Part shown: piece by piece, positions 1 to 64,000 of the stretch | Position numbering within the stretch: the stretch's first letter is position 1 | How the letters are laid out: the number at the start of each line of letters is the position of its first letter | Assembly: GCA_000091205.1 (NCBI GenBank) | Contig: AP006490.2 | Reading direction: 5' to 3' (one strand) | Length of the DNA: 64,000 nt | From: Cyanidioschyzon merolae | Lineage: Eukaryota | Position numbers and translations under genes: made by a program | Notes under the pieces: generated by a model | Told to the model about the DNA's origin: nothing | Database searches by the model: none | The model's input: the letters and a program-made list of their open reading frames with translations, nothing else

Positions 1-1278
1 CCCAGACCTCGTCAAGTGCTAACCAGCACGGGTGACGCGGTTCATGGTTCTCGTTAGTCGGCGAGTACACCCGAGGCCTCGGCTCAAATGCCTCCGGAGA
101 TACCATCGGTACCGGTTCCAGAGCAGAGCACTCCAAGACAAAGCCCTGATGCGGTCGATTTCCGCACAAGGTGTTCAGCGTACCTTTATCGACGCGCTGA
201 ATCTTCACTCCCTGCTGATTCGCAGCGAGAAGAATCTGCTCTTCCACTGCTTTTTTCGTTTCTCTTCGCGGGACCGGATATTGTTGTTCTTGATGCTCTA
301 CAGACACTGCCAACCTATCCAGCAGAAAGAGCTCGTAGAAATGCGCTCGCCGACGGGCGCTCAGCGCTGCGAATACCGGCGCCAGTCCATAGAGAAAGTC
401 ATGGCCGCTCTGCAGTTTTTCCTGCAACGGTGAAAGTACATCGCGCTGACGAGGAGGCCTTGCACCTGGTCCGCGGCGCCATTGCCGTTCCGTGAGCTCC
501 GTTTCGGGCTTTGGAAACGAAGGCGCTCTGTCAGCAGAGCGCGGAAACGGTGCACGTTTTCCGCTCCGCTGTTTCGGGACTTGCGGGCGCGGCTCCGACT
601 CCGATGCAGCTGCGTACCAGCGAACGCGATAAACGCTTCGTGCGCGCAGCCTCCTACCTAAACCAGCACCAATGCCTCCAAAGCGCGAAGCAAGAACGGC
701 TGGCGTCCAGCGATGAAGCCCCGCTATCCATGCAACCGCGGGATCCATTCGTTGATCGAGCGAGACGCAGTGCTCGCTAGGCATCTTGCGGAATTTATCC
801 CTCCAGTCAAACTCAGGCTGAGCGCAGAAGTTTCGCTCCATGGAAACTGCTTTCAGTTTCGCACTAGAGCGGCCCGCTGAAGTATGCACCAGCGGGAAAG
901 CGGGGGCGGTCTGACAACGGTGCAGCCGCTGCACGCTATACGGAGCTTCTCCAGACTCAACTTTGATGTACCGAGTGGAAACAAGGCACGCTGGAGAAAC
1001 AAAGAGAAAGGTTTGCGTAACAGCGCAACTGAAGAAAAACAGCAGTCAATACGACAGCAAGCAAGCAAAGCGTTTCGAACGGTGCTGGTCGAGGAAGCCA
1101 TATGTCGAGGGGGCGCTCTCAAGTCTGTACAAAGTAGTACAAAGCTTTGAGGACGTCGTTTGTCTCCTCGTTCGCATATACTCGCTGACGTTCGTGTTGG
1201 ACCAGGTTGTTGACGGGGCGGAGGTGTTCACGATTCGGCAGGCATCACCTATTCTGTAGCGTCCAACTGGACTGGAAC

Positions 1279-4200
1279 ATGTCCAGTGATAATGGAGCGG
1301 TACCTCGCGGAGACTCCAGCGAGTTCCAGGACGCAAACTGGCCGGCAGATGCCGCCCCAGCACTGAGCGGCTTTCTCTTTGGCAACGTCGACGCCGAAGG
1401 CCGTCTCGAAGCAGACTACCTCGATGCGGACGCGAAAGCCTCGCTGCACGTCATAGCACCAATGGTGCTGCCCGACGATGCCGAGGTGTTCACTGTCGCT
1501 ACAGCACGCGCGAGCAAAAACTTCAACGACGGACACGAGCTCGGAGCGGACCCGAGGGCCTCGAGTGCGCTCGGGAGAGGCGTGTCGCAGGTGCTCACCT
1601 CCGCTCCACTGAACGGGGATACTGGTCTGGTGCATGCTGCCTCCGCTGCGCCTGAGACCGAACAAGATCGAGTGAGGCCGCTGCGCTCGACCCCGTCGCT
1701 TGTCCAAGACAGGAGCGCGTCTCCCGAGAACCTCGACTTTTACGATGCGTCTGATCTCTCTGAAGACCTCGATACCAGTTTCGACTCCCCGGGATTTATG
1801 AAGCCCTCTTCGAGCGCTCCACAGCGGACGTTGGAAGTGGTCGTAGGGGCATCGGAGGGCGCGCTGCCTTCCGCTGAGAGCAGCGAGCATCAACACCGGC
1901 ACGGAGACGAAAACGCGTATAGCCTTCATGAGCAAGCTGCTCGCGAGGCGCTGCTCTCCACGGACTATGACGCCCTAAGTGAAGGCGATGATGAAACGGG
2001 CGACTCGAAACTGAAGGTCGCCGAGCCCGCCAGACTCGGACCTGGAACCTCATCTGCGGGCTCTGAACGAGCGTTGCTGTCGGCGGAGAGAGCGCCCCTG
2101 CAACCTCAACCGGCTGCGAAAGCCTCTTCGCCTCAACAGAATCTTTGCTCAGATACGGATATACCGCGTTTCACGCGCTTCCTTGTGCCAGAGGAGCTGG
2201 TGCATCCATTTCACGCCACGAAGCGGAAACGAATCCGCTGGCAGAGCAAGTCGACACAAGCAGATGATCCGTCCGAACGCCTGGTCGGTGAGGAGCTTCT
2301 CTTCCAACGACCAGAGGATCTCAGATGGATCCGTTTTCCCTATGCCTACCTGATTTTAGACGACATGCAAGAGGTACAGGAGCTCTTGCGCAAGACGATC
2401 CACCGACGTGTCCTAGCGGGCCGCGCTGGTGAATCCAAAGCGAATACCCGCCGCTGCACACCGCTGGTAGCTGAAGCGGTCACAGAGATAGCGTCCAGTC
2501 GTGAAGGTACTCCAGCGACACCAGCACACCAAGCCGTCGAGGCGCCTGTAGCGGATGCTCACCGCTCTAACGGGCGATTGGCTGCAGGGGAGCGCACGCG
2601 AGCCGCAGCACCTTGTGCTCGTCCACATACGACAAGCGCGGACGATACCTGCGCTGCTTTTCTGTGGCAGCAATGGCAATGGGAGCAGGATGTCTGCTGG
2701 GAAGAAACCAACAAGTCCACAACATTGCGATATTTGCCGGCTTCAGAGCGACTCGAACATGACGCGCAGCGAAATGAAGCGCTTGTCAATGGCGCCTGGA
2801 CGCAGCTGGTCGCCTGGGAAGGACCGGCACCTGTGTGGCAGCGCTGGCGTCATCAGCTGGGGAAGAAAACCACCAGCGTACTAGAACTAGATGAGCATGC
2901 GATTGCCATCAGCAGACGATTCAGCTGGCTGCATCTGGATGAGAATGATCCTCAGCTGATTCTGTGTCGCGCTGCGAATCGGCTGTTAACACAATCAGCG
3001 CCGAATCTGTACCTGCCGCAGCAGTTAGGCCAGATAGAGTCCCTGCTCATGAATGCGTCCAACGATCGTTTTTACGGTATCGAGATGACCGGGCAAAGGC
3101 GACGGAGTGCCCGCACCGAGGCCCTCGCAAACTTGCGTCATGCACTGAAAGCGCGCCAGGGCTATACCTCGGCGTGGTGCTACGGCTACACGGAACCCCA
3201 GAGTTACTATCGACCGAATATCTTGCCGATACTCTGGCAGTTGTGCGGTCAGCGTGCGGTGCCGTTGCTCCTATTTGCGGCAAAGTCGGCGCCCTCGATG
3301 CTACCGCACGAGATGCGTGCCTGGGTCCCGAAGAGCTGGAGCGACCTCTCGGGCATTTCGCCCAAAGCAGGCGGAGATATTTACTTGTTTGAATATCCAC
3401 TGGAAGCCGATCCTTTTCTGGTCCAATTGCCAGGTATGGCTAGTCGGCTGCTCACCTATAGTCGCCGTGCAGCTGACGACACGGTCTCGAATCCCAGCGA
3501 AGACCCCGATACCGTCTATCTTGCCGCAGACGACTTGCCTCCGCTGCACACCGGAGACGTGCGCCCCGGTCAGGTGTTACGCGTCTATGAGAACAATGCG
3601 TTTGCGGCTCCGTTTGAACCCGTTTCGCCACCTCAAACGGACTTTTTGGTCGTCTGTTCCGCTCAGCGCGGATTATACGTACGTCCAATCAAGCAAGTCC
3701 TAGCGATCGGGCGTCTCGAGCCACGGAACCGGCCCAAGGTCATGATTCCCAATAGTGACCGCATGAAGCGTTTCGTGAAAAACAAGATAGAACTCGATGT
3801 AACTCGTGAGCTGATTCGGCGTGGCGATACCGGGGTCGAGCGCTCCGAGGTCATTCAGATGTTCCCGCGACGTCGGGTTTACCCCGAGACCACGATTGCG
3901 AGCGTGCTGCGCGAGACTTGCGACAATGCCCGGAACCGTTACGTTATCAAGAAGAACTATGTAGAGACCGTATGGCCCAAACGTGAGCTCGAGTTGTTGC
4001 GTTTCGTGACGCCCGAGGAAACCTGCGCCTTCGAATCGATGGAAATCGGCTGGGAGCAGCTGTCTGCCAAAGGGATCACGATCTTTTCGAGCCCGTCTAT
4101 GCAGGGAAACATCGTTGGCGGAGCCGAGAAAGCAGGTCTCGGAGCCCGAGGTATCGAGATTGCTCGCTACATTCGAGAGGAACTGGCCAAGACACGTTGG

Positions 4201-5475
4201 GTTCGCACTGAGGTGCTCGTGCGCGCTCAGAAGAGTCTCCAGTTCGCGCTGCGGAGTGTACTGAGTGCTGCATCCCTGGCGATGGATATCTTACGCGGCA
4301 ATCCAGCTGCGGACGATCGACTCAAAACCATGTCGCGGGATGATGCGCTGCGGTTTTTGAAAGTGCAGTTCTCATGCAACCTGAACCCTTCCCAACGCGC
4401 AGCCATTGACGTTGCCGAGACCAGAGCTGCCACCGTCCGTCAAATTGCCCTTGAGAGAGCCCGTCAACGCCCGCTTGTACCGCTTGCTGTTCAAGTGCAA
4501 CGTCTCATCGATGAACACGTCCAGACGGTACGGGCGCTCTCGCTGGAGCACCAGCTGGTGCTGCTACGTGAGGGATACCCCCGCAGCGCCACCGGTCGCC
4601 CTAGCGGCAGCGGCCTCAACAACAACATCGGCAGAAAAGCGCTGCAACGCATGGAGAATTCTCGGGCAACGAACATGCCCAAACCTGCTGATGACTGGGA
4701 GGAGCGGCAGGAGCTGTCACGTCTGTTGGCCTCGCAGCGGCGGAGTGTGCCGGCTCCGATGGACTCGGGACTCTCCGTATCCGGTTCTGATCGGCGCTCA
4801 GAGGCGTCAAGCGCACCTGTGCAGTATGTGCGCAAGCGTCGCTTGAAGATCATCCGCCGAATCAACGGTCAGGTGCAGGTGCTGTATCTGGAAGATCCCC
4901 AGGAGATAGAGGCGTATCTTCAGCATCGGCGGATGCGTGAGGAGGCCCTCCGCACCGGCATTGGGGGCGGGATCGGATTCGCTGCTCGCAGTATGACACA
5001 GAGTCGCAAAGCAGGTAAGAAGGGAACCGCAGAAGAGCGTCTCCGGGAGCGCCTCGAAGAGTTGGCTGAAGCAGCGCGGCGCATCAACGCGTGGATGCTG
5101 GGGCCCACGACGGCGCTCGGTGCCGCCAAACCTGCAACAACAATGACAACAACAACAGGAGCAGCAGGAGCAGCGACCAGTGCTTCTAATGGTGCAAGTA
5201 CCGCTCAGAGCTCACACGCTATCGCGGAAGCGCTCTCTGGCGCCGTGCATACGATCCGAGAGTCCATTCGGATCAGCGGTGCCTCAACAAACCAGGCCGT
5301 AGGCACTCTGGGAGACACCGGGCGCCTGCAGCAGCGGCCTGCAGCGCCACCGGCAACGTCCATGAGAGCAGAGACAGGTGCTGCTTCTATGCAGCATCAT
5401 CAGGCGGGTCTGTGGCTGGACGCGAGCGCCTCCAACTCGACCGATGTCTCTTGGTTGCGGGTGACACTACCAAAT

Positions 5476-5508
<33 letters not shown>

Positions 5509-6594
5509 GCAGGAACGCCTCCAGTAGCCAGTTTTCGCAGTGTAGCCGAACGCGACGGTGAGGCATCCCTACTGGAGCCTAGCCAGGCCGGGTTCCCCGC
5601 TGCGCACCGCAAGCCCGACACCATCGAGAGCGGTCAGCACGGAGACCAGATACCTTCTGTCGAGCACAGTGACCAGCAGGGAGCATTTGCGTGGCTCGCC
5701 CCGGATCGAGCGAATGCGCTCACCTCAGACCTGAGTCAGTCATCGAGCCGAAACGCTTCCCCGAAACCCTCATCACTCGTCACCAATGGCGCTGGTGCGC
5801 CCAGCCGCCTCAAGCTGCGCATTCCCGCTGCACTTGCAACCGAAGCGCCGGGGCTTTCTCAGGGAGCTCAGCTGCACGGCACTGCGGAGAGTACGAGTGG
5901 CGTGCCGGCACCGGCGCTGACTAGTGAAGCGCCCCCCTCATCCGGTGTGCCGCGCATTTTCATTTGGGCACCCAAAGATGAGCCTGAGGGCTCGCTATCC
6001 GCATCTACGCGGACGTCGAGCGGATTCGAAGCATCCACCGCCCTGGCGAAGGATACGACCCTCTGGGTGGAACAGGGCTCATCACCGCGACCTGGTCCCC
6101 GAGTTCGGGTCAGCAAACGTAGCAGCGGCAAAGTGCACCTGAACAATATTCTACGGGAGGTGGAAACCTGCGTTCGCGATGCCGAAGGCGTTGTTGTTGC
6201 CACCACGCCCTACATCTCTGTGGTGCGCGTACGTCCGGGTGAAGCGCTGCCCCCGGGCGGGCTCGATCGACCCGCCAAGCTTGCCGTAGCCGGGAACATC
6301 GACTTTATCAATCCGGTACGTGACGCTGCGTACCGCAAGAAAATACCGTTACCAAAGCAGATGTACTTGCAGAGAATACGGCGCAAATGTGAGGAGGTCG
6401 CCTATAATTCGGTGGACGAGTTCCTGTCGGATATGCGCCAGATTGTAGAGAATGCTCGTCAGTACCATACAGCTCCCGAAGCACACTGGGTCGTCCAACA
6501 CGCCGAGTACCTGCACGAGGCAGCCGAGGAGGAGCTCAAGAAACGACAACAGGATATCGACGAGGCGATTCAACGGGACGCGCAGGCACCCTGA
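1279..6594 (+). CDS. TAF1: TFIID subunit 1 (TAF1)-like protein: central TAF1/DUF3591-like conserved region and one C-terminal bromodomain; ~1771 aa, apparently intronless (ORF also open from upstream ATG at 1207)
   Basis: Single 5.4 kb ORF. Central segment ...VLRVYENNAFAAPFEPVSPPQTDFLVVCSAQRGLYVRPIKQVLAIGRLEPRNRPKVMIPNSDRMKRFV... recalls the conserved TAF1 core (ENNLFRAPI..TDFLIIRT..G.YIRE). C-terminus YLQRIRRKCEEVAYNSVDEFLSDMRQIVENARQYHTAPEAHWVVQHAEYL looks like a bromodomain. Ends in TGA at 6592-6594. Internal (CAG)10 gives polyQ. Confidence 0.55.
5476..5506 (+). repeat. (CAG)n trinucleotide repeat encoding a polyglutamine tract inside the TAF1-like CDS
   Basis: cagcagcagcagcagcagcagcagcagcag read directly; translated QQQQQQQQQQQ in frame. 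Confidence 0.95.
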
Positions 6595-7150
6595 AGTTTT
6601 ACACCCGTGTCAGATAAAAATGGGACACTGAACTGGTTGTTCTCTATATGGTTTTCCATGTCGTATCGTGGTTGTCAGATGCTCGGCCTCGACACCCATA
6701 AGATACCAGGACTGGTGTACCGTTTCGTACGCATGAGGATGCGCGGTTTTGTTTTGCGAGCGCTTTCTTCGACGCTTTGCCCCTGGCATTTTCAGAACGT
6801 CATCGGAATGGTGATGATTCGTGGCACCTTCGAGACCGGATTCGTCCAACGAATGAATTCTTAATCGATTGCATAGGTCGGGGCCTTCAGTGCTCCTCGT
6901 ACCGTATGTGTAGCGTGTTCCATGCCACAGTTGCATCAAGTGTTCGATCGTTCTGATTGCAGGCGCTTCGTGAGCGCTGGCACTCACGACGCTGCATCAA
7001 CGAGACAAAGATTCTCGAACTTGTCCCTGAACGACTTTTTCACACCAAATCAGAACGAGCGTCCACCGAACTTTTCTGATAGCATTATCGATTCCATCGG
7101 AGAGGCGAGCGCTGCTCTTTAACCATTCGTAAACGAAACAAGATTCGTTA

Positions 7151-7195
7151 GCATCAGCAGCATCAGCAGCATCAGCAGCATCAGCAGCATCAGCA
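7151..7195. repeat. (GCATCA/CAGCAT)n hexanucleotide microsatellite, ~7 units, intergenic
   Basis: gcatcagcagcatcagcagcatcagcagcatcagcagcatcagc read directly. Confidence 0.95.
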
Positions 7196-7330
7196 CCTGG
7201 ATATCTGTCTAGGGATAAGCGCACAGGAGTTTCCGCCCCTACGGTTTCTAGGGTAAAGGTTCCTGGGCTCGGACTTGGCCTTGGGCGTGAATCAGCGCTG
7301 CGAACGATTCCAGTAGCGAGCGCTCTACCG

Positions 7331-8206
7331 CTACGGACGAATGTCGCGTAGAACGCTCGGCAAATCCCGAGGTACGCGCGCAAGCCGCGGTTTCCCTTTC
7401 GGTACCTGATTCATCATGAACTGCATCGCCTCCCATCCATCCTCTACCGAATGCAACAGTATGCGCTTGCGTGTGTCGCGGAAAGAGCACTTGGCTGGGG
7501 AATCGCTCAGAAGAAGCCTGGGATCATAGAGAACGGCACCGGGCGCGAAAACGGAGGATGGCATCGAGGCGAACCCCGTGCACCCATCAAGTCCATGAAA
7601 CGAGCGATGACCTGAGCCTTCTCGGATGCCAGGGCAGCACTTGGAGCAGTAGCTACGGTGACAACGCGGGAATAACTGACCCAGGTCAAGTGTCAGTGCT
7701 ACGAGCAGCGCACCGGCGCTTGATCCATAGAAGACCACGCAAATGACAAGCGATGCATCGATCGCAGCTTCCGCCTGTGCATGGTACTGGTCGACGACAG
7801 CCACAAGCGGCGATATCGGGACACGGAACCCTACCACGAGTATCTTTTCATTGCTGACGATGGAGCTGCTGGCACACGGGAGACCCGTCGTACCAGTAGC
7901 AGGAGATGCGAGAGACACCGAAAAAGCCCGATTATGCTGGTGCTGAAGACAACGGAACGAGGCATCAACTTGAGCTAGGACGCTGGAGTCAGCCAAGCTG
8001 ACCCATTCCATTTTTTCTCTGCCAAGGACACAGAAATGAACGATGATCAGCTGCAGGGCCGAACGCGCAGCACCATGTTCCTCGGTGATGTACCTGGGTA
8101 TGCTGCAACAAATCAGCACGACTGGAGACTGCTCGCTCAAGGACGGATCGTCGAAGCCATCCTTGTTCGACTTTTCGACGTCGTCGGATGCCTGAAACCT
8201 TTTCAC
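7331..8206 (-). CDS. hypothetical protein, 291 aa; possible alpha/beta-hydrolase-like fold (GxSxG-like FYGSSAGA motif); function unknown
   Basis: Intact ORF in the GC-rich context. Motif VICVVFYGSSAGALLVAL resembles a nucleophile elbow. I recognise no family with confidence. Confidence 0.3.
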   Translation of the reverse strand: MKRFQASDDVEKSNKDGFDDPSLSEQSPVVLICCSIPRYITEEHGAARSALQLIIVHFCVLGREKMEWVSLADSSVLAQVDASFRCLQHQHNRAFSVSLASPATGTTGLPCASSSIVSNEKILVVGFRVPISPLVAVVDQYHAQAEAAIDASLVICVVFYGSSAGALLVALTLDLGQLFPRCHRSYCSKCCPGIREGSGHRSFHGLDGCTGFASMPSSVFAPGAVLYDPRLLLSDSPAKCSFRDTRKRILLHSVEDGWEAMQFMMNQVPKGKPRLARVPRDLPSVLRDIRP

Positions 8207-8484
8207 AAGCGTGCGGCTCGCTTTGGAACCTCAGCTGTGCTGTGTTCAGCGGCTCGCGAACGCCTGCGCAAAAGCACGTTTCCTGAAGGCAGTCCAGAAA
8301 TACAAGGACTAGGGAAACGTCGGCATCATCATCAGGAAGGTTTCGTATTGCCATGCCATCTCCCGAGGCGCAGCGATGTTGTGCTCCATCGTCCGTCCCG
8401 TGCGCAATACCGTAGTGTTTCCGTTCAATACCCGCCAGGTTGCCGTACTTAACTCGATGCGCTCCAGCATCATTTACCTCATGT

Positions 8485-9231
8485 TCACAGCTCTCCGTGT
8501 ACATCATCGCTTTGAACTCCGTCTGGCGACAGTTCACCCGAGTCCACGATGGTGACGAGTCGTTTCGGGGTTCCAGACGCCGATCCAACTGCCTCCAGCT
8601 GGGCAAGGACGCGTTCGCTCTCGGCACCTACGATCTTACCAAAGACAACGTGGTGTCCATCGAGCCAAGGTGTCTCCTGGAACGTGATGAAAAACTGAGA
8701 TGAACCCGTATGCGGACCCGCATTCGCCATCGAGACGTAGCCACGTCCTCGATGTCTCACGAGAAAGTTCTCGTCAGGTAACCGTGGTCGACCATCCGCA
8801 CAGATACCTCCGGTACCGTCACCAGCAGTGATATCGCCCATCTGGATCATAAACTTGGGAATAATGCGGTGACTGTGGCTTTGGCGGAAGCCAGTGCCCT
8901 TGCCCTTCCCATCCCCGACGCCTTGGTTGCGTGCGAGTCGCAGAAAGTTCTGCACAGTTCGCGGCGTCGTATCACCAAACAGACCTATTGTTACTCGACC
9001 TATACGCTCCGAATCAATCGCCATGTCCAGGTAAGCGTAGTGCGTGATGCGTTCCCACTTGCTGCTCGGGTTACGCGGGCGTTCCGCACCTGCTCCAGCA
9101 GCGAGCACACAGCGCCCTGAAGGCAAGAAGCGCGTACAACAGACCAGTGCTACGAGCGTGCCTAGCAAGAACAGTTTGAAAAGTGAAGTGCCCGCTTTCA
9201 TGGTCCGCTCAGCGTTTCTCTGAGTTTGCAA
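8485..9231 (-). CDS. peptidyl-prolyl cis-trans isomerase, cyclophilin B-type with N-terminal signal peptide (secretory/ER form)
   Basis: Translation matches cyclophilin core motifs: GRVTIGLFGDTTPRTVQNFLRLA, HRIIPKFMIQMGDITAGDGTGG, GYVSMANAGPHTGSSQFFITFQETPWLDGHHVVFGKIV. Hydrophobic N-terminus MKAGTSLFKLFLLGTLVALVCC. Stop is TGA. Confidence 0.9.
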   Translation of the reverse strand: MQTQRNAERTMKAGTSLFKLFLLGTLVALVCCTRFLPSGRCVLAAGAGAERPRNPSSKWERITHYAYLDMAIDSERIGRVTIGLFGDTTPRTVQNFLRLARNQGVGDGKGKGTGFRQSHSHRIIPKFMIQMGDITAGDGTGGICADGRPRLPDENFLVRHRGRGYVSMANAGPHTGSSQFFITFQETPWLDGHHVVFGKIVGAESERVLAQLEAVGSASGTPKRLVTIVDSGELSPDGVQSDDVHGEL

Positions 9232-9522
9232 GCGATGCGCTCCGAGTGATAAGTCGGCAGCTCTGCAACCTCGCGTAACCAGGGTGTGCTTGACGATTTG
9301 TTGACGCTGCGTCTGGCCAGTGCGAACGAACGTCGTTTTCTCCAGTGGACGTCGGCTGCCGACTCAGAGGGTTCCTGCGATGAACCGCTGGAGTGCACAA
9401 GGTATGGTGTGTTGTACGTGTGATCGATAAGACGCACACGAGAAGAGTGAAGGCGACGGAACCGCGGTAACCGCACTGGCGCACAACGTTACCGCTCGCA
9501 GTCGGCAACGCGAACGTTAACT

Positions 9523-9658
<136 letters not shown>

Positions 9659-9902
9659 GGGTTTTGTCGTGCGCTTCTACTGCTGTAGGAGTCGGAGCGA
9701 GTGCTCCGGATACGACGAACCCGCACCCGCTTTTCCGGGCGGTTTCTCGTTGCGTGTACCTTTGTTGCGCTTCAAAAGCCGTCCTAATGGTGTAGGCACT
9801 AGCGTCTCGTGCTGGTGGCTAGTTGAGGTCAATGCAGGCAAGCAGTCTGCAGGACGGAATCAGGCATAGAGTCCTGAACGATACAGGACTTTACAGTACT
9901 GT

Positions 9903-12713
9903 TTAGATGCGAAAGATCAAGTTTGAGCGGTACATGATAAGGCCCATTGCTTCCAGTGCCTGGAGGGCGCGCTCCACCTGTTCTCTTTCGATGGTTGGAT
10001 CTGCGAGCTGTTCAACGAGCTGATCGAATGAGGTGGACTCGCTCCGCTCCGCTGATGTAATGGCTTCAATAGCTTGCTGGACGCGCTCGAGCAGAGCGTC
10101 ATCGACGAGCGGTACGGTCATAGCGTCCGCCTGTTGGTTGGGCGGGGTCACTCGCTCCCCGGTCACGCGCAGGGCAGCTAAGTTTTCGGTAACTGGTCTT
10201 GTCTCCGGGCCGCTGGATATGCCGCCTGCCTGCGGCGACAAAGTCGAATGTGCTGCAATGTCACTCGCCTGGGGCGTTACACTGCTGCCGAGCGCTGCAC
10301 CTGATCGAACGCGTCGGCGAATGCGCTGCTGCGACGCTCTCGACGAACGTGACGCTGCTTGCCGCCGTCCAGGGCTGTAGGATGGCTCGTCGCTCGCGGA
10401 TGCATTGGATGCGGCCTCGGACTCATCGCCATCATCACCGTCGCCATTATTGTCATCGTCGTCATCGAAAGCGAACGGATCCAAACGGCGACTCGCTGGC
10501 GCGGTTCGACGTCGCGTACCAGAGCGTTGCGGCAATGGCGCTGCAGCCGATGCCGACACCGGACTCGTATTCGCGTCAGGTGAGCGCACGGGGGCAGCTC
10601 TGGCGACGTCGTGTTCGCGGTCGATTTGAGTCTCATGGTAAAGGGCGAAATTCAGCAGATCAAAAGCAGCACGCGCATCAGTGATGTCCACTGTCAGGCT
10701 GAGACGCAACTTGGCGTGCGCAGTTGCGAGGCGAATCATTGTCTCCAGCTGCCGAGCGGTAATGGGTAGCGTGCGAGCGTCATCTTTGGCTCGCAAGTCA
10801 CGGTATCGCGACGCAATGTACGCCGCTGCCTCTTCAGTAAGCTGCGGACTCAGCTCACGTGCGTAGTGGATGTATTTCTGTAAGAACGGCACGGAGAGGA
10901 TGCGATGCGCGGCAGCACCCTGGATAGCTTCGTTGGCCTGGTGCGATACGAACAATGGTGCCGTCATGGGATCATCGCTTGCCCTAGCAGCACCAGCGGC
11001 AGCAGCAGCATCCGATTCGAAGCCCTGATCGTCTGTTGACTCCACGGTGGTCGCTTCCGCTGGGGGCGCGTTATTTTCAGGCGTCGCTCGCTCGTCGAGT
11101 GGCGTGTCCACGTCTGCGCCGGCGTATCCCGCCAGTTCCGCGCGACCTGCCCTGTCGGGGTTCCGATACTGATGGACGCGCAGCACATGCCTTGCAATGA
11201 GCTCGTCTCTTTCGCGGGAGATAGTGTCAAGAACGATGAACACCAAATCGAAACGCGAGAGCAACGAATCGGGCAGGGCAATGTTTTCTGCGGGTTTGCG
11301 GCGTCGATCATAGGATCCGTAGATCGGATTCGCCGCGGCAAGTACGGAACAGCGAGCATTCAAAGTAGTATGGATGCCGGCCTTGGCGATCGTTACCGTC
11401 TGCTGCTCCATAACTTCATGGATTGCAACTCGGTCCGCATCGCTCATCTTGTCGAACTCGTCGATGCAGACGACACCCCGATCAGCGAGTACCATTGCGC
11501 CGGCCTCGAGATGGCGCTCCCCCGTGTCTGGGTCTGTGGTGACGGCAGCGGTGAGACCGACCCCCGAGGAGCCCCGGCCGGTAGTGGATATGGCGGACGG
11601 GGCCACGTGAAGTACGAAGCGCAGCATTTGTGACTTGGCTGTGGACGGGTCTCCCACGAGCAGGATATTGATGTCGCCACGGAGGTGGGTGCCATTGCTG
11701 AGGTTCTTTTCAGCGCCCCCTACGAGCTGCAGTAGTACCGCTTTCTTAATGAAATAGTGGCCACAAATGGATGGAGCAATCGATGCAGTCAGCAACTCGA
11801 TACCACCCGGCGTGGAGGCTACCTCACGAATGTTCGCAAGGTCGCGTTCAGAAAACTTGAGGCGATGCTGTGTGTCGCTCAACGGAATACAATGATTGGC
11901 CACGATCTTGGTCGCAAAGTACGTCGTCGTCTTGCCTCCCAGAGCGCGATATGTGCCGATAATACGGACGCGCATGCCGGGTTTGCAAACATCGACCAAA
12001 TCTGCTTCAAAAACAATGTCAACGGTGCGCGGCAACTGGCCCGGTGGTGTACGTTCGGGCATCTCTTGCAGGGTCGCCGTCTGAAAGTCGCGGTATGCCG
12101 ATAACCCGAATTCCGTTTCCATGGGGTTGCCGTCTTCGTCACGGGTGGGATAGATGGCTGCCCCGAGCCCTCGGTTCTGGGCGACATCCAGCGAGATACC
12201 ATCGCGGTAGACGCGGTGAACTATTTCGTTCTTCGCGGGGATGAAGTGCACAGACTCTACGACTTTGGGTCGAACAGCAGACACGCGAGTAATTATACCG
12301 TCAACGCATACCATCGAGTTCAGCATCGAGGCACGCAGTGAGCGCGGCGTCGCGTGCAGCGCCCCGAAAGCACCCTCGAACCCAACATGGAGGCGCTGAC
12401 GTTCCCGCCCAGCAGCACCAGCAGCCGCGAGTGCTGTATTCCACTGCGCGATATAGTCTGTAAGGACTTCCTCAAATATTGGTAGAAATCGTAGCGGATT
12501 TTCAAACAGAAGCTTTGCTATTGTGGGTTCCTCGCGACGTAGGAGGTCCAGTGAGACGATAAGGCGTCGCTGACGTCCCCGTCGCAGCGCCTCAAGTTGT
12601 TGCTGTAGAGGTTCCCACACAGGAGCCTCTGACTCGAACAAGTCCCTGATCTTGGAACGAAAGTCTTGATCCTGATCAGGGGCAGTAAACAGTGATTGAA
12701 AAGCCGTCTCCAT
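9903..12713 (-). CDS. MCM3: DNA replication licensing factor MCM3 (MCM2-7 family AAA+ helicase subunit); ORF also open to an upstream ATG at 12887
   Basis: Walker A GDPSTAKSQMLRF; Walker B/arginine-finger region CIDEFDKMSDADRVAIHEVMEQQTVTIAKAGIHTTLNARCSVLAAANP; MCM3-type ENIALPDSLLSRFDLVFIVLD...HVLRVHQYR. N-terminus METAFQSLF...RRLIVSLDLLRR resembles the MCM3 start. Extended acidic/Ser-rich C-terminal tail. Confidence 0.88.
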   Translation of the reverse strand: METAFQSLFTAPDQDQDFRSKIRDLFESEAPVWEPLQQQLEALRRGRQRRLIVSLDLLRREEPTIAKLLFENPLRFLPIFEEVLTDYIAQWNTALAAAGAAGRERQRLHVGFEGAFGALHATPRSLRASMLNSMVCVDGIITRVSAVRPKVVESVHFIPAKNEIVHRVYRDGISLDVAQNRGLGAAIYPTRDEDGNPMETEFGLSAYRDFQTATLQEMPERTPPGQLPRTVDIVFEADLVDVCKPGMRVRIIGTYRALGGKTTTYFATKIVANHCIPLSDTQHRLKFSERDLANIREVASTPGGIELLTASIAPSICGHYFIKKAVLLQLVGGAEKNLSNGTHLRGDINILLVGDPSTAKSQMLRFVLHVAPSAISTTGRGSSGVGLTAAVTTDPDTGERHLEAGAMVLADRGVVCIDEFDKMSDADRVAIHEVMEQQTVTIAKAGIHTTLNARCSVLAAANPIYGSYDRRRKPAENIALPDSLLSRFDLVFIVLDTISRERDELIARHVLRVHQYRNPDRAGRAELAGYAGADVDTPLDERATPENNAPPAEATTVESTDDQGFESDAAAAAGAARASDDPMTAPLFVSHQANEAIQGAAAHRILSVPFLQKYIHYARELSPQLTEEAAAYIASRYRDLRAKDDARTLPITARQLETMIRLATAHAKLRLSLTVDITDARAAFDLLNFALYHETQIDREHDVARAAPVRSPDANTSPVSASAAAPLPQRSGTRRRTAPASRRLDPFAFDDDDDNNGDGDDGDESEAASNASASDEPSYSPGRRQAASRSSRASQQRIRRRVRSGAALGSSVTPQASDIAAHSTLSPQAGGISSGPETRPVTENLAALRVTGERVTPPNQQADAMTVPLVDDALLERVQQAIEAITSAERSESTSFDQLVEQLADPTIEREQVERALQALEAMGLIMYRSNLIFRI

Positions 12714-14291
12714 GGTACCTAAACGCGAAGCAGCAGCGAAAAGCGCACGCTGTTGTTCAGTGGGTCGATGCGCACGCAGCCTGCGTGCACGCATGGGTGC
12801 ATCGCAGCGATTTCCCGCGCTCGCGCGTCCACGGGTACCTGCTTGCATTCCGCGCGAAAATCGCATCGTGCCTTTCGATTTTGCCACAGGTGCGATTTCC
12901 CTTCGTTCGACAGAGCGTTGACACTGGATCAGGCCTCTCCGATAGCGTGCTTGCTATCAGCGATCAAGCGCGAATGGAGCGATGCGCTGCCTGTTCGGGC
13001 GCTGACGAGTCATGCGCTTGTCGCGGGCGTCTCCAAGCTTCGTTCACGGATCCGTCACAGATGGTGTCTTAGGGCAGCGCGTAGCTGCCTCTAGAACGCT
13101 GTCCTCGACGTGTGCACTCCTGGAATGTGCGTATAACCACAACTCGAGCAGCGCGACGGGCGCATCCTGCTTGGATCTTGTTTAGACCCGCAGGGTCAGG
13201 CATCCGCACGGAACGATCGAGCATCCTGCAGATACGTTCCATCGATGCCATGCGCAGCTGCACACGACTTCTCTTCATTGACAAAACGTTTCCATAGGCC
13301 AGCGTTCTCCGATTATGCGCATTTTTCTTTTCTTTCTCTTTTGTTTTTTTTTTCAGTGCGAGGTGGAGTATCCATCAAACCCCCGATTTCCATGTTACAT
13401 TACCTATATATCATCTCGGATATTTTGGTCGTTTCGTACGTCCTATGGTGTGCCGCACCCGCCGAAAGCGACAACAATGGCGCCTATAGCGCCGGTGCGG
13501 TCGCCGTATGGAGACAGAACGGCGTTAGCAGCACACGATGCGGGCGTGCAGGCGATGCGCTCGCGGTGACATGCACGATCATCGGGACGCCTTTACACAC
13601 CGGTGTGCTTTGATTTGCTCTCCTCCAGTCGTGCACATCTGTGTACATAGAGCGGCTGCTGCCTCGGGAAAAACGCCCATATAGGGTCTAACATGAGCGT
13701 TTGTGGTGTGGGATGCGAGCGTTCGCTCGGGGAGCGCGTGCGTCGCGTCACCCGATGTGGTAGATGCATACGCTGCGAGCACGACACCTGAACAACTCTG
13801 CCAGCGGTGCGCTTTACGCATCACAAAGTCACTTTAACCATTGCGGTCTCAGTGAATGGGCCCTAAAAGCATAACAGAGTCTTGGTTGGTGCGTCGGAAG
13901 CACGCTTTCCAGGTATTGTCACATGCGTAAAGATCAAAGAATGGGGCACTGAACCGCTCACCCTCTTCCTGTCTCTCTCCTTTCTTCGGACTTTTCGTAG
14001 ATGTACCTACTCGACATGACAAGTGTATCAGCAAGGACTTTTGGATGCATACGTTCTGTTCCGAGCTTCGGTCGTCGATTTGGATCGTCCGCTGCCACGT
14101 ACGGCTCCTGGAGTTTGTCACATTATCGGGATCGAGATGATACGCGACGCCGTCGTACAACGGTTCGTAAAATAACCGATATCATTACATAATGCAGACG
14201 TACAAGGCTTCGTGCTTCTCCTTTCGTTACGTGATGCACGCTCAAATCATGTACGCATCAAGCTTTCGATCTTTCTCTTTGAAGGCACGCT

Positions 14292-15224
14292 GTGGGGACA
14301 CAACTTCTCGCTGGTGGATTGACGAGTGGAAAGACTCAACGTGTTTCCGTGGCGACTTGTTCAGAAGCTCGTGCCGCACTTTTACTCGAACTGTCAAGCC
14401 AGATCATCGATTCCGTTCGAAAGACGAGTCCTCCACTCTGTGTGGCCATCCGCCACACTGGACTCGACACTAGCATCATACCCCCAGGGGAAAGATTCAC
14501 ATATGCCCTCACCTTCTCTTTTTGGATAGAAGACCGTGTTGCGTTCGAGATTCATTCACCGCAGCGATCGCTTTCATCGGAAAGGTCGTCATCGGTTTGC
14601 ACGAGTGAAACAGATATACACTGGAATTTCTCGACTTGTTCTGCAGCGAAGTCCTTGGGCGGAGAAATCTGCATGGTATCCCTGAGCCATGGCACCGCTC
14701 ACCACCACCGGCACCTCAAGGCTTCGATGACGCGCAGGCGAATGTGCCACGACTCGGCCAACATCCTGGAAGGCCGGAAAGAGTTCTTCATGGGCGGCGC
14801 TTCGTCGAAGCCTATGGGCTTGGATGATAGCCTTATGGCAATTAGGCTCCATCAAATACTACGCAAAGTTCCAGATGCAGATATGAGAATGGAGCTGCTT
14901 CCGCTTCTACGTTCCCCGCTTACGAAAGCGAGGACCCTGTCGCATCTGGAATGCTGTTCCAGAGCCCCGAACGGAAGCGTGTTTCCCCATTTCCTAATGC
15001 TCTTTTCGGTCGCTCGTAACAGCACGTCTTTATGGGGATGTTCTCGCTTCCTTATGGAGCTGGACGCCCGCGCACAAGCGCCGCAGCTGCGTCCCATGGA
15101 GAATCAGGGCATCGACGAACCAGAAAGGCTGATCACAGTTATGGACTTCACGAAGTGGTCGATGCATCTTTCGCCAGAACATGCAAAATTACTCATGAAC
15201 CATAGGTTGAACAAAAAAGGATAA
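14292..15224 (+). CDS. hypothetical protein; internal ATG at 14790 would give an MGGASSKP N-terminus (candidate N-myristoylation site)
   Basis: ORF only; no recognisable domain. Gene status uncertain. Confidence 0.2.
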   Translation: MGTQLLAGGLTSGKTQRVSVATCSEARAALLLELSSQIIDSVRKTSPPLCVAIRHTGLDTSIIPPGERFTYALTFSFWIEDRVAFEIHSPQRSLSSERSSSVCTSETDIHWNFSTCSAAKSLGGEICMVSLSHGTAHHHRHLKASMTRRRMCHDSANILEGRKEFFMGGASSKPMGLDDSLMAIRLHQILRKVPDADMRMELLPLLRSPLTKARTLSHLECCSRAPNGSVFPHFLMLFSVARNSTSLWGCSRFLMELDARAQAPQLRPMENQGIDEPERLITVMDFTKWSMHLSPEHAKLLMNHRLNKKG

Positions 15225-15654
15225 AGCGGTCCAAGGAAGATGCCGAGCTGAAGAAAACATGCAGGAAAGTGTGGCTCTCTTGACGACGAGGATACGCATT
15301 GCTCTCCCAGAGAACGAGACACCAGAGGTAGAGGAAACGGAATCAAACTGAGCAAAAGGCCGCAAAAGCTGTTGTTCATAACAGCGGCAAGGAACCCAAA
15401 CGTTACACTGCACGATCAAGTTAGAGGATCCGTCCCATGTACCTGTAACCAGTGTCCAGAATATACATCTACGATATCCACGCGTACTGACAAGAACGCA
15501 GTGCATACCGGGCCCCGGTTCCGATCAAGCCAAGTGGCCAGCGCTTCCCCCGGCATCGCGTTCATCATCGACCGGAATCTTTCGTTTTCTTCGCCAAGGT
15601 TCAGCGCTGGGCTTCGTCTCTCTTTCGAGAACGTCGACACTGGTCTGCCGAGTC

Positions 15655-16407
15655 ATGGAAGCACAAGTCAGACTCTTACAGCTGAAAGAGCAGCGCTTGC
15701 GTCTGTATCGAGTTTTCGCGACGGAGCCTTATGCAGAGAGCGTTCGAAAACGCTCGGCTGCCCGTGTGTGGCAAGATCCCGGTTTGCAACTTCGGCTCGC
15801 TCGGAGCGTCGCCCAAGGGTGGCTCGCCGCTCCAGACTGCAGTTGTGAGCGTTGTATGGCTATTTTTGAAAACGAACAAGATGCAAAGCAGCGACTTGCC
15901 CGTCAAGGTAGCACGGCCCTGGACAGACTAGACGTCCGACGCGTACGCAAGGCACTTGTTCACGAGCTCGCCTATTGCCCGTTGCTTGCGAACTCGTGGC
16001 GTCGTGAAGGAGCGCCTACCTGGAGCCTCGAGCAGCGCGAAACGCTTTGTCGAGGACCTGACAAGCGCGCGCGCGAGTCCGCCAGTACGAGGCGGAACGA
16101 GAGCACGAGCGCGGGGGACACGAGATCACCCAGTTTGTCTGGAAGCGAAAGCACGACGTCGATGGCCGTGGATGCAGAGATCGAGGACGGAGGCCAAGAG
16201 CAATTTCCTGGGAGAGAACCTCCATGGGCAGTGCAGCTCATGGAGCTCCAGCAGGTATGGGAGGTGGCGACGACGCCGGTGCCGCTGCACGAAGCTTTCG
16301 CCGCGGCTACTCCATCCCGCGACACCCTCCACGTGCCTGATTCCGATGCCGATGACTCTGAGGATCACCAAAATCCTGTCAACCAGGATGAATCTCCGAG
16401 CCGATAG
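15655..16407 (+). CDS. hypothetical protein, 250 aa, acidic/Ser-rich C-terminus
   Basis: ORF only; no family recognised. Confidence 0.2.
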   Translation: MEAQVRLLQLKEQRLRLYRVFATEPYAESVRKRSAARVWQDPGLQLRLARSVAQGWLAAPDCSCERCMAIFENEQDAKQRLARQGSTALDRLDVRRVRKALVHELAYCPLLANSWRREGAPTWSLEQRETLCRGPDKRARESASTRRNESTSAGDTRSPSLSGSESTTSMAVDAEIEDGGQEQFPGREPPWAVQLMELQQVWEVATTPVPLHEAFAAATPSRDTLHVPDSDADDSEDHQNPVNQDESPSR

Positions 16408-16968
16408 CCCTCACGCGGGCGCGTAATCGCGAAAGACACAACGTCGGCGACTAGATAAAGATGTGCACGACGATGTTCTGCGTACAGTGTTGCTCAGGTG
16501 ACGTTCTGCGTTGCACGAGCACCACCTCGAAAGCGGCAGCTTCCATTCGCGAGAATATCGATGAAGCCGATGCGGGATGCATTTCTGCGGCTCCCTCTGA
16601 CGAGTCCCAGGATCTGTTGGACTCTTTGCACAGCCCGTAACTCATTGCGTAAAACATCCTTGAGTGCCGAAGACGTTCTTCACGATGTGTTTGCGCTCCT
16701 CGCACAAGGACGCTACAACTGGTTCCTCTCTGCCAGATGATCTGCATGAGGCATGCCGAGCGATGTTCATAGCGTCTGTGTCAGACTGCTCAGATCCAGA
16801 CCGGGCGTTTCTTGCCATCGCTGCATCCTTCTCGTTGACGAATGGGATACGTTATCTGAGCAGCGCGATCTTCCATGGTAATCGGGACACCTCCGTGAAC
16901 GGTGCTTTCTCTGCAAGCGTTGATTACGGTCAAACTTTATTTTTATGCATAACGAATCTGTTGCTCAC

Positions 16969-17220
16969 CTAGTCTGGAGAAAAATTATCTATGGGATCCG
17001 CGTACGCATTCCAGCAGGCAGCATCTGGGGTCCCCGCTCCCGAAGCAGGCACCAGTTCGGTCACAAAACTTGGTATAGCGGCGTCGTGCTTTCTGACGGC
17101 TTCGCGCCTCTCAGAAACCTGTCCCGACGATGCCTTCGCCCAAGCGGTTTCCGCAGCGCGTCCATGCCGAAGAAGCGCTCCAGCGTTCTCAGCGTTCATG
17201 TCGCTGGTTGGGGTCCTGAT

Positions 17221-17254
<34 letters not shown>

Positions 17255-19212
17255 CGAGCATCCCAGCTATGGCCCAAGCGATCGCAGCTGCCACTGCCAC
17301 TGCTGGTGTTGTTGCTGTTGTTCCGGAATAGCTGCTGGTGCCCTGTTGCCGATGACGTACCATGCTCGAGGCACACAAGCCGTCTTTGACGATTCAGATT
17401 GAACCTGTTGCGATTCCTGTCATCACTGGACAAGGATACGCTTTCATGAAGATCCGGCAATCGGGCTCCCGCGCCGAGCTCACCATCAGCATCAGAATCA
17501 GAGTCGCTGCACAGGCTGGATGCATTCGTCTCAGACCAGCTGGTATCGGATTCGAAAGAAGCGCTGTCGAAGGTACTCGAGCAAGCGCCTTCTGCGCTCG
17601 AGTCTGTCATCTGTGCAAATGCGGCATCAAACAGCTCATCTTCGTTGTATGTAGGACGCTGTCGCCTTCCTGTCCGGGCGCTACGATGCGGCATCTCTGT
17701 CGCCGACGTCGTTATCGCTGCCTCCTGGTCCAAGCACGACTCCCGGGCAGCCTGTTTCGAGATGCGCACTTCTCGTCGCACCGCAGCCAAATAGCCATGC
17801 TCGAGCTCAGCAATGACCGAATCCTGGATGCAACTCCACAACCGGCGATTGCGAGAGGACATGGCATCGCCACCGAGCTCCTGGAAGAGACGCTCCATGG
17901 CCTGCACTCTGTCTGCATAATCCCGAACAACGACCTCTATCTGAGGAGGTACGCTGCATTGTGCTGCGGCGCCGCCGTCCAGACGCTCCCCGGTCAGAGA
18001 AGCGCTACCATTCGAATGTGCCTCAGAGACACCGCCGCCATAACGGAGGCGATATATTCGGAAGCAGCCGCACGCCGCAGCCGCTCTCAGGCCTCCGGGA
18101 ACCCAGTAGCGCCAACCGTAATCGTCTTCACCAAAAGCATCAATCCGAGTGGCACCATCCCCACGTCGATACACCTGGTCACAGGAAGGCGCTTTCACTG
18201 ACTTGGAATCGTCCATCGCTGCTTCCCAATCGCTCACAGAGGGTTTTCTGGTGGAATCGAACCCAGTTCGTAATGCTTTCGCTTTCGAGATGCAGCCATC
18301 CGTTCGTGAGCGGCCTGCCGCTGCGGTAGTTGATCGACGAGTGTGAAACGGCGCTTGTCGCTGCTCCTGTTGTTTTCGGGCTCGTCGATGTCGCCTTGTG
18401 GGCTGTCCAAGGCGCTGGCTGCATTCCTGCTCCTGTTTCGCCATTTCCCAGATCACGCGGCGCAGACTCTCGTTCGTTTCCGAGACAACCTCACATAGCG
18501 CTAAGAGAATGACCACACGCATCCGCGGGTGGAGCATTTCATACCGACATCGATCGAGGATGGACGCTCCGTCCTGATCATAAAGGCTGCAACCCGGGTC
18601 GCTGCCAGCAGCTGGCCCGCTCAGGTCGTAGAGTTCAGGCCGCGTACGTAGTTCCGCTGCGAGCAATTCTATCCACCCGTCTTTCCCGTAGGCATGTATT
18701 GCGTCGACCTTGCGCACATGCAGGCAGTTGAGCAACCCGGCATGTACGCGCGAGAGCAGTAGCTCTTGGCTTGTTCCTTCCTGGTGCGAGGTCGCAGTCG
18801 ACGACTGAGCAGTTGTGCTTGCGTGAGCGTCATCAGCTGGGGGTCGTTCGCGCAAGCCGTGAACGATGTCCGCTTCCAAGCGCCCCGGATCGATCTGGGG
18901 CACAAGCGCATCTGTGGGCTTTTTCGGTCGTCCTGCTCGAAAGTACGTCCGGATTTCCTCATTGATGAAGCCTTGAAGAGCAACGAGAAACTGCAGCACG
19001 CTCACGAACTCCGGCATACAGCGTACCTGCGCCACAGCCTTTTCCTTATCCTCGTGATCGGCGAGAATTCTATTATCCGAGGTGTAGTCATATACGACAC
19101 CGTTCACACAGTCCACAGAGGAACACGCGACAGCTTCTGGTGCAGCACAGTGCCCGTTCATGAGATCGCACCGGCCGTCTGTGGCTGTGGAGCCGGTACC
19201 GCACCACCACAC
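16969..19212 (-). CDS. chromatin-associated protein with DDT/WHIM-like motifs (BAZ/WSTF-like N-terminal module) and a long low-complexity tail containing a poly-Asp tract
   Basis: 747-aa intact ORF. Segments GWIELLAAELRTRPELYDLSG...YEMLHPRMRVVILLALCEVVSETNESLRRVI resemble DDT/WHIM1 helices. D12 tract encoded by (GAT)n on this strand. Family assignment is tentative. Confidence 0.4.
17221..17254. repeat. (ATC/GAT)n trinucleotide repeat inside the CDS, encoding poly-aspartate on the minus strand
   Basis: atcatcatcatc... x11; ORF translation ...ARDDDDDDDDDDDDIRT... Confidence 0.95.
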
Positions 19213-19689
19213 TGCAGTCGGTTCAACGTCCAGCTCTTTCGGAAAGCTAGGCCCCGCTAAAGCAAGCCTGAAGCGTCACCGGAGGCACTGCGTCCTTGCG
19301 CACACCCTCTACCTCTGTTTTCAAGCTGCCTGTGCAGGCACAACTCGGAACGAGTCTCCGTTCGCGCCAAAGCGTCCTCCTGTAGCCACCTGCAATGATT
19401 GTGAGGCGCGCGTGTGTGCCAACCGGAGCGCTGGGCAGAAGCATATGCGCTCGACGTCACTGGCGCTATCCTCGATGATGCATTGCCTGGTTCAGTAGCC
19501 GTCCTAGTCTGATGCTGTCGCAGTCCCAACTGGACCAATTGAGCACCATGCAAGGCGGGGAGGCTGGTCCGTTTGCCAGCGTAACTCGGCGCTGGTCGTT
19601 GGCACTCGTTTATCTGGACGCCTAGCTGGCAGGCACGGGTAGGGTACTCGAGTGCCGAGTATCCATGCGATGCATTTCCACGGGGCAGT

Positions 19690-20035
19690 GCAACTCGCAT
19701 ATATATGTTTGGCAATGCCGAATGACAGAATCTGATTATTGTATACGAGGTGTGCATGAGCATCGTTTTCATATTTGGCAATGCCGAATGACAGAATCTG
19801 ATTATTGTTCACGAGGTGTCCATGAGCATCGTTTTCATATTTGGCAATGCCGAATGACAGAATCTGATTATTGTTCACCAGGTGTGCATGAGCATCGTTT
19901 TCATATTTGGCAATGCCGAATGACAGAATCTGATTATTGTTCACGAGGTGTGCATGAGCATCGTTTTCATATTTGGCAATGCCGAATGACAGAATCTGAT
20001 TATTGTTCACCAGTTATCCTTGAGAATCGTTTTCG
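19690..20035. repeat. 66-bp tandem minisatellite, ~5 copies, 90-100% identical
   Basis: Unit catcgttttcatatttggcaatgccgaatgacagaatctgattattgttcacgaggtgtgcatgag recurs with period 66 (anchor atcgttttca at 19761, 19827, 19893, 19959). Both-strand ORFs here are repeat translations. Confidence 0.95.
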
Positions 20036-22019
20036 GTGCACATAAACGGCGCTCCGGCCTTGATGGGATGTTCATTGCACCATACCGATGTCTTGTACCA
20101 GGCGGGATTCCAGTGCCATCTGTCCTGGCTGATGCGCTTTGCGCACCAAAAGTTTTCCGCGTTCCAGCAAAGTGCTCAGACTGAACACGAAACGATTCTT
20201 TCGAACTTTCTCTCGACAGAAAGCCGTTGGATACTCAGGAAGCATGAGAAATTTCCGGATGTTGATCTAAGCGTTCAAGTCTCGGTACAGGATGTTCTTG
20301 CACGTTATGTTGCCGGTGGAATCACACCATAGCACGCCCAACGGATTCGATGGCCTTGCCGTTCGACGTACGAGCATCTTACCGAACGCCTCTGCTTCAG
20401 ACGCTTCTTCTCGACCTGTTTCAGCGTGCACCCGGGTTCGGGATGCGCTGATGTCGTTCTCTACGCATCGATAGGAATCGTACAGAATCGATACCTGCAC
20501 ACATTGGACGCTCTCTTCGACGGAGCATGACCTGGGAATTCGCGCACTTCAACATGACAAGTGCCACAGGCTGCGAGCTTACCGTGCGACTGATCAGTTA
20601 TATCCCTGGCCAACCCAATGAGAAGAGGTTTGCGATTCCTTGCTCCTTTCCTGCGTACAATCGAGTCCTTTTGCGACTCGATCGCGGTCTCATGGATGAT
20701 TGCCGCGGATCGTCCACAGAGGCCATTTGAACGTTGATGCACGGTACGAGCAAGGAGTACAAAATTAAATTCTGCGTGATATGGATCCTGCCAACGCCAT
20801 TCCATCGGGTCGTATGATCCATTATATCCCTGATGCCGGACGCATGATAATGTCGAGACCTGAAAGAATCAGGCTGCAATTCATGAGGTGTTCCTAGCAT
20901 TAGCACTGGTACAAAGGTATGATCGAATCGCTCGGCTGGAATTGGACGCATTGAAGACCTTCCATGGAATCCTCTACGGAAACTTTCGTGAAGAAATGCT
21001 TCAAGGCGAGATAAGCTAGGTATTCCATCATGACGTCCAAATTAATATTTTGAAAGATTTTCCCCGTTGGTGACTTTTAGAACGGAGGTACCGACAACGG
21101 GTCCACACTGATCTTCCTCCTCCGACAGATTTCCATGCTGTTTCTCTGCGTCCTCTTTCCGGGAGGGTCTTTCACGTTTTTGTCCGTTTTCCCGATTTCT
21201 CGTTTACCTCGCTTGGTAGCATAGACGTGGTCGCTGTATCCCATCTCCGTGCTTTCCATTGAATTCAGACGCACCGGATGGGCGACGGAACTGAAACTTG
21301 CCTCTCATGTTCATGTACCTGGTGTTGCTCAGGTGCCTTTTCGTCACCCTTACCATGGCGTACACGCGCTTGGACCGAATCGGGCATGGCCTCCCTGTCC
21401 CGCATCCGAGCACAGTACCAACAGAGCAGCTCAGTGCTGGTGAAGCTACAAAATGGATTGTCGAAGTCTTTTTGGGCCGCGGATGCGAACGACTCGTCCA
21501 TGCATGCGTGAGCGTGAAAGTTGCGTTTTACGATACAGAAGACGCATTCGACGCATTGTGCTGATACCGATGAGCGTTGCCACGAGCGACCGACTCGGCA
21601 GCTTGCCGCCGCCCTAGCTCCCAATGTCTCGTTTCCGAGGTACTCTTTCGAACGCTGACGCGAGCCTACGCCAGCAAGATGCGCACATTTCAGGTCGATC
21701 TGGATGGAACCTGGGTTGCCACGCTCGCGCTTCCTCCATCCCGACATTCCCCATGTATCAACAAGACAAAAAAGGTTGCGCTGTACACCGCTCATCGATC
21801 ATGTACTGGACGCCGTCGAGCTGGTGCGCACCAGACTAGCCATCATACGCACTACACAGAAACGTCATACGCGTGCACAAGCTTTGAGCATGATCTGCTC
21901 CGCTGCTGCCGGGACCTGCCCCGGATCCAGCGCTAGTCTAGTAGCAGCTGCATTTGCGCCACGCTGTGTGCCAATGATGTGCTAGGTGCACCGCTCGAGA
22001 TCACGCAAACACTCTAAAA

Positions 22020-22838
22020 ATGAAGTACAGAGGCCTCCAAGGCTTGTCAGTTGCGCGCCTGGCAACATCCTTGAGGATCCAGTACCAGCGCCGAGATCTG
22101 CAGCGAATCTCCCGGCAGCGCGCGGCGTCAAGACAGATTCCTCGTCTGAAGTACGGACTCGCTGTGGGCCTTTCTGAGAATATGTTCGTTTTTGGAGCTT
22201 ACTGGTTCGACTGTGGTGAAAGAGCGGTCTTACCTGCAAATAGCAGGGGCGCACTGCGCCCACAGTGCACCAGGCTGCGTTTCTGGCGTGGTCGATACTG
22301 GCACCGCGGTGCTGTGTCCGCGTTGAGGCGCGTGCGGCCGCTCAGCGCTTCGACACCGTCGCCGCGGGTGCTCGACGGATCGCAGTCGTTGGCGGATACC
22401 CCCGACAACGTTCAGCAGTTGTTGCAGCACATGAGTCAGGAGCTCGACAGCGTTGTTCAGAGTATGGTGCATCTCGAGGAGTACGCACTCGAGCAGGTCG
22501 AGAAGTTGAAAGGCGCCATGGAAGCGGACCTACGAAAGCTAGCACTTTACGAGGAGGAGCAGGCCTTTGCACAGAAACTAACTGAGCAGCTCCAGAAAAA
22601 GGAAGGTGCTGTTTTTGAGGCGATGCGTCATTTTCTCTTCCATGTCGTGGGCCTGCAGGAGCAGACGGTAGCGATTACCAATGAGCTGCAGGTGCTGCAC
22701 GAATTCGTGAGCGAGAATCATGAACGAGTCGAGCTCGTTCTCGAGTCTCTGCGGGAAAGGGGCCTATTTGGATCGCGCCAGGACGTTTTCGAGGGCGAGG
22801 TCAAGAAGAAACTCGACCGATTCGACCCAGAAATATGA
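22020..22838 (+). CDS. hypothetical coiled-coil protein; true start probably at a downstream Met
   Basis: Heptad-rich C-terminal half (LEEYALEQVEKLKGAMEADLRKLALYEEEQAFAQKLTEQLQKKEG...). No family recognised. Confidence 0.25.
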   Translation: MKYRGLQGLSVARLATSLRIQYQRRDLQRISRQRAASRQIPRLKYGLAVGLSENMFVFGAYWFDCGERAVLPANSRGALRPQCTRLRFWRGRYWHRGAVSALRRVRPLSASTPSPRVLDGSQSLADTPDNVQQLLQHMSQELDSVVQSMVHLEEYALEQVEKLKGAMEADLRKLALYEEEQAFAQKLTEQLQKKEGAVFEAMRHFLFHVVGLQEQTVAITNELQVLHEFVSENHERVELVLESLRERGLFGSRQDVFEGEVKKKLDRFDPEI

Positions 22839-24327
22839 CGATCTGGCACTGAACGCCGCAGTTGCGCTGCGAATCGATGACGCTGCCAGCACCGGTACCG
22901 ACATCCATCGAGGAGCCGTCCTGGAGCGCACGCTTACGACGGGAATGCACTGATCGCACTATTGGATAAGCGCTCGCTTCGAGCATCCGAGAGCATCTAA
23001 CGGTACGATGTGCGCTGGTGTACTGTGCAGCAAGCCACGCTGGAGCCCAGTAGTGGGCACAAGGCAGCCAGCGGCTTGTCCGGACTACAGGGGCAGCGCG
23101 AGCGCCTGCGCAAGGCGATTCGTCGCTGTGTGCCGCCGGGCAATGCAGCCTATCGCCTGTGAAAGCAGCGAGTCGCAGGGCTGCCGCTTATATGCAATAT
23201 TTGCGCTGCGTTCGCTGGTAATGACCATGATAGCCTACTGAGGAGTAAGTGTCAGGTGGATTACCTGGTAACAGGTGCTGGGATCCATTGGGCGACCATT
23301 AGGCTCAAATTTGACGTTTATGTGTCTCCAATGCGAACCTGATTCACAAACAACTGGAAAAGATGACTGCTCGCAGATATCCTTGCATCAGAGTGCTACT
23401 CTTGATTTACAATGCATGTAACATATGGGAAAGATGCTCCGCGGCAATCGTGGCTGCGGCGATCGATCGTGCAGTACCGCAGGTACGGGCGATACGTTCG
23501 CTCCGAGTGGCGGCTGCACAAAACTGCCCGGAGCATGTGCTTGCTCCAGTGCCCAACCTGGTGCTTTATTTGCGACTCTTTGGGCGCATTTTTAATGTAC
23601 GCCAGATGCCAGCTACGCAGGATGGACGCGACGCCGTCCATTCTTCGACTTCGGACTCGTACCAGTGCACGCTCTCTACCATGACGTATGTGTCGTGGCA
23701 ACGCTGGATGCGCTGCGCAATCGCCATAGCGAGCTGCTCTTCGGAAGCCGACCAGCGTGCATCGTCCATGAGCTCGGGTACGGTTTCATCGATCCATTCA
23801 GACGTAACCTCTTCGAACACGTAAACGGAACGCATGGGGTATCGTGTGTCGGTTGCACTGTTCGAGTCCTCCAGGCGAAACGCTGTATACTGCATGATCT
23901 CGTGGTGTCTGTAGAGACGCTTCGTGCTGCGAACAACACCAACGCCTTATGGGGTGAGTCGGTACCCGTTGAGCAGCAACGCAAACCAGTCGAGCGATCA
24001 TCTCGAAGAAAGCGTCAGTCAAACGTTCTGAACACACACTGACGACTCTTGTCAAAGACACTGCACTTTAGGAATCAGGCACGACCCGCGTGCCCTGTCA
24101 ATCCAACAGTGCGCCGTTGATTCGGATGACTAGTCCAGCGGGTCAAGGGCGCTGCGATCGGAATCAACGCTTGACTGACAGTCGCTGCACGATGTAGTGC
24201 TTTTGCAGTTTCGCTCTATGAGTGACACAGGTGCGCTATGCAGTCCAGCGTCTTGAGCGCTTTCTGGAAATAGCGTGGTACAGTTCAAGGAGCGAACAGA
24301 CACGCTTGCGGCTAAGCTTGATCGTTC

Positions 24328-26391
24328 ATGGCGGAAGAGCCGGCGACTCCAGCAGACACCGAGCTGCGGGACTCGCAAGGCGCTGACACTAGCCAGGAAG
24401 GGTCCTGGAGCCCCCACGAGTACCTCATTGAGCAGCCGCTGCACGTAAAGCAGCACCAAGGCGACGAGGCATCAGTTGCGGCCGACAGCGCACTGCCAAC
24501 TGCCGAGACGGCTATGTGCACTGCACCAGCGCTGATGGAATACGAGGGTGATCGTCAGAGCAAAAGGGCTCGCGCCTCGGAGCTGGACTGGCCACCAGCG
24601 CTACCTCAAGGCAAAGACGAAGCATCAGCAACTGCTCACAAGACAAATAGTGAACATCGCGGGTCAGAGAGCCCCGACGATGTTGAGAAATCGAGTACGC
24701 CAGGTCGTACCGACACAGAACTGGACAGGAATAGCACGTTAGTGTCGAACGCGGATCACGCACGAGAACCCCTGGAGCGACGCCCTGGTGGTGACTATGA
24801 CGAGCGCGACGCTTGTGCGACTACAGCTATGACAACGGGCGCTGCACCCCAAGACCCCGGGGACGAATGCAACGGCGACAGCGACGCTGCATCCACTGTC
24901 GACACAGAGCTCCTATTCGAGACACCGCTCGCCATCCTGAAAAAGTTTCTGGATGGCCACTGGGTAGATGCCGGTCGCGGTCCAGTGCGCATTCTACGCC
25001 TACGCAGGTGCAGCGAGTCATCGGGCAACACAGAGACGTTTCTGCGCATGGACAGCGGCCTGCGCCCAGTGCTTTACCTCAGACTGGAGCACGAAACGGC
25101 ACGTACTGCGCGATGGGAAAAAGTTCGCGAACGAAGTATCCGGTTTCTATGTCCAGTCAGCGGGCAGGGCCCAGTGATGTGTGTGTTGCAGTTGCGCAAT
25201 GCAGCGACTGCAGACAAGCTGCTGGCCCTGATCGAGCAGGTGGCGTTTGCTGCGGCCGAAAAGGCGCCAGTGGCATCGTATACTGAGCGTTCAACTGGCG
25301 TTCAGTACTCGAGTAGCTTTACTGAGCTGTGGACTAGATTCCAGGCAGACACAGTACCTGTTTTGGAGCAGTATCGAGCAAAAGCGCTCGACGATGACGA
25401 GACGGCTACTGCTCCTCGGGTTGTGCGCTTGGAGCAGCTCATCGATGCCTCACGCAAGACGCTCGAGCTGCAGGACGCAGCGCAAGAGCGTCTCCTTCAG
25501 CTCCTAGAGGAAGCACGCGAGACTTGCACCCGGACAGAGCGCGAGCTCCAGACTGTGCACCAGCGTCTGTGCCGGCGCATCGCGGCCGTGGAGCCGCAGC
25601 TCTCCAAGCTGAGGTCTAGTCTGGGACCCGTCGACTCGCCCGCACCGCTGACATCGGATCCTGCGAAAGCGCTCTCCAACAATGACCTGATGATCACGTC
25701 GGTAGAGACGCGTGCAGCGGAGGCATCCGCGTATGCAGATCCTGCCGACTTTCTTGGTTTCTGCGCGCGCTTATGCTCGTTTCGACCAAGCTGCTTCAAG
25801 CAGATGCGCTTAGAAGAGAAAGGGGCACAGGGCACGGGATATCCGCTTGTTATTGAGCTCGCACTTGGCGGATGGACGTATCTCTTGTCTGGGGCGTTGC
25901 ACTGTGGGCGCTGCGGGGCCACATCAGCTGTCAGTGAACTCGTGAACGAGTCGGAATCCAGTACACAGGGATGCAGACACCAGCCTGGGTGTCGCTGGCT
26001 CAGCGAGCGCTCTCCGACGACTTTTGCGTCGTTTCGTGCGGACTCGTCCACAAGTCGGACGGAAGCATGCTGGGCACTGCACCTCGCTGACGCAGTCCGC
26101 TACTTGCGCGACGCACTGGAACGCTCCGCGTCTCCAAATGCCTCTGTTACTGAGCGTGTTGCATTTCGCAAGCTAGCCAGTCATGGTTGGGTATGCCAAA
26201 CGCGGCAGGAGCGACTGCTTTTTTCCTGTATGTTCTGCGGGACACCGCGTTTCATGGCTCAGGGCGAGATCGAGCGTAGCCTCGACTCGACCGCAGCCGC
26301 AGGTCACCATCGCAGGTACTGTGCGTTCGCGGATACCACTGTTGCTGTCGATATCGAGCAGCAGCTACGGAATGGAACATCTGCAGCCTGA
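24328..26391 (+). CDS. Ran-binding-domain (RanBD/PH-like)-containing protein with acidic N-terminus, coiled coil and C-terminal Cys-rich region
   Basis: Segment TELLFETPLAILKKFLDGHWVDAGRGPVRILRLRR...ETFLRMDSGLRPVLYLRLEHETARTARWEKVRERSIRFLCPVSG...VMCVLQLRNAATADKLLALIEQ follows the RanBD pattern (LF..RAKLFRF..WKERGVG.L.IL...R..MRRD..LKV.LN..I.W...E......F.F.N.E.A..F). Later CGRCG...CMFCG pairs. Confidence 0.4.
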   Translation: MAEEPATPADTELRDSQGADTSQEGSWSPHEYLIEQPLHVKQHQGDEASVAADSALPTAETAMCTAPALMEYEGDRQSKRARASELDWPPALPQGKDEASATAHKTNSEHRGSESPDDVEKSSTPGRTDTELDRNSTLVSNADHAREPLERRPGGDYDERDACATTAMTTGAAPQDPGDECNGDSDAASTVDTELLFETPLAILKKFLDGHWVDAGRGPVRILRLRRCSESSGNTETFLRMDSGLRPVLYLRLEHETARTARWEKVRERSIRFLCPVSGQGPVMCVLQLRNAATADKLLALIEQVAFAAAEKAPVASYTERSTGVQYSSSFTELWTRFQADTVPVLEQYRAKALDDDETATAPRVVRLEQLIDASRKTLELQDAAQERLLQLLEEARETCTRTERELQTVHQRLCRRIAAVEPQLSKLRSSLGPVDSPAPLTSDPAKALSNNDLMITSVETRAAEASAYADPADFLGFCARLCSFRPSCFKQMRLEEKGAQGTGYPLVIELALGGWTYLLSGALHCGRCGATSAVSELVNESESSTQGCRHQPGCRWLSERSPTTFASFRADSSTSRTEACWALHLADAVRYLRDALERSASPNASVTERVAFRKLASHGWVCQTRQERLLFSCMFCGTPRFMAQGEIERSLDSTAAAGHHRRYCAFADTTVAVDIEQQLRNGTSAA

Positions 26392-27616
26392 CGCGTATCG
26401 GATGGATTGCGTAGAGCTCATTCGAACATGCATGGATACTTCGCAGGCAGTGCTCAGTGCTCTCTGGGATGGAGAGCAGGTCCCGAACGAGCGCACGTAC
26501 CTGCCAGCGACGTCTAGACTGGAGCACCCGACAAGCAGCCGCACCAGATCACTTTTTGACATCAAGGCAGCTGGCTGCGTACCATTCGCTGGCCTGTAAA
26601 CAAGCATGGATGTAGCGTTGCAGAAACATCGACGATACGCAGCACCTCTCTGAAGTTTTATGGATACCGACGCAAGCTGCTTCCTGGCGATGGCGAATGC
26701 AGGTGCCTCATGGACAAGCGTTTGATGCAGCGACAGACGCCACGGCAAGCGCGTCTACGCGGTATGCTAGGCCTCTGCTTGCATCGTTGAATGAGGGCAA
26801 TGACGCTGAAACTGCAAGAGACTGGCACTTTCCATGGTCCAGTGTTCGCCTGTCGAGCGCGTGTCTTACAAGGCCGGGAGCAACCCCAGTTGAATTCGTG
26901 AGCAGAGTCACTGCCGCGCAAGACTAGTAGACTCGATCGACTGGGTACGTGACGGGAAGCTGGACGGCATATTGCGCAGGTGCGATCGCGTGGAAGTGGA
27001 ATCATACCATGGTGGTGCTCTGATAACCTGGTGTACCAAGATGGACAAGGGCACTGGGTTTGCGCTCTGGCAGAACAGTTGCACCTGATGTCGACACTGC
27101 GCTATGGGTACGCTGCAGTCGACTCTGGATTCAGTACGTTATTCACCAAGTTTCGTTAACATGTTGACCAGAGGAAGCAACATAGCGTCGCCTATCCGGA
27201 TCAATCGACGATTGGTACCTCATTGCGCTTCAAGCGGCATACAAGCACGCAGGCGCTTTCTTAAACGTCGCCGCCGTCACCAGCGCAACCTGTTCCACGT
27301 CACGATACTTTGACAGACTCTGAGCACCCTTCCAGTCCAAGCGCTTCCCCGTAGACAGTGAAGTAGCAGTAGCGGCACTGGTATCGTCGCTGCCTGTCCT
27401 AAGCACTGGATACCGCTGCTCCTGCTTCTAGAATACCCAGGCAACGCTGCCTTCGCCGCTGACAACCCTCACCAATCGATAAGCAACTCGACGCAGCGGG
27501 CGCCTTGCAAGCCGTTCTGCGTACGGCTCCCGTCAAGGTTCCGTAGACGTTCGTGATAGGAGCTACAACGCTGACGTTACTTGTCTGCTGCACCAATGTC
27601 TGTCTGACGGTCACCA

Positions 27617-29437
27617 ATGTTCATAACAGCACACTGTTTTCGTCATTGTATACAGGGCGTCGGCTCAACGAGCTGGCACACCAGGGACTGCCCTCGGGGA
27701 CGATCGAAAAGGTGCCGCCCGGTGTGCGCTTCCCGAGCACTCCCAGCGCTACGTGCGACGCAGGATCGTACAGAGACTGCTGCGAAACTGACAGTGGCGA
27801 GTAATGGTGATGCTCCAGTTTACTGCTACATCGCCAGTTCACCGTTCAAGAACGATTACCTGGAGCGCGTCCTTAACGCCCGCGTTTACGAAGCGGCCGT
27901 TGAGACACCGCTTGACAACGCTCCGCTGCTGTCGCGTCGCCTTGGTCGACGAGTCCTGCTCAAACGCGAGGATCTCCAGCCAGTTTTCAGTTTCAAGATC
28001 CGTGGCGCCTACAATATGATCGCACTCACAGACATGAGCCAGTACGAAGGCGGAGTCGTTGCAGCCTCCGCTGGTAACCACGCGCAGGGCGTTGCACTGA
28101 GTGCGCAGCTGCTCGGGTTGCGTGCCACCATCGTGATGCCTTGCACCACACCGTCGATCAAAGTGAATGCGGTTCATCAACGAGGCGCTGAAGCCGTGCT
28201 CCACGGCGACACGTTCGATGACGCACAGGCACATGCACTGGCGCTGGCAGCGGAGCGTGGGGCGCTTTTCGTGCCCCCGTTCGACCATCCCGATATCATT
28301 GCGGGTCAGGGAACGATCGCTCTGGAGATACTTCGCAAGCATCCTGGACCCATTGAGGCAATTTTTGTGCCAGTTGGTGGGGGCGGTCTCATCGCTGGCA
28401 TTGCTGTGGTTGTGAAGCGCCTTCGTCCCGAGATACGGATTATCGGTGTCGAGCCGTTCGATGCCGATGCCATGTACCAGAGCCTGCAGGCTAGTCAACG
28501 GGTCCGTTTGGCGCAGGTCGGGGTATTCGCTGATGGGGTTGCAGTGAAAGAGGTCGGCACCGAGACGTTTCGCCTGTGTCGAGACCTCGTCGATGAGGTC
28601 ATCCGTGTCGAGAACGACGAAATCTGCGCAGCCATTAAGGACATGTTCGAGGACACACGCTCGATCCTGGAGCCGGCTGGGGCACTCGCTATTGCCGGCT
28701 TGAAGCGCTACGCGCAGCGGAACATGGACACTAGCACTAGCACTAGCAATAGCACTAGCAGCAGTAGCAGTAGCAGCAATAGCAGTAGCAGTGGTACCCT
28801 CATTGCCATTGCGAGCGGTGCGAACACCAACTTCGATCGACTTCGACACGTCAGTGAGCGAGCAGAGATCGGCGAGCACCGTGAGGCGGTACTAGCGGTT
28901 CGTATCCCGGAACGGCCGGGCGCCTTTCGGGCGATGATGAACGCACTCGGGCCGGGTGCCAATATCACCGAGTTCAACTACCGCTACGCATCACCGGAAG
29001 TTGCGCATGTGTTTGTGGGACTCTCGGTCTCGGATCGACGCGGTGCTGCAGCAGCAATATCAAAGCTTGCCGCCCAAGGGTTTGTGGCTACAGATCTCAC
29101 CGACAATGAGATGGCGAAGTTGCACTTGCGCCACTGCGTTGGGGGCATGGGTGGACCACACTTCGCCCCAGCGCACGAGATTGTCTACCGCTTTGAGTTC
29201 CCGGAGCGCCCAGGGGCGCTAGCACGATTCCTGAATGGTCTTCGTGGCTGGAATATTACCCTGTTTCATTATCGGAATCACGGTAGCGATGTTGGTCGGG
29301 TGCTTGTCGGCTTGCAGGTGCCGCCATTGGAGCGTTCCACCTTCTTAGAGTTTGTGGAGCGCCTTGGCTACGCGTACGTGGACGAGACCCAGAATATCGC
29401 CTACCGGATGTTTCTGCGTCTGGGGGATACTCCATGA
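27617..29437 (+). CDS. biosynthetic threonine dehydratase/threonine ammonia-lyase (IlvA-type; PLP fold plus C-terminal regulatory domains) with N-terminal extension (possible organellar presequence) and a Ser/Asn-rich linker insertion
   Basis: Near-collinear with E. coli IlvA: YLERVLNARVYEAAVETPLDNAPLLSRRLGRRVLLKREDLQPVFSFKIRGAYNM, ASAGNHAQGVALSAQLLG, FVPVGGGGLIAGIAVVVK, regulatory part EFNYRYA...DNEMAKLHLRHCVGG...NITLFHYRNHGSDVGRVLVG. Insert TSTSTSNSTSSSSSSSNSSSSG at ~28729-28797. Confidence 0.9.
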   Translation: MFITAHCFRHCIQGVGSTSWHTRDCPRGRSKRCRPVCASRALPALRATQDRTETAAKLTVASNGDAPVYCYIASSPFKNDYLERVLNARVYEAAVETPLDNAPLLSRRLGRRVLLKREDLQPVFSFKIRGAYNMIALTDMSQYEGGVVAASAGNHAQGVALSAQLLGLRATIVMPCTTPSIKVNAVHQRGAEAVLHGDTFDDAQAHALALAAERGALFVPPFDHPDIIAGQGTIALEILRKHPGPIEAIFVPVGGGGLIAGIAVVVKRLRPEIRIIGVEPFDADAMYQSLQASQRVRLAQVGVFADGVAVKEVGTETFRLCRDLVDEVIRVENDEICAAIKDMFEDTRSILEPAGALAIAGLKRYAQRNMDTSTSTSNSTSSSSSSSNSSSSGTLIAIASGANTNFDRLRHVSERAEIGEHREAVLAVRIPERPGAFRAMMNALGPGANITEFNYRYASPEVAHVFVGLSVSDRRGAAAAISKLAAQGFVATDLTDNEMAKLHLRHCVGGMGGPHFAPAHEIVYRFEFPERPGALARFLNGLRGWNITLFHYRNHGSDVGRVLVGLQVPPLERSTFLEFVERLGYAYVDETQNIAYRMFLRLGDTP

Positions 29438-30756
29438 ATGAAGGCATATTTACATTGCGAAATCGTTTCGAGAATGAGCCGGTGAAATGCATCCGAGGAT
29501 GCCGCCAATGACGCAGCACCTTCCGAGTGCAGATCTCCAGGCAGCAGAGTGTTTATCAAAAGCGCCTATACGTTAGTGTCAGCACGAGTCGCAGAAAGGC
29601 TGTGCCTCGTCAAGCTCCGTACACGACAAGTTTCCGTTGTTGGCTTTTTTCCTTGTTCATGTGTGTTCCTTGCCGGATTCGCCGCGGAGCTCGCCTGGCG
29701 ACCACCTCCACTGAGGCATTGCCCCAATTCTGATCCAGCGTTGGCGGTACCTCAGTTTGTGCGTTCCTGTCTTGCGCAAGCGCAGAGACATCTACTTCCG
29801 GTCATTCTTCTTCGCTTGATTCTTTGGGGAAGCACATCTGACACGCGGTGTCGGTGCCTTACCGGGCGCTCGAGATGTGCGTCCGGGTGCTGCACAGCCA
29901 GTCAATATAATGCGCACAGCATATTATCAGGAAAGAGGCTCTCGAACAGTGTTGCCGCCTCTAGCGCAACCCAAGCAATCGATGTACAGCGAAGCGCGTC
30001 TCATACTTTTCAGAGACGACCGCTTCAACCCAAGACAACACGGAAAACTCGACAGCCTGCTCGGGTGATCGTTCGTGTATGTAAGCGCCTCAGCCGTTCA
30101 CGGTGCCCTGAGTACCTGCCCCGGAAAGCAACGTGCATTCGTGCTACCTCGCTTTTCGCTCGGTTGGCCTCATCCCAAATACCGTAACGCTGCTCGCGTT
30201 TCCAAGGTCTACAGCGCCTGTCGGCCGTCGCGGGTGACACGACTCCAGGGCGGTTTCCGAAAGCGTTACAAGTTCGCGGGTTCCACGACTCTCCCTGCGC
30301 AAATCACAACGTTCCACTAGTATACGAGCCAGTTCCGGTTCTGAGTCCGGCTTGTCCCTGTCATACACAAAGCCAGACGAGCAACAGGCTTCCTTGGCGT
30401 GCTTCACGCGAGACCTCGAGATCGGAACTCCTTGGTGTACGTGCGTTAGAAGCGAGCGCCCAGCGCCAACGTCGAGCAACTCAAGACTCAAGATCCCGAG
30501 ACGACGCTATGTGCGCATCAGGGACATCAGTGCAACATTACAAAACGTCAGCACGTTTGCTAAACTAACGAGACTGATCCAAGCAACCAGTACGGACTGC
30601 AGCTGTAGGCACGCTCGTCGCTGAGGTAGCACCCGAGCTCGACCTGCCTTGACGGGTAGCGGACGCTTCTGGAGGCGCGTGCACGCTCCCTAGACCGCAC
30701 GTTTCGAGCTTCACTTTTATTCAGTGGACTGAACAGGTCACTACTGACACCCAAGT

Positions 30757-32235
30757 GTGTATTCATCGAGTGGGGATATGTTGGTGCGCGTTCGGAAGGA
30801 AGACGGCACGGTTGTACGGTTCACTGTGGAGCCGCAGACCACTGTCGGTGAGCTGAAGCGGGAGATCTTGAGGCTCGGCCATAGTAACCGCGTTGATCTC
30901 GAGCTTCTTAAGGATCCTTCACTCACAGATTCGCGCCTGCAAGATGAAACTGCTTCCCTGGAAGCCTGCGGTGTAACCCATGGGGACCTGCTGGTCATCG
31001 AACGCGACCTGCAGAAGCCTCCCAACGGCGAGTCGGTGTCAGCGCCTCCGTCTGGGGCCCGGTCACCCGCACCAAACGCGACAGCCCAAGGCGGCTGCCA
31101 GAACTCCACCGAACCTACCGCTACACCGCAGTACCTTGTGTCCTATGCGCCAAGCGGGCTCTTCACTGAGAGCGAATACGAACGAGCGTGCGAGGCGTAC
31201 TCGCGTCTGATGGACGAACGACGAAAGCGGAAACAGCACGAGTTTATGGAGCGGCGAGGTCTTGGCGGCCTCAAAGGAATGACAGTGGACTACCTGGAAT
31301 GGCTTGACGCCCAGCACTTTAGACTGCGCTCTCAGGATGAATCACCGTGTAGTCAGTGCTCGATCGATCGCCAGGCTGCTGACGCCTTCCAGTCGTATCT
31401 TTTGCGCATCCACGACTCGCAGATGCGTTATGGGATTCTCTATGGTGACGTTGTCGCCAGTGAGGGTCTGGTGAAAGTAGAGGCGATTTTTGAGCCACCG
31501 CAAGCCGGAGACGCCGACCGGTATCTTCCGCTACCCGAGAGCGAGGTCGCCATTCGAGAAGCCGACACACTCGCCCATTATCTTGGCATGCGGCGAGTTG
31601 GTTGGATTTTTACGCACCGAGCCGAGGACCGCTCGCATGCGCTGCATGCTCGTGATGTTGCCTATGCGGCTAAACTGCAACTGGAGACTACGGCATACCA
31701 CCTGGCCGAGCAGGAGCGAGATCAAACACCCGAGGCGTCTTTTGATTGGTCGCGGTACTTTGTCACGATTGCTGTTTCTATCCAGCCTGACGGTCGACGA
31801 CATTTTGAGGCATACCAGCTGTCTGATCAGTGTCTGTTGATGGCACAAGCGGGAATTTTGATGCCGGTGAGCGATAGCGGTGAGCTTCACACGCTCGATG
31901 AAGTTGTTGTCGAAGGCAATCGCGTTCGCCGAGTCGACACGGACTTTTTCCTCGTGTTGGTACCCATTCGCGACCATCAAGGATGGCTCCGCACTGCGTT
32001 TCCTATTGAGAATCGCGAAGTGGAGCCCCAGAGCATCACTGATGTACAGCGTGTGCTAGAAAGCGGCTATGGAAAATTTACAGAGCGAATTGCAGACTTT
32101 CATTTGCTTCTCTTTCTTTCTCGGATCCTTGGTATGGAGAGCGATATGCCGCTCCTCGCGAATGCTATCGTCGAGCGACGTGACTTGGAACCGGCTGAGT
32201 TGGGATACCAGCTACTCATTGAGAGTCTCCGTTGA
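30757..32235 (+). CDS. NPL4: NPL4 family protein (Cdc48/p97 cofactor): N-terminal ubiquitin-like domain, Npl4 zinc-finger and MPN-like domain
   Basis: Ubl-like LVRVRKEDGTVVRFTVEPQTTVGELKREILRLG; CSQCSIDRQAADAFQSYLL; NPL4 core RYGILYGDV...VEAIFEPPQAGDADRY...ADTLAHYLGMRRVGWIFTH (VGWIFT hallmark). Confidence 0.8.
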   Translation: MYSSSGDMLVRVRKEDGTVVRFTVEPQTTVGELKREILRLGHSNRVDLELLKDPSLTDSRLQDETASLEACGVTHGDLLVIERDLQKPPNGESVSAPPSGARSPAPNATAQGGCQNSTEPTATPQYLVSYAPSGLFTESEYERACEAYSRLMDERRKRKQHEFMERRGLGGLKGMTVDYLEWLDAQHFRLRSQDESPCSQCSIDRQAADAFQSYLLRIHDSQMRYGILYGDVVASEGLVKVEAIFEPPQAGDADRYLPLPESEVAIREADTLAHYLGMRRVGWIFTHRAEDRSHALHARDVAYAAKLQLETTAYHLAEQERDQTPEASFDWSRYFVTIAVSIQPDGRRHFEAYQLSDQCLLMAQAGILMPVSDSGELHTLDEVVVEGNRVRRVDTDFFLVLVPIRDHQGWLRTAFPIENREVEPQSITDVQRVLESGYGKFTERIADFHLLLFLSRILGMESDMPLLANAIVERRDLEPAELGYQLLIESLR

Positions 32236-32642
32236 GCGTGAGCGTGTCTCGATGCATCGCACGTGCTATGCGGCGAATCTATGCACAAGTGGTACCTGCT
32301 GCGCGGTGTTTCTCGCATGTGTTCGTGCTTGTTCACGCGACAGGCGCTCGGGTTATCGCTTTCCAATGTTCGTCGTCGGTATCGCGACCGTCGCAGCTCA
32401 CACCGGCGCCGCAGCAGCTACAGCGAGAAACACGGTACCTTGTGTATCGAACCGTGCTCGCTTTTCTACCGTCCATTGGATTACGAAACCTCGGGGAGAT
32501 GACTCGACCCGTTCCAGTTCTGCTCATTCTGGAGGAATCGTGGAATCATCCAACGAGCAACATCTGATGTGGAGTGTTTTTCAAGTCGAAAACGCGCTTC
32601 TCAGTCGTGGATTAGAGGCGGCGCGTCCGACACTCGCCACGA

Positions 32643-34820
32643 TCAGGCAGCAGCTTGAGCGTCACTTTTGCCTTGCATGGCCCGCGTGGAGTCCTTCGGG
32701 AGCAACTGCGCCTCCTGCCGATCACACGCTTCTGTTTCATGTGGCAGGTGCGTCGCAAAGGGGGCCTCGCGAAACTCGCGTCGAGTAAACACATGCCGCC
32801 AAACCGTGTTATCCGCTGTCGCTGTCTGCTGGAATCTTTCATGCGGCAATGAGACGGCTTTCAGGACGGGTACCCGTATTCGATCGTAACCGTCAGCGTT
32901 GAAAAACTGGGGCATGGATCGAGATCGCATCTCGAGAACTGCCGCTTGCGATTGTTTCCGAGCTGCTCCAAGGTCAGCGATGATGCGCTGGGGGTAGGTC
33001 GCACCAAGCTGAACGCCTGCACTGGACAAGACCGACTCAGGCGCTTTCCACGGTGCATGAATATAAGCGTTCGGCAGTTGAGCTAGTTCGGGTAGCCACT
33101 TGCGAACGTACGCACCAGTTGGGTCGCTCGACCGGGCGCTGGTCTCTGGATGAATAACGAAATTCCACATGTCCAGGCCGGTGCGTCCCGCATTCTGCCA
33201 CATCATCGCGTTGATGGCAATGTCCAAATCGATGAGCGTACGATGGAACCATTGCAGGCCGTGTATCCAGTGTATATTGAGGTACTCGACCAGAAACGAT
33301 GCCGCAGCCATGCGGATATTCTGGGGCATCCAACCCGTTTGCCAAAGTTGTCGCATTCCGGCATCAATGATGGGGTATCCCGTGGATCCCCGCTGCCAGG
33401 CCGCGAGCAGACGCGGATCCTCGTTCCATTCCTGCGAGGCATAATGGCTCCGAATGGGCGTCGTGACCGCCTCTGGAAACATATAGAGCGTCCAGTACGC
33501 CAGGTCTCGCCAGATAAGTCGACGCTCAAATGTCTTGGATCGCTTTGATGCCGCCAGTCGTCTAGAGGCCGCTCTCGTAGCGTGGAACACCTCCCGTGCG
33601 CTGAGCATACCCAGTGCCAGATACGGTGACAGACGCGATACGACCTCGAGGTCTGCTCTAGATTTGTTCTTCTCGTACAGGGGTAGTCGGTGTTCCAGAA
33701 AATCCCGCAAAAACGCGCGAACGCGTTCCTCGTCGACCGCCCACGAACCGAGCAGCACCGTATCCCAGCGTTTTGTACCCGGACGCACCGGGTGCAACCC
33801 CGTTTCCACCAACGATGTGACAAACTGGAAGGGCGCGCAGCGTGTTGTCCTATCGACAAACGCATCTCCAGCAAGCGGAGGCGGCTTCTCACAGCATGCT
33901 GGTGTCCGTGGCTCGCAGCGCTCCAGCGCCGCAGCCGGCGGTAGCGTAGACGGCGCTGCTGCAGGCTCGGGCGGTAGGTCGGCGTTTCGTTGCCAGGCCT
34001 GCCAGAAGGGAAGCAGTGTTCCAAAGTGTCCAGCACTCGAGGTTGCATCGCCATCGTACGCTACTGTCCAGGGCTCATGTAGGAGGTGCATGTTGTGCGT
34101 ATACACCTTCCATTTACGCTGTTTTGTGAGCGTGCATTCCAGCTCCATGTCGAGCTGGAGTAGAGGAGGCTCATAGCGTCGAGCCATCAGCAGCGTTCGT
34201 GCTGACAAAGAGGCTTCAAGGAAATGAAACAATTGCAGGTACTCTTCGAGGCCTGCGTCATCGCTGAGACGCACGTAGTGAATCACCTGCTGAAAGCGCA
34301 TGTTTAAGGCTCGATTGAGTGCATCCACGGCGCTGAAGAGGAAAACGCGTTGTGCTTCACCAAAGCCGTAGTTTTTGTCCGCATCCGCCGATGACCATGT
34401 AAACATTATGAAAAGAGGTTCATTGAGCCTCTGCGCTTGCAGCAATAACGGATTATCGTGTATTCGCAGGTCCCCGCGTCCTCGGAGCCACACGATGGTA
34501 GCTGCTGAGGATGATGATCGCTTCACGGCCGTTTTCTGTGCGTCTATTTTTGAGAACAACGTATCAGGTGAATCCGTTGCTCGATTAGAGGACTCAACGG
34601 GCCGACGCTTTGCTTTTCGCATGCGTAGAAGAGCGCGATACCGGCTCGGTGTCCGTCGCCCGTTGTACGATCTCGGGCGAGCGTCAACCAAGTCCCTCTG
34701 TGCCGTGAAACCCTGACTGTCACTGCAGTAGCGCTCACCAGGGCACCAGCCATATGTAGACCTCGGAATCACTTCGCAAAACAGCAACGAGCTGCCGTTC
34801 ACTGTGACACAATGGTGCAT
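32643..34820 (-). CDS. cryptochrome/DNA photolyase family flavoprotein (N-terminal alpha/beta photolyase domain plus FAD-binding domain), with ~100-aa N-terminal extension
   Basis: IVWLRGRGDLRIHDNPLL (photolyase N-term); FAD-binding region RLSPYLALGMLSAREVF...RRLIWRDLAYWTLYMFPE...TGYPIIDAGMRQLWQTGWMPQNIRMAAASFLVEYLNIHWIHGLQWFHRTLIDLDIAINAMMWQNAG...TGAYVRKWLPELAQLP. Subfamily (CPD photolyase vs CRY-DASH vs plant CRY) not resolvable by eye. Confidence 0.85.
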   Translation of the reverse strand: MHHCVTVNGSSLLFCEVIPRSTYGWCPGERYCSDSQGFTAQRDLVDARPRSYNGRRTPSRYRALLRMRKAKRRPVESSNRATDSPDTLFSKIDAQKTAVKRSSSSAATIVWLRGRGDLRIHDNPLLLQAQRLNEPLFIMFTWSSADADKNYGFGEAQRVFLFSAVDALNRALNMRFQQVIHYVRLSDDAGLEEYLQLFHFLEASLSARTLLMARRYEPPLLQLDMELECTLTKQRKWKVYTHNMHLLHEPWTVAYDGDATSSAGHFGTLLPFWQAWQRNADLPPEPAAAPSTLPPAAALERCEPRTPACCEKPPPLAGDAFVDRTTRCAPFQFVTSLVETGLHPVRPGTKRWDTVLLGSWAVDEERVRAFLRDFLEHRLPLYEKNKSRADLEVVSRLSPYLALGMLSAREVFHATRAASRRLAASKRSKTFERRLIWRDLAYWTLYMFPEAVTTPIRSHYASQEWNEDPRLLAAWQRGSTGYPIIDAGMRQLWQTGWMPQNIRMAAASFLVEYLNIHWIHGLQWFHRTLIDLDIAINAMMWQNAGRTGLDMWNFVIHPETSARSSDPTGAYVRKWLPELAQLPNAYIHAPWKAPESVLSSAGVQLGATYPQRIIADLGAARKQSQAAVLEMRSRSMPQFFNADGYDRIRVPVLKAVSLPHERFQQTATADNTVWRHVFTRREFREAPFATHLPHETEACDRQEAQLLPKDSTRAMQGKSDAQAAA

Positions 34821-36846
34821 TCAATGCAAACGACAAGGCCGCGGAAGGTCCTGGACGACACCTTCCGACTCACCGAGACCGTTCACGTAGCGCACTTACT
34901 GATCAGTCTAAAGTTCTTCGTGTCCAGCGATGTTGTCCACGGTGATTGTCTGCACCGTCCTGCCGGCACGCTACGAGCGCGGTGTTGAACACGAAGTCTA
35001 CTGTTGAAAAATACCGGTTCGTTAACTGATTGGTTTCCGAGCACATCGCTTGCGGCGACTAGCCTGGTGCAGCAGAACGATTCGTTTCCAGGATGAATTG
35101 GGTCGCATCGGGTTCATGTTACTCGATATTGACTTTTATTACCCGGAAGCATGGCACTTGGAAGGATTTCTCTCGAGTTCAAGAGCGATCCGGAGTTGCC
35201 GTTCGTTTCGGTGACGTTGCCCGCCGGTGACGTTCTTCGCTCGTGCAAGCCCCCGATTCCGACCTGTACCTTAATCATGGTGCAGTAAGCATGAAAGAGG
35301 AGGAGGAAATGATCTAGAATGCTCCTGAGATTTGTTCTCACATAGAACAGACGACACATATGTTTCCCATAGCGTTGCCAGTCACGCCTTGTGCTGGTTG
35401 TCCTCCTTTTCATCGTCTTTGGCGCTTACGGTTGCAAAGTCCAAGCCGTCCGCATGACTGCACTGCCATTTTTCGGCAAGTTCTTTTTCAGCAGTGTCCC
35501 ATATGTGTCTAAGTTTTCGACTAGGCAGCACATTTCTTCCTGCGTTGCGTCTGAAATAGAGTGACCGATGGTTGCACGGCTGCGTTGTACTGATTTGCCC
35601 AGTGGAGACGAGAACCACTCATAGCGTCACGCGGCTGTGGCAACCATGTGTTCGACGGATCCAAACCATACGGCGGATGGAATGAGTGATATCGTATCCA
35701 GGTTTTGAATGCATAAATGTGCTGATGAGCTCGAGCACGTACGCCGTGCACGAGAAGCGCTGATGATTTCGGAGACTCACATTCATATCGCCAGAAAGAT
35801 TTGATGCACGATCACGACCCCCTTGTCGCAGAATCGCAAAGCGTACATGACTATGTTGATTGCACCAGCACGTAGTTGGAGAACTGGTGCGACTCACTGG
35901 CACCAAAGTAGACGCGAGCGGACCGGCTCTTCGACGTATGCTCTGCTTGTCATGAAAACCGGGGACGGTCACTGAAAACATCGGAGAGCTTCGTTCGAGA
36001 TATGTCCTCCGATTCGACGAAAGACTTGGGATCAAAATGGTGCCTATTAAAGGTCGCTAAAGAAAGCGAACATGTTTGAAACGAAATCTTCTTCTGCTCA
36101 AGTATAGCAGAAAACTGTGCATGCGGAAGAACGCGCAATCGACAAGGTTGCCCGAACTGAAACGTTTTGAAGTTGCATCCATCCAAGTATAGCATAAAAC
36201 AGTGAATGCTGGGGAATGCCTGATATGCGGACCTGCTACGGAGCACGCAAGCTTTCATGGGCATTTGTGAGCGATTCGGGGTTTGAGGTTTGCACCCGCC
36301 ATAGCTGCCGCTTTGTTGCCCTGAAGTGCTCTGTCGCCTGTCGAGAAGCACTGCGGTAACATTGCTCAGCGCACCGTCTCATATCCAGTGGGCGCGTTCA
36401 GAGGCGCTCGCTGTCGAACGCAGCATCTACACATGTGGATTCTTCATTGGAGCACTTAACTGCTGCGAGGCTCCTGCCTTTTCGATTTTGCCGAACTGTT
36501 CACCAGATGTTCAGCTTCGGAATTCGATTTACAGTATTAAGCAATAAAGAATTCAGGGTCAAGTTCAGGAATCTCGGTCGTTTCCACGGGGTTGCCCCTT
36601 CGACGCTTTGTTGCCGAAACCCAATCCATCATTGTGAGAAAGATGATCCAGGACGCCCTCGGGAATGGATTCGTATAATTAGCGATACCGTTATCGATAT
36701 CAACCAAGAAGCCACCACGCTCCCTTGCTCCACACCAGCCGCATTTCAAATTACGTATTCAGTAACTTTTCTATTCCTCTGCTTCAAAGCAACTCTTGGG
36801 CACAGCAATCTGCATTGATTGCTTGAGGAGAAGAAACGCGCCCGAC

Positions 36847-37515
36847 GTCACTGGGTGACGGATAATTCACCAACTCATGCGGAGTGTGTACTGCAGTCGT
36901 AAGGCCAAAAATAGATTTGGTTCGAAATAGAAATTATGATCTCTTTCGTGGAGACCGACGGAACGGAATTCCATAGCTCGCCCTTGCGCTTGCGCTTGTG
37001 CGTGCAGGGAGCAACATACTCTTTAAGAAGATCACCGAACGCAAGCCGATGACCCTACGGTGCGACTTTACTCGTGGAAATGGATGAGGATATCGAGAGA
37101 CGCACTTGGCGCACGTCGAGAGCACGTACGGCACCATGAAGTCAGCTCTCACGCGCCCCAGTACAGTGCGTGGAAGCGAAAGTGTGCAGGGCGTACGGAA
37201 ACACCTCAGCAACGATGACTGGCACCGCTGCGGGGGCCGAGCCTCGACTACAAGCAAAGGGGATGAAAATGGCGAGCGAAGCAGAGATTGCAATGATTCC
37301 CAGTGCTTGAAATGGAGAGACGAGAGTCCTATGGGCAAATTCTGGAGTTTTAGACTGACGTGAATAGCCATCGACCGCTGACGACGGAGCTGGAGAGTGT
37401 GGAGCGACTGGCTCGTTTGAAGCGCTAGCTAAGCGAGGGTATTTAGAAGCAGGGACAGTGAAGGCCCGCACGGGCTGGTACTCATGCCAACGAGAGAAGC
37501 GATGCAGACCTTTAG
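36847..37515. repeat. dispersed direct repeat copy A (669 bp), ~98% identical to copy B at 42892-43560
   Basis: Begins gtcactgggtgacggataattcaccaactcatgcggagtgtgtactgca..., ends ...gagaagcgatgcagacctttag. Only ~12 mismatches against copy B. Confidence 0.95.
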
Positions 37516-37610
37516 TATGTACATATGTATCAGATGTATGGACTAGTTCCACTGGATGCTCAAATAGGTACACGCTGGCACGTGCATTCTCCACCAAAGA
37601 GCGACACCCG

Positions 37611-38642
37611 CTACCACACTACAGGCGCGACTGATCGATAATAATCCGGTGGTAAATATTCCGGCAGTTCCTCGGCTGTAACCCATGCATAATCTACTGC
37701 AGCTGGTGCGCGTACCCCAGTAATACAGCCGCTAATCAACTGTGCACGATAAAAAAAGATTTTGATCCCGGAAATGCCCTGAGCCTCTTGGAGCGCTGGC
37801 GAATAGATATGCTTCAAATGTGCACATGGAGCATTGCCAATAAAATGAGCCTCAAAATCGTTTTCGTCATCGCCATCGGTTCCGCCAGTCTCGATGAGAC
37901 TTTGGAGCGCTTTTTCGGCCTCGCCCCGAAAGAAAAAGGTTTTCGAGCAGCGCGTCTCAGCGCCGCCACTGGTACCTAGCGCTTCGGCGGATGCAGCGGC
38001 TGCGTCTGTACCGGCCCGCAGAGGCATCGGGTCATTACTGGATTGCATTAGGCGCTCTTCTTCGATGAATCGCTGAGGGAACTGCCACAGTGAACGGCCT
38101 GTCGGACCAAGTTTGCGTTGAACGATAAGGAACAGCCACTGGTCCAGTTTGCGACGCAGGGAACGCCGATCATTGGTACGGTCGGCCTCTGTTTCGCGAG
38201 GCGCCGGCACATATTCACTATCGTCGAGCTCAAAAACTTTCGAGTTTAGAAAGGGGTGCTTGTCTGGGATCGTGTCACCACTTTCGCCGAAGAGTCGCTG
38301 CATGACCTCGGGAGAAAGCTCTCGGGCTTGCGCGTTGGCCATCAACAGCTGAAACTTGAGGAACGCCCGCTCCTCAGGAGTAGGCTCTGGCATGATGATC
38401 GGCGTTCGCTCCAAAATAGTAGCGACCGCATAACGATACGGCAGCCGCTGAGGCTCAGTACTCGGTTTGCTCGCGCCCGCTTTGGAGGCAGAGCCTCTCC
38501 GCGGGAAACCGTTCGGCGGCAGCTGGTAGCGTGCTAGCCGCAAGCAACGACGCGACGCTGCCAGTGCCTGATTCAGGCAGCTACTGCATAGGTATCTTTT
38601 CCACGTATGCAGCAGCGAAGCGGCCATACGCGTAGCGTACAA
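37611..38642 (-). CDS. MRPL46: mitochondrial ribosomal protein mL46 (MRPL46; NUDIX-like fold) with N-terminal presequence
   Basis: Collinear with MRPL46: YVPAPRETEADRTNDRRSLRRKLDQWLFLIVQRKLG...WQFPQ (human [36 protein letters not shown]..WILPQ); HFIGNAPCAHLKHIY...GIKIFFYRAQLISG...YAWVTAEELPEYLPPDYY (human KFLGNAPCGHY...GAKVFFFKALLLTG...HVWVTKDELGDYLKPKYL). Confidence 0.7.
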   Translation of the reverse strand: MYATRMAASLLHTWKRYLCSSCLNQALAASRRCLRLARYQLPPNGFPRRGSASKAGASKPSTEPQRLPYRYAVATILERTPIIMPEPTPEERAFLKFQLLMANAQARELSPEVMQRLFGESGDTIPDKHPFLNSKVFELDDSEYVPAPRETEADRTNDRRSLRRKLDQWLFLIVQRKLGPTGRSLWQFPQRFIEEERLMQSSNDPMPLRAGTDAAAASAEALGTSGGAETRCSKTFFFRGEAEKALQSLIETGGTDGDDENDFEAHFIGNAPCAHLKHIYSPALQEAQGISGIKIFFYRAQLISGCITGVRAPAAVDYAWVTAEELPEYLPPDYYRSVAPVVW

Positions 38643-39351
38643 CGACGCTCGTACTGCGCAGGTACTGAATGAGGCGCCTTGTTACGCGTCGACCAGGATC
38701 GTAGATGAACAGTATATTTCATATATGTTTCAGGATATACAGTTATGTACATATAGATACATTTACGAAAAGGGACCACGTGGGCAATGCACCACAGGCG
38801 GCCGACGGGGATCTATCCTCAGCAGCGGCGCCTGTGCGCATGAAGCCGCTGCGCAGGCCTGTCAGAAAGTGCGTCTCTGGCGCATGAATCATTCAAGCAC
38901 ACAGCCGGCGGCTGCGGATAAGGTTCGCGAGTTTCGCCCTGTGCCTGATGGGTCATGTTCGAGTCATGTGTCTGCGGTACCAGGTCTTTGTCCCGTGTCG
39001 GAGAAGGAGACCGGGATCGATGTTGAGCGATCCACGCAAGACGCATGCTGCAGATTCGTTCAGACGCTGTTTCACCATCAGAGATGTGTGGGGCATCTCT
39101 CCATGCCAATGCACGAGGTAGCCGCAAAACGCTTTGCAACAACGAGCCCAAGCACGTCGAACCAAAGACAAGGTGTCTCTTATGGTACCTGACGTACTGG
39201 ATTCCCCAGAGACCGTGATCGTTGCGATGGTGCTGGACAACGCCGCACAGCTACGGCTGCGATGCACGTGCCATGCCTGCTCGTCTCTGCGAGACAAGTG
39301 GCTTGCAGAGCGCTCAGCGACTCGGATCGGATGCACGACGTGATGCATGCC

Positions 39352-40014
39352 TCATTCCCCAGCATCCTCGTTCAATGCCTGATCTTTCACACCCATCAGG
39401 ATGCAGATGTTTGTCATGGTGAGCAGCATCTCTGCAGTGCCGTGTAGGTAGTCTACATTTGCCAGCTTCTCGTGATATACCCGCAAAGCAATCACCCCGG
39501 CGACGATTGTGCCCAGAACGAAAACTAGCAGGTACGACAAACCGATCTTGGTGATCGTCGTGAGCGTTCGTTCTCGCGTCCATAGCACGTACAGAAACCC
39601 GGCGTACGGGATGATTGAGACCTGAAACAAGAACGTTACCAACTCGTCTGCACTCGGGAGCCGATCTAGCGACGGCAGCATCGGTACCAGGGCCAACAAC
39701 GTACTTGAGTGCCGCACGCGCTGGATTCGACGTCCGAGTGATGCACTCTGCCGGTTGCGAACGCGCGTAGCGGCACCCGTCCCGTGAAGTCTTCCTGCAC
39801 GCTGCCCTGCTCGTGCAAGGAAACAAGTCCGCAGAAACCGCGGCCGTGCGTTCGAGACCTGCGGCGTTAACCCCGCATCCTTCGAGGGTATTGCAACTCC
39901 AACGTAAAAGAGTTGGGAAAGAGTCCTCATCGCAACGTGCGCTACGCAGGATTGCCAGGATCCTTGCCGGCGAGTCGACCAGGGCGCAGCCGCAGCAGCA
40001 GCGTACGGAAACAA
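39352..40014 (-). CDS. small multi-pass membrane protein with Ala/Arg/Ser-rich N-terminal presequence (possible organellar, plastid-type, targeting); function unknown
   Basis: 220-aa ORF. Hydrophobic segments LVTFLFQVSIIPYAGFLYVLW, IGLSYLLVFVLGTIVAGVIAL, LLTMTNICILMGV. Transcribed divergently from TMEM120. Confidence 0.3.
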   Translation of the reverse strand: MFPYAAAAAAPWSTRRQGSWQSCVAHVAMRTLSQLFYVGVAIPSKDAGLTPQVSNARPRFLRTCFLARAGQRAGRLHGTGAATRVRNRQSASLGRRIQRVRHSSTLLALVPMLPSLDRLPSADELVTFLFQVSIIPYAGFLYVLWTRERTLTTITKIGLSYLLVFVLGTIVAGVIALRVYHEKLANVDYLHGTAEMLLTMTNICILMGVKDQALNEDAGE

Positions 40015-40161
40015 ACGACTACTTCCGGCCGCGGCAGCAGCAGCAGCAGCAGCAGCACCAAAGGCAGTAGATCCTTCAGTACACGGGTTCTTTTGCTAGC
40101 GCACTGGTTTGCGTCTCTGGTGAGGTGTACCCGTCCGACAAAGTTTTCCCTCCTGTAACCG

Positions 40162-41388
40162 TTGGTGAATATTTGTTTTTTGTTGTATAGTGCGCTCGTG
40201 TCCATGGTTGTAGAGGTTGGTGCTGCTGGAGAGGCATCGCTCGGCAGGCGACAAGCGCAGGTGCAACAAGACACCAGAGGTGCAAACTCGGAACCAGCGC
40301 ACGTCGTCTCGGGGGGACGTGCTCAAGACTCGACAGCATCCGTAGCGCAAGCTTCGGTCCAGGAGGAGAGGACGTCGCCACTGGGCGCAGAATTGAACGA
40401 GCTGGAGCGAGCAAACGGTGAACTCGAAAAGACTGTGAACGAATATGGCTCTTTAATAGAGCGTTACACGAAACTTCAGCAGCAGCTATGCCAGCTGGCA
40501 GCAAAGCAACAGAAGCGACTTGTACACTTAGAACGGACCCTTGCCAACCAGCGGGAGACGATGCGGCCTCGGAACAACTCGCCGGACTTGCGGCAAGAGA
40601 CACGCGCTGTGCTCGAACGCTCCCGGAAACTATTACGGGAGCGGGTCGAGCCGCTTCTCCCCTCTGACGGTGGCTGGTTTGTGCGTCTCTTTCTGGGCAC
40701 TATCAACGTGCGCTTTATGGATAAGCGAACACGACTCTCATTCAAGCGCGAGTACGAGCAGTTCAAGCAGCAAACGGCCCCGGCGCTGGTCATTGCTTCT
40801 GTGGTCTGTCTGCTGTGGACGTCGTCACGGTGGCCAAGCCTGCTTCTCCAAATGTTCATCGCCTATTATTACAGCGCTCTAGCTCTGAGAGAAAGTGTTC
40901 TAGTCGCGAACGGCTCAAATATTCGACGCTGGTGGCGTCTACATCATTACCTGAGTCTGGTACTTGCCGTTGTCGTGCTCACCTGGCCGGATGGGGAAGC
41001 GTATGCAGAATTCCGAGGCGAAATCCATTTTCTTGGACTCTACCTGTCGCTGCTACAGATTTTGCAAGCTCGTTATCAGATGTCGCGATTATATACGCTG
41101 CGCTCGCTTGGCAAGGCAGGTGAACTGGACGTGGCAAACACCGACTCGCCAGCGCAGTTACACTGGGGCGCAAATATGTCGCTATTGCTACCAGCTATTC
41201 TGGTAGCGCACGCGCTGCAAGCGTGGACTGCTGTCCGGGCGTTTCAGGTGTATTTCAAATACCCGCGTGTTGCGCAAGCGCTTCTTGGTGGCACAATCAC
41301 CCTCATTACGTGTATTGGAAACGTGGTGACGACTTTCCGCACGCTGAGAGAGAAAGCCGTCTTGTCTGGTCAGCACGCTTCGAGCTAA
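40162..41388 (+). CDS. TMEM120: TMEM120/TMPIT family membrane protein (N-terminal coiled coil plus 6-TM domain)
   Basis: NIRRWWRLHHYLSLVLAVVVLTWPDGEAYAEFRGEIHFLGLYLSLLQILQARYQMSRLYTLRSLG aligns with TMEM120A [60 protein letters not shown]. N-terminal coiled coil ELNELERANGELEKTVNEY. Confidence 0.75.
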   Translation: MVNICFLLYSALVSMVVEVGAAGEASLGRRQAQVQQDTRGANSEPAHVVSGGRAQDSTASVAQASVQEERTSPLGAELNELERANGELEKTVNEYGSLIERYTKLQQQLCQLAAKQQKRLVHLERTLANQRETMRPRNNSPDLRQETRAVLERSRKLLRERVEPLLPSDGGWFVRLFLGTINVRFMDKRTRLSFKREYEQFKQQTAPALVIASVVCLLWTSSRWPSLLLQMFIAYYYSALALRESVLVANGSNIRRWWRLHHYLSLVLAVVVLTWPDGEAYAEFRGEIHFLGLYLSLLQILQARYQMSRLYTLRSLGKAGELDVANTDSPAQLHWGANMSLLLPAILVAHALQAWTAVRAFQVYFKYPRVAQALLGGTITLITCIGNVVTTFRTLREKAVLSGQHASS

Positions 41389-42891
41389 CGAAGTAGATTG
41401 GGGTCTCGCGTACATACTGGGGATTTATTTACGACCTGATGGATGATTGAAACCGAAAACAAAACCGGGCACTTTTCGTTGCCAGTGCGTCGCGATCGGC
41501 TTGGCGAATGATCTGCCGGGGCGGACGCTTTGCGTCTGCATACGCATGTCTTTTATACCATACAGTCTGCGGTTTATGTTTGTGGCGCAGGGAATTGGTC
41601 TGCTTGGTATGAAGCATTGGTGAGTTGCGGCTTTCCATGCTTGCAGTTGTGGAACCCGGTCCTGGATAGGTCCCCAGGCAAGATGATGTCGGTACCAGCG
41701 GCGTTCCATCTTCGTCATAGCCTTGCAAAACATCGGAATGAGTATGATCGGGTCCTGCGTCTCTGGAGGTACTCTATACTGCATTTAAATTCCACTGTGC
41801 ATCTCTCGTCGAAGAGCAGCATACACTGGAGGCATTTCGAATGGAGTTACCGGTGAGCACCGCCATTCCTGGGTATGGCGTATCCTGTTGGCCAGCAACA
41901 CCGCCCGTGAATGCGAGCAAGCTTATCGGTACAGTCCGTAATGTTTAGAGTCGATGCTGCCGCTAGATCTTCCTTAGCCTCCACGCATTTCATGGAGATT
42001 GGAAAAGCTGATCTCGACATGCAATGTGACGCCTAGGTGCGCACCGCTGACCGCCATGTGAATACTAGCAGCGCGTAGGTTTCCATCGGAGGTGTCGTTA
42101 TTCAGTGAGTGTGGTTTCGTAGGTGACCCGCGTCATCCTATGTCAGAGCGTTGTGATAGAACACGAATCTCTCCCAGTACGGATGGATTCGAGGTATAAG
42201 ATGGATGCATTTTCAAAGCGGCAACGCTATCGGCTTCTCACTCATTCGAGTCATTCCTCACTGCCGCGCGATAGAATGCGTATCCAAACGACCGCCGCAG
42301 CGACATCGAAATTCTTTACTGTCTCCGGATGACTCCGGCTCTAAGCTCAAAGCGCAGGAGAGCGATAGGATTCTCGGGCCTTTGTCTCGTAGGATCTTAT
42401 GGTGCCGTAGCTCGTGGATACCGCACATAACTGACTAGGCGCAGAGGTAACGAGCCAGCCACTGGTAGCGTATGCGCTTCATGTGGCGTCTTGGCGGATG
42501 CTTTGAATGTTCAAATGGGACACTGAACTGCCCAGTCCGTTCTCGCGTGTTTAAATTTATTCCGAACCTTGCATCAGATCCTCAGCCGTGGGACTCGGAG
42601 TGCGGCAAAAAGCAATTGCGTATTCATGAAAAGTCTCTGGATCCGCATTCGGAATTTCCATGGGGCAGCTTTGTAGCCTTGTCGCTAGAATTCAGTTCGC
42701 CAACGCGAGAACGTTGCATCGTGAACTCTCGAAATGGATTCCAAAAATGACAGGCATCACTGTCGAGTTCAAAAATGAGAGACTCAGAGATTTCCAAATA
42801 ATGCCTTCTGAAGTCGTCAGATGCTTCCATTTCAAGGCAGCACGACAGCGAAAAATTTACGCCTCTCGATCGACGGGGAATCGTCTACGAG

Positions 42892-43560
42892 GTCACTGGG
42901 TGACGGATAATTCACCAACTCATGCGGAGTGTGTACTGCAATCGTAAGGCCAAAAATAGATTTGGTTCGAAATAGAAATTATGATCTCTCTCGTGGAGAT
43001 CGACGGAACGGAATTCCATAGCTCGCCCTTGCGCTTGCGCTTGTGCGTGCAGGGAGCAACATACTCGTTAAGAAGATCACCGAACGCAAGCCGATGACCC
43101 TACGGTGCGACTTTACTCGTGGAAACGGATGAGGATATCGAGAGACGCACTTGGCGCACGTCGAGAGCACGTACGGCACCATGAAGTCAGCTCTCACGCG
43201 CCCCAGTACAGTGCGTGGAAGCGAAAGTGTGCAGGGCGTACGGAAACACCTCAGCAACGATGACTGGCACCGCTGCGGGGGCCGAGCCTAGACTACAAGC
43301 AAAGATGATGAAAATGGCGAGCGAAGCAGAGATTGCAATGATTCCCAGTGCTTGAAATGGAGAGACGAGAGTCCTATGGGCAAATTCTGGAGTTTTAGAC
43401 TGACGTGAATAGCCATCGACCGCTGACGACGGAGCTGGAGAGTGTGGAGCGACTGGCTCGTTTGAAGCGCTAGCTAAGCGAGGTTAATTAGAAGCAGGGA
43501 CAGTGAAGGCCCGCACGGGCTGGTACTCATGACAACGAGAGAAGCGATGCAGACCTTTAG
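42892..43560. repeat. dispersed direct repeat copy B (669 bp), partner of copy A
   Basis: Same start and end strings as copy A; same orientation; 5.4 kb downstream. Confidence 0.95.
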
Positions 43561-46500
43561 CAAATATTTGCGATTTACAGAACACGTCACATTTTCAACT
43601 TACATGGGTGTAATAAGACGGATTAATCTCTCATCATGAAAAAGAAATGCATCATCTCCCGAATTATGTTATTCTTTACATTCTATATACTACATGACTA
43701 TCTGAATTTCTCTGTGGCCCTCCTCGGCTCATCTCAAACGAGCCCTCCAGCGAGACGCTTACGTTCTCACACCAGTGCTCGTTTGCTGCTTACGAAGGTT
43801 TAGTAATATCGAAAAATGGAAACCAAGAGGACTTGCTTCATCCTGCTAGAGAAAATCGTCCGGATGCATGGATATCGTGCTCCGGCTGTGCAATTTATTG
43901 AACGTTCCGTTAAAGTGGCACGCTCTAGGTGGGAATCCAGTAACCGCTCCCCTGGCCACTGATGTGTCTCATAGGATTTCAGCAGTTATTCAGCACAAAG
44001 TAGAGCGCGAATACGTGACAACTACCCCAAAACTTTCCTCAAAACAGAGCCGATGTACCCGCTTGATGCACGATGAATTTCCGAACAATCATCGAGGCGA
44101 ACAATTCTCAGTATAGAGATGGCTCGAGCGCATTGAGGTTTGTCGAATATCGCAAAAGTCAGTTTTTCGCATTCGATTACATCGCCATGTGATGTGCAGT
44201 CGACTCATTGAATACCATCTCGTGAACCTGGGTCAGGTACTCTCTCTTCTTCCGTACTTGTTTCTGCGTGCAGCCATGCTCATGATGCGTTTATATCCTG
44301 ATGAACGCACCAATGAGAGTCCCGCAGAATCGAATCCTGTGCTCGTTTCATGCCCTCGTTGAAGGAGCAGTAATGCAGCCTTTACGCGCTACAGAAAGTC
44401 CAGCGACCTTAGCCGTTAAAGTGGGACACGAATTATATGTCAATGCCTGTTCCAACACCTTGACCATTTTTGGTGAATGCACACTACCTGCATCAGTGCG
44501 ATTGGACCCGTTCGTGGCCATGGTGAATTCTCGTTTACTCCTGCCAAGGATCGTCCATATGAGAGAGTTGGACGCTAATGTACGCTGCGAATGCTGCGTG
44601 CAGAGATGCCCTTCAGCTCGATCCGGTGCTCAGGGCGACAAGTTGCATATACTGCCGCCCCATTCGATTTTTCTCTGTTCCTCTCGGTATCCAGTATTTC
44701 CGACTGGCGATGATGTCGAGGCATGGTAAAACTGAGCAGCTACAACTGCTTTCTGTTCATGTCTTTGGCCCCGTTTTGGATTTATCGGAACCGAGACGGA
44801 CACGATGCTATTGAACCGCGGATGCACGCCCTTCACGATGGCATTCCCTTCATAGAATTCGAAGCGTTCGACATGCGACCCGTTGCGTGATCCATTCCTA
44901 GGCATCACGAAGTGTTTGAAGACAGGCATTTCTTCGGTCTCCATATGCCTGTGAACTTGATCCAACTTCCTACCTGAATCGAGAGCTCTTCCACGTCCGC
45001 CCGAGCGCTTAACAAAATAGACCGAATAGATCATTCATGCTCGCAGAGACGATCCGTAGCGTACTGAGAAGGCCACAATTTACGATACGGAAATATCGGG
45101 GTTAGTATAAAGCAACGTAATGTGACAAACGGGCACCACATTTCTGAAACCAAAAGGAGTCTGGGGCTCGCAACTTTGATGGTCGGGGCTGCTCAGCTCT
45201 GAAGGGCCCTGCTCAGGAAGAACTCGCAGCGCGATGAGCATCCGAGGCACCCTCAGGTTCCAGATATCAACTCGTTCTGACACCCGTTGATCCGAACTTG
45301 ATGGAACAAATACCGACTTTGGACGATCTCAAGCTATTCTCGCTCCGATTGCGACATATTTTCCGATCTCGGTACCACCTCGATCTCTTCCGCTCCAGTT
45401 TAAAAATCACCCGCTTCGATATCCCCAAGAGTCCTTTTAACCAGTACCCTCGGTTTCTGAGTCGCTACCGTGTCGCTCTAGAGAACGCAAGGTGCGGTTT
45501 GTGAAGCGCCGAAGCTTGAACGGTACACAATTTTTCCGCTTCTGAGATTGGCTCGATGCTTTTCGTTGCCATTGGCACTTTCGGTGATCTGATTACCGAG
45601 ATGGCACGCCCGCACTTCAATGCATTCTAAGCAATGGTTTGACGAATCTCTGATATTTTAAACAGATTCTTCGCCTCCTCTGTGCCGAGTATCAGTTGTA
45701 CTGGTGCGAGAAAGTATGATCCGAAAAATTCGGCGAAATGCCAACCGCTGATAGCCCTGCGTCTTTAGTTCCTCCCATTCGTTGCATGGCGAGATGCACC
45801 AAGACGAGGGAAACTGTGCGAATAGTCCCCGAGTGAGGAGCTGCGCGCTTCCCAACGGCTTGCTGCATCTCAAGTTTTGGGCCAATTTCCCCAATGATGT
45901 GATATAGTATGGAGGAATTGTTTGCTGTTTTTACTGATCTTTTAAAACAGACTTTTCTCCTTTCTGTGGCTCCTAGTCCTCCGCGAAAATTGATCATTTA
46001 CTTCTTTTTCCGGTAGTGTTGCCCTATCCTTTGTTGGGCAGGGAGACCTGAATATGGCCGGTAAAAGCGAAACCAGTTTTTTGGCCCTTGGAATTTTGAC
46101 GCACTTGGTCGACTCCGAGGCTCTAACTTGCTCTTTTTTTCGTCTGCATCTCATACTGCCCGAATACGTGTACACCACCTTCCTGGTCGCGAGCACGCCC
46201 ACAGACTGGACTGCACTTCTTCTGCCCCCTCCGACGCAAAGACGGAGCAGCGATAGTGCAGTTCATAGCTGTGACTGTAAAAATCAACTTGTCTATGGAC
46301 AATGGGAAGAAGATCTATATTGCCGCGGATACCAGTGTCGCGTCTCTTGATTTGGGAACGTGAAAAAATGCATTTGACCAAGAAGAGGAAGCCTTCGTCC
46401 TAACTGTCTCGTAAAGAAAGGGCCTCAGCGAAGGGCAGCTCAACGCAGATCGCAGCGGCGGACAAGTTGACTGCTCCTGAGTCATGGAATGCGACGATTT

Positions 46501-47707
46501 CCAAGAGATAGACAGAATACTGTAGGATGGAGGAGCCGTAAAGCCCTCTAACGACAGATTTGCTGAGGAAAGCGTCCTGTCCGTTTTACAATTTCCAGGC
46601 AAACACAAGACTGAATCACGACTTGGCGCGATATCGGAATGCTCACAGGTCTCTTCGTTACGACCAGATACTAAGCGCTCTTTCAGCAACCATTTGCAGT
46701 CCTCTCTCTCCTAGCGAATGAAAACTCATCGAATGAGGCGAGCAGCCGGCCATCCAGTGGGAAACCTTTGAGTTTCAATATATATTTGGTATATTGTCGT
46801 TCGACGCGAGACGCTCCGGAGTAGTGGCGCTCGTTTTTTCGCTTCGAATGGTGTCAGTTCATTTCCGATCCAATCAAAAGTACAGAAACTTCGCACCTTG
46901 CGGCTTCTCTTGAATTCGTGCTAGGTCAATGCATGGAGTGGCATGGAGTTTGAAGCACACATTTATGAAGACAGAGTGTCATATGTTCTATTTTGGGTGC
47001 GCCACGTTCACGATACTATTTACAAGACCGGATAAAATACACCCATATTTTTTACTGTAGAATGGTTGGCTTACAGAGATGAGGCCGTTACTTACCGGAC
47101 ACCAGTGACCGCCTTGAGTCAGTTCACGACCTTTTACCAATCTACAAAATGCATCACTTTTGCTGAATATGCGGAAGAAGAGAAAACAAAAATTAAAAAG
47201 CGAGGAAGCTCAGGAATTCCACAATTGAATGTTCAGCGTATAACGCCGCTTTAGAACGGCGCTCGTAAGGTAACCCTCGATGAGACGCAATTCGCGAAAG
47301 TTCCCTCGACGTGGAAAGCCAGTACATTTGGAGAATGCAATCTTTAAAGCCACCAAAACAGAAGCAGATCCGCAGATAGTGAGTCACACCCCAACAATGC
47401 GACCTACGCCATAGGCTCTTGAACACCTTCGGTTCCGAGTCCGAACATGTGGGTGCGTTGCTCCTGCATACAGTGGCAACTTTAGAACCCGAGCCAGCCA
47501 GAAAGACGATCCTTTCCGGACAACGAAGCACGATAGGAAGCTACAGAATCCAGAAGTTTCACGACCAGCGGCTTGCTTGTCCGTCGCTGACGGCGGCGCG
47601 AACTGTCAATACAGGTACGATTCCTGATTCGTAGACTTTGCAACCGTCAATCGCCTCACTCAAATACTGGTTTGAGGCTATTCGATTGTAGCCGCAAAGG
47701 AGACTTC

Positions 47708-50700
47708 TTAGCTTCGACGAGCCGGCAAGGATACAAGACGTACAGGAGCGGCTCCAGAATCAGCCGGCTGCATATTCGTATCCAGTGCAAAGCGCGGCCT
47801 ACTTTCGGACGATTTCCCCCCGATGTCAACATAGGGTGTCGAGTCGGGCCTCAGGGAGTCTAACGTTTGCTGCGACCGGGTTAGCTGACGCGACGTCGAG
47901 CTGCTGCTGTGGTCTGCGGCGGCCACTTGGGAAACATCCCCGTTTCGCGAAGAAGCGGCACGCTCCGTTATCGGATGTAAGGGCAGATCTGTGCTCGCTT
48001 CCTCTTCCGCAAGTCGTTTCCATTCATTTGCAAACTTACGACATATCTTCCCAAAAAGCGCGAGCAACTGAGCACTTTCAACCTGCATTTCTGCCCCGAG
48101 CTCTTCGAGTGGACGGCGCTGGAGTCCCACACCAACCAGGATAGCCTGCTGCGCCGGCGACAGCGTAATCCGCTCTGCAGCAAAATGGCCTTCAAAGTAC
48201 AGACGACTCAGCACCGGAATGATATCCAAAATCACGTGATAGTCCAGCAGATGGTTTGCATACGCTTGCAAACGCCGCAAGTCGTGCATGGAAAGTAGCA
48301 AGCGAAGTTGTGCCGCGTTCCACAGACTGGCGTCGGGCGGTGCAGCTCGCAAGACGTCCAGCACGAGACCCAAGGGTAACGAGCGAAAGTCGTATGAGAG
48401 CAGCGACAGAAACCGTGCTCGCCAGTCCAAGTGCAGGGCCCTAAATCCCTGTTCATGGGCCTGCTTCAAACTCCGAAGCATGATGCAGGTATGCTCCGCA
48501 GTGACCTCATTCGGGGTAAGTCGCACGTAGACTGGCAGCATACCGATGCGATTCCAGAATCGATACAGTCCGTGTGAGAGACCGAACGAAACCCCCAGAT
48601 AGTCCAGATCCGGAACCCTCTGTTCACTCAGTCTGTAAAGCAACGGCTCCGGTACCGTGTCGTCATTGATGCTTCCCACAGACAGATCGGGTTGTGCATC
48701 ATCGGTTTCTCGCAGAGTCTTTCGTTCATGCTGCTGCACACCGGAGGCCACTCGACGGCGGAAATGTTCCACGAGGCACTCCATGGCGCGGGTGCCGTAG
48801 CCCATACCTTGCACATCAGGATGCGTAGCAATGCGGATGACCCGAGCACCTGCCAGTTGAGCAAAGGCTGTCTCCTGGAACTGTTGCGTTAGCGTCCACG
48901 GAATGAGGTCCCCAGCAGCTCGCTTCCCTCGCGACAACTGAGACTCGGTGTGTTCACGCGAGAGGCGCCCCTCGAGTCCTAGCTGAATGGCGCACAGCAC
49001 ATCCGGTAGTCGTTTTGGATCAGAGGAAGTTGGCCCCAGCAGCACATACAGCTGCTGGTTCGATGCATCGCTCAGCATCTGAAGATCATTGGGGGTGTTC
49101 TTATAGTGCGAGGACACAAAAAGCGCCATTACCCGACGGAGGAAAATTTCCGCTAGGGCGTGTCCACTGAAAAGAACGTCGCGATTGACTTGGCATAGCG
49201 TGCACATGGAAGGGTGCGGAAGCGCACGTGTCTGCAACGCTGGCGCTTCTGTCGTCTCCAGGCAGAGGAGCGCGTGAAGCCACGCCTCCACCGGATCGTT
49301 GCGAGCGTAGCGGATGGGCTCCTCGAGAACAAGCTCGTGGAAGCGTCGACCATATTGCCGGGTGCTGGAGTCACAGCCGTGCTCTACTGGCGGCTCGATG
49401 CCGCCATTTGGGGTATGCGACACATCTTCCGGCATTGGGGGTGGCACAAGCCTACTTTCTGCCGCCACTGAAGTGTTTTGTTGAACATGGCGGCGAGCCT
49501 GCGCGATCAGCTTGAGGGAGAGACTACGGCCGGTTCCTTCGTAACCGAAGATCGTCGACGATAGGAAGACGTGACACGATTTGCTGGGCAGAAGTGAGAG
49601 TATTCGTTTCACAAGTACCAGCGGTATAGCGGCTGCTTCATCAATAATGACGAGGTCAGCGCTTACGAGGGCACCAATGGTGGCGGCATCCACCCGCCGG
49701 ATAGCCTCTGGCTCAAGGTACGAGACCTGACGCACCCGCCGCCCAAGCATAGAGAGCTTGCTTATGCAGCGATCGTGTCGGGATTCTAGCACATAGTCCG
49801 TATGTTCTTGTAACTTGAGCTCATTCAGGCCTGACACTAAGAGTGAAAATAGAGTCTGGACGTTGTCCGCTGCGGGCGCTGTCACCACAATGGACGTGTA
49901 GCCGAGCGCAAGCGCCGCAGCCGCCGCTAGCCCCAGCGCCGCAGATTTGCCCCTGCCACGAGCTGCTGTCAAGACCACCATGGACGCTGCAAGCGCAGCC
50001 GGAGTTGTTGTATCGACGTTGCGGGCCAGCAGGGCATGAAGCGTCTCCAGGACACGAGCCTGGTCGAGCGTGCGGGTGCGACGCAGCAGCGGCCCTAGCA
50101 CTTGCAGGTCTGCACGGGATGACCATAAGATTTCGAGCTGCTTTTGGCGAAACTCCGCTTCCGAAGTGACGTTGGAGTCGCCCACGGTGCCGCCAACTTC
50201 CGGAGGCGAACGAACATGAATCCGGGGAATAGAAGCGAGATCTTGCGCCCTGGAGCTATCATCTGCATTTGCAGCCTGAGGTATCGAATATGCTGACGAG
50301 CAGCTCGCACCACCAACGGCAGGAAGCACATTGAGTTCATCATCTACTGCAAGCGCCATAGGGCAGGTCTCGAGGCTGAGGACGAGTCGCCGATTAAATC
50401 GTGGTACTATATCCGGGCACGATTCCGTGCGATAGTGGGCGTGTACGTCCATTTTCAGCGTGTACAGCTGCCGCAAACTCTCCATGTTATGCAAGAGGAA
50501 CAATACCAAACCGCCTCCCTGCACAGTCTCGATCGTGCGTGCAAGAAGGTTCGGTGTAAGGGCTCCAAAGTCCTGTAGAACAAGGAGACCATAAGTGTTC
50601 CCAAGCACCTTTTCGGATTCAGAGTAGTACGAGAAGCGGATGTTAGCTGTCGAGACGAATAGTTCAAAAAGGTCTTCGGTTTTGGCGTCCACAGAGACTC

Positions 50701-50947
50701 CACCGTGTCGCAGCTTTTTGCGGAGTTGTCGCAGGCGTTTGCGGCGGTGCGACGAAAAACCCAGTTCCTTCTTATACATCCAAAGGACATCTGGCCGCGG
50801 CCTCGTTCCGATCCGAGTAAGTAAGTGGTAAAAGAAAGGGACCTGATCTTTGGCGTGATCACCAACAACAAAGAAAAGCGCGCGGGTGTGTGTCTCGTAG
50901 GCGCGAACGAGCAGCTGCCGTACGCGTTCATCAACACGCTTCTTCAT
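47708..50947 (-). CDS. NAT10: RNA cytidine acetyltransferase NAT10/Kre33 (helicase-like ATPase plus GNAT acetyltransferase; rRNA/tRNA ac4C synthase)
   Basis: N-terminus nearly collinear with human NAT10: KKRVDERVRQLLVRAYETHTRALFFVVGDHAKDQV...RPDVLWMYKKELGFSSHRRKRLRQLRKKL...FELFVSTANIRFSYYSESEKVLGNTYGLLVLQDFGALTPNLLARTIETVQGGGLVLFLL; P-loop AARGRGKSAALG; DEAAAIPLVLV; GNAT region QGMGYGTRAMECLVEHF. Confidence 0.9.
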   Translation of the reverse strand: MKKRVDERVRQLLVRAYETHTRALFFVVGDHAKDQVPFFYHLLTRIGTRPRPDVLWMYKKELGFSSHRRKRLRQLRKKLRHGGVSVDAKTEDLFELFVSTANIRFSYYSESEKVLGNTYGLLVLQDFGALTPNLLARTIETVQGGGLVLFLLHNMESLRQLYTLKMDVHAHYRTESCPDIVPRFNRRLVLSLETCPMALAVDDELNVLPAVGGASCSSAYSIPQAANADDSSRAQDLASIPRIHVRSPPEVGGTVGDSNVTSEAEFRQKQLEILWSSRADLQVLGPLLRRTRTLDQARVLETLHALLARNVDTTTPAALAASMVVLTAARGRGKSAALGLAAAAALALGYTSIVVTAPAADNVQTLFSLLVSGLNELKLQEHTDYVLESRHDRCISKLSMLGRRVRQVSYLEPEAIRRVDAATIGALVSADLVIIDEAAAIPLVLVKRILSLLPSKSCHVFLSSTIFGYEGTGRSLSLKLIAQARRHVQQNTSVAAESRLVPPPMPEDVSHTPNGGIEPPVEHGCDSSTRQYGRRFHELVLEEPIRYARNDPVEAWLHALLCLETTEAPALQTRALPHPSMCTLCQVNRDVLFSGHALAEIFLRRVMALFVSSHYKNTPNDLQMLSDASNQQLYVLLGPTSSDPKRLPDVLCAIQLGLEGRLSREHTESQLSRGKRAAGDLIPWTLTQQFQETAFAQLAGARVIRIATHPDVQGMGYGTRAMECLVEHFRRRVASGVQQHERKTLRETDDAQPDLSVGSINDDTVPEPLLYRLSEQRVPDLDYLGVSFGLSHGLYRFWNRIGMLPVYVRLTPNEVTAEHTCIMLRSLKQAHEQGFRALHLDWRARFLSLLSYDFRSLPLGLVLDVLRAAPPDASLWNAAQLRLLLSMHDLRRLQAYANHLLDYHVILDIIPVLSRLYFEGHFAAERITLSPAQQAILVGVGLQRRPLEELGAEMQVESAQLLALFGKICRKFANEWKRLAEEEASTDLPLHPITERAASSRNGDVSQVAAADHSSSSTSRQLTRSQQTLDSLRPDSTPYVDIGGKSSESRPRFALDTNMQPADSGAAPVRLVSLPARRS

Positions 50948-50949
50948 CG

Positions 50950-53800
50950 AAAGCTGCTAACGGTACCAAAGTTCGTTGCAGGTCCGTACCGATCCAAAGC
51001 GTAGCCACGCTGTAAAGCGCCGTTCTCAAGTGGAACGTCGCCGGTCGTGTACAGTAGTGACGAGGCACCCGCCCTAAACATAGAGTACCAAGCGACGTGC
51101 AGACGCCTCGTAGTTTTGGACCCGCCACGTTCTACTGCTTCCAGGTTTTTCTCATATAGTTCCACTTTGGGTTTTCTACCCCAACAATCACTTTTGTCCA
51201 TTCTGGAGGTCTTTTCTCCATCATCGCACATCTACTCATATAGAGCGCGGCGCTAATATCTCGGTTCACAAACTCCATACGTTTCTTGCCATCATTGGTT
51301 GTACTAAACAATGCAGGTACTCCATCAACTTTCGCCCTCCTTTCCATTCGCTCTTCCGTCAACGCTCCATGCTTTTTTATATCCTTCGGGGCTCCTTTGG
51401 CACTTTTCCATCTCGACGCTTTCAAGTACACAACCCAACTCGTGTGGTGCATAGGACGTTCGAGACTCATTTACAGGTATCGTAACGAGACTCCGTGTAC
51501 ACTCCTTGTACGTTCTTGTCGTCGAGGCTGGTGTACACCCTTTTTGGGTCTTCCAGCGCCCTGCTCCGTATGCTACTACGAGCATCTGACATTCATTCTC
51601 CTTCAGGGCGCTCAACTGATTGAAAAAGTTGGCAAATGCACGCTGCCACCCACAGTATAGATTGATTCGCAGACGAGCCCACGGAGGCTTTGTAGATTCT
51701 TTCCACATTTCCTCCTACTAAACAAGGCGAACCTTCCATGGACTCGCGAAAAGCTTCAGTGTCCGCTCTGGCGCTCGCCGCCTCGCTCAAAGCTTCCACG
51801 TGCTCTTTCATTCATGCATTCCAGGCCCCAATTTTCTTCCTCGCACTCATGATTCCCGATTCTCCATGGTATCTCGCTCTCGAGAACATCAACAGACGCA
51901 TGTCTTTCTGAAGCAAGTTACCGTCAGTACCATCTTCCGCACGCTTGGGAGCAGCGGTGGTACTGATATTCGTGTTGCCGGGGTCCGCGCCAGCGAAAAG
52001 GTCGTTATCCTCCACCTCCTGCGTCGCAGGACCCGCCACCTTCTTTTCTTCCTGCTTCGCCGCGCCAACGACAATATGGTTATCTCCACCTCCTGCGCCG
52101 TTGGATGCTCCTACTTCTCATCTTCATCCTTCGCCAAGGGCGGAACTGGACGATCTGTCTTCAAGCGCCGATGGTGTCCACACATGGCTACCCTATCGGT
52201 CTCGATCAACCCAGTGAATACCTTTTTCTTGCTCGTTTTCAGACGTTGGGAATCGAAGGTATTGTTCCAGTACGTGTCCCGGTTTTCACCGGAGAACACC
52301 TCCCCGCTGAAATCGAGCTCCGGGCTGATCTCCTGCATAATGCCATGGATTCTGGAGTCGATACTCACAAAATGTGACTTGAAGTTGCATAACGGAGCGA
52401 CACTGAAGCGGCTCTCCAGAAGCGCAGCCTTCTGTGTCTCCCACTCTTCATTTTTCCCCACGCCCAGTTCCGTTTCGGCCTTGCATTCCAGTTCTCGGTC
52501 CAAAAACACGAAATGTCGCTGGATGCGATAATAATATCTTTCTTTATCTTTTTGCAACTCTGATATCTTGTATGTTGGACTCATCAGCTCCAAGACTGCA
52601 TGGTGCTCTTGTATAAACGCACGGATGAGGGAGTCCTCATTTATGCCATCGTTTGACGTCTTCTAGCCGACAAATTCGACCTCATCTTCATGCTCACGAT
52701 TGTTCGTGATGCGTTTGATAATCGCCCGTTTCCCATTACGAGAGACGCCCGGGCAGAGTGCAAACACGGCGCGTAACATGAAACGTTCGAGGTTCACCGT
52801 CAAATGGTTCTCCAGGTTCGTGATGTACTTCATCGCCCCATAGCCGTAAATATTCTGGTCACCCTTGCATCGAGTACCATTGAAGCTGTAAAAGGGATGC
52901 TTTTCGTGGAGAGCATGCACTAGCTCATTTTCACTCCGCGCTTCCTCTGTACCAAGTATCAGCTGACGAATTAAGGTCTTGTCGAAACCTCGTCTGGAAT
53001 CTCGACAGTTTCCATGTGCGCCACGTCGCGATACATCTCCCTCGCCTAATGCATCAGTCCTGAAGAAGCCTTTATAATGCTCATGGAGTACGAGTCGCCA
53101 CGTTTTATGATAGAGTCTCGCAATTTTTCCATGTATGGATCCTTGATTTGTCCAAGAAGAAAGGTTTTCACAATCATCTCGTCGTACAGTTGCCTTTCCC
53201 GCAGCCTGCGACGTAGGGCCTCCCCTTGGCTTCTTCTCGACTTCCTTTTCTTCTGGACTCGGCACTGTTTTTTGTTTTTTCGGGCACCCAGCGACCCTGG
53301 GCCTCCAGGATCGTGGACTTGCTTTGTGATAGCTTCCTTTTTTAGTTTTTTTTTGAAAAACAACGCTCTTTGAACGCTTCTGCGATATACTGCGAAAAAA
53401 CACTTGACTAGATATGTTTGAGGTGTGAAACAAAAACGAACTGAAAGACTGTACTTGGCTACGACCTGAACGGAAATCCAACTTTTTTCGGTAGAACAAC
53501 ACGCTTCTGATCGAGATCGCGTTTCCCTTCAACAACGGCATGCGCATCGTGTCAGTTGACTGACTGATCTCCCAGTTGCGCTCATTTAGCGCAATGCATC
53601 CACTGCGCGAGACGCTACTCCGATCGATGAAGGACACGTGTCCGAAAACCCCGCCTTGGCACATGCGTGTTCGCATACCACTGCAGCCAAAATAAAGTAT
53701 CGTAGATTGGAAACTCACGTAGAATGATCTCTTGCTACAGGCTCTGTCGCTGGTGCCCATTGCAGTACCGCCCTGACATACATGGAGATGCAGCGGCCTG
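50950..53800 (-). other. AT-richer compositional island with a chain of frame-broken minus-strand ORFs (365, 160, 127, 112, 95 aa): probable decayed gene or mobile-element relic
   Basis: Clear drop in GC versus flanks (e.g. 53330-53480). Successive same-strand ORFs 52663-53760, 52111-52593, 51325-51708, 51132-51470, 50944-51231 in different frames. No catalytic motif (RT YxDD, integrase, DDE) recognised by eye. Confidence 0.3.
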
Positions 53801-54787
53801 GTACGATACCCGTCGACGCTTCTATCAAACGCGTATCTTTCTCTGCGGCTTACGCGTGTGCGGATGAGGTATGCATCACTCTACTCAATAGAAATTTCGT
53901 TAATTTTATTGATCGTATATAAACAAGACACGGAATGATTCCTGACCAAGGATATTCGTTTAATCAATATGCTTGTTATGCATGCCGCACCGACGCTGGA
54001 ATAAGGACCTGACCTGAATTTCGCTACTATCCTGTGCCATGGGCTGGAGCTGATGCCTGTTCAAGTCATTGCCATGCTGCCGTGGTTGTCCAAGTTATGG
54101 TGCCTGCTTCGTCCTCAGGATCCGGCGATCTTGGCGGAGGCAGAGCACACAGGTAGCGTCCATGTCTGCCACGAGGTTTGAGCCTTCCATCTCGCCTGGC
54201 ACGATCGTGGCACTTGACAAAAGCGCATACTGTATTCTGGTCTACTCTATCAGATTATTTTCAAAAGCCTAACCCGTACATCGAGCCCGAACGAGGCACC
54301 CCTGAAAACAAACGCCTTTCGAAAGTCGAACGGCGCCAGCGGTGCACAGTAGTGGCGAGTGGCCCGCCCTAGAAATGACATCTCCAACTGACGTGCAGAC
54401 GCATCCAAAATAAGATACCACCTTTGAAAATTTCCTTATGCCTCCTCTACGGTACTCGTCGGCGAGCTACGTGGAAGTTCGTCTACGATTGTTGTGATCT
54501 CTGAGCGCAGCACTGCGGAACCCTTGGCACCAATTACTGATGAGGTTGTTGATGGGAAGCATAGGAGATACGTCTAGTTTCTGAAAAAGACACTGAGCGC
54601 TTGTGCTAGATGTGCTCAACGCTAGACATTCTACGGGAGATTTAGGTCGGACTCTGGACAATGGATGGGTGATCACTCGTGCAGCTACGCAAAAGAGGTT
54701 TTTGACTGGATACGCACACCTACGCGAGCGATTCTAGCCGGTGACGTGATCGGCAGCTTTGCACCGGAGAAAATCTAATCCAAGAAA

Positions 54788-55863
54788 ATGCAAGCTCTTT
54801 TCGTTTCTGTTCCGCTGTACCAGGAAAGACATATTGTTTGCGCGCGCGCTGCAACCCGAGCACCGTTCCTGCTGCGTACGCATCGTGACGGTTACTTCGC
54901 AGCTGTACATCGTCACCATTGCCAGCATCCGCTGCCCTTCGTGGTGCAGCGTTCGCCTGCGGTGCGCAGGCATCGTATGCCGCATCTTCGTATGGGTCCG
55001 AAGCAGTCGCAGATCGCCGTCATCACTGGCGCGTCCTCTGGGGTCGGTCTGTATGCAGCTCCCGCTCTGATCAACAAGGGCAACTGGCACATCGTCATGG
55101 CATTTCGTGACATCGACCTCGTGGAGCGCGCAGCAAACAGCGTAAACCTTCTAAAGGACGCCTATACCGTGCTGCATTGTGTTATGGCTGATTTCGCCTC
55201 TGTGTTGAAGTTTGTGAGAGAGCTGTCAAGTGTGGCGCGCGTCGATCACCTGGATACCCTGATCTGCAATGCCGCAATCTGGCATCCGCCGGACAAGAAA
55301 CGGCGTTTCACGGTGGACGGCATCGAGGAAACCATGCAGGTATGCCATCTGAGCCATTTGCTTCTATGTCGGGAGCTGTTGCCGAAGCTGAAAATATCGC
55401 GCAGGCGCATTGTGTTTCTGACGACTCAGACACACTCGCCGAATTCGCTACCGGGAAAGATCCCCCGCAGGCTCGTCTCGGGGATTCGTCTAGTCTAGCC
55501 GCGGGGCTTGGTCCGCAGACGACAGGCATGGTAGAAAGTGGTCCGTTTGAGCCCACAAAAGCCTACAAAGACGCCAAAGCCGCGAACGTGTTATCAATGA
55601 AGGCGCTCGGTCATTGATACGGCCGCGACGGTGTGACCTCTGTGACGATTTTCCCGGGATGTGTCGCCAACAGCAACCTCTTCCGCGAAAAGCGTGGCTG
55701 GTTCCGCTACATATTCTTCCCGATTCATCAGAAGTACATCACTCGGCAATACGTTCCCAATGATGAGGCCGGACGCCGTGAAGCCGAAGTGGCGACCCAG
55801 GGACAGTTCTCGGACTCGGGCTCGTATTATCAGTGGCGTGGCAAATATACGTATGGGGGATAG
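54788..55863 (+). pseudogene. POR: light-dependent NADPH:protochlorophyllide oxidoreductase (POR, SDR family) homolog disrupted by a frameshift (~55420-55440, within acacac) and an in-frame TGA (55615-55617)
   Basis: Three consecutive ORFs (54788-55498 frame 2; 55342-55617 frame 1; 55633-55863 frame 1) together are collinear with plant/algal POR: IAVITGASSGVGL...WHIVMAFRD (GASSGLGL..WHVIMACRD); TLICNAAIW..P..FT.DG.E; ...LGDSSSLAAGL...FEPTKAYKDAKAANVLSMKALGH*YGRDGVTSVTIFPGCVANSNLFREK...FPIHQKYITRQYVPNDEAGRR ([68 protein letters not shown]). TGA sits where POR has Arg (CGA). Confidence 0.7.
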
Positions 55864-56526
55864 AAGTCCGAACCGCACGTTATTGAACCAACGTACGAAA
55901 TCGACAAGGCAGATCAGCTTTACGAACTGAGTCTTGATCTGATCGACCAGGCGTTACGGAGGCGAGGCCTCAAGTCGACTATCTTGGCCCCTGTCTAAGG
56001 TTTGTTAGTGGTGAATATGGGATGCGCCTTCGAAGCGCAGACCGCTGCGTCGAGGACGCATGTGGGAGCAACAGCGTAACGATGAAACGGCACCCCACTG
56101 TCACGATCGGATAGTGATCGGGTGAAAGGGCACTCCTCCTGATGTGGTGAGCCAAAATTGCTTCGCAAGTCATAAAGCGTACTGCAGTAGTGATTAATAT
56201 AGCTATAGCTATGAGCTATTTCGCATCGAATGCGCCAGAGACTGCCAACTGTGGTCGTTCAAGAGGGCAGAGCGTGTTTATTTGGGTAATCTGTAACTCT
56301 TTTTGCCATAAAGGATACGGCAATAGAAGCGCACTTGCAGACGTTTGAAAAATCTGTGGGTATTCGATATCAAAGTGGGTCAACGGGCGTGGATTAATGA
56401 AAGCTCGGCAGTGAATGCTCCAGCAAGATATGGTGCATTGAACGAATCCGACCCAAGGATTGTACCAGGCGCTAGCTATGGGTCAGCATTCTGGAACAAC
56501 ATTGAGACTAATCCGATCATATTTGG

Positions 56527-57657
56527 TTGATTTGGATGTTCAAACACGCTTGCAGTGACTTTCTCAATGATGTGTTTGCATTGAGGAAAGCATTCCCTAC
56601 TCCAACACCAAAAACTTCGCGGACGCCTACCACCATCTGCTCCAATGAGCTCTGCGGATCTCCAGGACAGTGCATCAACCAGGACGCTTACGAGCAAGTC
56701 GGGTGCTGCTTCAACTCCCAGACGAACGCGTGCACCCTGAAGAGCGTCTCAGCGGCCTGCAGCGCTGTTCCAGTGACGCAGCGCGTCCCCTGCGGCTGGA
56801 GCTACATCTACCCTGACGATTGCACTGCGATACCGGGATGCTGCTGGCAGCCAACAGCGAACGGCATCCTCGCGCCCTGGTGCTACTACGACATCAACCA
56901 TGCACCCCAGGCTTCTGTAGCGTTGCAGGAGGTGCAGGCACCGGTTCCCCTCTGCCCGTCACCGGGAGCGCAGCGCCAGCCGTGCGGCAACGCGGGTATC
57001 AACCAGTTTACCTGCTATGCCCAGGGCTGCTGCTACGACTCGCAGGCGCAGAACCAGTGGGTGCAGAACGGCAAGCAGCAGTGCGACTTTGCGTCGAACC
57101 CGTACTGCTTCCAGCCCGAGAAGACGTGCGCGGTGGGTGAGTTTGAGCGCCAGCCGTGCACGAACGCGGTGAATCACAACCAGCAGCTGACCAATAACAT
57201 CAACAACAACCAGTTTGTGCGTCTGCTGAACACGCTTCTGTACGGGGAGCAGCACGGGACGCAGCGCACGAGCTACGCGCCGCAGCAGTGCCTGGAGGCG
57301 GGTTGCTGCCTGGGGCTTTGCAACGAGTGCTGCCAGCCGGTTACTGAGAACGTGTGCCAGACCTACGGGTACGTCTCGAACTCGCTGAGCGGCACGACCG
57401 GCAACGTATCGAACTCGAGCTATATTCCGTGTGGCCCGGAGTGCTGCAACGCCGAGATAGAGAACTGTACGTACAACCCGTTCAGCAACAGCAATAACCT
57501 GCGACAACAGCAGCAGCAGCAACAGGTGCTGTTGCCGTCATTCTGTGTATGCAAGGACCCTACAAAGCAGTGCGGGACGTACCTGATCGCTTCGGATAAC
57601 CTTGTGAACAAGGTGCGTTGTTGCCGCTCTGGCGAGGAGTGCATCAACAACGAGTGA
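56527..57657 (+). CDS. Cys-rich protein with 3-4 trefoil (P-domain)-like repeats, Q/N-rich; probable secreted/extracellular glycan-binding protein (N-terminus/signal may lie upstream or be mis-called)
   Basis: Repeats with trefoil spacing R-x2-C-G-x8-C-x4-CC-[FWY]: RVPCGWSYIYPDDCTAIPGCCWQPTANGILAPWCYYD; RQPCGNAGINQFTCYAQGCCYDSQAQNQW (cf. TFF1 [34 protein letters not shown]); also VGCCFNSQTNAC and CLEAGCCLGLCNECC. Confidence 0.5.
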   Translation: MIWMFKHACSDFLNDVFALRKAFPTPTPKTSRTPTTICSNELCGSPGQCINQDAYEQVGCCFNSQTNACTLKSVSAACSAVPVTQRVPCGWSYIYPDDCTAIPGCCWQPTANGILAPWCYYDINHAPQASVALQEVQAPVPLCPSPGAQRQPCGNAGINQFTCYAQGCCYDSQAQNQWVQNGKQQCDFASNPYCFQPEKTCAVGEFERQPCTNAVNHNQQLTNNINNNQFVRLLNTLLYGEQHGTQRTSYAPQQCLEAGCCLGLCNECCQPVTENVCQTYGYVSNSLSGTTGNVSNSSYIPCGPECCNAEIENCTYNPFSNSNNLRQQQQQQQVLLPSFCVCKDPTKQCGTYLIASDNLVNKVRCCRSGEECINNE

Positions 57658-58398
57658 TTGTAGATTAGTCCCACACCGACTCCGAGTGCCATTATTGCGA
57701 CTGCAACTGCGTCTCCAAGTGCGTCATATTGGTGTCGACCACAACGCATGCCTCAGCAAGTGGTTCAGTATGAACCACTGCGTTGACGCCAGCTATCTGT
57801 ACAGCCCCGCGCGCGACCATAGAACTAAGAATATGTTTCAGTTATTGATATATTCATTCCATGAGGATCTTAGTTGTGCAATATAGTTCGCACATGCATG
57901 CACGCAACCTTCCAGTCCGGGTTGGCGGCCCATCATCCAATGTTGAGGGTGTCTGGACACCAAACTTCCCCCTAGACGGGATGCCAACAAATATGCAGAT
58001 GGCGTGCAGAAAGAGGGAGTTTTTCGTATTGCGTCATAGCGGGCCGGGTCCGAATGTGCGACGGGCATGCTATTAGACCTTTTGGGTGTTTGGACTCTGC
58101 ATGTGTATCTGAAACACGACTGCGGCGTAGAATGTTAACTTGCATTGCCATTACGAGAACGCCTTCATGAAACTAGATAGCAGACGCTGCAAAATATCTT
58201 TGTCCGTTTATTATAGAAATGTCCTGTTGTGGGAGCGCCGTGCGCAGATCTGCGTCATTCAGAAGGCGGTGCTTGACGCGCTTCCGTGCTGCTTACCTCA
58301 GAATACTTCGTTGAGCCTGGTGGTGGTAAGGACGGAGACAGCAGTGACAACAGTACCAGCAGCTGGAGTCTCTCCTATCCCTGGAGATTCTAAGCAAC

Positions 58399-60678
58399 TT
58401 GTTTCTCTCAGTGGCGCTTTCTTTTCACTGGTGCAGAACCTCTTTCGTATCCCATATGCGAAGAAGATATTTTTCTATATTGAGACTCCTGGTGGTAGTA
58501 TTGGTTGTGTCGGGCACACACACAGTTCGTGGAGTTTTGTCCTCCGAAGATACTTTTTTATGGACCTGGATCGGTGGTAGTAACTCTACCAGCAGTTCAG
58601 GTAGCTACGGTGTTCAGGGTGTGCCAAACACCAGCAACGTGCCTCCGGCGCGGTACGGTGCGGCCTTCTGGACCGGCGCTGACGGGGTGCTCTGGTTGTT
58701 TGGTGGTGGCAGCGACTTGAGAGACGTCTTCGGTGATCTCTGGAACTACAATCTAAGCACGTTCTCTTGGACCTGGGTTGGAGGCTCTGCATCCCTCAAC
58801 TCTGGAGGGGTATACGGCTCCCGCGGAGTTCCCAACAAGAGCAACTATCCGCCTTCGAGGACGGAATCCGCTGCTTGGAGTGACAGCAACGGAAACCTTT
58901 GGTTATATGGAGGCCATAATTTGAACTCGGGCTATAGTGATATGTGGATGTATAATGTATCGTCGGGCGAGTGGACATGGGAGCAGGGATCCAACAAGAC
59001 CAATGTTCCCCCGACATATGGTACTCTTGGGAACTCGTCTTCAAGCAACACGCCTGGCGCTCGTTTCCAACCCGCGACCTGGGTTGGCCTAGATGGCCAG
59101 TTTTATCTCTTTGCCGGATCTAGTCCTAATGGTACGTATTACGGTGACTTGTGGCAGTACAACACAGTGACCAACGAATGGAGCTGGATAGGTGGCACTC
59201 AACAGCAGATTCCCTCTGGAAGCTATGGTGCGTTTCGCCAGGCATCGCCGAGCAATTATCCCGCTGGACGTCTCGGAGCCACATCGTGGCGAGACCTTGA
59301 TGGGAACTTTTGGCTCTTTAGCGGTTACGGACAGATTGACGGAAATGGCGGCTCTCTGAATGATTTATGGCTGTACAATGTCAGCTCCAAAGAATGGACT
59401 TGGATGTCTGGAAATGACAGTGTTGGTTCGGATGGGGCAGTATACGGCGAGAAAGGAGTGCCGTCATCGAGCAACACTCCGGGGTACAGGTCCTCTTCCT
59501 CTGGATTTGTAGACTCGTCAAACACTCTGTATCTCTTCGGTGGTTATTCACCCGGTTTCTGCAACGACCTGTGGACGTTCAATACTACGAGTCTTGAATG
59601 GACTTGGGTAGACGGTGACAATACAACGGATGGAGCCTATAGCTACGGCGAGCTTAACAAGACAAGCAATACAACGCTTCCACCTCCGCGAGCTTATGCA
59701 GTTCTTTGGAATACCGATCAAAACGACCCGGTCCTGTTCGGAGGCGTAGGCAACTCAGGTTCCCTTAACGACCTCTTCACATTATACATCGCAACACCGA
59801 CGCCTACACCGACACCAACACCGACACCAACACCGACACCAACACCAACACCAACACCGACGGCATCACCGACGCCCTCCGTTACTGCACCCCCGTCGGC
59901 AACGACAAATGTGACGCAGACCGCTGTAGGCGAAGGCTCTGCGGTCTGCTTCCCCGCGGATGCCCCGGTGCTGATCGATGGTCTGGGCAACCATCTGCAG
60001 ATAAGCGAGCTTCGATCAGGTATGGCCGTAATGGGCGTCAATGGGCGCGGGCAACTGGTCGAAGATAGTGTACTAGGATGGTTGCATAACGAGGCCGGCG
60101 CTACTGCGGAGATTCTGGCGATCAAGACGCTTTCCGGAAAGCAGCTGCGTCTGACGAGACAGCATCTGGTATATCGAATGATCGAACACTCTAGAGACTT
60201 TTACGGTATGACGACCGCTTTCTCGTGTATTTCACAGAAGCAGCAGCAGCAGCATCAGCAGGAGCACATACGTCAGAGCCTTGAGCTGGGTACCTCCGCC
60301 GTTGAGGCAGTTTTCGCGGAAGATATCCGCGTGGGCGACGCTCTGCTGGACGTTGCTGCGCATCTGCCGGACCCCGTGGTGGCAATCGAGACAGTAGTTA
60401 CGCACAATGGTCTCTATGCGCCGTTGACTCGCTCAGGGCGCCTTGTGGTCGACGGTGTTCTCGTGAGCTGCTACGGGACGTACGCATCGCATGCCGCGGC
60501 ACATGCTGTGTTGTGGCCTGCGCGGGTCGATGCTCTGCGCAAGATATGGACATCAGGGCTCGGCACAGAGGGTATTGTGGGTATCATGCCATACGCAGAA
60601 AGGCTCTATCACGTTTGGACGAGTGCAGCACGTGTTTTAACGGAGGCTCGCGTAAGTGTTGTAGTTGCAGCCTGCTGA
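58399..60678 (+). CDS. Hog-type protein: signal peptide, Kelch/galactose-oxidase-like beta-propeller (~6 blades), (TP)n linker, C-terminal Hedgehog/intein (Hint) autoprocessing domain
   Basis: Signal-like LRLLVVVLVVSGTHTVRG (Met at 58456). Kelch blades: GAAFWTGADGVLWLFGG...DLWNYN; SAAWSDSNGNLWLYGG...DMWMYN; ATWVGLDGQFYLFAG...DLWQYN; TSWRDLDGNFWLFSGY...DLWLYN etc. TPTPTPTPTPTPTPTPTPT linker. Hint: CFPADAPVLIDGLGNHLQISELRSGMAVMG...LRLTRQHLVY...VVTHNGLYAPLTRSGRLVVDGVLVSCYGTYASHAAAHAVLWPAR (cf. Hh C-terminal CF.G...V....G.....L..GD.VL......LT..H..F...V.T..G.IVVN.V.ASCYA...H..AH.AFAP.R). Confidence 0.75.
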   Translation: MFLSVALSFHWCRTSFVSHMRRRYFSILRLLVVVLVVSGTHTVRGVLSSEDTFLWTWIGGSNSTSSSGSYGVQGVPNTSNVPPARYGAAFWTGADGVLWLFGGGSDLRDVFGDLWNYNLSTFSWTWVGGSASLNSGGVYGSRGVPNKSNYPPSRTESAAWSDSNGNLWLYGGHNLNSGYSDMWMYNVSSGEWTWEQGSNKTNVPPTYGTLGNSSSSNTPGARFQPATWVGLDGQFYLFAGSSPNGTYYGDLWQYNTVTNEWSWIGGTQQQIPSGSYGAFRQASPSNYPAGRLGATSWRDLDGNFWLFSGYGQIDGNGGSLNDLWLYNVSSKEWTWMSGNDSVGSDGAVYGEKGVPSSSNTPGYRSSSSGFVDSSNTLYLFGGYSPGFCNDLWTFNTTSLEWTWVDGDNTTDGAYSYGELNKTSNTTLPPPRAYAVLWNTDQNDPVLFGGVGNSGSLNDLFTLYIATPTPTPTPTPTPTPTPTPTPTPTASPTPSVTAPPSATTNVTQTAVGEGSAVCFPADAPVLIDGLGNHLQISELRSGMAVMGVNGRGQLVEDSVLGWLHNEAGATAEILAIKTLSGKQLRLTRQHLVYRMIEHSRDFYGMTTAFSCISQKQQQQHQQEHIRQSLELGTSAVEAVFAEDIRVGDALLDVAAHLPDPVVAIETVVTHNGLYAPLTRSGRLVVDGVLVSCYGTYASHAAAHAVLWPARVDALRKIWTSGLGTEGIVGIMPYAERLYHVWTSAARVLTEARVSVVVAAC
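59797..59862 (+). repeat. (ACACCG/ACACCA)n coding repeat giving a (Thr-Pro)n linker
   Basis: acaccgacgcctacaccgacaccaacaccgacaccaacaccgacaccaacaccaacaccaacaccgacg read directly. Confidence 0.9.
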
Positions 60679-63600
60679 TCTGGCAATCTGCGCGCAGGAC
60701 AGGGGCGAGCAGTACCGATGGTACCACTCTAGGTGCCGCTTTTTCTGCCATAGGATAATGTTTGAGCAATGATGGTAATACGCGCTCTATCGCGAAAAAG
60801 CATCCCGCAGCATATTGTCAGGCATTTCGGTAAGGCACACAACCATAGCAACTTATACGAACGAGCAAAGTTCCATACAAGTATTCGTATGTGTGTAGTC
60901 GTTGAAAGCCGCGGAATACAGTTTTATGTGCGAAGAAGTACAGTAGCGCCAATACTTCCGGAGAGCAAAAGCAGCAGCTGTCGGTTACTTGAGAGAGAAT
61001 GAGCCGAGCATTGCATACATCTATGCTTCGAAATAGTATAGTGGCTGGGGAGATGTTGAGCGCTCCGCTCGAACATACATTCAGATATGAAAATTGGCTG
61101 TTGGCACTGGGGCGTGGTTCTTGGAACGGTGCAGTGAGAGCGATAAGGATTTCACAGTTGGGGGGATACGAGAAAAGCATATGGGATTTATTTCAAGAAA
61201 GAAGAGCTGTATTGAACGCAATATGATCAAGATTCGCGACTGAATGTGGAGAAATAGAATTGGTTATAGTCGTACAATTCTACAGCTCCTGCAGTGGAAA
61301 GCATGAAAACGGAAAGTTATAAGGCCAAGGAGTAAATATCTCACGGTTATTCGGTTGATGCACTGCAGTCGAGAGGGACTGCCAGGAAAAATATCGGCAG
61401 TGAAATGACCCTGGCTGTCAGTAGACTTCACTAGAAAGAACGTAACCACAGCCTGATCCCCATAGTTATAAAGGCAGAGTGTACTGTGCCAGAAGCTCTG
61501 CACACTGCTCCAAACTTTGTGTAGAACGATGTTTATATTTATGTTCTGGTGCCCTGGAAGACGCACACTATGTATATACTTCATAATGAATGTAAAGCAA
61601 GTTCCCGTGCTGATGAGCTCAGTCGTGCCAGTCCTGCTGATCGCACAAGGCAGCCTACTGGTAGCAACAAACCGGTGCTTATGGAACGATCGACCTGAAT
61701 GGGCCTGTCGCCACGACTCCGACCGACGAGGCGTACCGCAGAGCGAATCCTGCATACAGTGGAGCTAGTCGGAATGTCCATGATGAAAGTCTAGATGAAG
61801 CTCAAGTGGACGCGCGACATTCAACTGGTACCTTGGAGTTTGCTACAGTCTCGTCCAGACAAGCTCCGACTCTTCCGCGGTACCCGCGTTTGGAGTTGTT
61901 CGAGTACTGGCTCTAGTGCGTTTATCGGCATGAACCGCTACATGTCCGGAGTGAGCTACAGGTGAAGCCAGTCTGTGCTTTGTGGATACGGTGCCGGCAG
62001 CATGTTTCAGAAGCCGCATCTGGTAAACTCTAGGTCATAAGGAATAAAGGCGAGACGCCAAGCAGCAAGCTTTGAACAATAAACAAGAAGCAAGGACGCT
62101 AAGGTCAGAGTTTGGGTGCTCGCGATATTTACCTCCAACCAAGCATCCCTGAAGCAGCCGCAAGCAGACTTGTATGGGCGAAAAGCTCATTGTCATATCG
62201 GGGCCAGCTGCTCTTCGATGCCGAGGCGGCGCGGTGGCTGATTCCGCCTTCCAGGAACGGTAGCGCGGAACATTGCTATTGCTACTCTAGAGATGTGTAG
62301 GGGCAATAACTAGATAGATTAGTGAACAGTGGTGCTTGAATTCAGTGTACGCGTACAAAAAAGAGCATAGGGAACAGTGTTGTGCGTGAATCCAACAAAT
62401 CAGAATACAGAGCAGAAAAAGAGGCCTCGATCATGGTCTGTTTCTAGTGCACATGTAGTTCCCTGCATGCTGCCCTGCGACAATGTGTTCATTCCTGTAA
62501 ACAATCTATATGGATGGTAAACAATGTTGGATCTCAGCTTGTATGAGAATATGCCTGGTACCGCAAGCACTACCGAGGCGATACGCTGAGGTGCATTGCT
62601 AGACCCTAAAGATCGGCACGGGGGAAGAGTAATCAGCTGTACTGGATCTTCTCAACTTCACTGAAAACGGTATCAAAGTCGGAATGCTCAATACGGGTCG
62701 GCAGGAGAGAAACAGATATAACGTACGCTTAGCGCCTGTGGATGCTTGTGGTAAGGACGCGAAGCTAGACGTACATTCAAATACTGAATGGACCCAACAA
62801 ATTATATCCATGTACCTTGTCTGAACAACCACGACACGCGCATCGATACGTAGGGTCCGTTTCCTGTATCAGACGCTCACTCCAGAAACGAGCCCAGTCG
62901 ACGTGCGACGCACAGCTGCTGAGCGAAATGGCGTACAGTCCGGTGTGCTGCATACTGCATACCGACCGCGCAAAGTGATATCGGTCGCCTCCTAGAGATT
63001 GATCGGTACGCCGAAACGGAGATTGCAGCTCCTATTAGAAATAAGGTGCCCACGGCCACTGTATGGCTGCCAGAGATTTTAGGGCCGGGTCGTCTTTTTT
63101 TTCCATTATTGCTCTCGGATCATCCATGAATCGGATCCACACGCAGGCAACAACAGGTCCCGGTCCTACAAGCTGTCGACGAAGAAACCGCACCACAGTC
63201 GCCTTGAAGCTAGCCACTAGCAAATTTGAGCTTGGATACGGCTAGTGCTAGGAACGCTGAAAGAGAAGAGATAGAGTTGCAACTGAGAATATGTTCCAAA
63301 GAAGATATGTAGCTTTGTGCTTGCAGCTGAGTGGGAAGACTTACAGCAAGTTCATAACCAAGAACGAAATACAAACAATGATGACTACTGTGGATATTCG
63401 GAGAGCTCTGAAAACCGGTGGATATGAATGTATGGAAAAGGGCTTGCAAACAACCATCAAACTCGTGTGAAGAAACACGATGAGGATAGTAGAGCTACTA
63501 AGCGGAGCAAACAACGCACACAGCGATCGAGCTGGTCAAATGTCGCAGATAATTGAAAGCTCAACAATACCAAGCCATGTGCAGATGTAAGGCCATAAAT

Positions 63601-64000
63601 TGGGTACGACGGGAACACAATTCGACAAGATTTTAAGCAGAAATATATCGAAAATAACATAAAGAAAGAATTTTCTTTGTTCGTATAAAATATTTGCGTT
63701 ACAATGGAGACGACCTGGCACCGATAAAGCAGCATTTAAGTACTGTGAGATGTTGAGAGAAAAAAAAAGAAAACAAAAAATGGTGAAGAACGACAAACAC
63801 GAAAGCAACACAAGCAAGGGCGCGATTCAGACCACGCGCGACGGCCGGGGCCCAAAACATAGGTAACGACGAGGCGGTCACATTGATATGCATCGAGAGA
63901 CCTGCGCGTACTGGAGTCTCCGAATGGCCACCCGCAGGACTCTGATGATAAGGATTCCTCTCGGCTCAATTGCTAGAGACATTACTGGGGCAATGGGGGG

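Follow-up and report, generated by a model that had tools for sequence, protein, structure and literature searches.

A gene for NADPH:protochlorophyllide oxidoreductase (POR) that cannot be translated in a single frame lies close to a telomere of the photosynthetic red alga Cyanidioschyzon merolae, raising the question of whether it is a dead copy, a working gene decoded in an unusual way or a sequencing artefact, and of what its state says about chlorophyll synthesis in this organism. The window analysed here is the whole 64,000-nucleotide stretch of contig AP006490.2, which forms the terminal 64 kb at the right end of chromosome 8 in strain 10D. An initial annotation, made from the letters alone, had placed a POR homolog on the + strand from position 54788 and read it as a genuine pseudogene rather than a functional gene. 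Both points were borne out. Our analysis identifies the locus, with high confidence, as a non-functional unprocessed (duplicated) pseudogene of the nuclear light-dependent POR gene, situated in a subtelomeric PH element and carrying lesions that would have been exchanged between chromosome ends.

The POR relic and its lesions

We delimited the pseudogene by three-frame translation, alignment with solved POR proteins and a codon alignment with the intact copy L003, and read the lesions in 10D from the published finished assembly. The resulting features are as follows.

54788–55998, + strand: POR pseudogene, full extent, comprising the ATG, a 68-codon transit-peptide region, the mature SDR domain and the ancestral TAA stop
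54992–55998, + strand: mature-enzyme part of the pseudogene, from MGPKQSQIAVITGASSGVG to the stop; the region used for substitution counts
55462–55466, + strand: lesion 1, a C5 homopolymer derived from C6 by a 1-bp deletion, so that the frame shifts within the conserved PGKIPPQA block
55615–55617, + strand: lesion 2, an in-frame TGA derived from CGA (Arg) at codon 277; Arg in 16/16 intact PORs
55861–55863, + strand: lesion 3, an in-frame TAG derived from GAG (Glu in intact copies) at codon 359, within a cluster of changes at 55852–55878

Three-frame translation of 54700–56010 showed a POR-like protein split over two frames. The first runs from the ATG at 54788 up to RIVFLTTQTHSPNSLPGKIP, while the second extends from PPQARLGDSSSLAAGL to the end of the gene and is broken by lesions 2 and 3. 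Past the TAG, POR homology persists for 44 codons (KSEPHVIEPTYEIDKADQLYELSLDLIDQALRRRGLKSTILAPV) until the ancestral TAA at 55996–55998; the gene end had first been set at 55863, which is the last base of the third lesion and not the terminus.

Once repaired, the translation aligned end to end with solved PORs, the part after the TAG included. Its phmmer matches in the PDB were led by Arabidopsis PORB (9TL6/7JK9; E = 1e-65, query residues 14–323), followed by cyanobacterial PORs at E = 1e-53 to 1e-55, with Thermosynechococcus POR at 1e-55. Among NCBIfam models TIGR01289 (LPOR) came first with 266.7 bits, and the second-best family reached 76 bits. The curated TIGR01289 cut-off of 331.35 exceeds both this score and the 310.5 bits of the intact paralog CMG217C, 44 bits above the pseudogene; since an intact gene also scores below it, the cut-off appears ill-suited to the red-algal branch. 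The motifs GASSGVGL, YKDAK, FPGC, LFRE and QKYIT are all found in the conceptual translation, which thus retains the NADPH-binding TGASSGxG motif (as TGASSGVG) and the catalytic YxxxK (as YKDAK). An uninterrupted frame for the whole LPOR enzyme is nonetheless absent from the window copy.

The lesions were located by comparison with related copies. At the site of the first, C6 is present in the orthologous loci L001 and L002, in L003 and in most other copies. The initial annotation had recognized one frameshift and one premature stop; both exist, but the frameshift was misplaced, having been put inside a dinucleotide run near 55425 instead of in the C run at 55462–55466, and the in-frame TAG was missed, so that the lesions number three rather than two. 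A frameshift in the cagACACACtcg run (55430–55435) was rejected because this run is the same in intact L003, in L002 and in L001, the ortholog that lacks a frameshift; beyond the run, POR-like sequence goes on in the initial frame for ∼10 codons (TQTHSPNSLPGKIP). The TGA was correctly described as a CGA-to-TGA transition at a conserved arginine, CGA being found at this site in orthologous and paralogous DNA, and at the third site L001, L002 and L003 all have GAG.

Chromosome-end setting, intact paralogs and selection

Exact matches to 10D proteins encoded on the 739,753-bp chromosome were found for the neighbouring genes CMH265C, CMH270C, BAM79913 (threonine dehydratase), BAM79916 (ribosomal protein L46), BAM79918 (TMEM120) and BAM79920 (trefoil-like). 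The high CMH numbers, together with a telomere at the 3′ end, place the window at the right end of the chromosome (8R). The POR stop is 8.0 kb from the telomere, and the surroundings of the pseudogene are:

51010–53900, − strand: decayed Fanzor1/TnpB-like transposable-element relic beside the POR copy, with RuvC-like motifs
56536–57657, + strand: intact trefoil-factor-like gene (‘T’), with a Pfam Trefoil domain and an exact match to BAM79920.1
58399–60678, + strand: Kelch-repeat and Hint-module gene, hedgehog-like (‘H’), with Pfam Kelch and Hint (PF01079)
63992–64000, + strand: telomere repeat unit AATGGGGGG, the last nine bases of the window and the right end of chromosome 8

In the portion of Nozaki et al. 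(2007, BMC Biol 5:28) drawn on here, all C. merolae chromosome ends are said to carry AATGGGGGG as their telomere repeat, of which at most 2.5 units could be sequenced. The single terminal unit is consistent with this; neither the window nor any metagenome locus examined contained a double repeat. The same portion describes the genome as ‘100% complete’ with all 40 chromosome ends included, and distinguishes eight classes of homologous elements in the subtelomeres, reaching 20 kb in length. The commonest class is the PH element, listed at 6L, 7R, 8L, 8R, 11L, 14R, 18R and 19R, where P denotes NADPH:protochlorophyllide oxidoreductase, T trefoil factor and H hedgehog protein (Figure 3 legend). 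The window has the gene order of the PH element (POR, trefoil, Kelch plus Hint) and its P/T/H content, it adjoins the telomere, and 8R is among the listed ends. The initial annotation had overlooked this repeat setting. A POR relic in such a place is ordinary and largely known, the PH element having been published in 2007.

A further relic lies beside the pseudogene. Most of the related POR copies have the same Fanzor1/TnpB-like relic upstream, and homology with most of the paralogous loci begins at ∼51007–51050. We identify the relic from its readable motifs and from the work of Bao & Jurka (2013), who described the ∼3-kb CMe-1A element at ∼150 copies in C. merolae. RuvC-like motifs are legible both in the window relic and in the better-preserved copy L035, although the Pfam match of the relic is weak (E = 0.15), and Pfam and PDB searches with the transposon-like ORFs near POR gave no significant match. 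Scans of the window for tRNAs and Rfam families found nothing. Further inward, at 47708–50947, lies an intact NAT10 gene. GenBank has one protein accession number between those of TMEM120 (BAM79918) and the trefoil gene (BAM79920); this accession most likely belongs to NAT10, in which case the POR relic would apparently have no annotated CDS.

The initial annotation had raised the possibility of a second POR elsewhere in the genome, and this proved correct. C. merolae 10D has two annotated intact PORs of 403 amino acids, BAM79708/CMG217C and BAM81403/CMN338C, which were retrieved from the cluster formed at 90% identity around the best homolog and are 98% identical to each other. They are encoded on the 584,452-bp chromosome (chromosome 7) and the 852,727-bp chromosome (chromosome 14), respectively, and are probably located within the PH elements at 7R and 14R, as judged from the literature and the chromosome lengths. 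Repaired, the window copy shares 90% amino-acid identity with CMG217C (361/403) across all 403 positions, leaving 42 differences, and is likewise 90% identical to CMN338C. Hunsperger (2015) lists CMD190C, CMG217C and CMN338C as the por genes of strain 10D, none of them on chromosome 8, and records chlL, chlN and chlB as absent from the plastid genome (Table 2); with these genes missing, C. merolae has no known way of making chlorophyllide other than POR. In a published alignment, Phe replaces the catalytic Tyr of CMD190C. Our literature search found no main-text mention of CMG217C, CMN338C or CMD190C, and POR is not mentioned in Cho (2023).

We then compared the selective regimes of the window copy and intact PORs. 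Pairwise dN/dS against Cyanidiococcus and Cyanidium copies was unusable because synonymous sites are saturated, and substitutions unique to one lineage were counted instead among C. merolae-type copies. The dN/dS check suggested in the initial annotation, run in this form, gave 17 non-synonymous to 5 synonymous unique substitutions for the mature region of the window copy, a non-synonymous share equal to the neutral expectation of 76%. The corresponding ratio for the intact copy L003 was 1:10 (Fisher p = 4.5e-4 against the window copy). Moreover, of the 61 columns that do not vary among 16 intact red-algal, brown-algal and cyanobacterial PORs, 4 are altered in the window copy (D64V, L65M, G168S and R209stop), as against 0–1 changes at the same 61 columns in intact Cyanidiales copies. 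The window copy therefore shows neither full retention of LPOR-invariant residues nor purifying selection: it is under relaxed constraint and its substitution pattern is neutral. It is redundant and free of constraint because the intact paralogs carry chlorophyll synthesis.

In summary of its type, the locus has a functional parent in the genome, disabling lesions, neutral substitutions and preserved flanks, with no poly-A or intron-loss signature, as is found in unprocessed pseudogenes; the upstream region and the downstream neighbours were duplicated along with the POR copy. As far as its sequence can tell, the window copy is probably neither expressed nor functional.

Lesion sharing among related copies

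To place the lesions in context we used 43 related loci obtained from a scan of JGI metagenome contigs and projected onto an intact reference. The orthologous locus is represented on contigs L001 and L002, which are colinear with the window from its position 44.8 kb, across NAT10 and as far as the trefoil gene, at 97–98% identity. Their POR is also dead, but by other stops: codon 353 has changed from AAA to TAA and codon 370 from TAC to TAA. Nearly all full-length copies among the 43 loci carry stops or frameshifts, in shuffled combinations, and some have a TAG at codon 12. On long contigs the related POR copies lie at contig ends, and their proximal flanks differ between loci. The lesions shared by more than one copy are distributed as follows.

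C-run deletion: window, L004, L031–L033 and L040
TGA at codon 277: window, L004, L028 and L031–L033
GATGGGGGATAG allele, TAG at codon 359: window, L009, L015, L019, L022 and L036
TAA at codon 353: L001/L002, L013/L014, L016 and L040/L041

The metagenome copies that share lesions with the window are ∼91–93% identical to the window locus or to the intact reference copy. The decay had initially been taken as recent. This was not upheld, all three lesions being present in independent hot-spring metagenome copies.

Comparison along the gene showed that its relationship to other copies changes within the coding region.

55122–55900, + strand: divergence-jump region relative to the 8R ortholog L001, from 12–16 to 78 differences per kb, with a breakpoint near 55121
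55403–55615, + strand: candidate gene-conversion or exchange tract, in which the window matches L004 and no other copy at 12/16 informative sites, lesions 1 and 2 included

From 54788 to 55121 the window is identical to L001. Divergence from L001 is 12–16 differences per kb up to 55121, rises to 78 in 55122–55900 and reaches 120 in 56011–57077. L004, a paralogous copy, comes from the same metagenome as L001, and the 3′ cluster of changes around the TAG is absent from L001–L005. Sharing of a homopolymer deletion could in part reflect recurrent mutation, yet in this tract the deletion is linked with 11 other L004-specific substitutions.

Lesions are thus shared among copies in a mosaic manner. 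Their recurrence in varied combinations, together with a divergence jump inside the gene, argues that they are old and have been exchanged between chromosome ends. On this basis we propose that the lesions did not arise recently at 8R but were inherited, and were carried from one chromosome end to another through ectopic recombination or gene conversion. The window gene itself is a mosaic of tracts matching different copies. Gene conversion is the mechanism of lesion sharing that we infer from these sequence comparisons. On a Cyanidium caldarium-type contig, POR occupies an internal position surrounded by housekeeping genes, which suggests that subtelomeric POR amplification may be confined to the Cyanidioschyzon lineage.

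Alternative readings and comparison with known systems

Could the gene be intact in the organism, or be decoded despite its lesions? One of the lesions is a change of homopolymer length, a typical kind of sequencing error, and location within a repeat family, where subtelomeric copies could be collapsed, makes mis-assembly conceivable. Errors of this kind would nevertheless have to account for two lesions that are base substitutions, for 17 unique non-synonymous changes and four changes at invariant POR positions, and for the independent occurrence of all three alleles in several metagenome assemblies; they would also have to have survived in a genome that Nozaki et al. (2007), in the portion drawn on here, describe as finished at all 40 ends, and in which GenBank itself apparently annotates no CDS at the relic. 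We consider this explanation highly improbable. Scarcely credible is the idea that the POR is functional through recoding, by a programmed frameshift and readthrough, or through splicing-out of the shifted segment as a small intron. A homopolymer could be slippery in principle, and the YKDAK and NADPH motifs are kept. However, three separate rescues would be required, and the N:S ratio gives no sign that the frame after the shift is under purifying selection. C6 and CGA stand at the two sites in L001 and the intact copies; as these copies lack the frameshift, the site is not a conserved recoding signal. As for an intron, POR homology is unbroken across the shift (PGKIP/PQARLGD) and there is therefore nothing for one to remove, in a species with only ∼27 introns (Cho 2023, table).

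The other two alternatives concern what the decay means. The initial annotation had linked it to relaxed selection on chlorophyll synthesis, through reliance on the dark-operative enzyme (DPOR) or through reduction or loss of photosynthesis, and it is true that one POR gene is decaying. Reliance on DPOR is refuted by the plastid gene content. Nor did reduced photosynthesis stand up, C. merolae being a photosynthetic model alga with two intact PORs in its genome and the dead copy having many counterparts within a repeat family of the subtelomeres. As intact copies are kept elsewhere, the dead 8R copy is no sign of photosynthesis loss and does not signal relaxed selection on chlorophyll synthesis as such, and we accord this interpretation next to no credence. 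A slightly better case, though still a very unlikely one, can be made that the residual 236-codon ORF (54788–55498; transit peptide and N-terminal Rossmann half), or its transcript, is kept for a new or regulatory role: the ATG, the transit-peptide region and the 88 bp upstream are 100% identical to L001, and the paralog L004/P0049 encodes a 236-amino-acid ORF with the same end point. Against this, the window copy and L001 have in common two replacements of conserved residues (an R by P, and the Cys of MACRD by Phe), D64V and L65M fall at invariant positions, and a recent common ancestor on the proximal side of the breakpoint accounts for the N-terminal identity with L001.

A duplicated pseudogene within a PH element thus remains the reading that we favour, and it bears on how this gene family is described. 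When ‘por genes’ are counted in C. merolae, working and dead copies should be kept apart, the 8R copy at least being dead. The PH element of Nozaki et al. (2007) and the window agree in organism, chromosome end (8R), gene content and telomere adjacency, and no structural difference emerged from the portion of that report drawn on here; the same portion is silent on the 8R POR copy being dead, on its lesions and on the sharing of lesions among copies. Relative to the LPOR family (TIGR01289; structures 7JK9, 6L1H and 6RNV), the window copy is alike by full-length homology, but it cannot encode the enzyme and is a relic by homology, not a working member. It likewise resembles CMG217C and CMN338C in transit-peptide architecture, NADPH and YxxxK motifs and C-terminus, whereas the 1-bp deletion, the two premature stops and the neutral N:S ratio set the window copy apart from these two genes.

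Shuffled lesion sharing and a jump in divergence within one gene make this locus a clean, small case of subtelomere exchange in a very compact genome. It is possible to imagine that the pool of dead PORs exchanges sequence with the two working genes, which appear to lie in subtelomeric elements of the same kind. The pool would then serve gene conversion as a reservoir or sink and influence the copy number, repair or variation of an essential photosynthesis gene. We regard this as unlikely: the sequence comparisons support exchange among dead copies, but not exchange with working copies or an adaptive value. Subtelomeric gene families in yeast and the VSG arrays of trypanosomes contain many pseudogenes and undergo ectopic gene conversion. 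By analogy, the POR family would be alike in its telomere-adjacent repeats, its mixture of intact and dead copies and its mosaic tracts. It differs in that the window comparison gave no evidence for dead POR copies serving as a functional reservoir, and in that the amplified gene is a core enzyme of chlorophyll biosynthesis rather than a surface, contingency or nutrient-use gene.

Open reading frames and functional POR enzymes

Three por genes have been counted in C. merolae 10D, among them CMD190C, in which the catalytic tyrosine of the YxxxK motif is replaced by phenylalanine (PTKAFKDAK) and further conserved sites are changed (supplementary alignment, Hunsperger 2015). Judged from these substitutions, catalysis by CMD190C may be impaired, in which case the clearly intact PORs of strain 10D would be CMG217C and CMN338C only. 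A similar KAFKDAK variant was found in P0008, a cluster of metagenome proteins. The metagenome POR copies L010 and L011 (proteins P0002 and P0167, 418 aa) have an open frame with altered core motifs, as follows:

GASSGVG to GACSGVG
MACRD to MACSD
ICNAA to TCNAA
LFREKRG to LFLEKRG

Since open-frame copies carry such changes, an unbroken ORF is an unsafe sign of a working enzyme in the POR family.

POR copies at contig ends

The JGI metagenome contig Ga0080006_1178247 (76,260 bp) bears a POR copy at each end (L025 and L026), in inverted orientation. Both copies stop at one point, reference nt 850, and their terminal sequence, ...GGGCCGGGATGGGGGGAGC, is similar to the telomere unit. These ends could mean that the chromosome was truncated within a dead POR copy and underwent telomere healing there, or they could be an artefact of assembly.

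Other features of the chromosome arm

A threonine dehydratase gene lies at a distance of 35 kb from the telomere, well within the chromosome arm:

27617-29437, plus strand: threonine dehydratase gene, BAM79913

C. merolae has another copy of this gene on the 1,253,087-bp chromosome, encoding BAM82602 (605 aa). Because both copies fall in one 90%-identity cluster, their sequences point to a recent duplication of this housekeeping gene. Further along the arm, in the ∼6.3 kb between 41400 and 47700, ORFs do not exceed 142 aa and scans for tRNAs and Rfam families were negative, in contrast to the gene-dense, intron-poor rest of the C. merolae genome. From 44.8 kb on, this stretch is ∼98-99% conserved in L001, the orthologous metagenome locus. 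Within the hedgehog-like gene, a (CAACAC)n/12-bp repeat at 59792-59873 codes for the Thr-Pro linker that joins the Kelch and Hint parts.

A decayed transposon beside the POR relic

On its proximal side, the POR relic (the dead POR copy) is adjoined by a transposon ORF that is interrupted by stops and frameshifts:

51010-53900, minus strand: decayed TnpB/Fanzor1-like transposon ORF with legible RuvC-like motifs

The motifs legible in the window are ...LVVAYGAGRWKTQKG...VNESRTS... and ...FVNRDISAALYM..., and a better-kept metagenome copy, L035, reads VVGADPRNTNI, VDEFRTS and VNRDFNAAINI. The Pfam match of the ORF was weak (E = 0.15), and a PDB search with it returned no matches. The relic also contains a tandem duplication of a 74-bp unit, at 51985-52135. 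The transposon relic was also found upstream in the majority of related POR loci. C. merolae is reported to harbour CMe-1A, a Fanzor1 element of ∼3 kb, in ∼150 copies (Bao & Jurka 2013).

Follow-up and report, generated by a model that had tools for sequence, protein, structure and literature searches.

CMH282C, a trefoil gene at the right end of Cyanidioschyzon merolae chromosome 8, is very probably a truncated Kelch+Trefoil copy

Towards one end of a 64,000-nucleotide stretch of Cyanidioschyzon merolae DNA (contig AP006490.2; hereafter, the window), an open frame of 376 codons on the + strand (56527-57657) encodes a Cys-rich protein with repeats that resemble those of the vertebrate trefoil factors (TFFs). 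This locus raises the question of whether the frame represents a stand-alone, extracellular multi-trefoil protein that may act together with the co-oriented Kelch-Hint (Hog) gene downstream, as the first-pass annotation proposed, or whether it originated in another way.

Gene identity and chromosomal setting

The open frame is certainly CMH282C of C. merolae 10D, a gene that has already been annotated and published; its coding sequence starts at ATG 56536 and its product has 373 aa (Table 1). The first-pass annotation regarded such a protein as unusual, but the subtelomeric Kelch/Trefoil/Hint (K/T/H) family of Cyanidiales to which it belongs is the subject of three publications (Nozaki 2007, PMC1955436; Cho 2023, PMC9812998; a 2026 Plant Cell paper, PMC13353863), and the name "similar to trefoil factor" dates from the C. 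merolae genome papers, so that the value of the locus as a discovery is small. Data Set S8 of PMC13353863 classes CMH282C as "KTH variants: T", without a signal peptide, and gives the gene order CMH278C-CMH282C-CMH283C. The published tables, in which CMH282C is simply a "T" variant, are silent on the Kelch-blade relic, the frameshift-derived start and the lost terminal Cys. What is new here is that CMH282C is not a designed stand-alone protein, as seen from this relic, the shifted start, the lost Cys and a mosaic pattern of divergence.

Five proteins of the window match 10D chromosome 8 proteins exactly, and the window forms the right end of that chromosome (8R). CMH282C, the last gene but one before the 8R telomere, adjoins CMH283C, with about 6.3-7.5 kb between it and the end of the chromosome. 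The telomere repeat unit is of the type given in PMC1955436, and no two tandem units occur in the window, which stops after the first. Nozaki (2007, PMC1955436) placed 8R among the ends with PH elements and reported that chromosome termini carry T, P and H genes. In agreement with the PH element of 8R, the window has the order P-T-H. The intact P gene of the homologous copy L005 scores 310 bits against the light-dependent protochlorophyllide reductase model TIGR01289, while the window copy lacks one nucleotide in a C-run at 55463 relative to copies L001, L004 and L005; a sequencing error cannot be fully excluded at this run, and the translation of the window copy has no exact entry in the protein collection. 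On the other side of the trefoil gene, CMH283C carries Pfam Kelch families and a Hint domain (E=1e-31) and shares 91% and 88% identity with two 10D entries named "similar to hedgehog protein".

The spacing of about 740 bp and the shared orientation reported in the first pass hold: there are 741 bp from the trefoil frame to the ORF boundary at 58399, and 798 bp to the ATG at 58456. The proposal that the two genes act together fares worse, as their adjacency is part of a repeated subtelomeric PH element and not evidence of a functional pair. In related genomes, the P-T-H order recurs on three metagenome contigs, but the homologue in Cyanidium has no Hog neighbour. The two genes also differ in expression: according to Data Set S8 (PMC13353863), CMH282C is found at about 25-71 TPM in all stages (with possible cross-mapping among paralogues that are 90-95% identical), whereas CMH283C reaches 527-629 TPM in 10D haploids but only 7-8 TPM in diploids. 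CMH282C also differs in this respect from most TFF-like members of the family, which are diploid-biased.

Table 1. Features of the trefoil locus and its surroundings, in positions of the window
Feature	Position	Strand	Evidence
P gene copy of PH element, light-dependent protochlorophyllide-reductase-like SDR, frameshifted pseudogene	54788..55925	+	Pfam adh_short, E=7e-15
Relic of last Kelch propeller blade; frame differs from trefoil ORF, ends in TGA 56528-56530	56327..56530	+	tblastn
CMH282C (BAM79920.1 / XP_005536206.1), "similar to trefoil factor"	56536..57657	+	exact-sequence match
1-nt deletion, shifts Kelch frame into trefoil frame	56548..56549	+	four-way alignment
Thr/Pro linker remnant AFPTPTPKTSRTPTTI (core FPTPTPKTSRTPTT, 56593-56634)	56590..56637	+	alignments to Hog junction and L003 linker
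Module 0, short trefoil-like 6-Cys module	56638..56733	+	alignment to relatives
Module 1, canonical trefoil domain	56758..56883	+	Pfam 46.0 bits (scanned alone); TFF1-3 alignments; Foldseek top matches TFF2, TFF3, TFF1
Module 2, trefoil domain with long third loop	56953..57108	+	Pfam 29.4 bits (scanned alone); alignments
Module 3, trefoil-like	57127..57330	+	alignment to relatives
C-terminal Cys-rich region, no known family	57355..57654	+	no Pfam match
TGA at last conserved Cys codon, TAG at 57661, relic of TPTPS and Ala/Ser/Thr-rich tail	57655..57790	+	four-way alignment
CMH283C: signal peptide, Kelch propeller, (TP)n linker, Hint (non-Hedgehog Hog protein)	58456..60678	+	Pfam
First telomere repeat unit AATGGGGGG; window ends there	63992..64000	+	read from sequence

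Trefoil modules and their fold

Modules 1 and 2 are true trefoil (P-type) domains, with a pattern that is far beyond chance. The Pfam Trefoil family (PF00088) matches the whole ORF in two stretches (E=4.5e-13, 49.3 bits) and, when the modules are scanned alone, each of the two exceeds the gathering cut-off of 21 bits. These results, together with the trefoil-like Cys layout of modules 0 and 3, bear out the earlier count of at least two trefoil repeats. The P-type pattern, taken as C-x(9,10)-C-x9-C-x(4,5)-C-C-x(10+)-C with an Arg two or three residues before CysII, a Gly after CysII and an aromatic residue before CysVI, is present in both: module 1 reads C-x10-C-x9-C-x5-CC-x12-C, with R-V-P-C-G and P-W-C, and module 2 reads C-x9-C-x9-C-x4-CC-x24-C, with R-Q-P-C-G and P-Y-C. 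In an alignment of 25 sequences, no variation is seen in 11 of the trefoil Cys columns or in either Gly column; three partial rows lack CysI of module 1.

The TFF1-like spacing noted in the first pass is likewise upheld, as modules 1 and 2 match TFF1-3 both in sequence and in fold. A phmmer search of PDB sequences returned TFF3 (6v1c, E=2e-5), porcine spasmolytic polypeptide/TFF2 and TFF1/pS2, as well as the trefoil domains of maltase-glucoamylase and sucrase-isomaltase. In the alignment with TFF3, the matched columns comprise the five Cys from CysII onwards, the Arg, the Gly that follows CysII and the Trp that precedes CysVI, and CysI of the query lies one column off that of TFF3. Against 1.84 billion representatives, phmmer found 81 proteins at E<=1e-3, and Trefoil was the only recurrent Pfam family in the matches that were scanned (37/37). 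Regarding the fold, an AlphaFold2 model of modules 1-2 (pLDDT 72) was compared with the PDB using Foldseek, and the top 19 matches were all TFF peptides or trefoil-bearing GH31 enzymes, for instance 1pos (probability 0.99), 6v1c (TM 0.64, rmsd 2.7 Å) and 6v1d (TM 0.67, rmsd 2.2 Å), with TM values normalised to the target; the small size of the domain makes for weak Foldseek E-values. The whole trefoil region of 341 aa, modelled with 11 close sequences, reached a pLDDT of 45 and was left out of the fold search.

The remaining modules resemble the Pfam model less closely. Module 0 has no Pfam match in the window, and its Cyanidium equivalent scores 22.3 bits for Trefoil; in CMH282C, its CysIII position is occupied by Tyr and a new Cys appears six residues upstream. 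Module 3, which contains an Asn/Gln-rich insertion of roughly 30 residues between CysII and CysIII, has no Pfam match either, and its Cyanidium equivalent reaches 14.4 bits (E=0.035). The Cys-rich region that follows has one Cys fewer in CMH282C (11) than in intact relatives (12), includes a poly-Gln run (57502-57525) whose length varies between copies, and shows only indels that are multiples of 3 nt. It is kept in a Cyanidium homologue (P0007) and occurs on its own in CDCA13G3550 (P0131).

Remnants at both ends of the frame

The product of CMH282C has Trefoil as its sole Pfam domain and, in this sense, the description as stand-alone is right. The description does not extend to the locus, as a disabled Kelch blade and a linker remnant (56327-56637) precede the trefoil modules. 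In a tblastn search, residues 390-462 of the CMH283C Hog protein match 56351-56569. In L001 and L004, the blade and the trefoil region share one frame; the TGA at 56528 is found only in the window and L005, as is the deletion at 56548-56549. A sequencing error was considered as the source of this frameshift and rejected, because L005, an independent assembly, has the same deletion. We also rejected the idea that the relic is a partial copy of the Kelch domain of the neighbouring Hog gene, because the last blade of a Cyanidiococcus Hog protein, P0019, resembles the intact blade of L001 more (40% identity, E=3e-18) than that of CMH283C does (28% identity, E=2e-8). Only one blade is left, as tblastn found no further Kelch-like sequence upstream of it. 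The linker remnant aligns with the LNDxFxL and TPTP junction of the Hog protein and with a 55-aa linker in a metagenome paralogue (L003); Thr/Pro/Ala-rich linkers joining the domains of this family have been described (PMC9812998).

The start codon of CMH282C exists only in the shifted frame, and the first 10 or so residues derive from the frameshifted Kelch blade. None of L005, L001 and L004 has an ATG in frame at the place of ATG 56536, and the corresponding ORFs of L001 and L005 contain no ATG at all. Additionally, it is doubtful that the product is extracellular, as was supposed. The highest mean Kyte-Doolittle value over any 9 of its first 40 residues is 0.97, which leaves no hydrophobic core, whereas the same measure gives 3.26 and 3.51 in relatives with a signal peptide; moreover, in Data Set S8 of PMC13353863, SignalP 6 is negative for CMH282C and positive for the K+T genes CMA001C and CMA142C. 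An upstream exon that might supply a signal peptide was sought in 55930-56326, where the only ATG ORF has 45 codons (MSYFASNAPETANCGR...) and no hydrophobic core.

Similar signs of decay are observed at the 3′ end. The last conserved Cys codon is TGA in the window, TGT in L004 and TGG in L001; the related proteins P0003, P0004, P0005 and P0007 read C-V/L-V at this Cys, and P0003-P0005 continue beyond it. CMH282C has also gained Cys that are peculiar to it: there is an extra one in module 2 (57082, Ser in all relatives) and two in the region of module 3 (codons 57319 and 57331), that is, three gains. In total, the protein has 39 Cys, an odd number, compared with 36 in intact relatives. Peptides spanning QQCDFASNPYCFQPEK, LGLCNECCQPVTENVCQTYGYVSNSLSGTTG or the N-terminus MFKHACSDFLNDVFALR are specific to CMH282C.

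Origin of the copy, alternative readings and known systems

A metagenome contig (L003) carries an intact Kelch+Trefoil (K+T) paralogue in which the end of the Kelch domain, a 55-aa T/S/P linker, the trefoil region (92% nucleotide identity to CMH282C) and an S/A/V/T tail share one frame, adjoining a telomere-like end. Considering this paralogue and the disabled blade and linker relic, we conclude that CMH282C is very probably, in origin, a truncated K+T gene; that it is now a transcribed, decaying remnant whose function has been lost is a reading that we favour with less assurance. Intact K+T proteins are secreted and consist of a signal peptide, a six-bladed Kelch propeller, a mucin-like Thr/Pro/Ser linker and then, as the C-terminal half, a trefoil region with four trefoil-type modules, a 12-Cys domain and a Ser/Ala/Thr-rich tail. 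They are expressed mostly in the cell-walled diploid stage and would be glycoproteins of the cell surface or wall that may bind or cross-link glycans through their disulfide-locked trefoil modules. CMH282C, by this account, has been truncated at its 5′ and 3′ ends; its single remaining blade is disabled by the stop codon and the 1-nt deletion, and its product, which has no signal peptide, would be unable to enter the ER. The similarity of the copy to its working paralogues would be maintained by ectopic recombination and gene conversion between chromosome ends.

The main point against decay is that the trefoil region of CMH282C still looks to be under constraint. A frame of 373 codons is still open; pairwise dN/dS is 0.21-0.30 in the trefoil region versus 0.7-1.1 in the blade relic; all of its indels are multiples of 3 nt, whereas those in the flanks are of 1-2 nt; and the codon changes unique to the window are eight non-synonymous and seven synonymous, whereas neutral evolution would give a ratio of about 3.7:1 (p=0.03). 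However, a dN/dS of about 0.25 was not accepted as conclusive proof of function, because the divergence is mosaic. Between the window and L005, 65/68 differing alignment columns fall within 56563-57385 (about 820 bp), while hardly any differences occur in the flanks (56315-56562 and 57386-57800); identity is 99.5% in the blade relic and 95.7% in the trefoil ORF. This mosaic points to gene conversion, and conversion from functional copies could be the source of the constraint signals, the transcripts and the open frame of CMH282C. A related protein, P0005, also shows an internal rearrangement that joins "GEQHGTQRT" to module 1.

The same evidence bears on the other explanations. We consider it unlikely that CMH282C is a functional, secreted stand-alone multi-trefoil protein of the extracellular matrix, possibly working with the neighbouring Hog protein. 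The open frame with real trefoil domains, the dN/dS, the in-frame indels and transcription would all suit it, and stand-alone secreted versions do exist, as Cyanidium caldarium CDCA10G3079 combines the same trefoil region with a signal peptide and a T/S/A linker, and a "T" variant with a signal peptide is on record for Cyanidiococcus; however, CMH282C has no signal peptide, begins with residues of a frameshifted blade from an ATG that is peculiar to it, has lost its last conserved Cys and is left with an odd Cys count, and both the expression data and the Hog-free Cyanidium locus speak against the pair. Under another explanation, the ORF would be the last exon of a larger, still functional Kelch+Trefoil gene, with the stop and the frameshift within an intron and a signal-peptide exon spliced on. 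A possible acceptor (ttgcag|acg, 56336-56341) is indeed in phase with the blade and is kept in L004 and L005, but it reads CAA instead of CAG in L001; the roughly 400 bp from the end of the P gene to the blade contain no Kelch-like or signal-peptide-like ORF; reading of the sequence revealed no GT-AG pair that bridges the TGA and the frameshift, removing the one and restoring the frame; and the blade relic evolves neutrally. C. merolae has only about 27 introns, and we regard this explanation as very improbable.

It is also improbable, in our opinion, that the relic has been kept as a silent donor or acceptor cassette that diversifies surface glycoproteins and is useful as sequence instead of as protein. 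The mosaic divergence with its tract of about 820 bp, the rearrangement in P0005 and the 12-24 K/T/H copies with variable linkers at chromosome ends (PMC9812998) agree with it, but mosaicism is expected at any chromosome end without a selected role, the direction of transfer is not evident, and the copies compared come from metagenomes of related strains, not from one genome. Somewhat less probable still is the general form of this proposal, a chromosome-end recombination system in which disabled K/T/H fragments serve to reshuffle the trefoil, linker and Kelch segments of surface glycoprotein genes; if true, it would loosely resemble the subtelomeric surface-antigen archives of parasites, and the patch of about 820 bp would be one exchange. 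Finally, that the Cys pattern belongs to another fold, such as hevein or EGF, or that the ORF is non-coding, is scarcely conceivable, and as far as modules 1 and 2 are concerned it has been refuted. Pfam matches are indeed lacking for modules 0 and 3 and for the last 100 residues of CMH282C, and the full-length model has low pLDDT, but Trefoil is the one family that Pfam detects at E<=10, whether the ORF is scanned entire or module by module (twice above threshold, with no hevein/chitin-binding or EGF match), the PDB matches in sequence and fold are TFF1-3, the homologue in another genus is 56% identical, and the indels are codon-periodic. CMH282C is best read as a truncated K+T copy with, probably, no secreted product, a status that affects the counts of "T-only" variants and the interpretation of RNA-seq data among near-identical subtelomeric paralogues.

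With the K/T/H family, CMH282C has in common the subtelomeric site, the Thr/Pro linker and the trefoil region of K+T genes, and it shares OrthoFinder group OG0000022 with CMA001C, CMA142C, CMR001C and others; unlike the intact K+T members, it is without a Kelch propeller, a signal peptide and the Ser/Ala/Thr tail. The Cyanidium caldarium "Trefoil factor" (CDCA10G3079, P0007) can be aligned over 93% of the ORF at 56% identity, and both proteins have the four trefoil-type modules and the C-terminal Cys-rich domain. By contrast with CMH282C, the signal peptide of CDCA10G3079 is followed by its T/S/A-rich linker, it has 36 Cys and its gene is not subtelomeric.

The vertebrate factors TFF1 (6v1d), TFF2 (1pos/1psp) and TFF3 (6v1c) show the same order of six Cys, the Arg before CysII, the Gly after it and the Trp before CysVI, and the Foldseek matches, which span 44-56 aligned columns, are 27-38% identical. 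TFFs, however, are small secreted peptides of one or two domains, a class of divalent lectins for GlcNAc-alpha-1,4-Gal that is defined by an N-terminal signal peptide, whereas CMH282C is a multi-module ORF of 373 aa that lacks one. In TFF3, the ligand is contacted by Asp20, before CysII (Asn in TFF1/2), and by Trp47, before CysVI (PMC7221086). In CMH282C, modules 1 and 2 both have Pro in front of CysII (Ala or Pro in Cyanidium), and CysVI is preceded by Trp in module 1 and by Tyr in module 2, so that CMH282C does not reproduce the ligand-contact side chains of the TFFs. Given the Pro at the position of Asp20, GlcNAc-alpha-1,4-Gal specificity is not expected, and any lectin activity of the intact family would probably differ in specificity from that of TFF3. 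The same P-type domain is found in GH31 glycosidases (GAA, MGAM, SI and a Piromyces GH31), with weak matches in sequence and fold; unlike these enzymes, CMH282C has no GH31 catalytic domain, and Pfam finds Trefoil alone. As judged from sequence, the algal modules are clearly homologous to the P-type domains of cnidarians, vertebrates and fungal GH31 enzymes and, therefore, convergence with the vertebrate TFFs seems less likely than shared ancestry or domain transfer.

Gene identity and trefoil domains

Translated from its first ATG (56536), the trefoil ORF exactly yields BAM79920.1/XP_005536206.1, 'similar to trefoil factor' (CMH282C), and the translations of five long window ORFs are identical to proteins of Cyanidioschyzon merolae strain 10D (CMH265C, CMH270C, the threonine dehydratase BAM79913, the photolyase BAM79915 and BAM79919). 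The terminal sequence is ...GGGGCAATGGGGGG, and it closes with one copy of the repeat unit of C. merolae telomeres (PMC1955436). Because of the exact matches and this unit, we place the window at the right end of chromosome 8; 8R is among the 'PH' element ends of Nozaki et al. 2007 (PMC1955436). Data Set S8 (PMC13353863) gives the order CMH278C (BAM79919), CMH282C, CMH283C, then chromosome 9, which, together with the exact sequence match, identifies the gene pair of the first-pass annotation as CMH282C and CMH283C. There, CMH282C, 'similar to trefoil factor', carries the entry 'KTH variants: T' and lacks a signal peptide, and CMH283C is 'similar to hedgehog protein' (Kelch+Hog, signal peptide present). 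No long ORF is found in the ~3.3 kb from the Hog stop (60678) to the telomere.

Features at the chromosome end
Feature	Coordinates	Strand	Remarks
P gene copy of the PH element	54788-55925	+	LPOR-like
Single Kelch blade	56327-56530		directly upstream of the trefoil ORF, different frame
Trefoil ORF	56527-57657	+	open frame
Module 0	56638-56733	+	C..C..C..CC..C layout kept
Module 1	56758-56883	+	Trefoil 46.0 bits, scanned singly
Module 2	56953-57108	+	Trefoil 29.4 bits, scanned singly
Module 3	57127-57330	+	C..C..C..CC..C layout kept
CMH283C	58456-60678	+	translated from ATG 58456
Telomere repeat unit AATGGGGGG	63992-64000		single unit, at window end

The trefoil (P-domain) repeats recognised in the first reading are confirmed by Pfam, phmmer and Foldseek alike, and the interpretation given to them holds in part. 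Trefoil (PF00088) is the sole Pfam family in the whole ORF (E=4.5e-13, 49.3 bits, two stretches). When each of the consecutive Cys-rich modules 0-3 was cut out and scanned singly, modules 1 and 2 both exceeded the gathering cut-off of 21 bits; modules 0 and 3 gave no Pfam match, and their Cyanidium equivalents scored 22.3 and 14.4 bits, respectively. The C-terminal 100 residues form an additional Cys-rich region that matched no known family in the Pfam module scan. Against PDB sequences, phmmer returned TFF3 (6v1c, E=2e-5), porcine spasmolytic polypeptide, TFF1/pS2 and the trefoil domains of maltase-glucoamylase and sucrase-isomaltase; the columns matched in TFF3 include the Arg, CysII-CysVI (numbering the six trefoil Cys in order), the Gly following CysII and the Trp preceding CysVI. 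In a 25-sequence alignment of modules 1-2, the trefoil Cys columns are nearly all invariant, and the AlphaFold2 model built from it (pLDDT 72) has TFF peptides or trefoil-bearing GH31 enzymes as its best 19 Foldseek matches in the PDB (probability 0.99 for 1pos; target-normalised TM 0.64-0.67 and rmsd 2.2-2.7 A against TFF3/TFF1). A poly-Gln run (57502-57525) and an Asn-rich stretch (at 57189) differ in length among copies by 3 or 6 nt and behave as microsatellite-like hot spots that stay in frame.

Both the gene and the family it belongs to were known before. At the chromosome ends of C. merolae, Nozaki et al. 2007 located genes for trefoil factor (T), NADPH:protochlorophyllide oxidoreductase (P) and hedgehog protein (H) (PMC1955436). 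Cho et al. 2023 counted 12-24 subtelomeric genes per Cyanidiales species with domains of the Kelch (K), trefoil (T) and Hint (H) types, in the combinations K, T, H, K+T and K+H, with a Thr/Pro/Ala linker between domains (PMC9812998). There are 15 TFF-like genes in C. merolae, 13 of them expressed mainly in the cell-walled diploid stage (PMC13353863, Plant Cell 2026), and several are induced in a nickel-stress study. Given the published annotation and these papers, the finding itself is already known; what is new here is the anatomy of CMH282C as a decayed K+T gene.

A probable truncated Kelch+Trefoil copy

Although Trefoil is the only Pfam family of the ORF, as a stand-alone multi-trefoil protein would have it, the Kelch-blade relic directly upstream points to a truncated K+T gene. 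In tblastn with the neighbouring Hog protein, 56351-56569 aligns to its last blade and 56563-56631 to its 'LNDLFTL + TPTP' junction. Blade, linker and trefoil region share one continuous frame in two metagenome contigs of related strains (L001 and L004), while the window and a third contig, L005, have in common a stop codon (TGA) at 56528 and the loss of 1 nt at 56548. The annotated ATG sits in the shifted frame and, consequently, the ~10 N-terminal residues (MFKHAC...) do not represent ancestral protein; its equivalent in L005 is thrown out of frame by an extra 2-nt deletion, and the proteins of L001 and L005 lack an upstream in-frame Met. A fourth contig, L003, which ends in telomere-like repeats, aligns to the window in the trefoil region only (92% nucleotide identity). 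Its single frame runs from '...GHLNDAFALSETF' through a 55-residue T/S/P/A linker, four modules and the C-terminal Cys domain to 'CVVISPTPTPSP...' and a Ser/Ala/Val/Thr tail. This order is the intact K+T layout, from which CMH282C very probably derives by truncation. At the 3′ side, the terminal Cys codon is TGA in the window and L005, TGT (Cys) in L004 and TGG in L001, and Cys is kept in L003-type copies and Cyanidium; TAG follows the TGA two codons on, before a recognisable TPTPS tail remnant. We thus regard it as very probable that CMH282C is a truncated K+T copy. The idea that the relic was copied from the CMH283C propeller was rejected, as the intact blade is closer to the last blade of a Cyanidiococcus Hog protein (40% identity, E=3e-18) than to that of CMH283C (28%).

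Constraint, decay and the neighbouring genes

Several observations look like constraint on the trefoil region. Pairwise dN/dS is 0.21-0.30 there versus 0.7-1.1 in the blade relic, indels are of 3 or 6 nt inside it and of 1-2 nt in the flanks, and codon changes unique to the window comprise 8 non-synonymous and 7 synonymous ones (p=0.03 vs neutrality). These signs are no proof of selection on CMH282C, because divergence is mosaic: identity to L005 is 99.5% in the blade relic, 98.5% in the tail relic and 95.7% in the trefoil ORF, with 65 of the 68 differing alignment columns within 56563-57385. Judged from the alignment, this is the pattern of a putative gene-conversion or recombination tract from another paralogue, and such an imported tract would have inherited its low dN/dS from a functional donor.

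Signs of decay are also seen. CMH282C has 39 Cys versus 36 in intact relatives: it lacks the terminal Cys, CysIII of module 0 is Tyr, four Cys were gained inside the trefoil region (three unique to this copy: S->C, G->C and F->C) and the 39th lies in the frameshift-derived N-terminus. The putatively extracellular location proposed earlier is made doubtful by Data Set S8 (no signal peptide) and by the first 40 residues, where 9-residue Kyte-Doolittle means reveal no hydrophobic core (peak 0.97, versus 3.26 in the Cyanidium protein and 3.51 in CMH283C). CMH282C is probably a transcribed gene remnant that is unable to enter the secretory pathway and whose likeness to its paralogues is maintained by ectopic recombination; on balance, we lean towards its being non-functional.

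The suggestion that CMH282C and CMH283C act together found no evidence of a functional unit. P-T-H order recurs on L001, L004 and L005 (84.6-93.5% nucleotide identity to the window), but the Cyanidium homologue, flanked by genes for a NusG/KOW-like protein and a DNA methylase, has no Hog neighbour, and Cyanidium has no K+H genes (PMC9812998). Expression differs as well, CMH283C reaching 527-629 TPM in the 10D haploid, 45-46 in the MS1 haploid and 7-8 in the diploid, against 63-71, 35-45 and 25-30 for CMH282C (Data Set S8, PMC13353863). That the two genes are neighbours is a feature of the repeated element at chromosome ends. The P copy of this element is frameshifted in the window, another sign of decay (a C-run at 55463 is one base shorter than in all three related contigs; the intact counterpart in L005 reaches 310 bits on TIGR01289), and is probably a pseudogenised copy of CMG217C, the expressed POR gene on 7R; the published table (Data Set S8, PMC13353863) contains no CMH279-281 proteins. 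The exact CMH283C sequence from its ATG was not found in the protein collection, though BAM79921.1 exists, and the deposited CDS may have different boundaries. The CMH283C (TP)n linker, from ~59794, has 13 TP units and is longer than in two other retrieved 10D Hog proteins.

Family role and relationship to known trefoil proteins

Signal peptide, propeller, mucin-like linker, disulfide-locked trefoils and expression in the walled diploid stage suggest that intact family members would be secreted cell-surface or wall glycoproteins, whose trefoil modules may bind or cross-link glycans. Likeness to TFF lectins is limited at the residue level: in TFF3, Asp20, which immediately precedes CysII, and Trp47, which immediately precedes CysVI, contact GlcNAc-alpha-1,4-Gal (PMC7221086), whereas in the algal modules Pro precedes CysII and the Trp is retained in module 1 only.

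Among 1.84 billion representatives, phmmer gave 81 matches at E<=1e-3, just five of which, the family proper, lie below 1e-30. One of these, a Cyanidium protein, matches mainly the C-terminal Cys domain. The Cyanidium homologue CDCA10G3079 (56% identity to the trefoil ORF) was singled out by Cho et al. 2023 as trefoil-only and non-subtelomeric (PMC9812998). The metagenome protein P0005 starts with 'GEQHGTQRT' fused straight to module 1, an internal rearrangement between modules 3 and 1, and in P0008 the C-terminal Cys domain is fused to C2 and ribosomal-L39-like sequence; each is either a chimera of assembly or a genuine recombinant copy from a subtelomere. In Cyanidium caldarium CDCA13G3550 (174 aa, 51% identity), the stretch that extends from the module 2 end across the 12-Cys C-terminal domain is present without N-terminal modules 0-2, an arrangement by which this domain may be an independent, uncharacterised module.

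Trefoil is the only recurrent Pfam family in all 37 distant matches scanned; stand-alone multi-trefoil proteins are therefore common in sequence space, and CMH282C, already annotated, is less unusual than had been thought. TFFs outside Cyanidiophyceae have been said to occur in vertebrates only, and convergence was suggested (PMC13353863). By contrast, the algal modules match P-type domains of cnidarian (Clytia, E=7e-25, the lowest value), amphibian (newt), fish (pipefish) and fungal GH31 (Piromyces) proteins. At the sequence level, the algal domain is homologous to the P-type domain of animals and fungi, and shared ancestry or transfer fits better than convergence, domain homology being the simpler reading.
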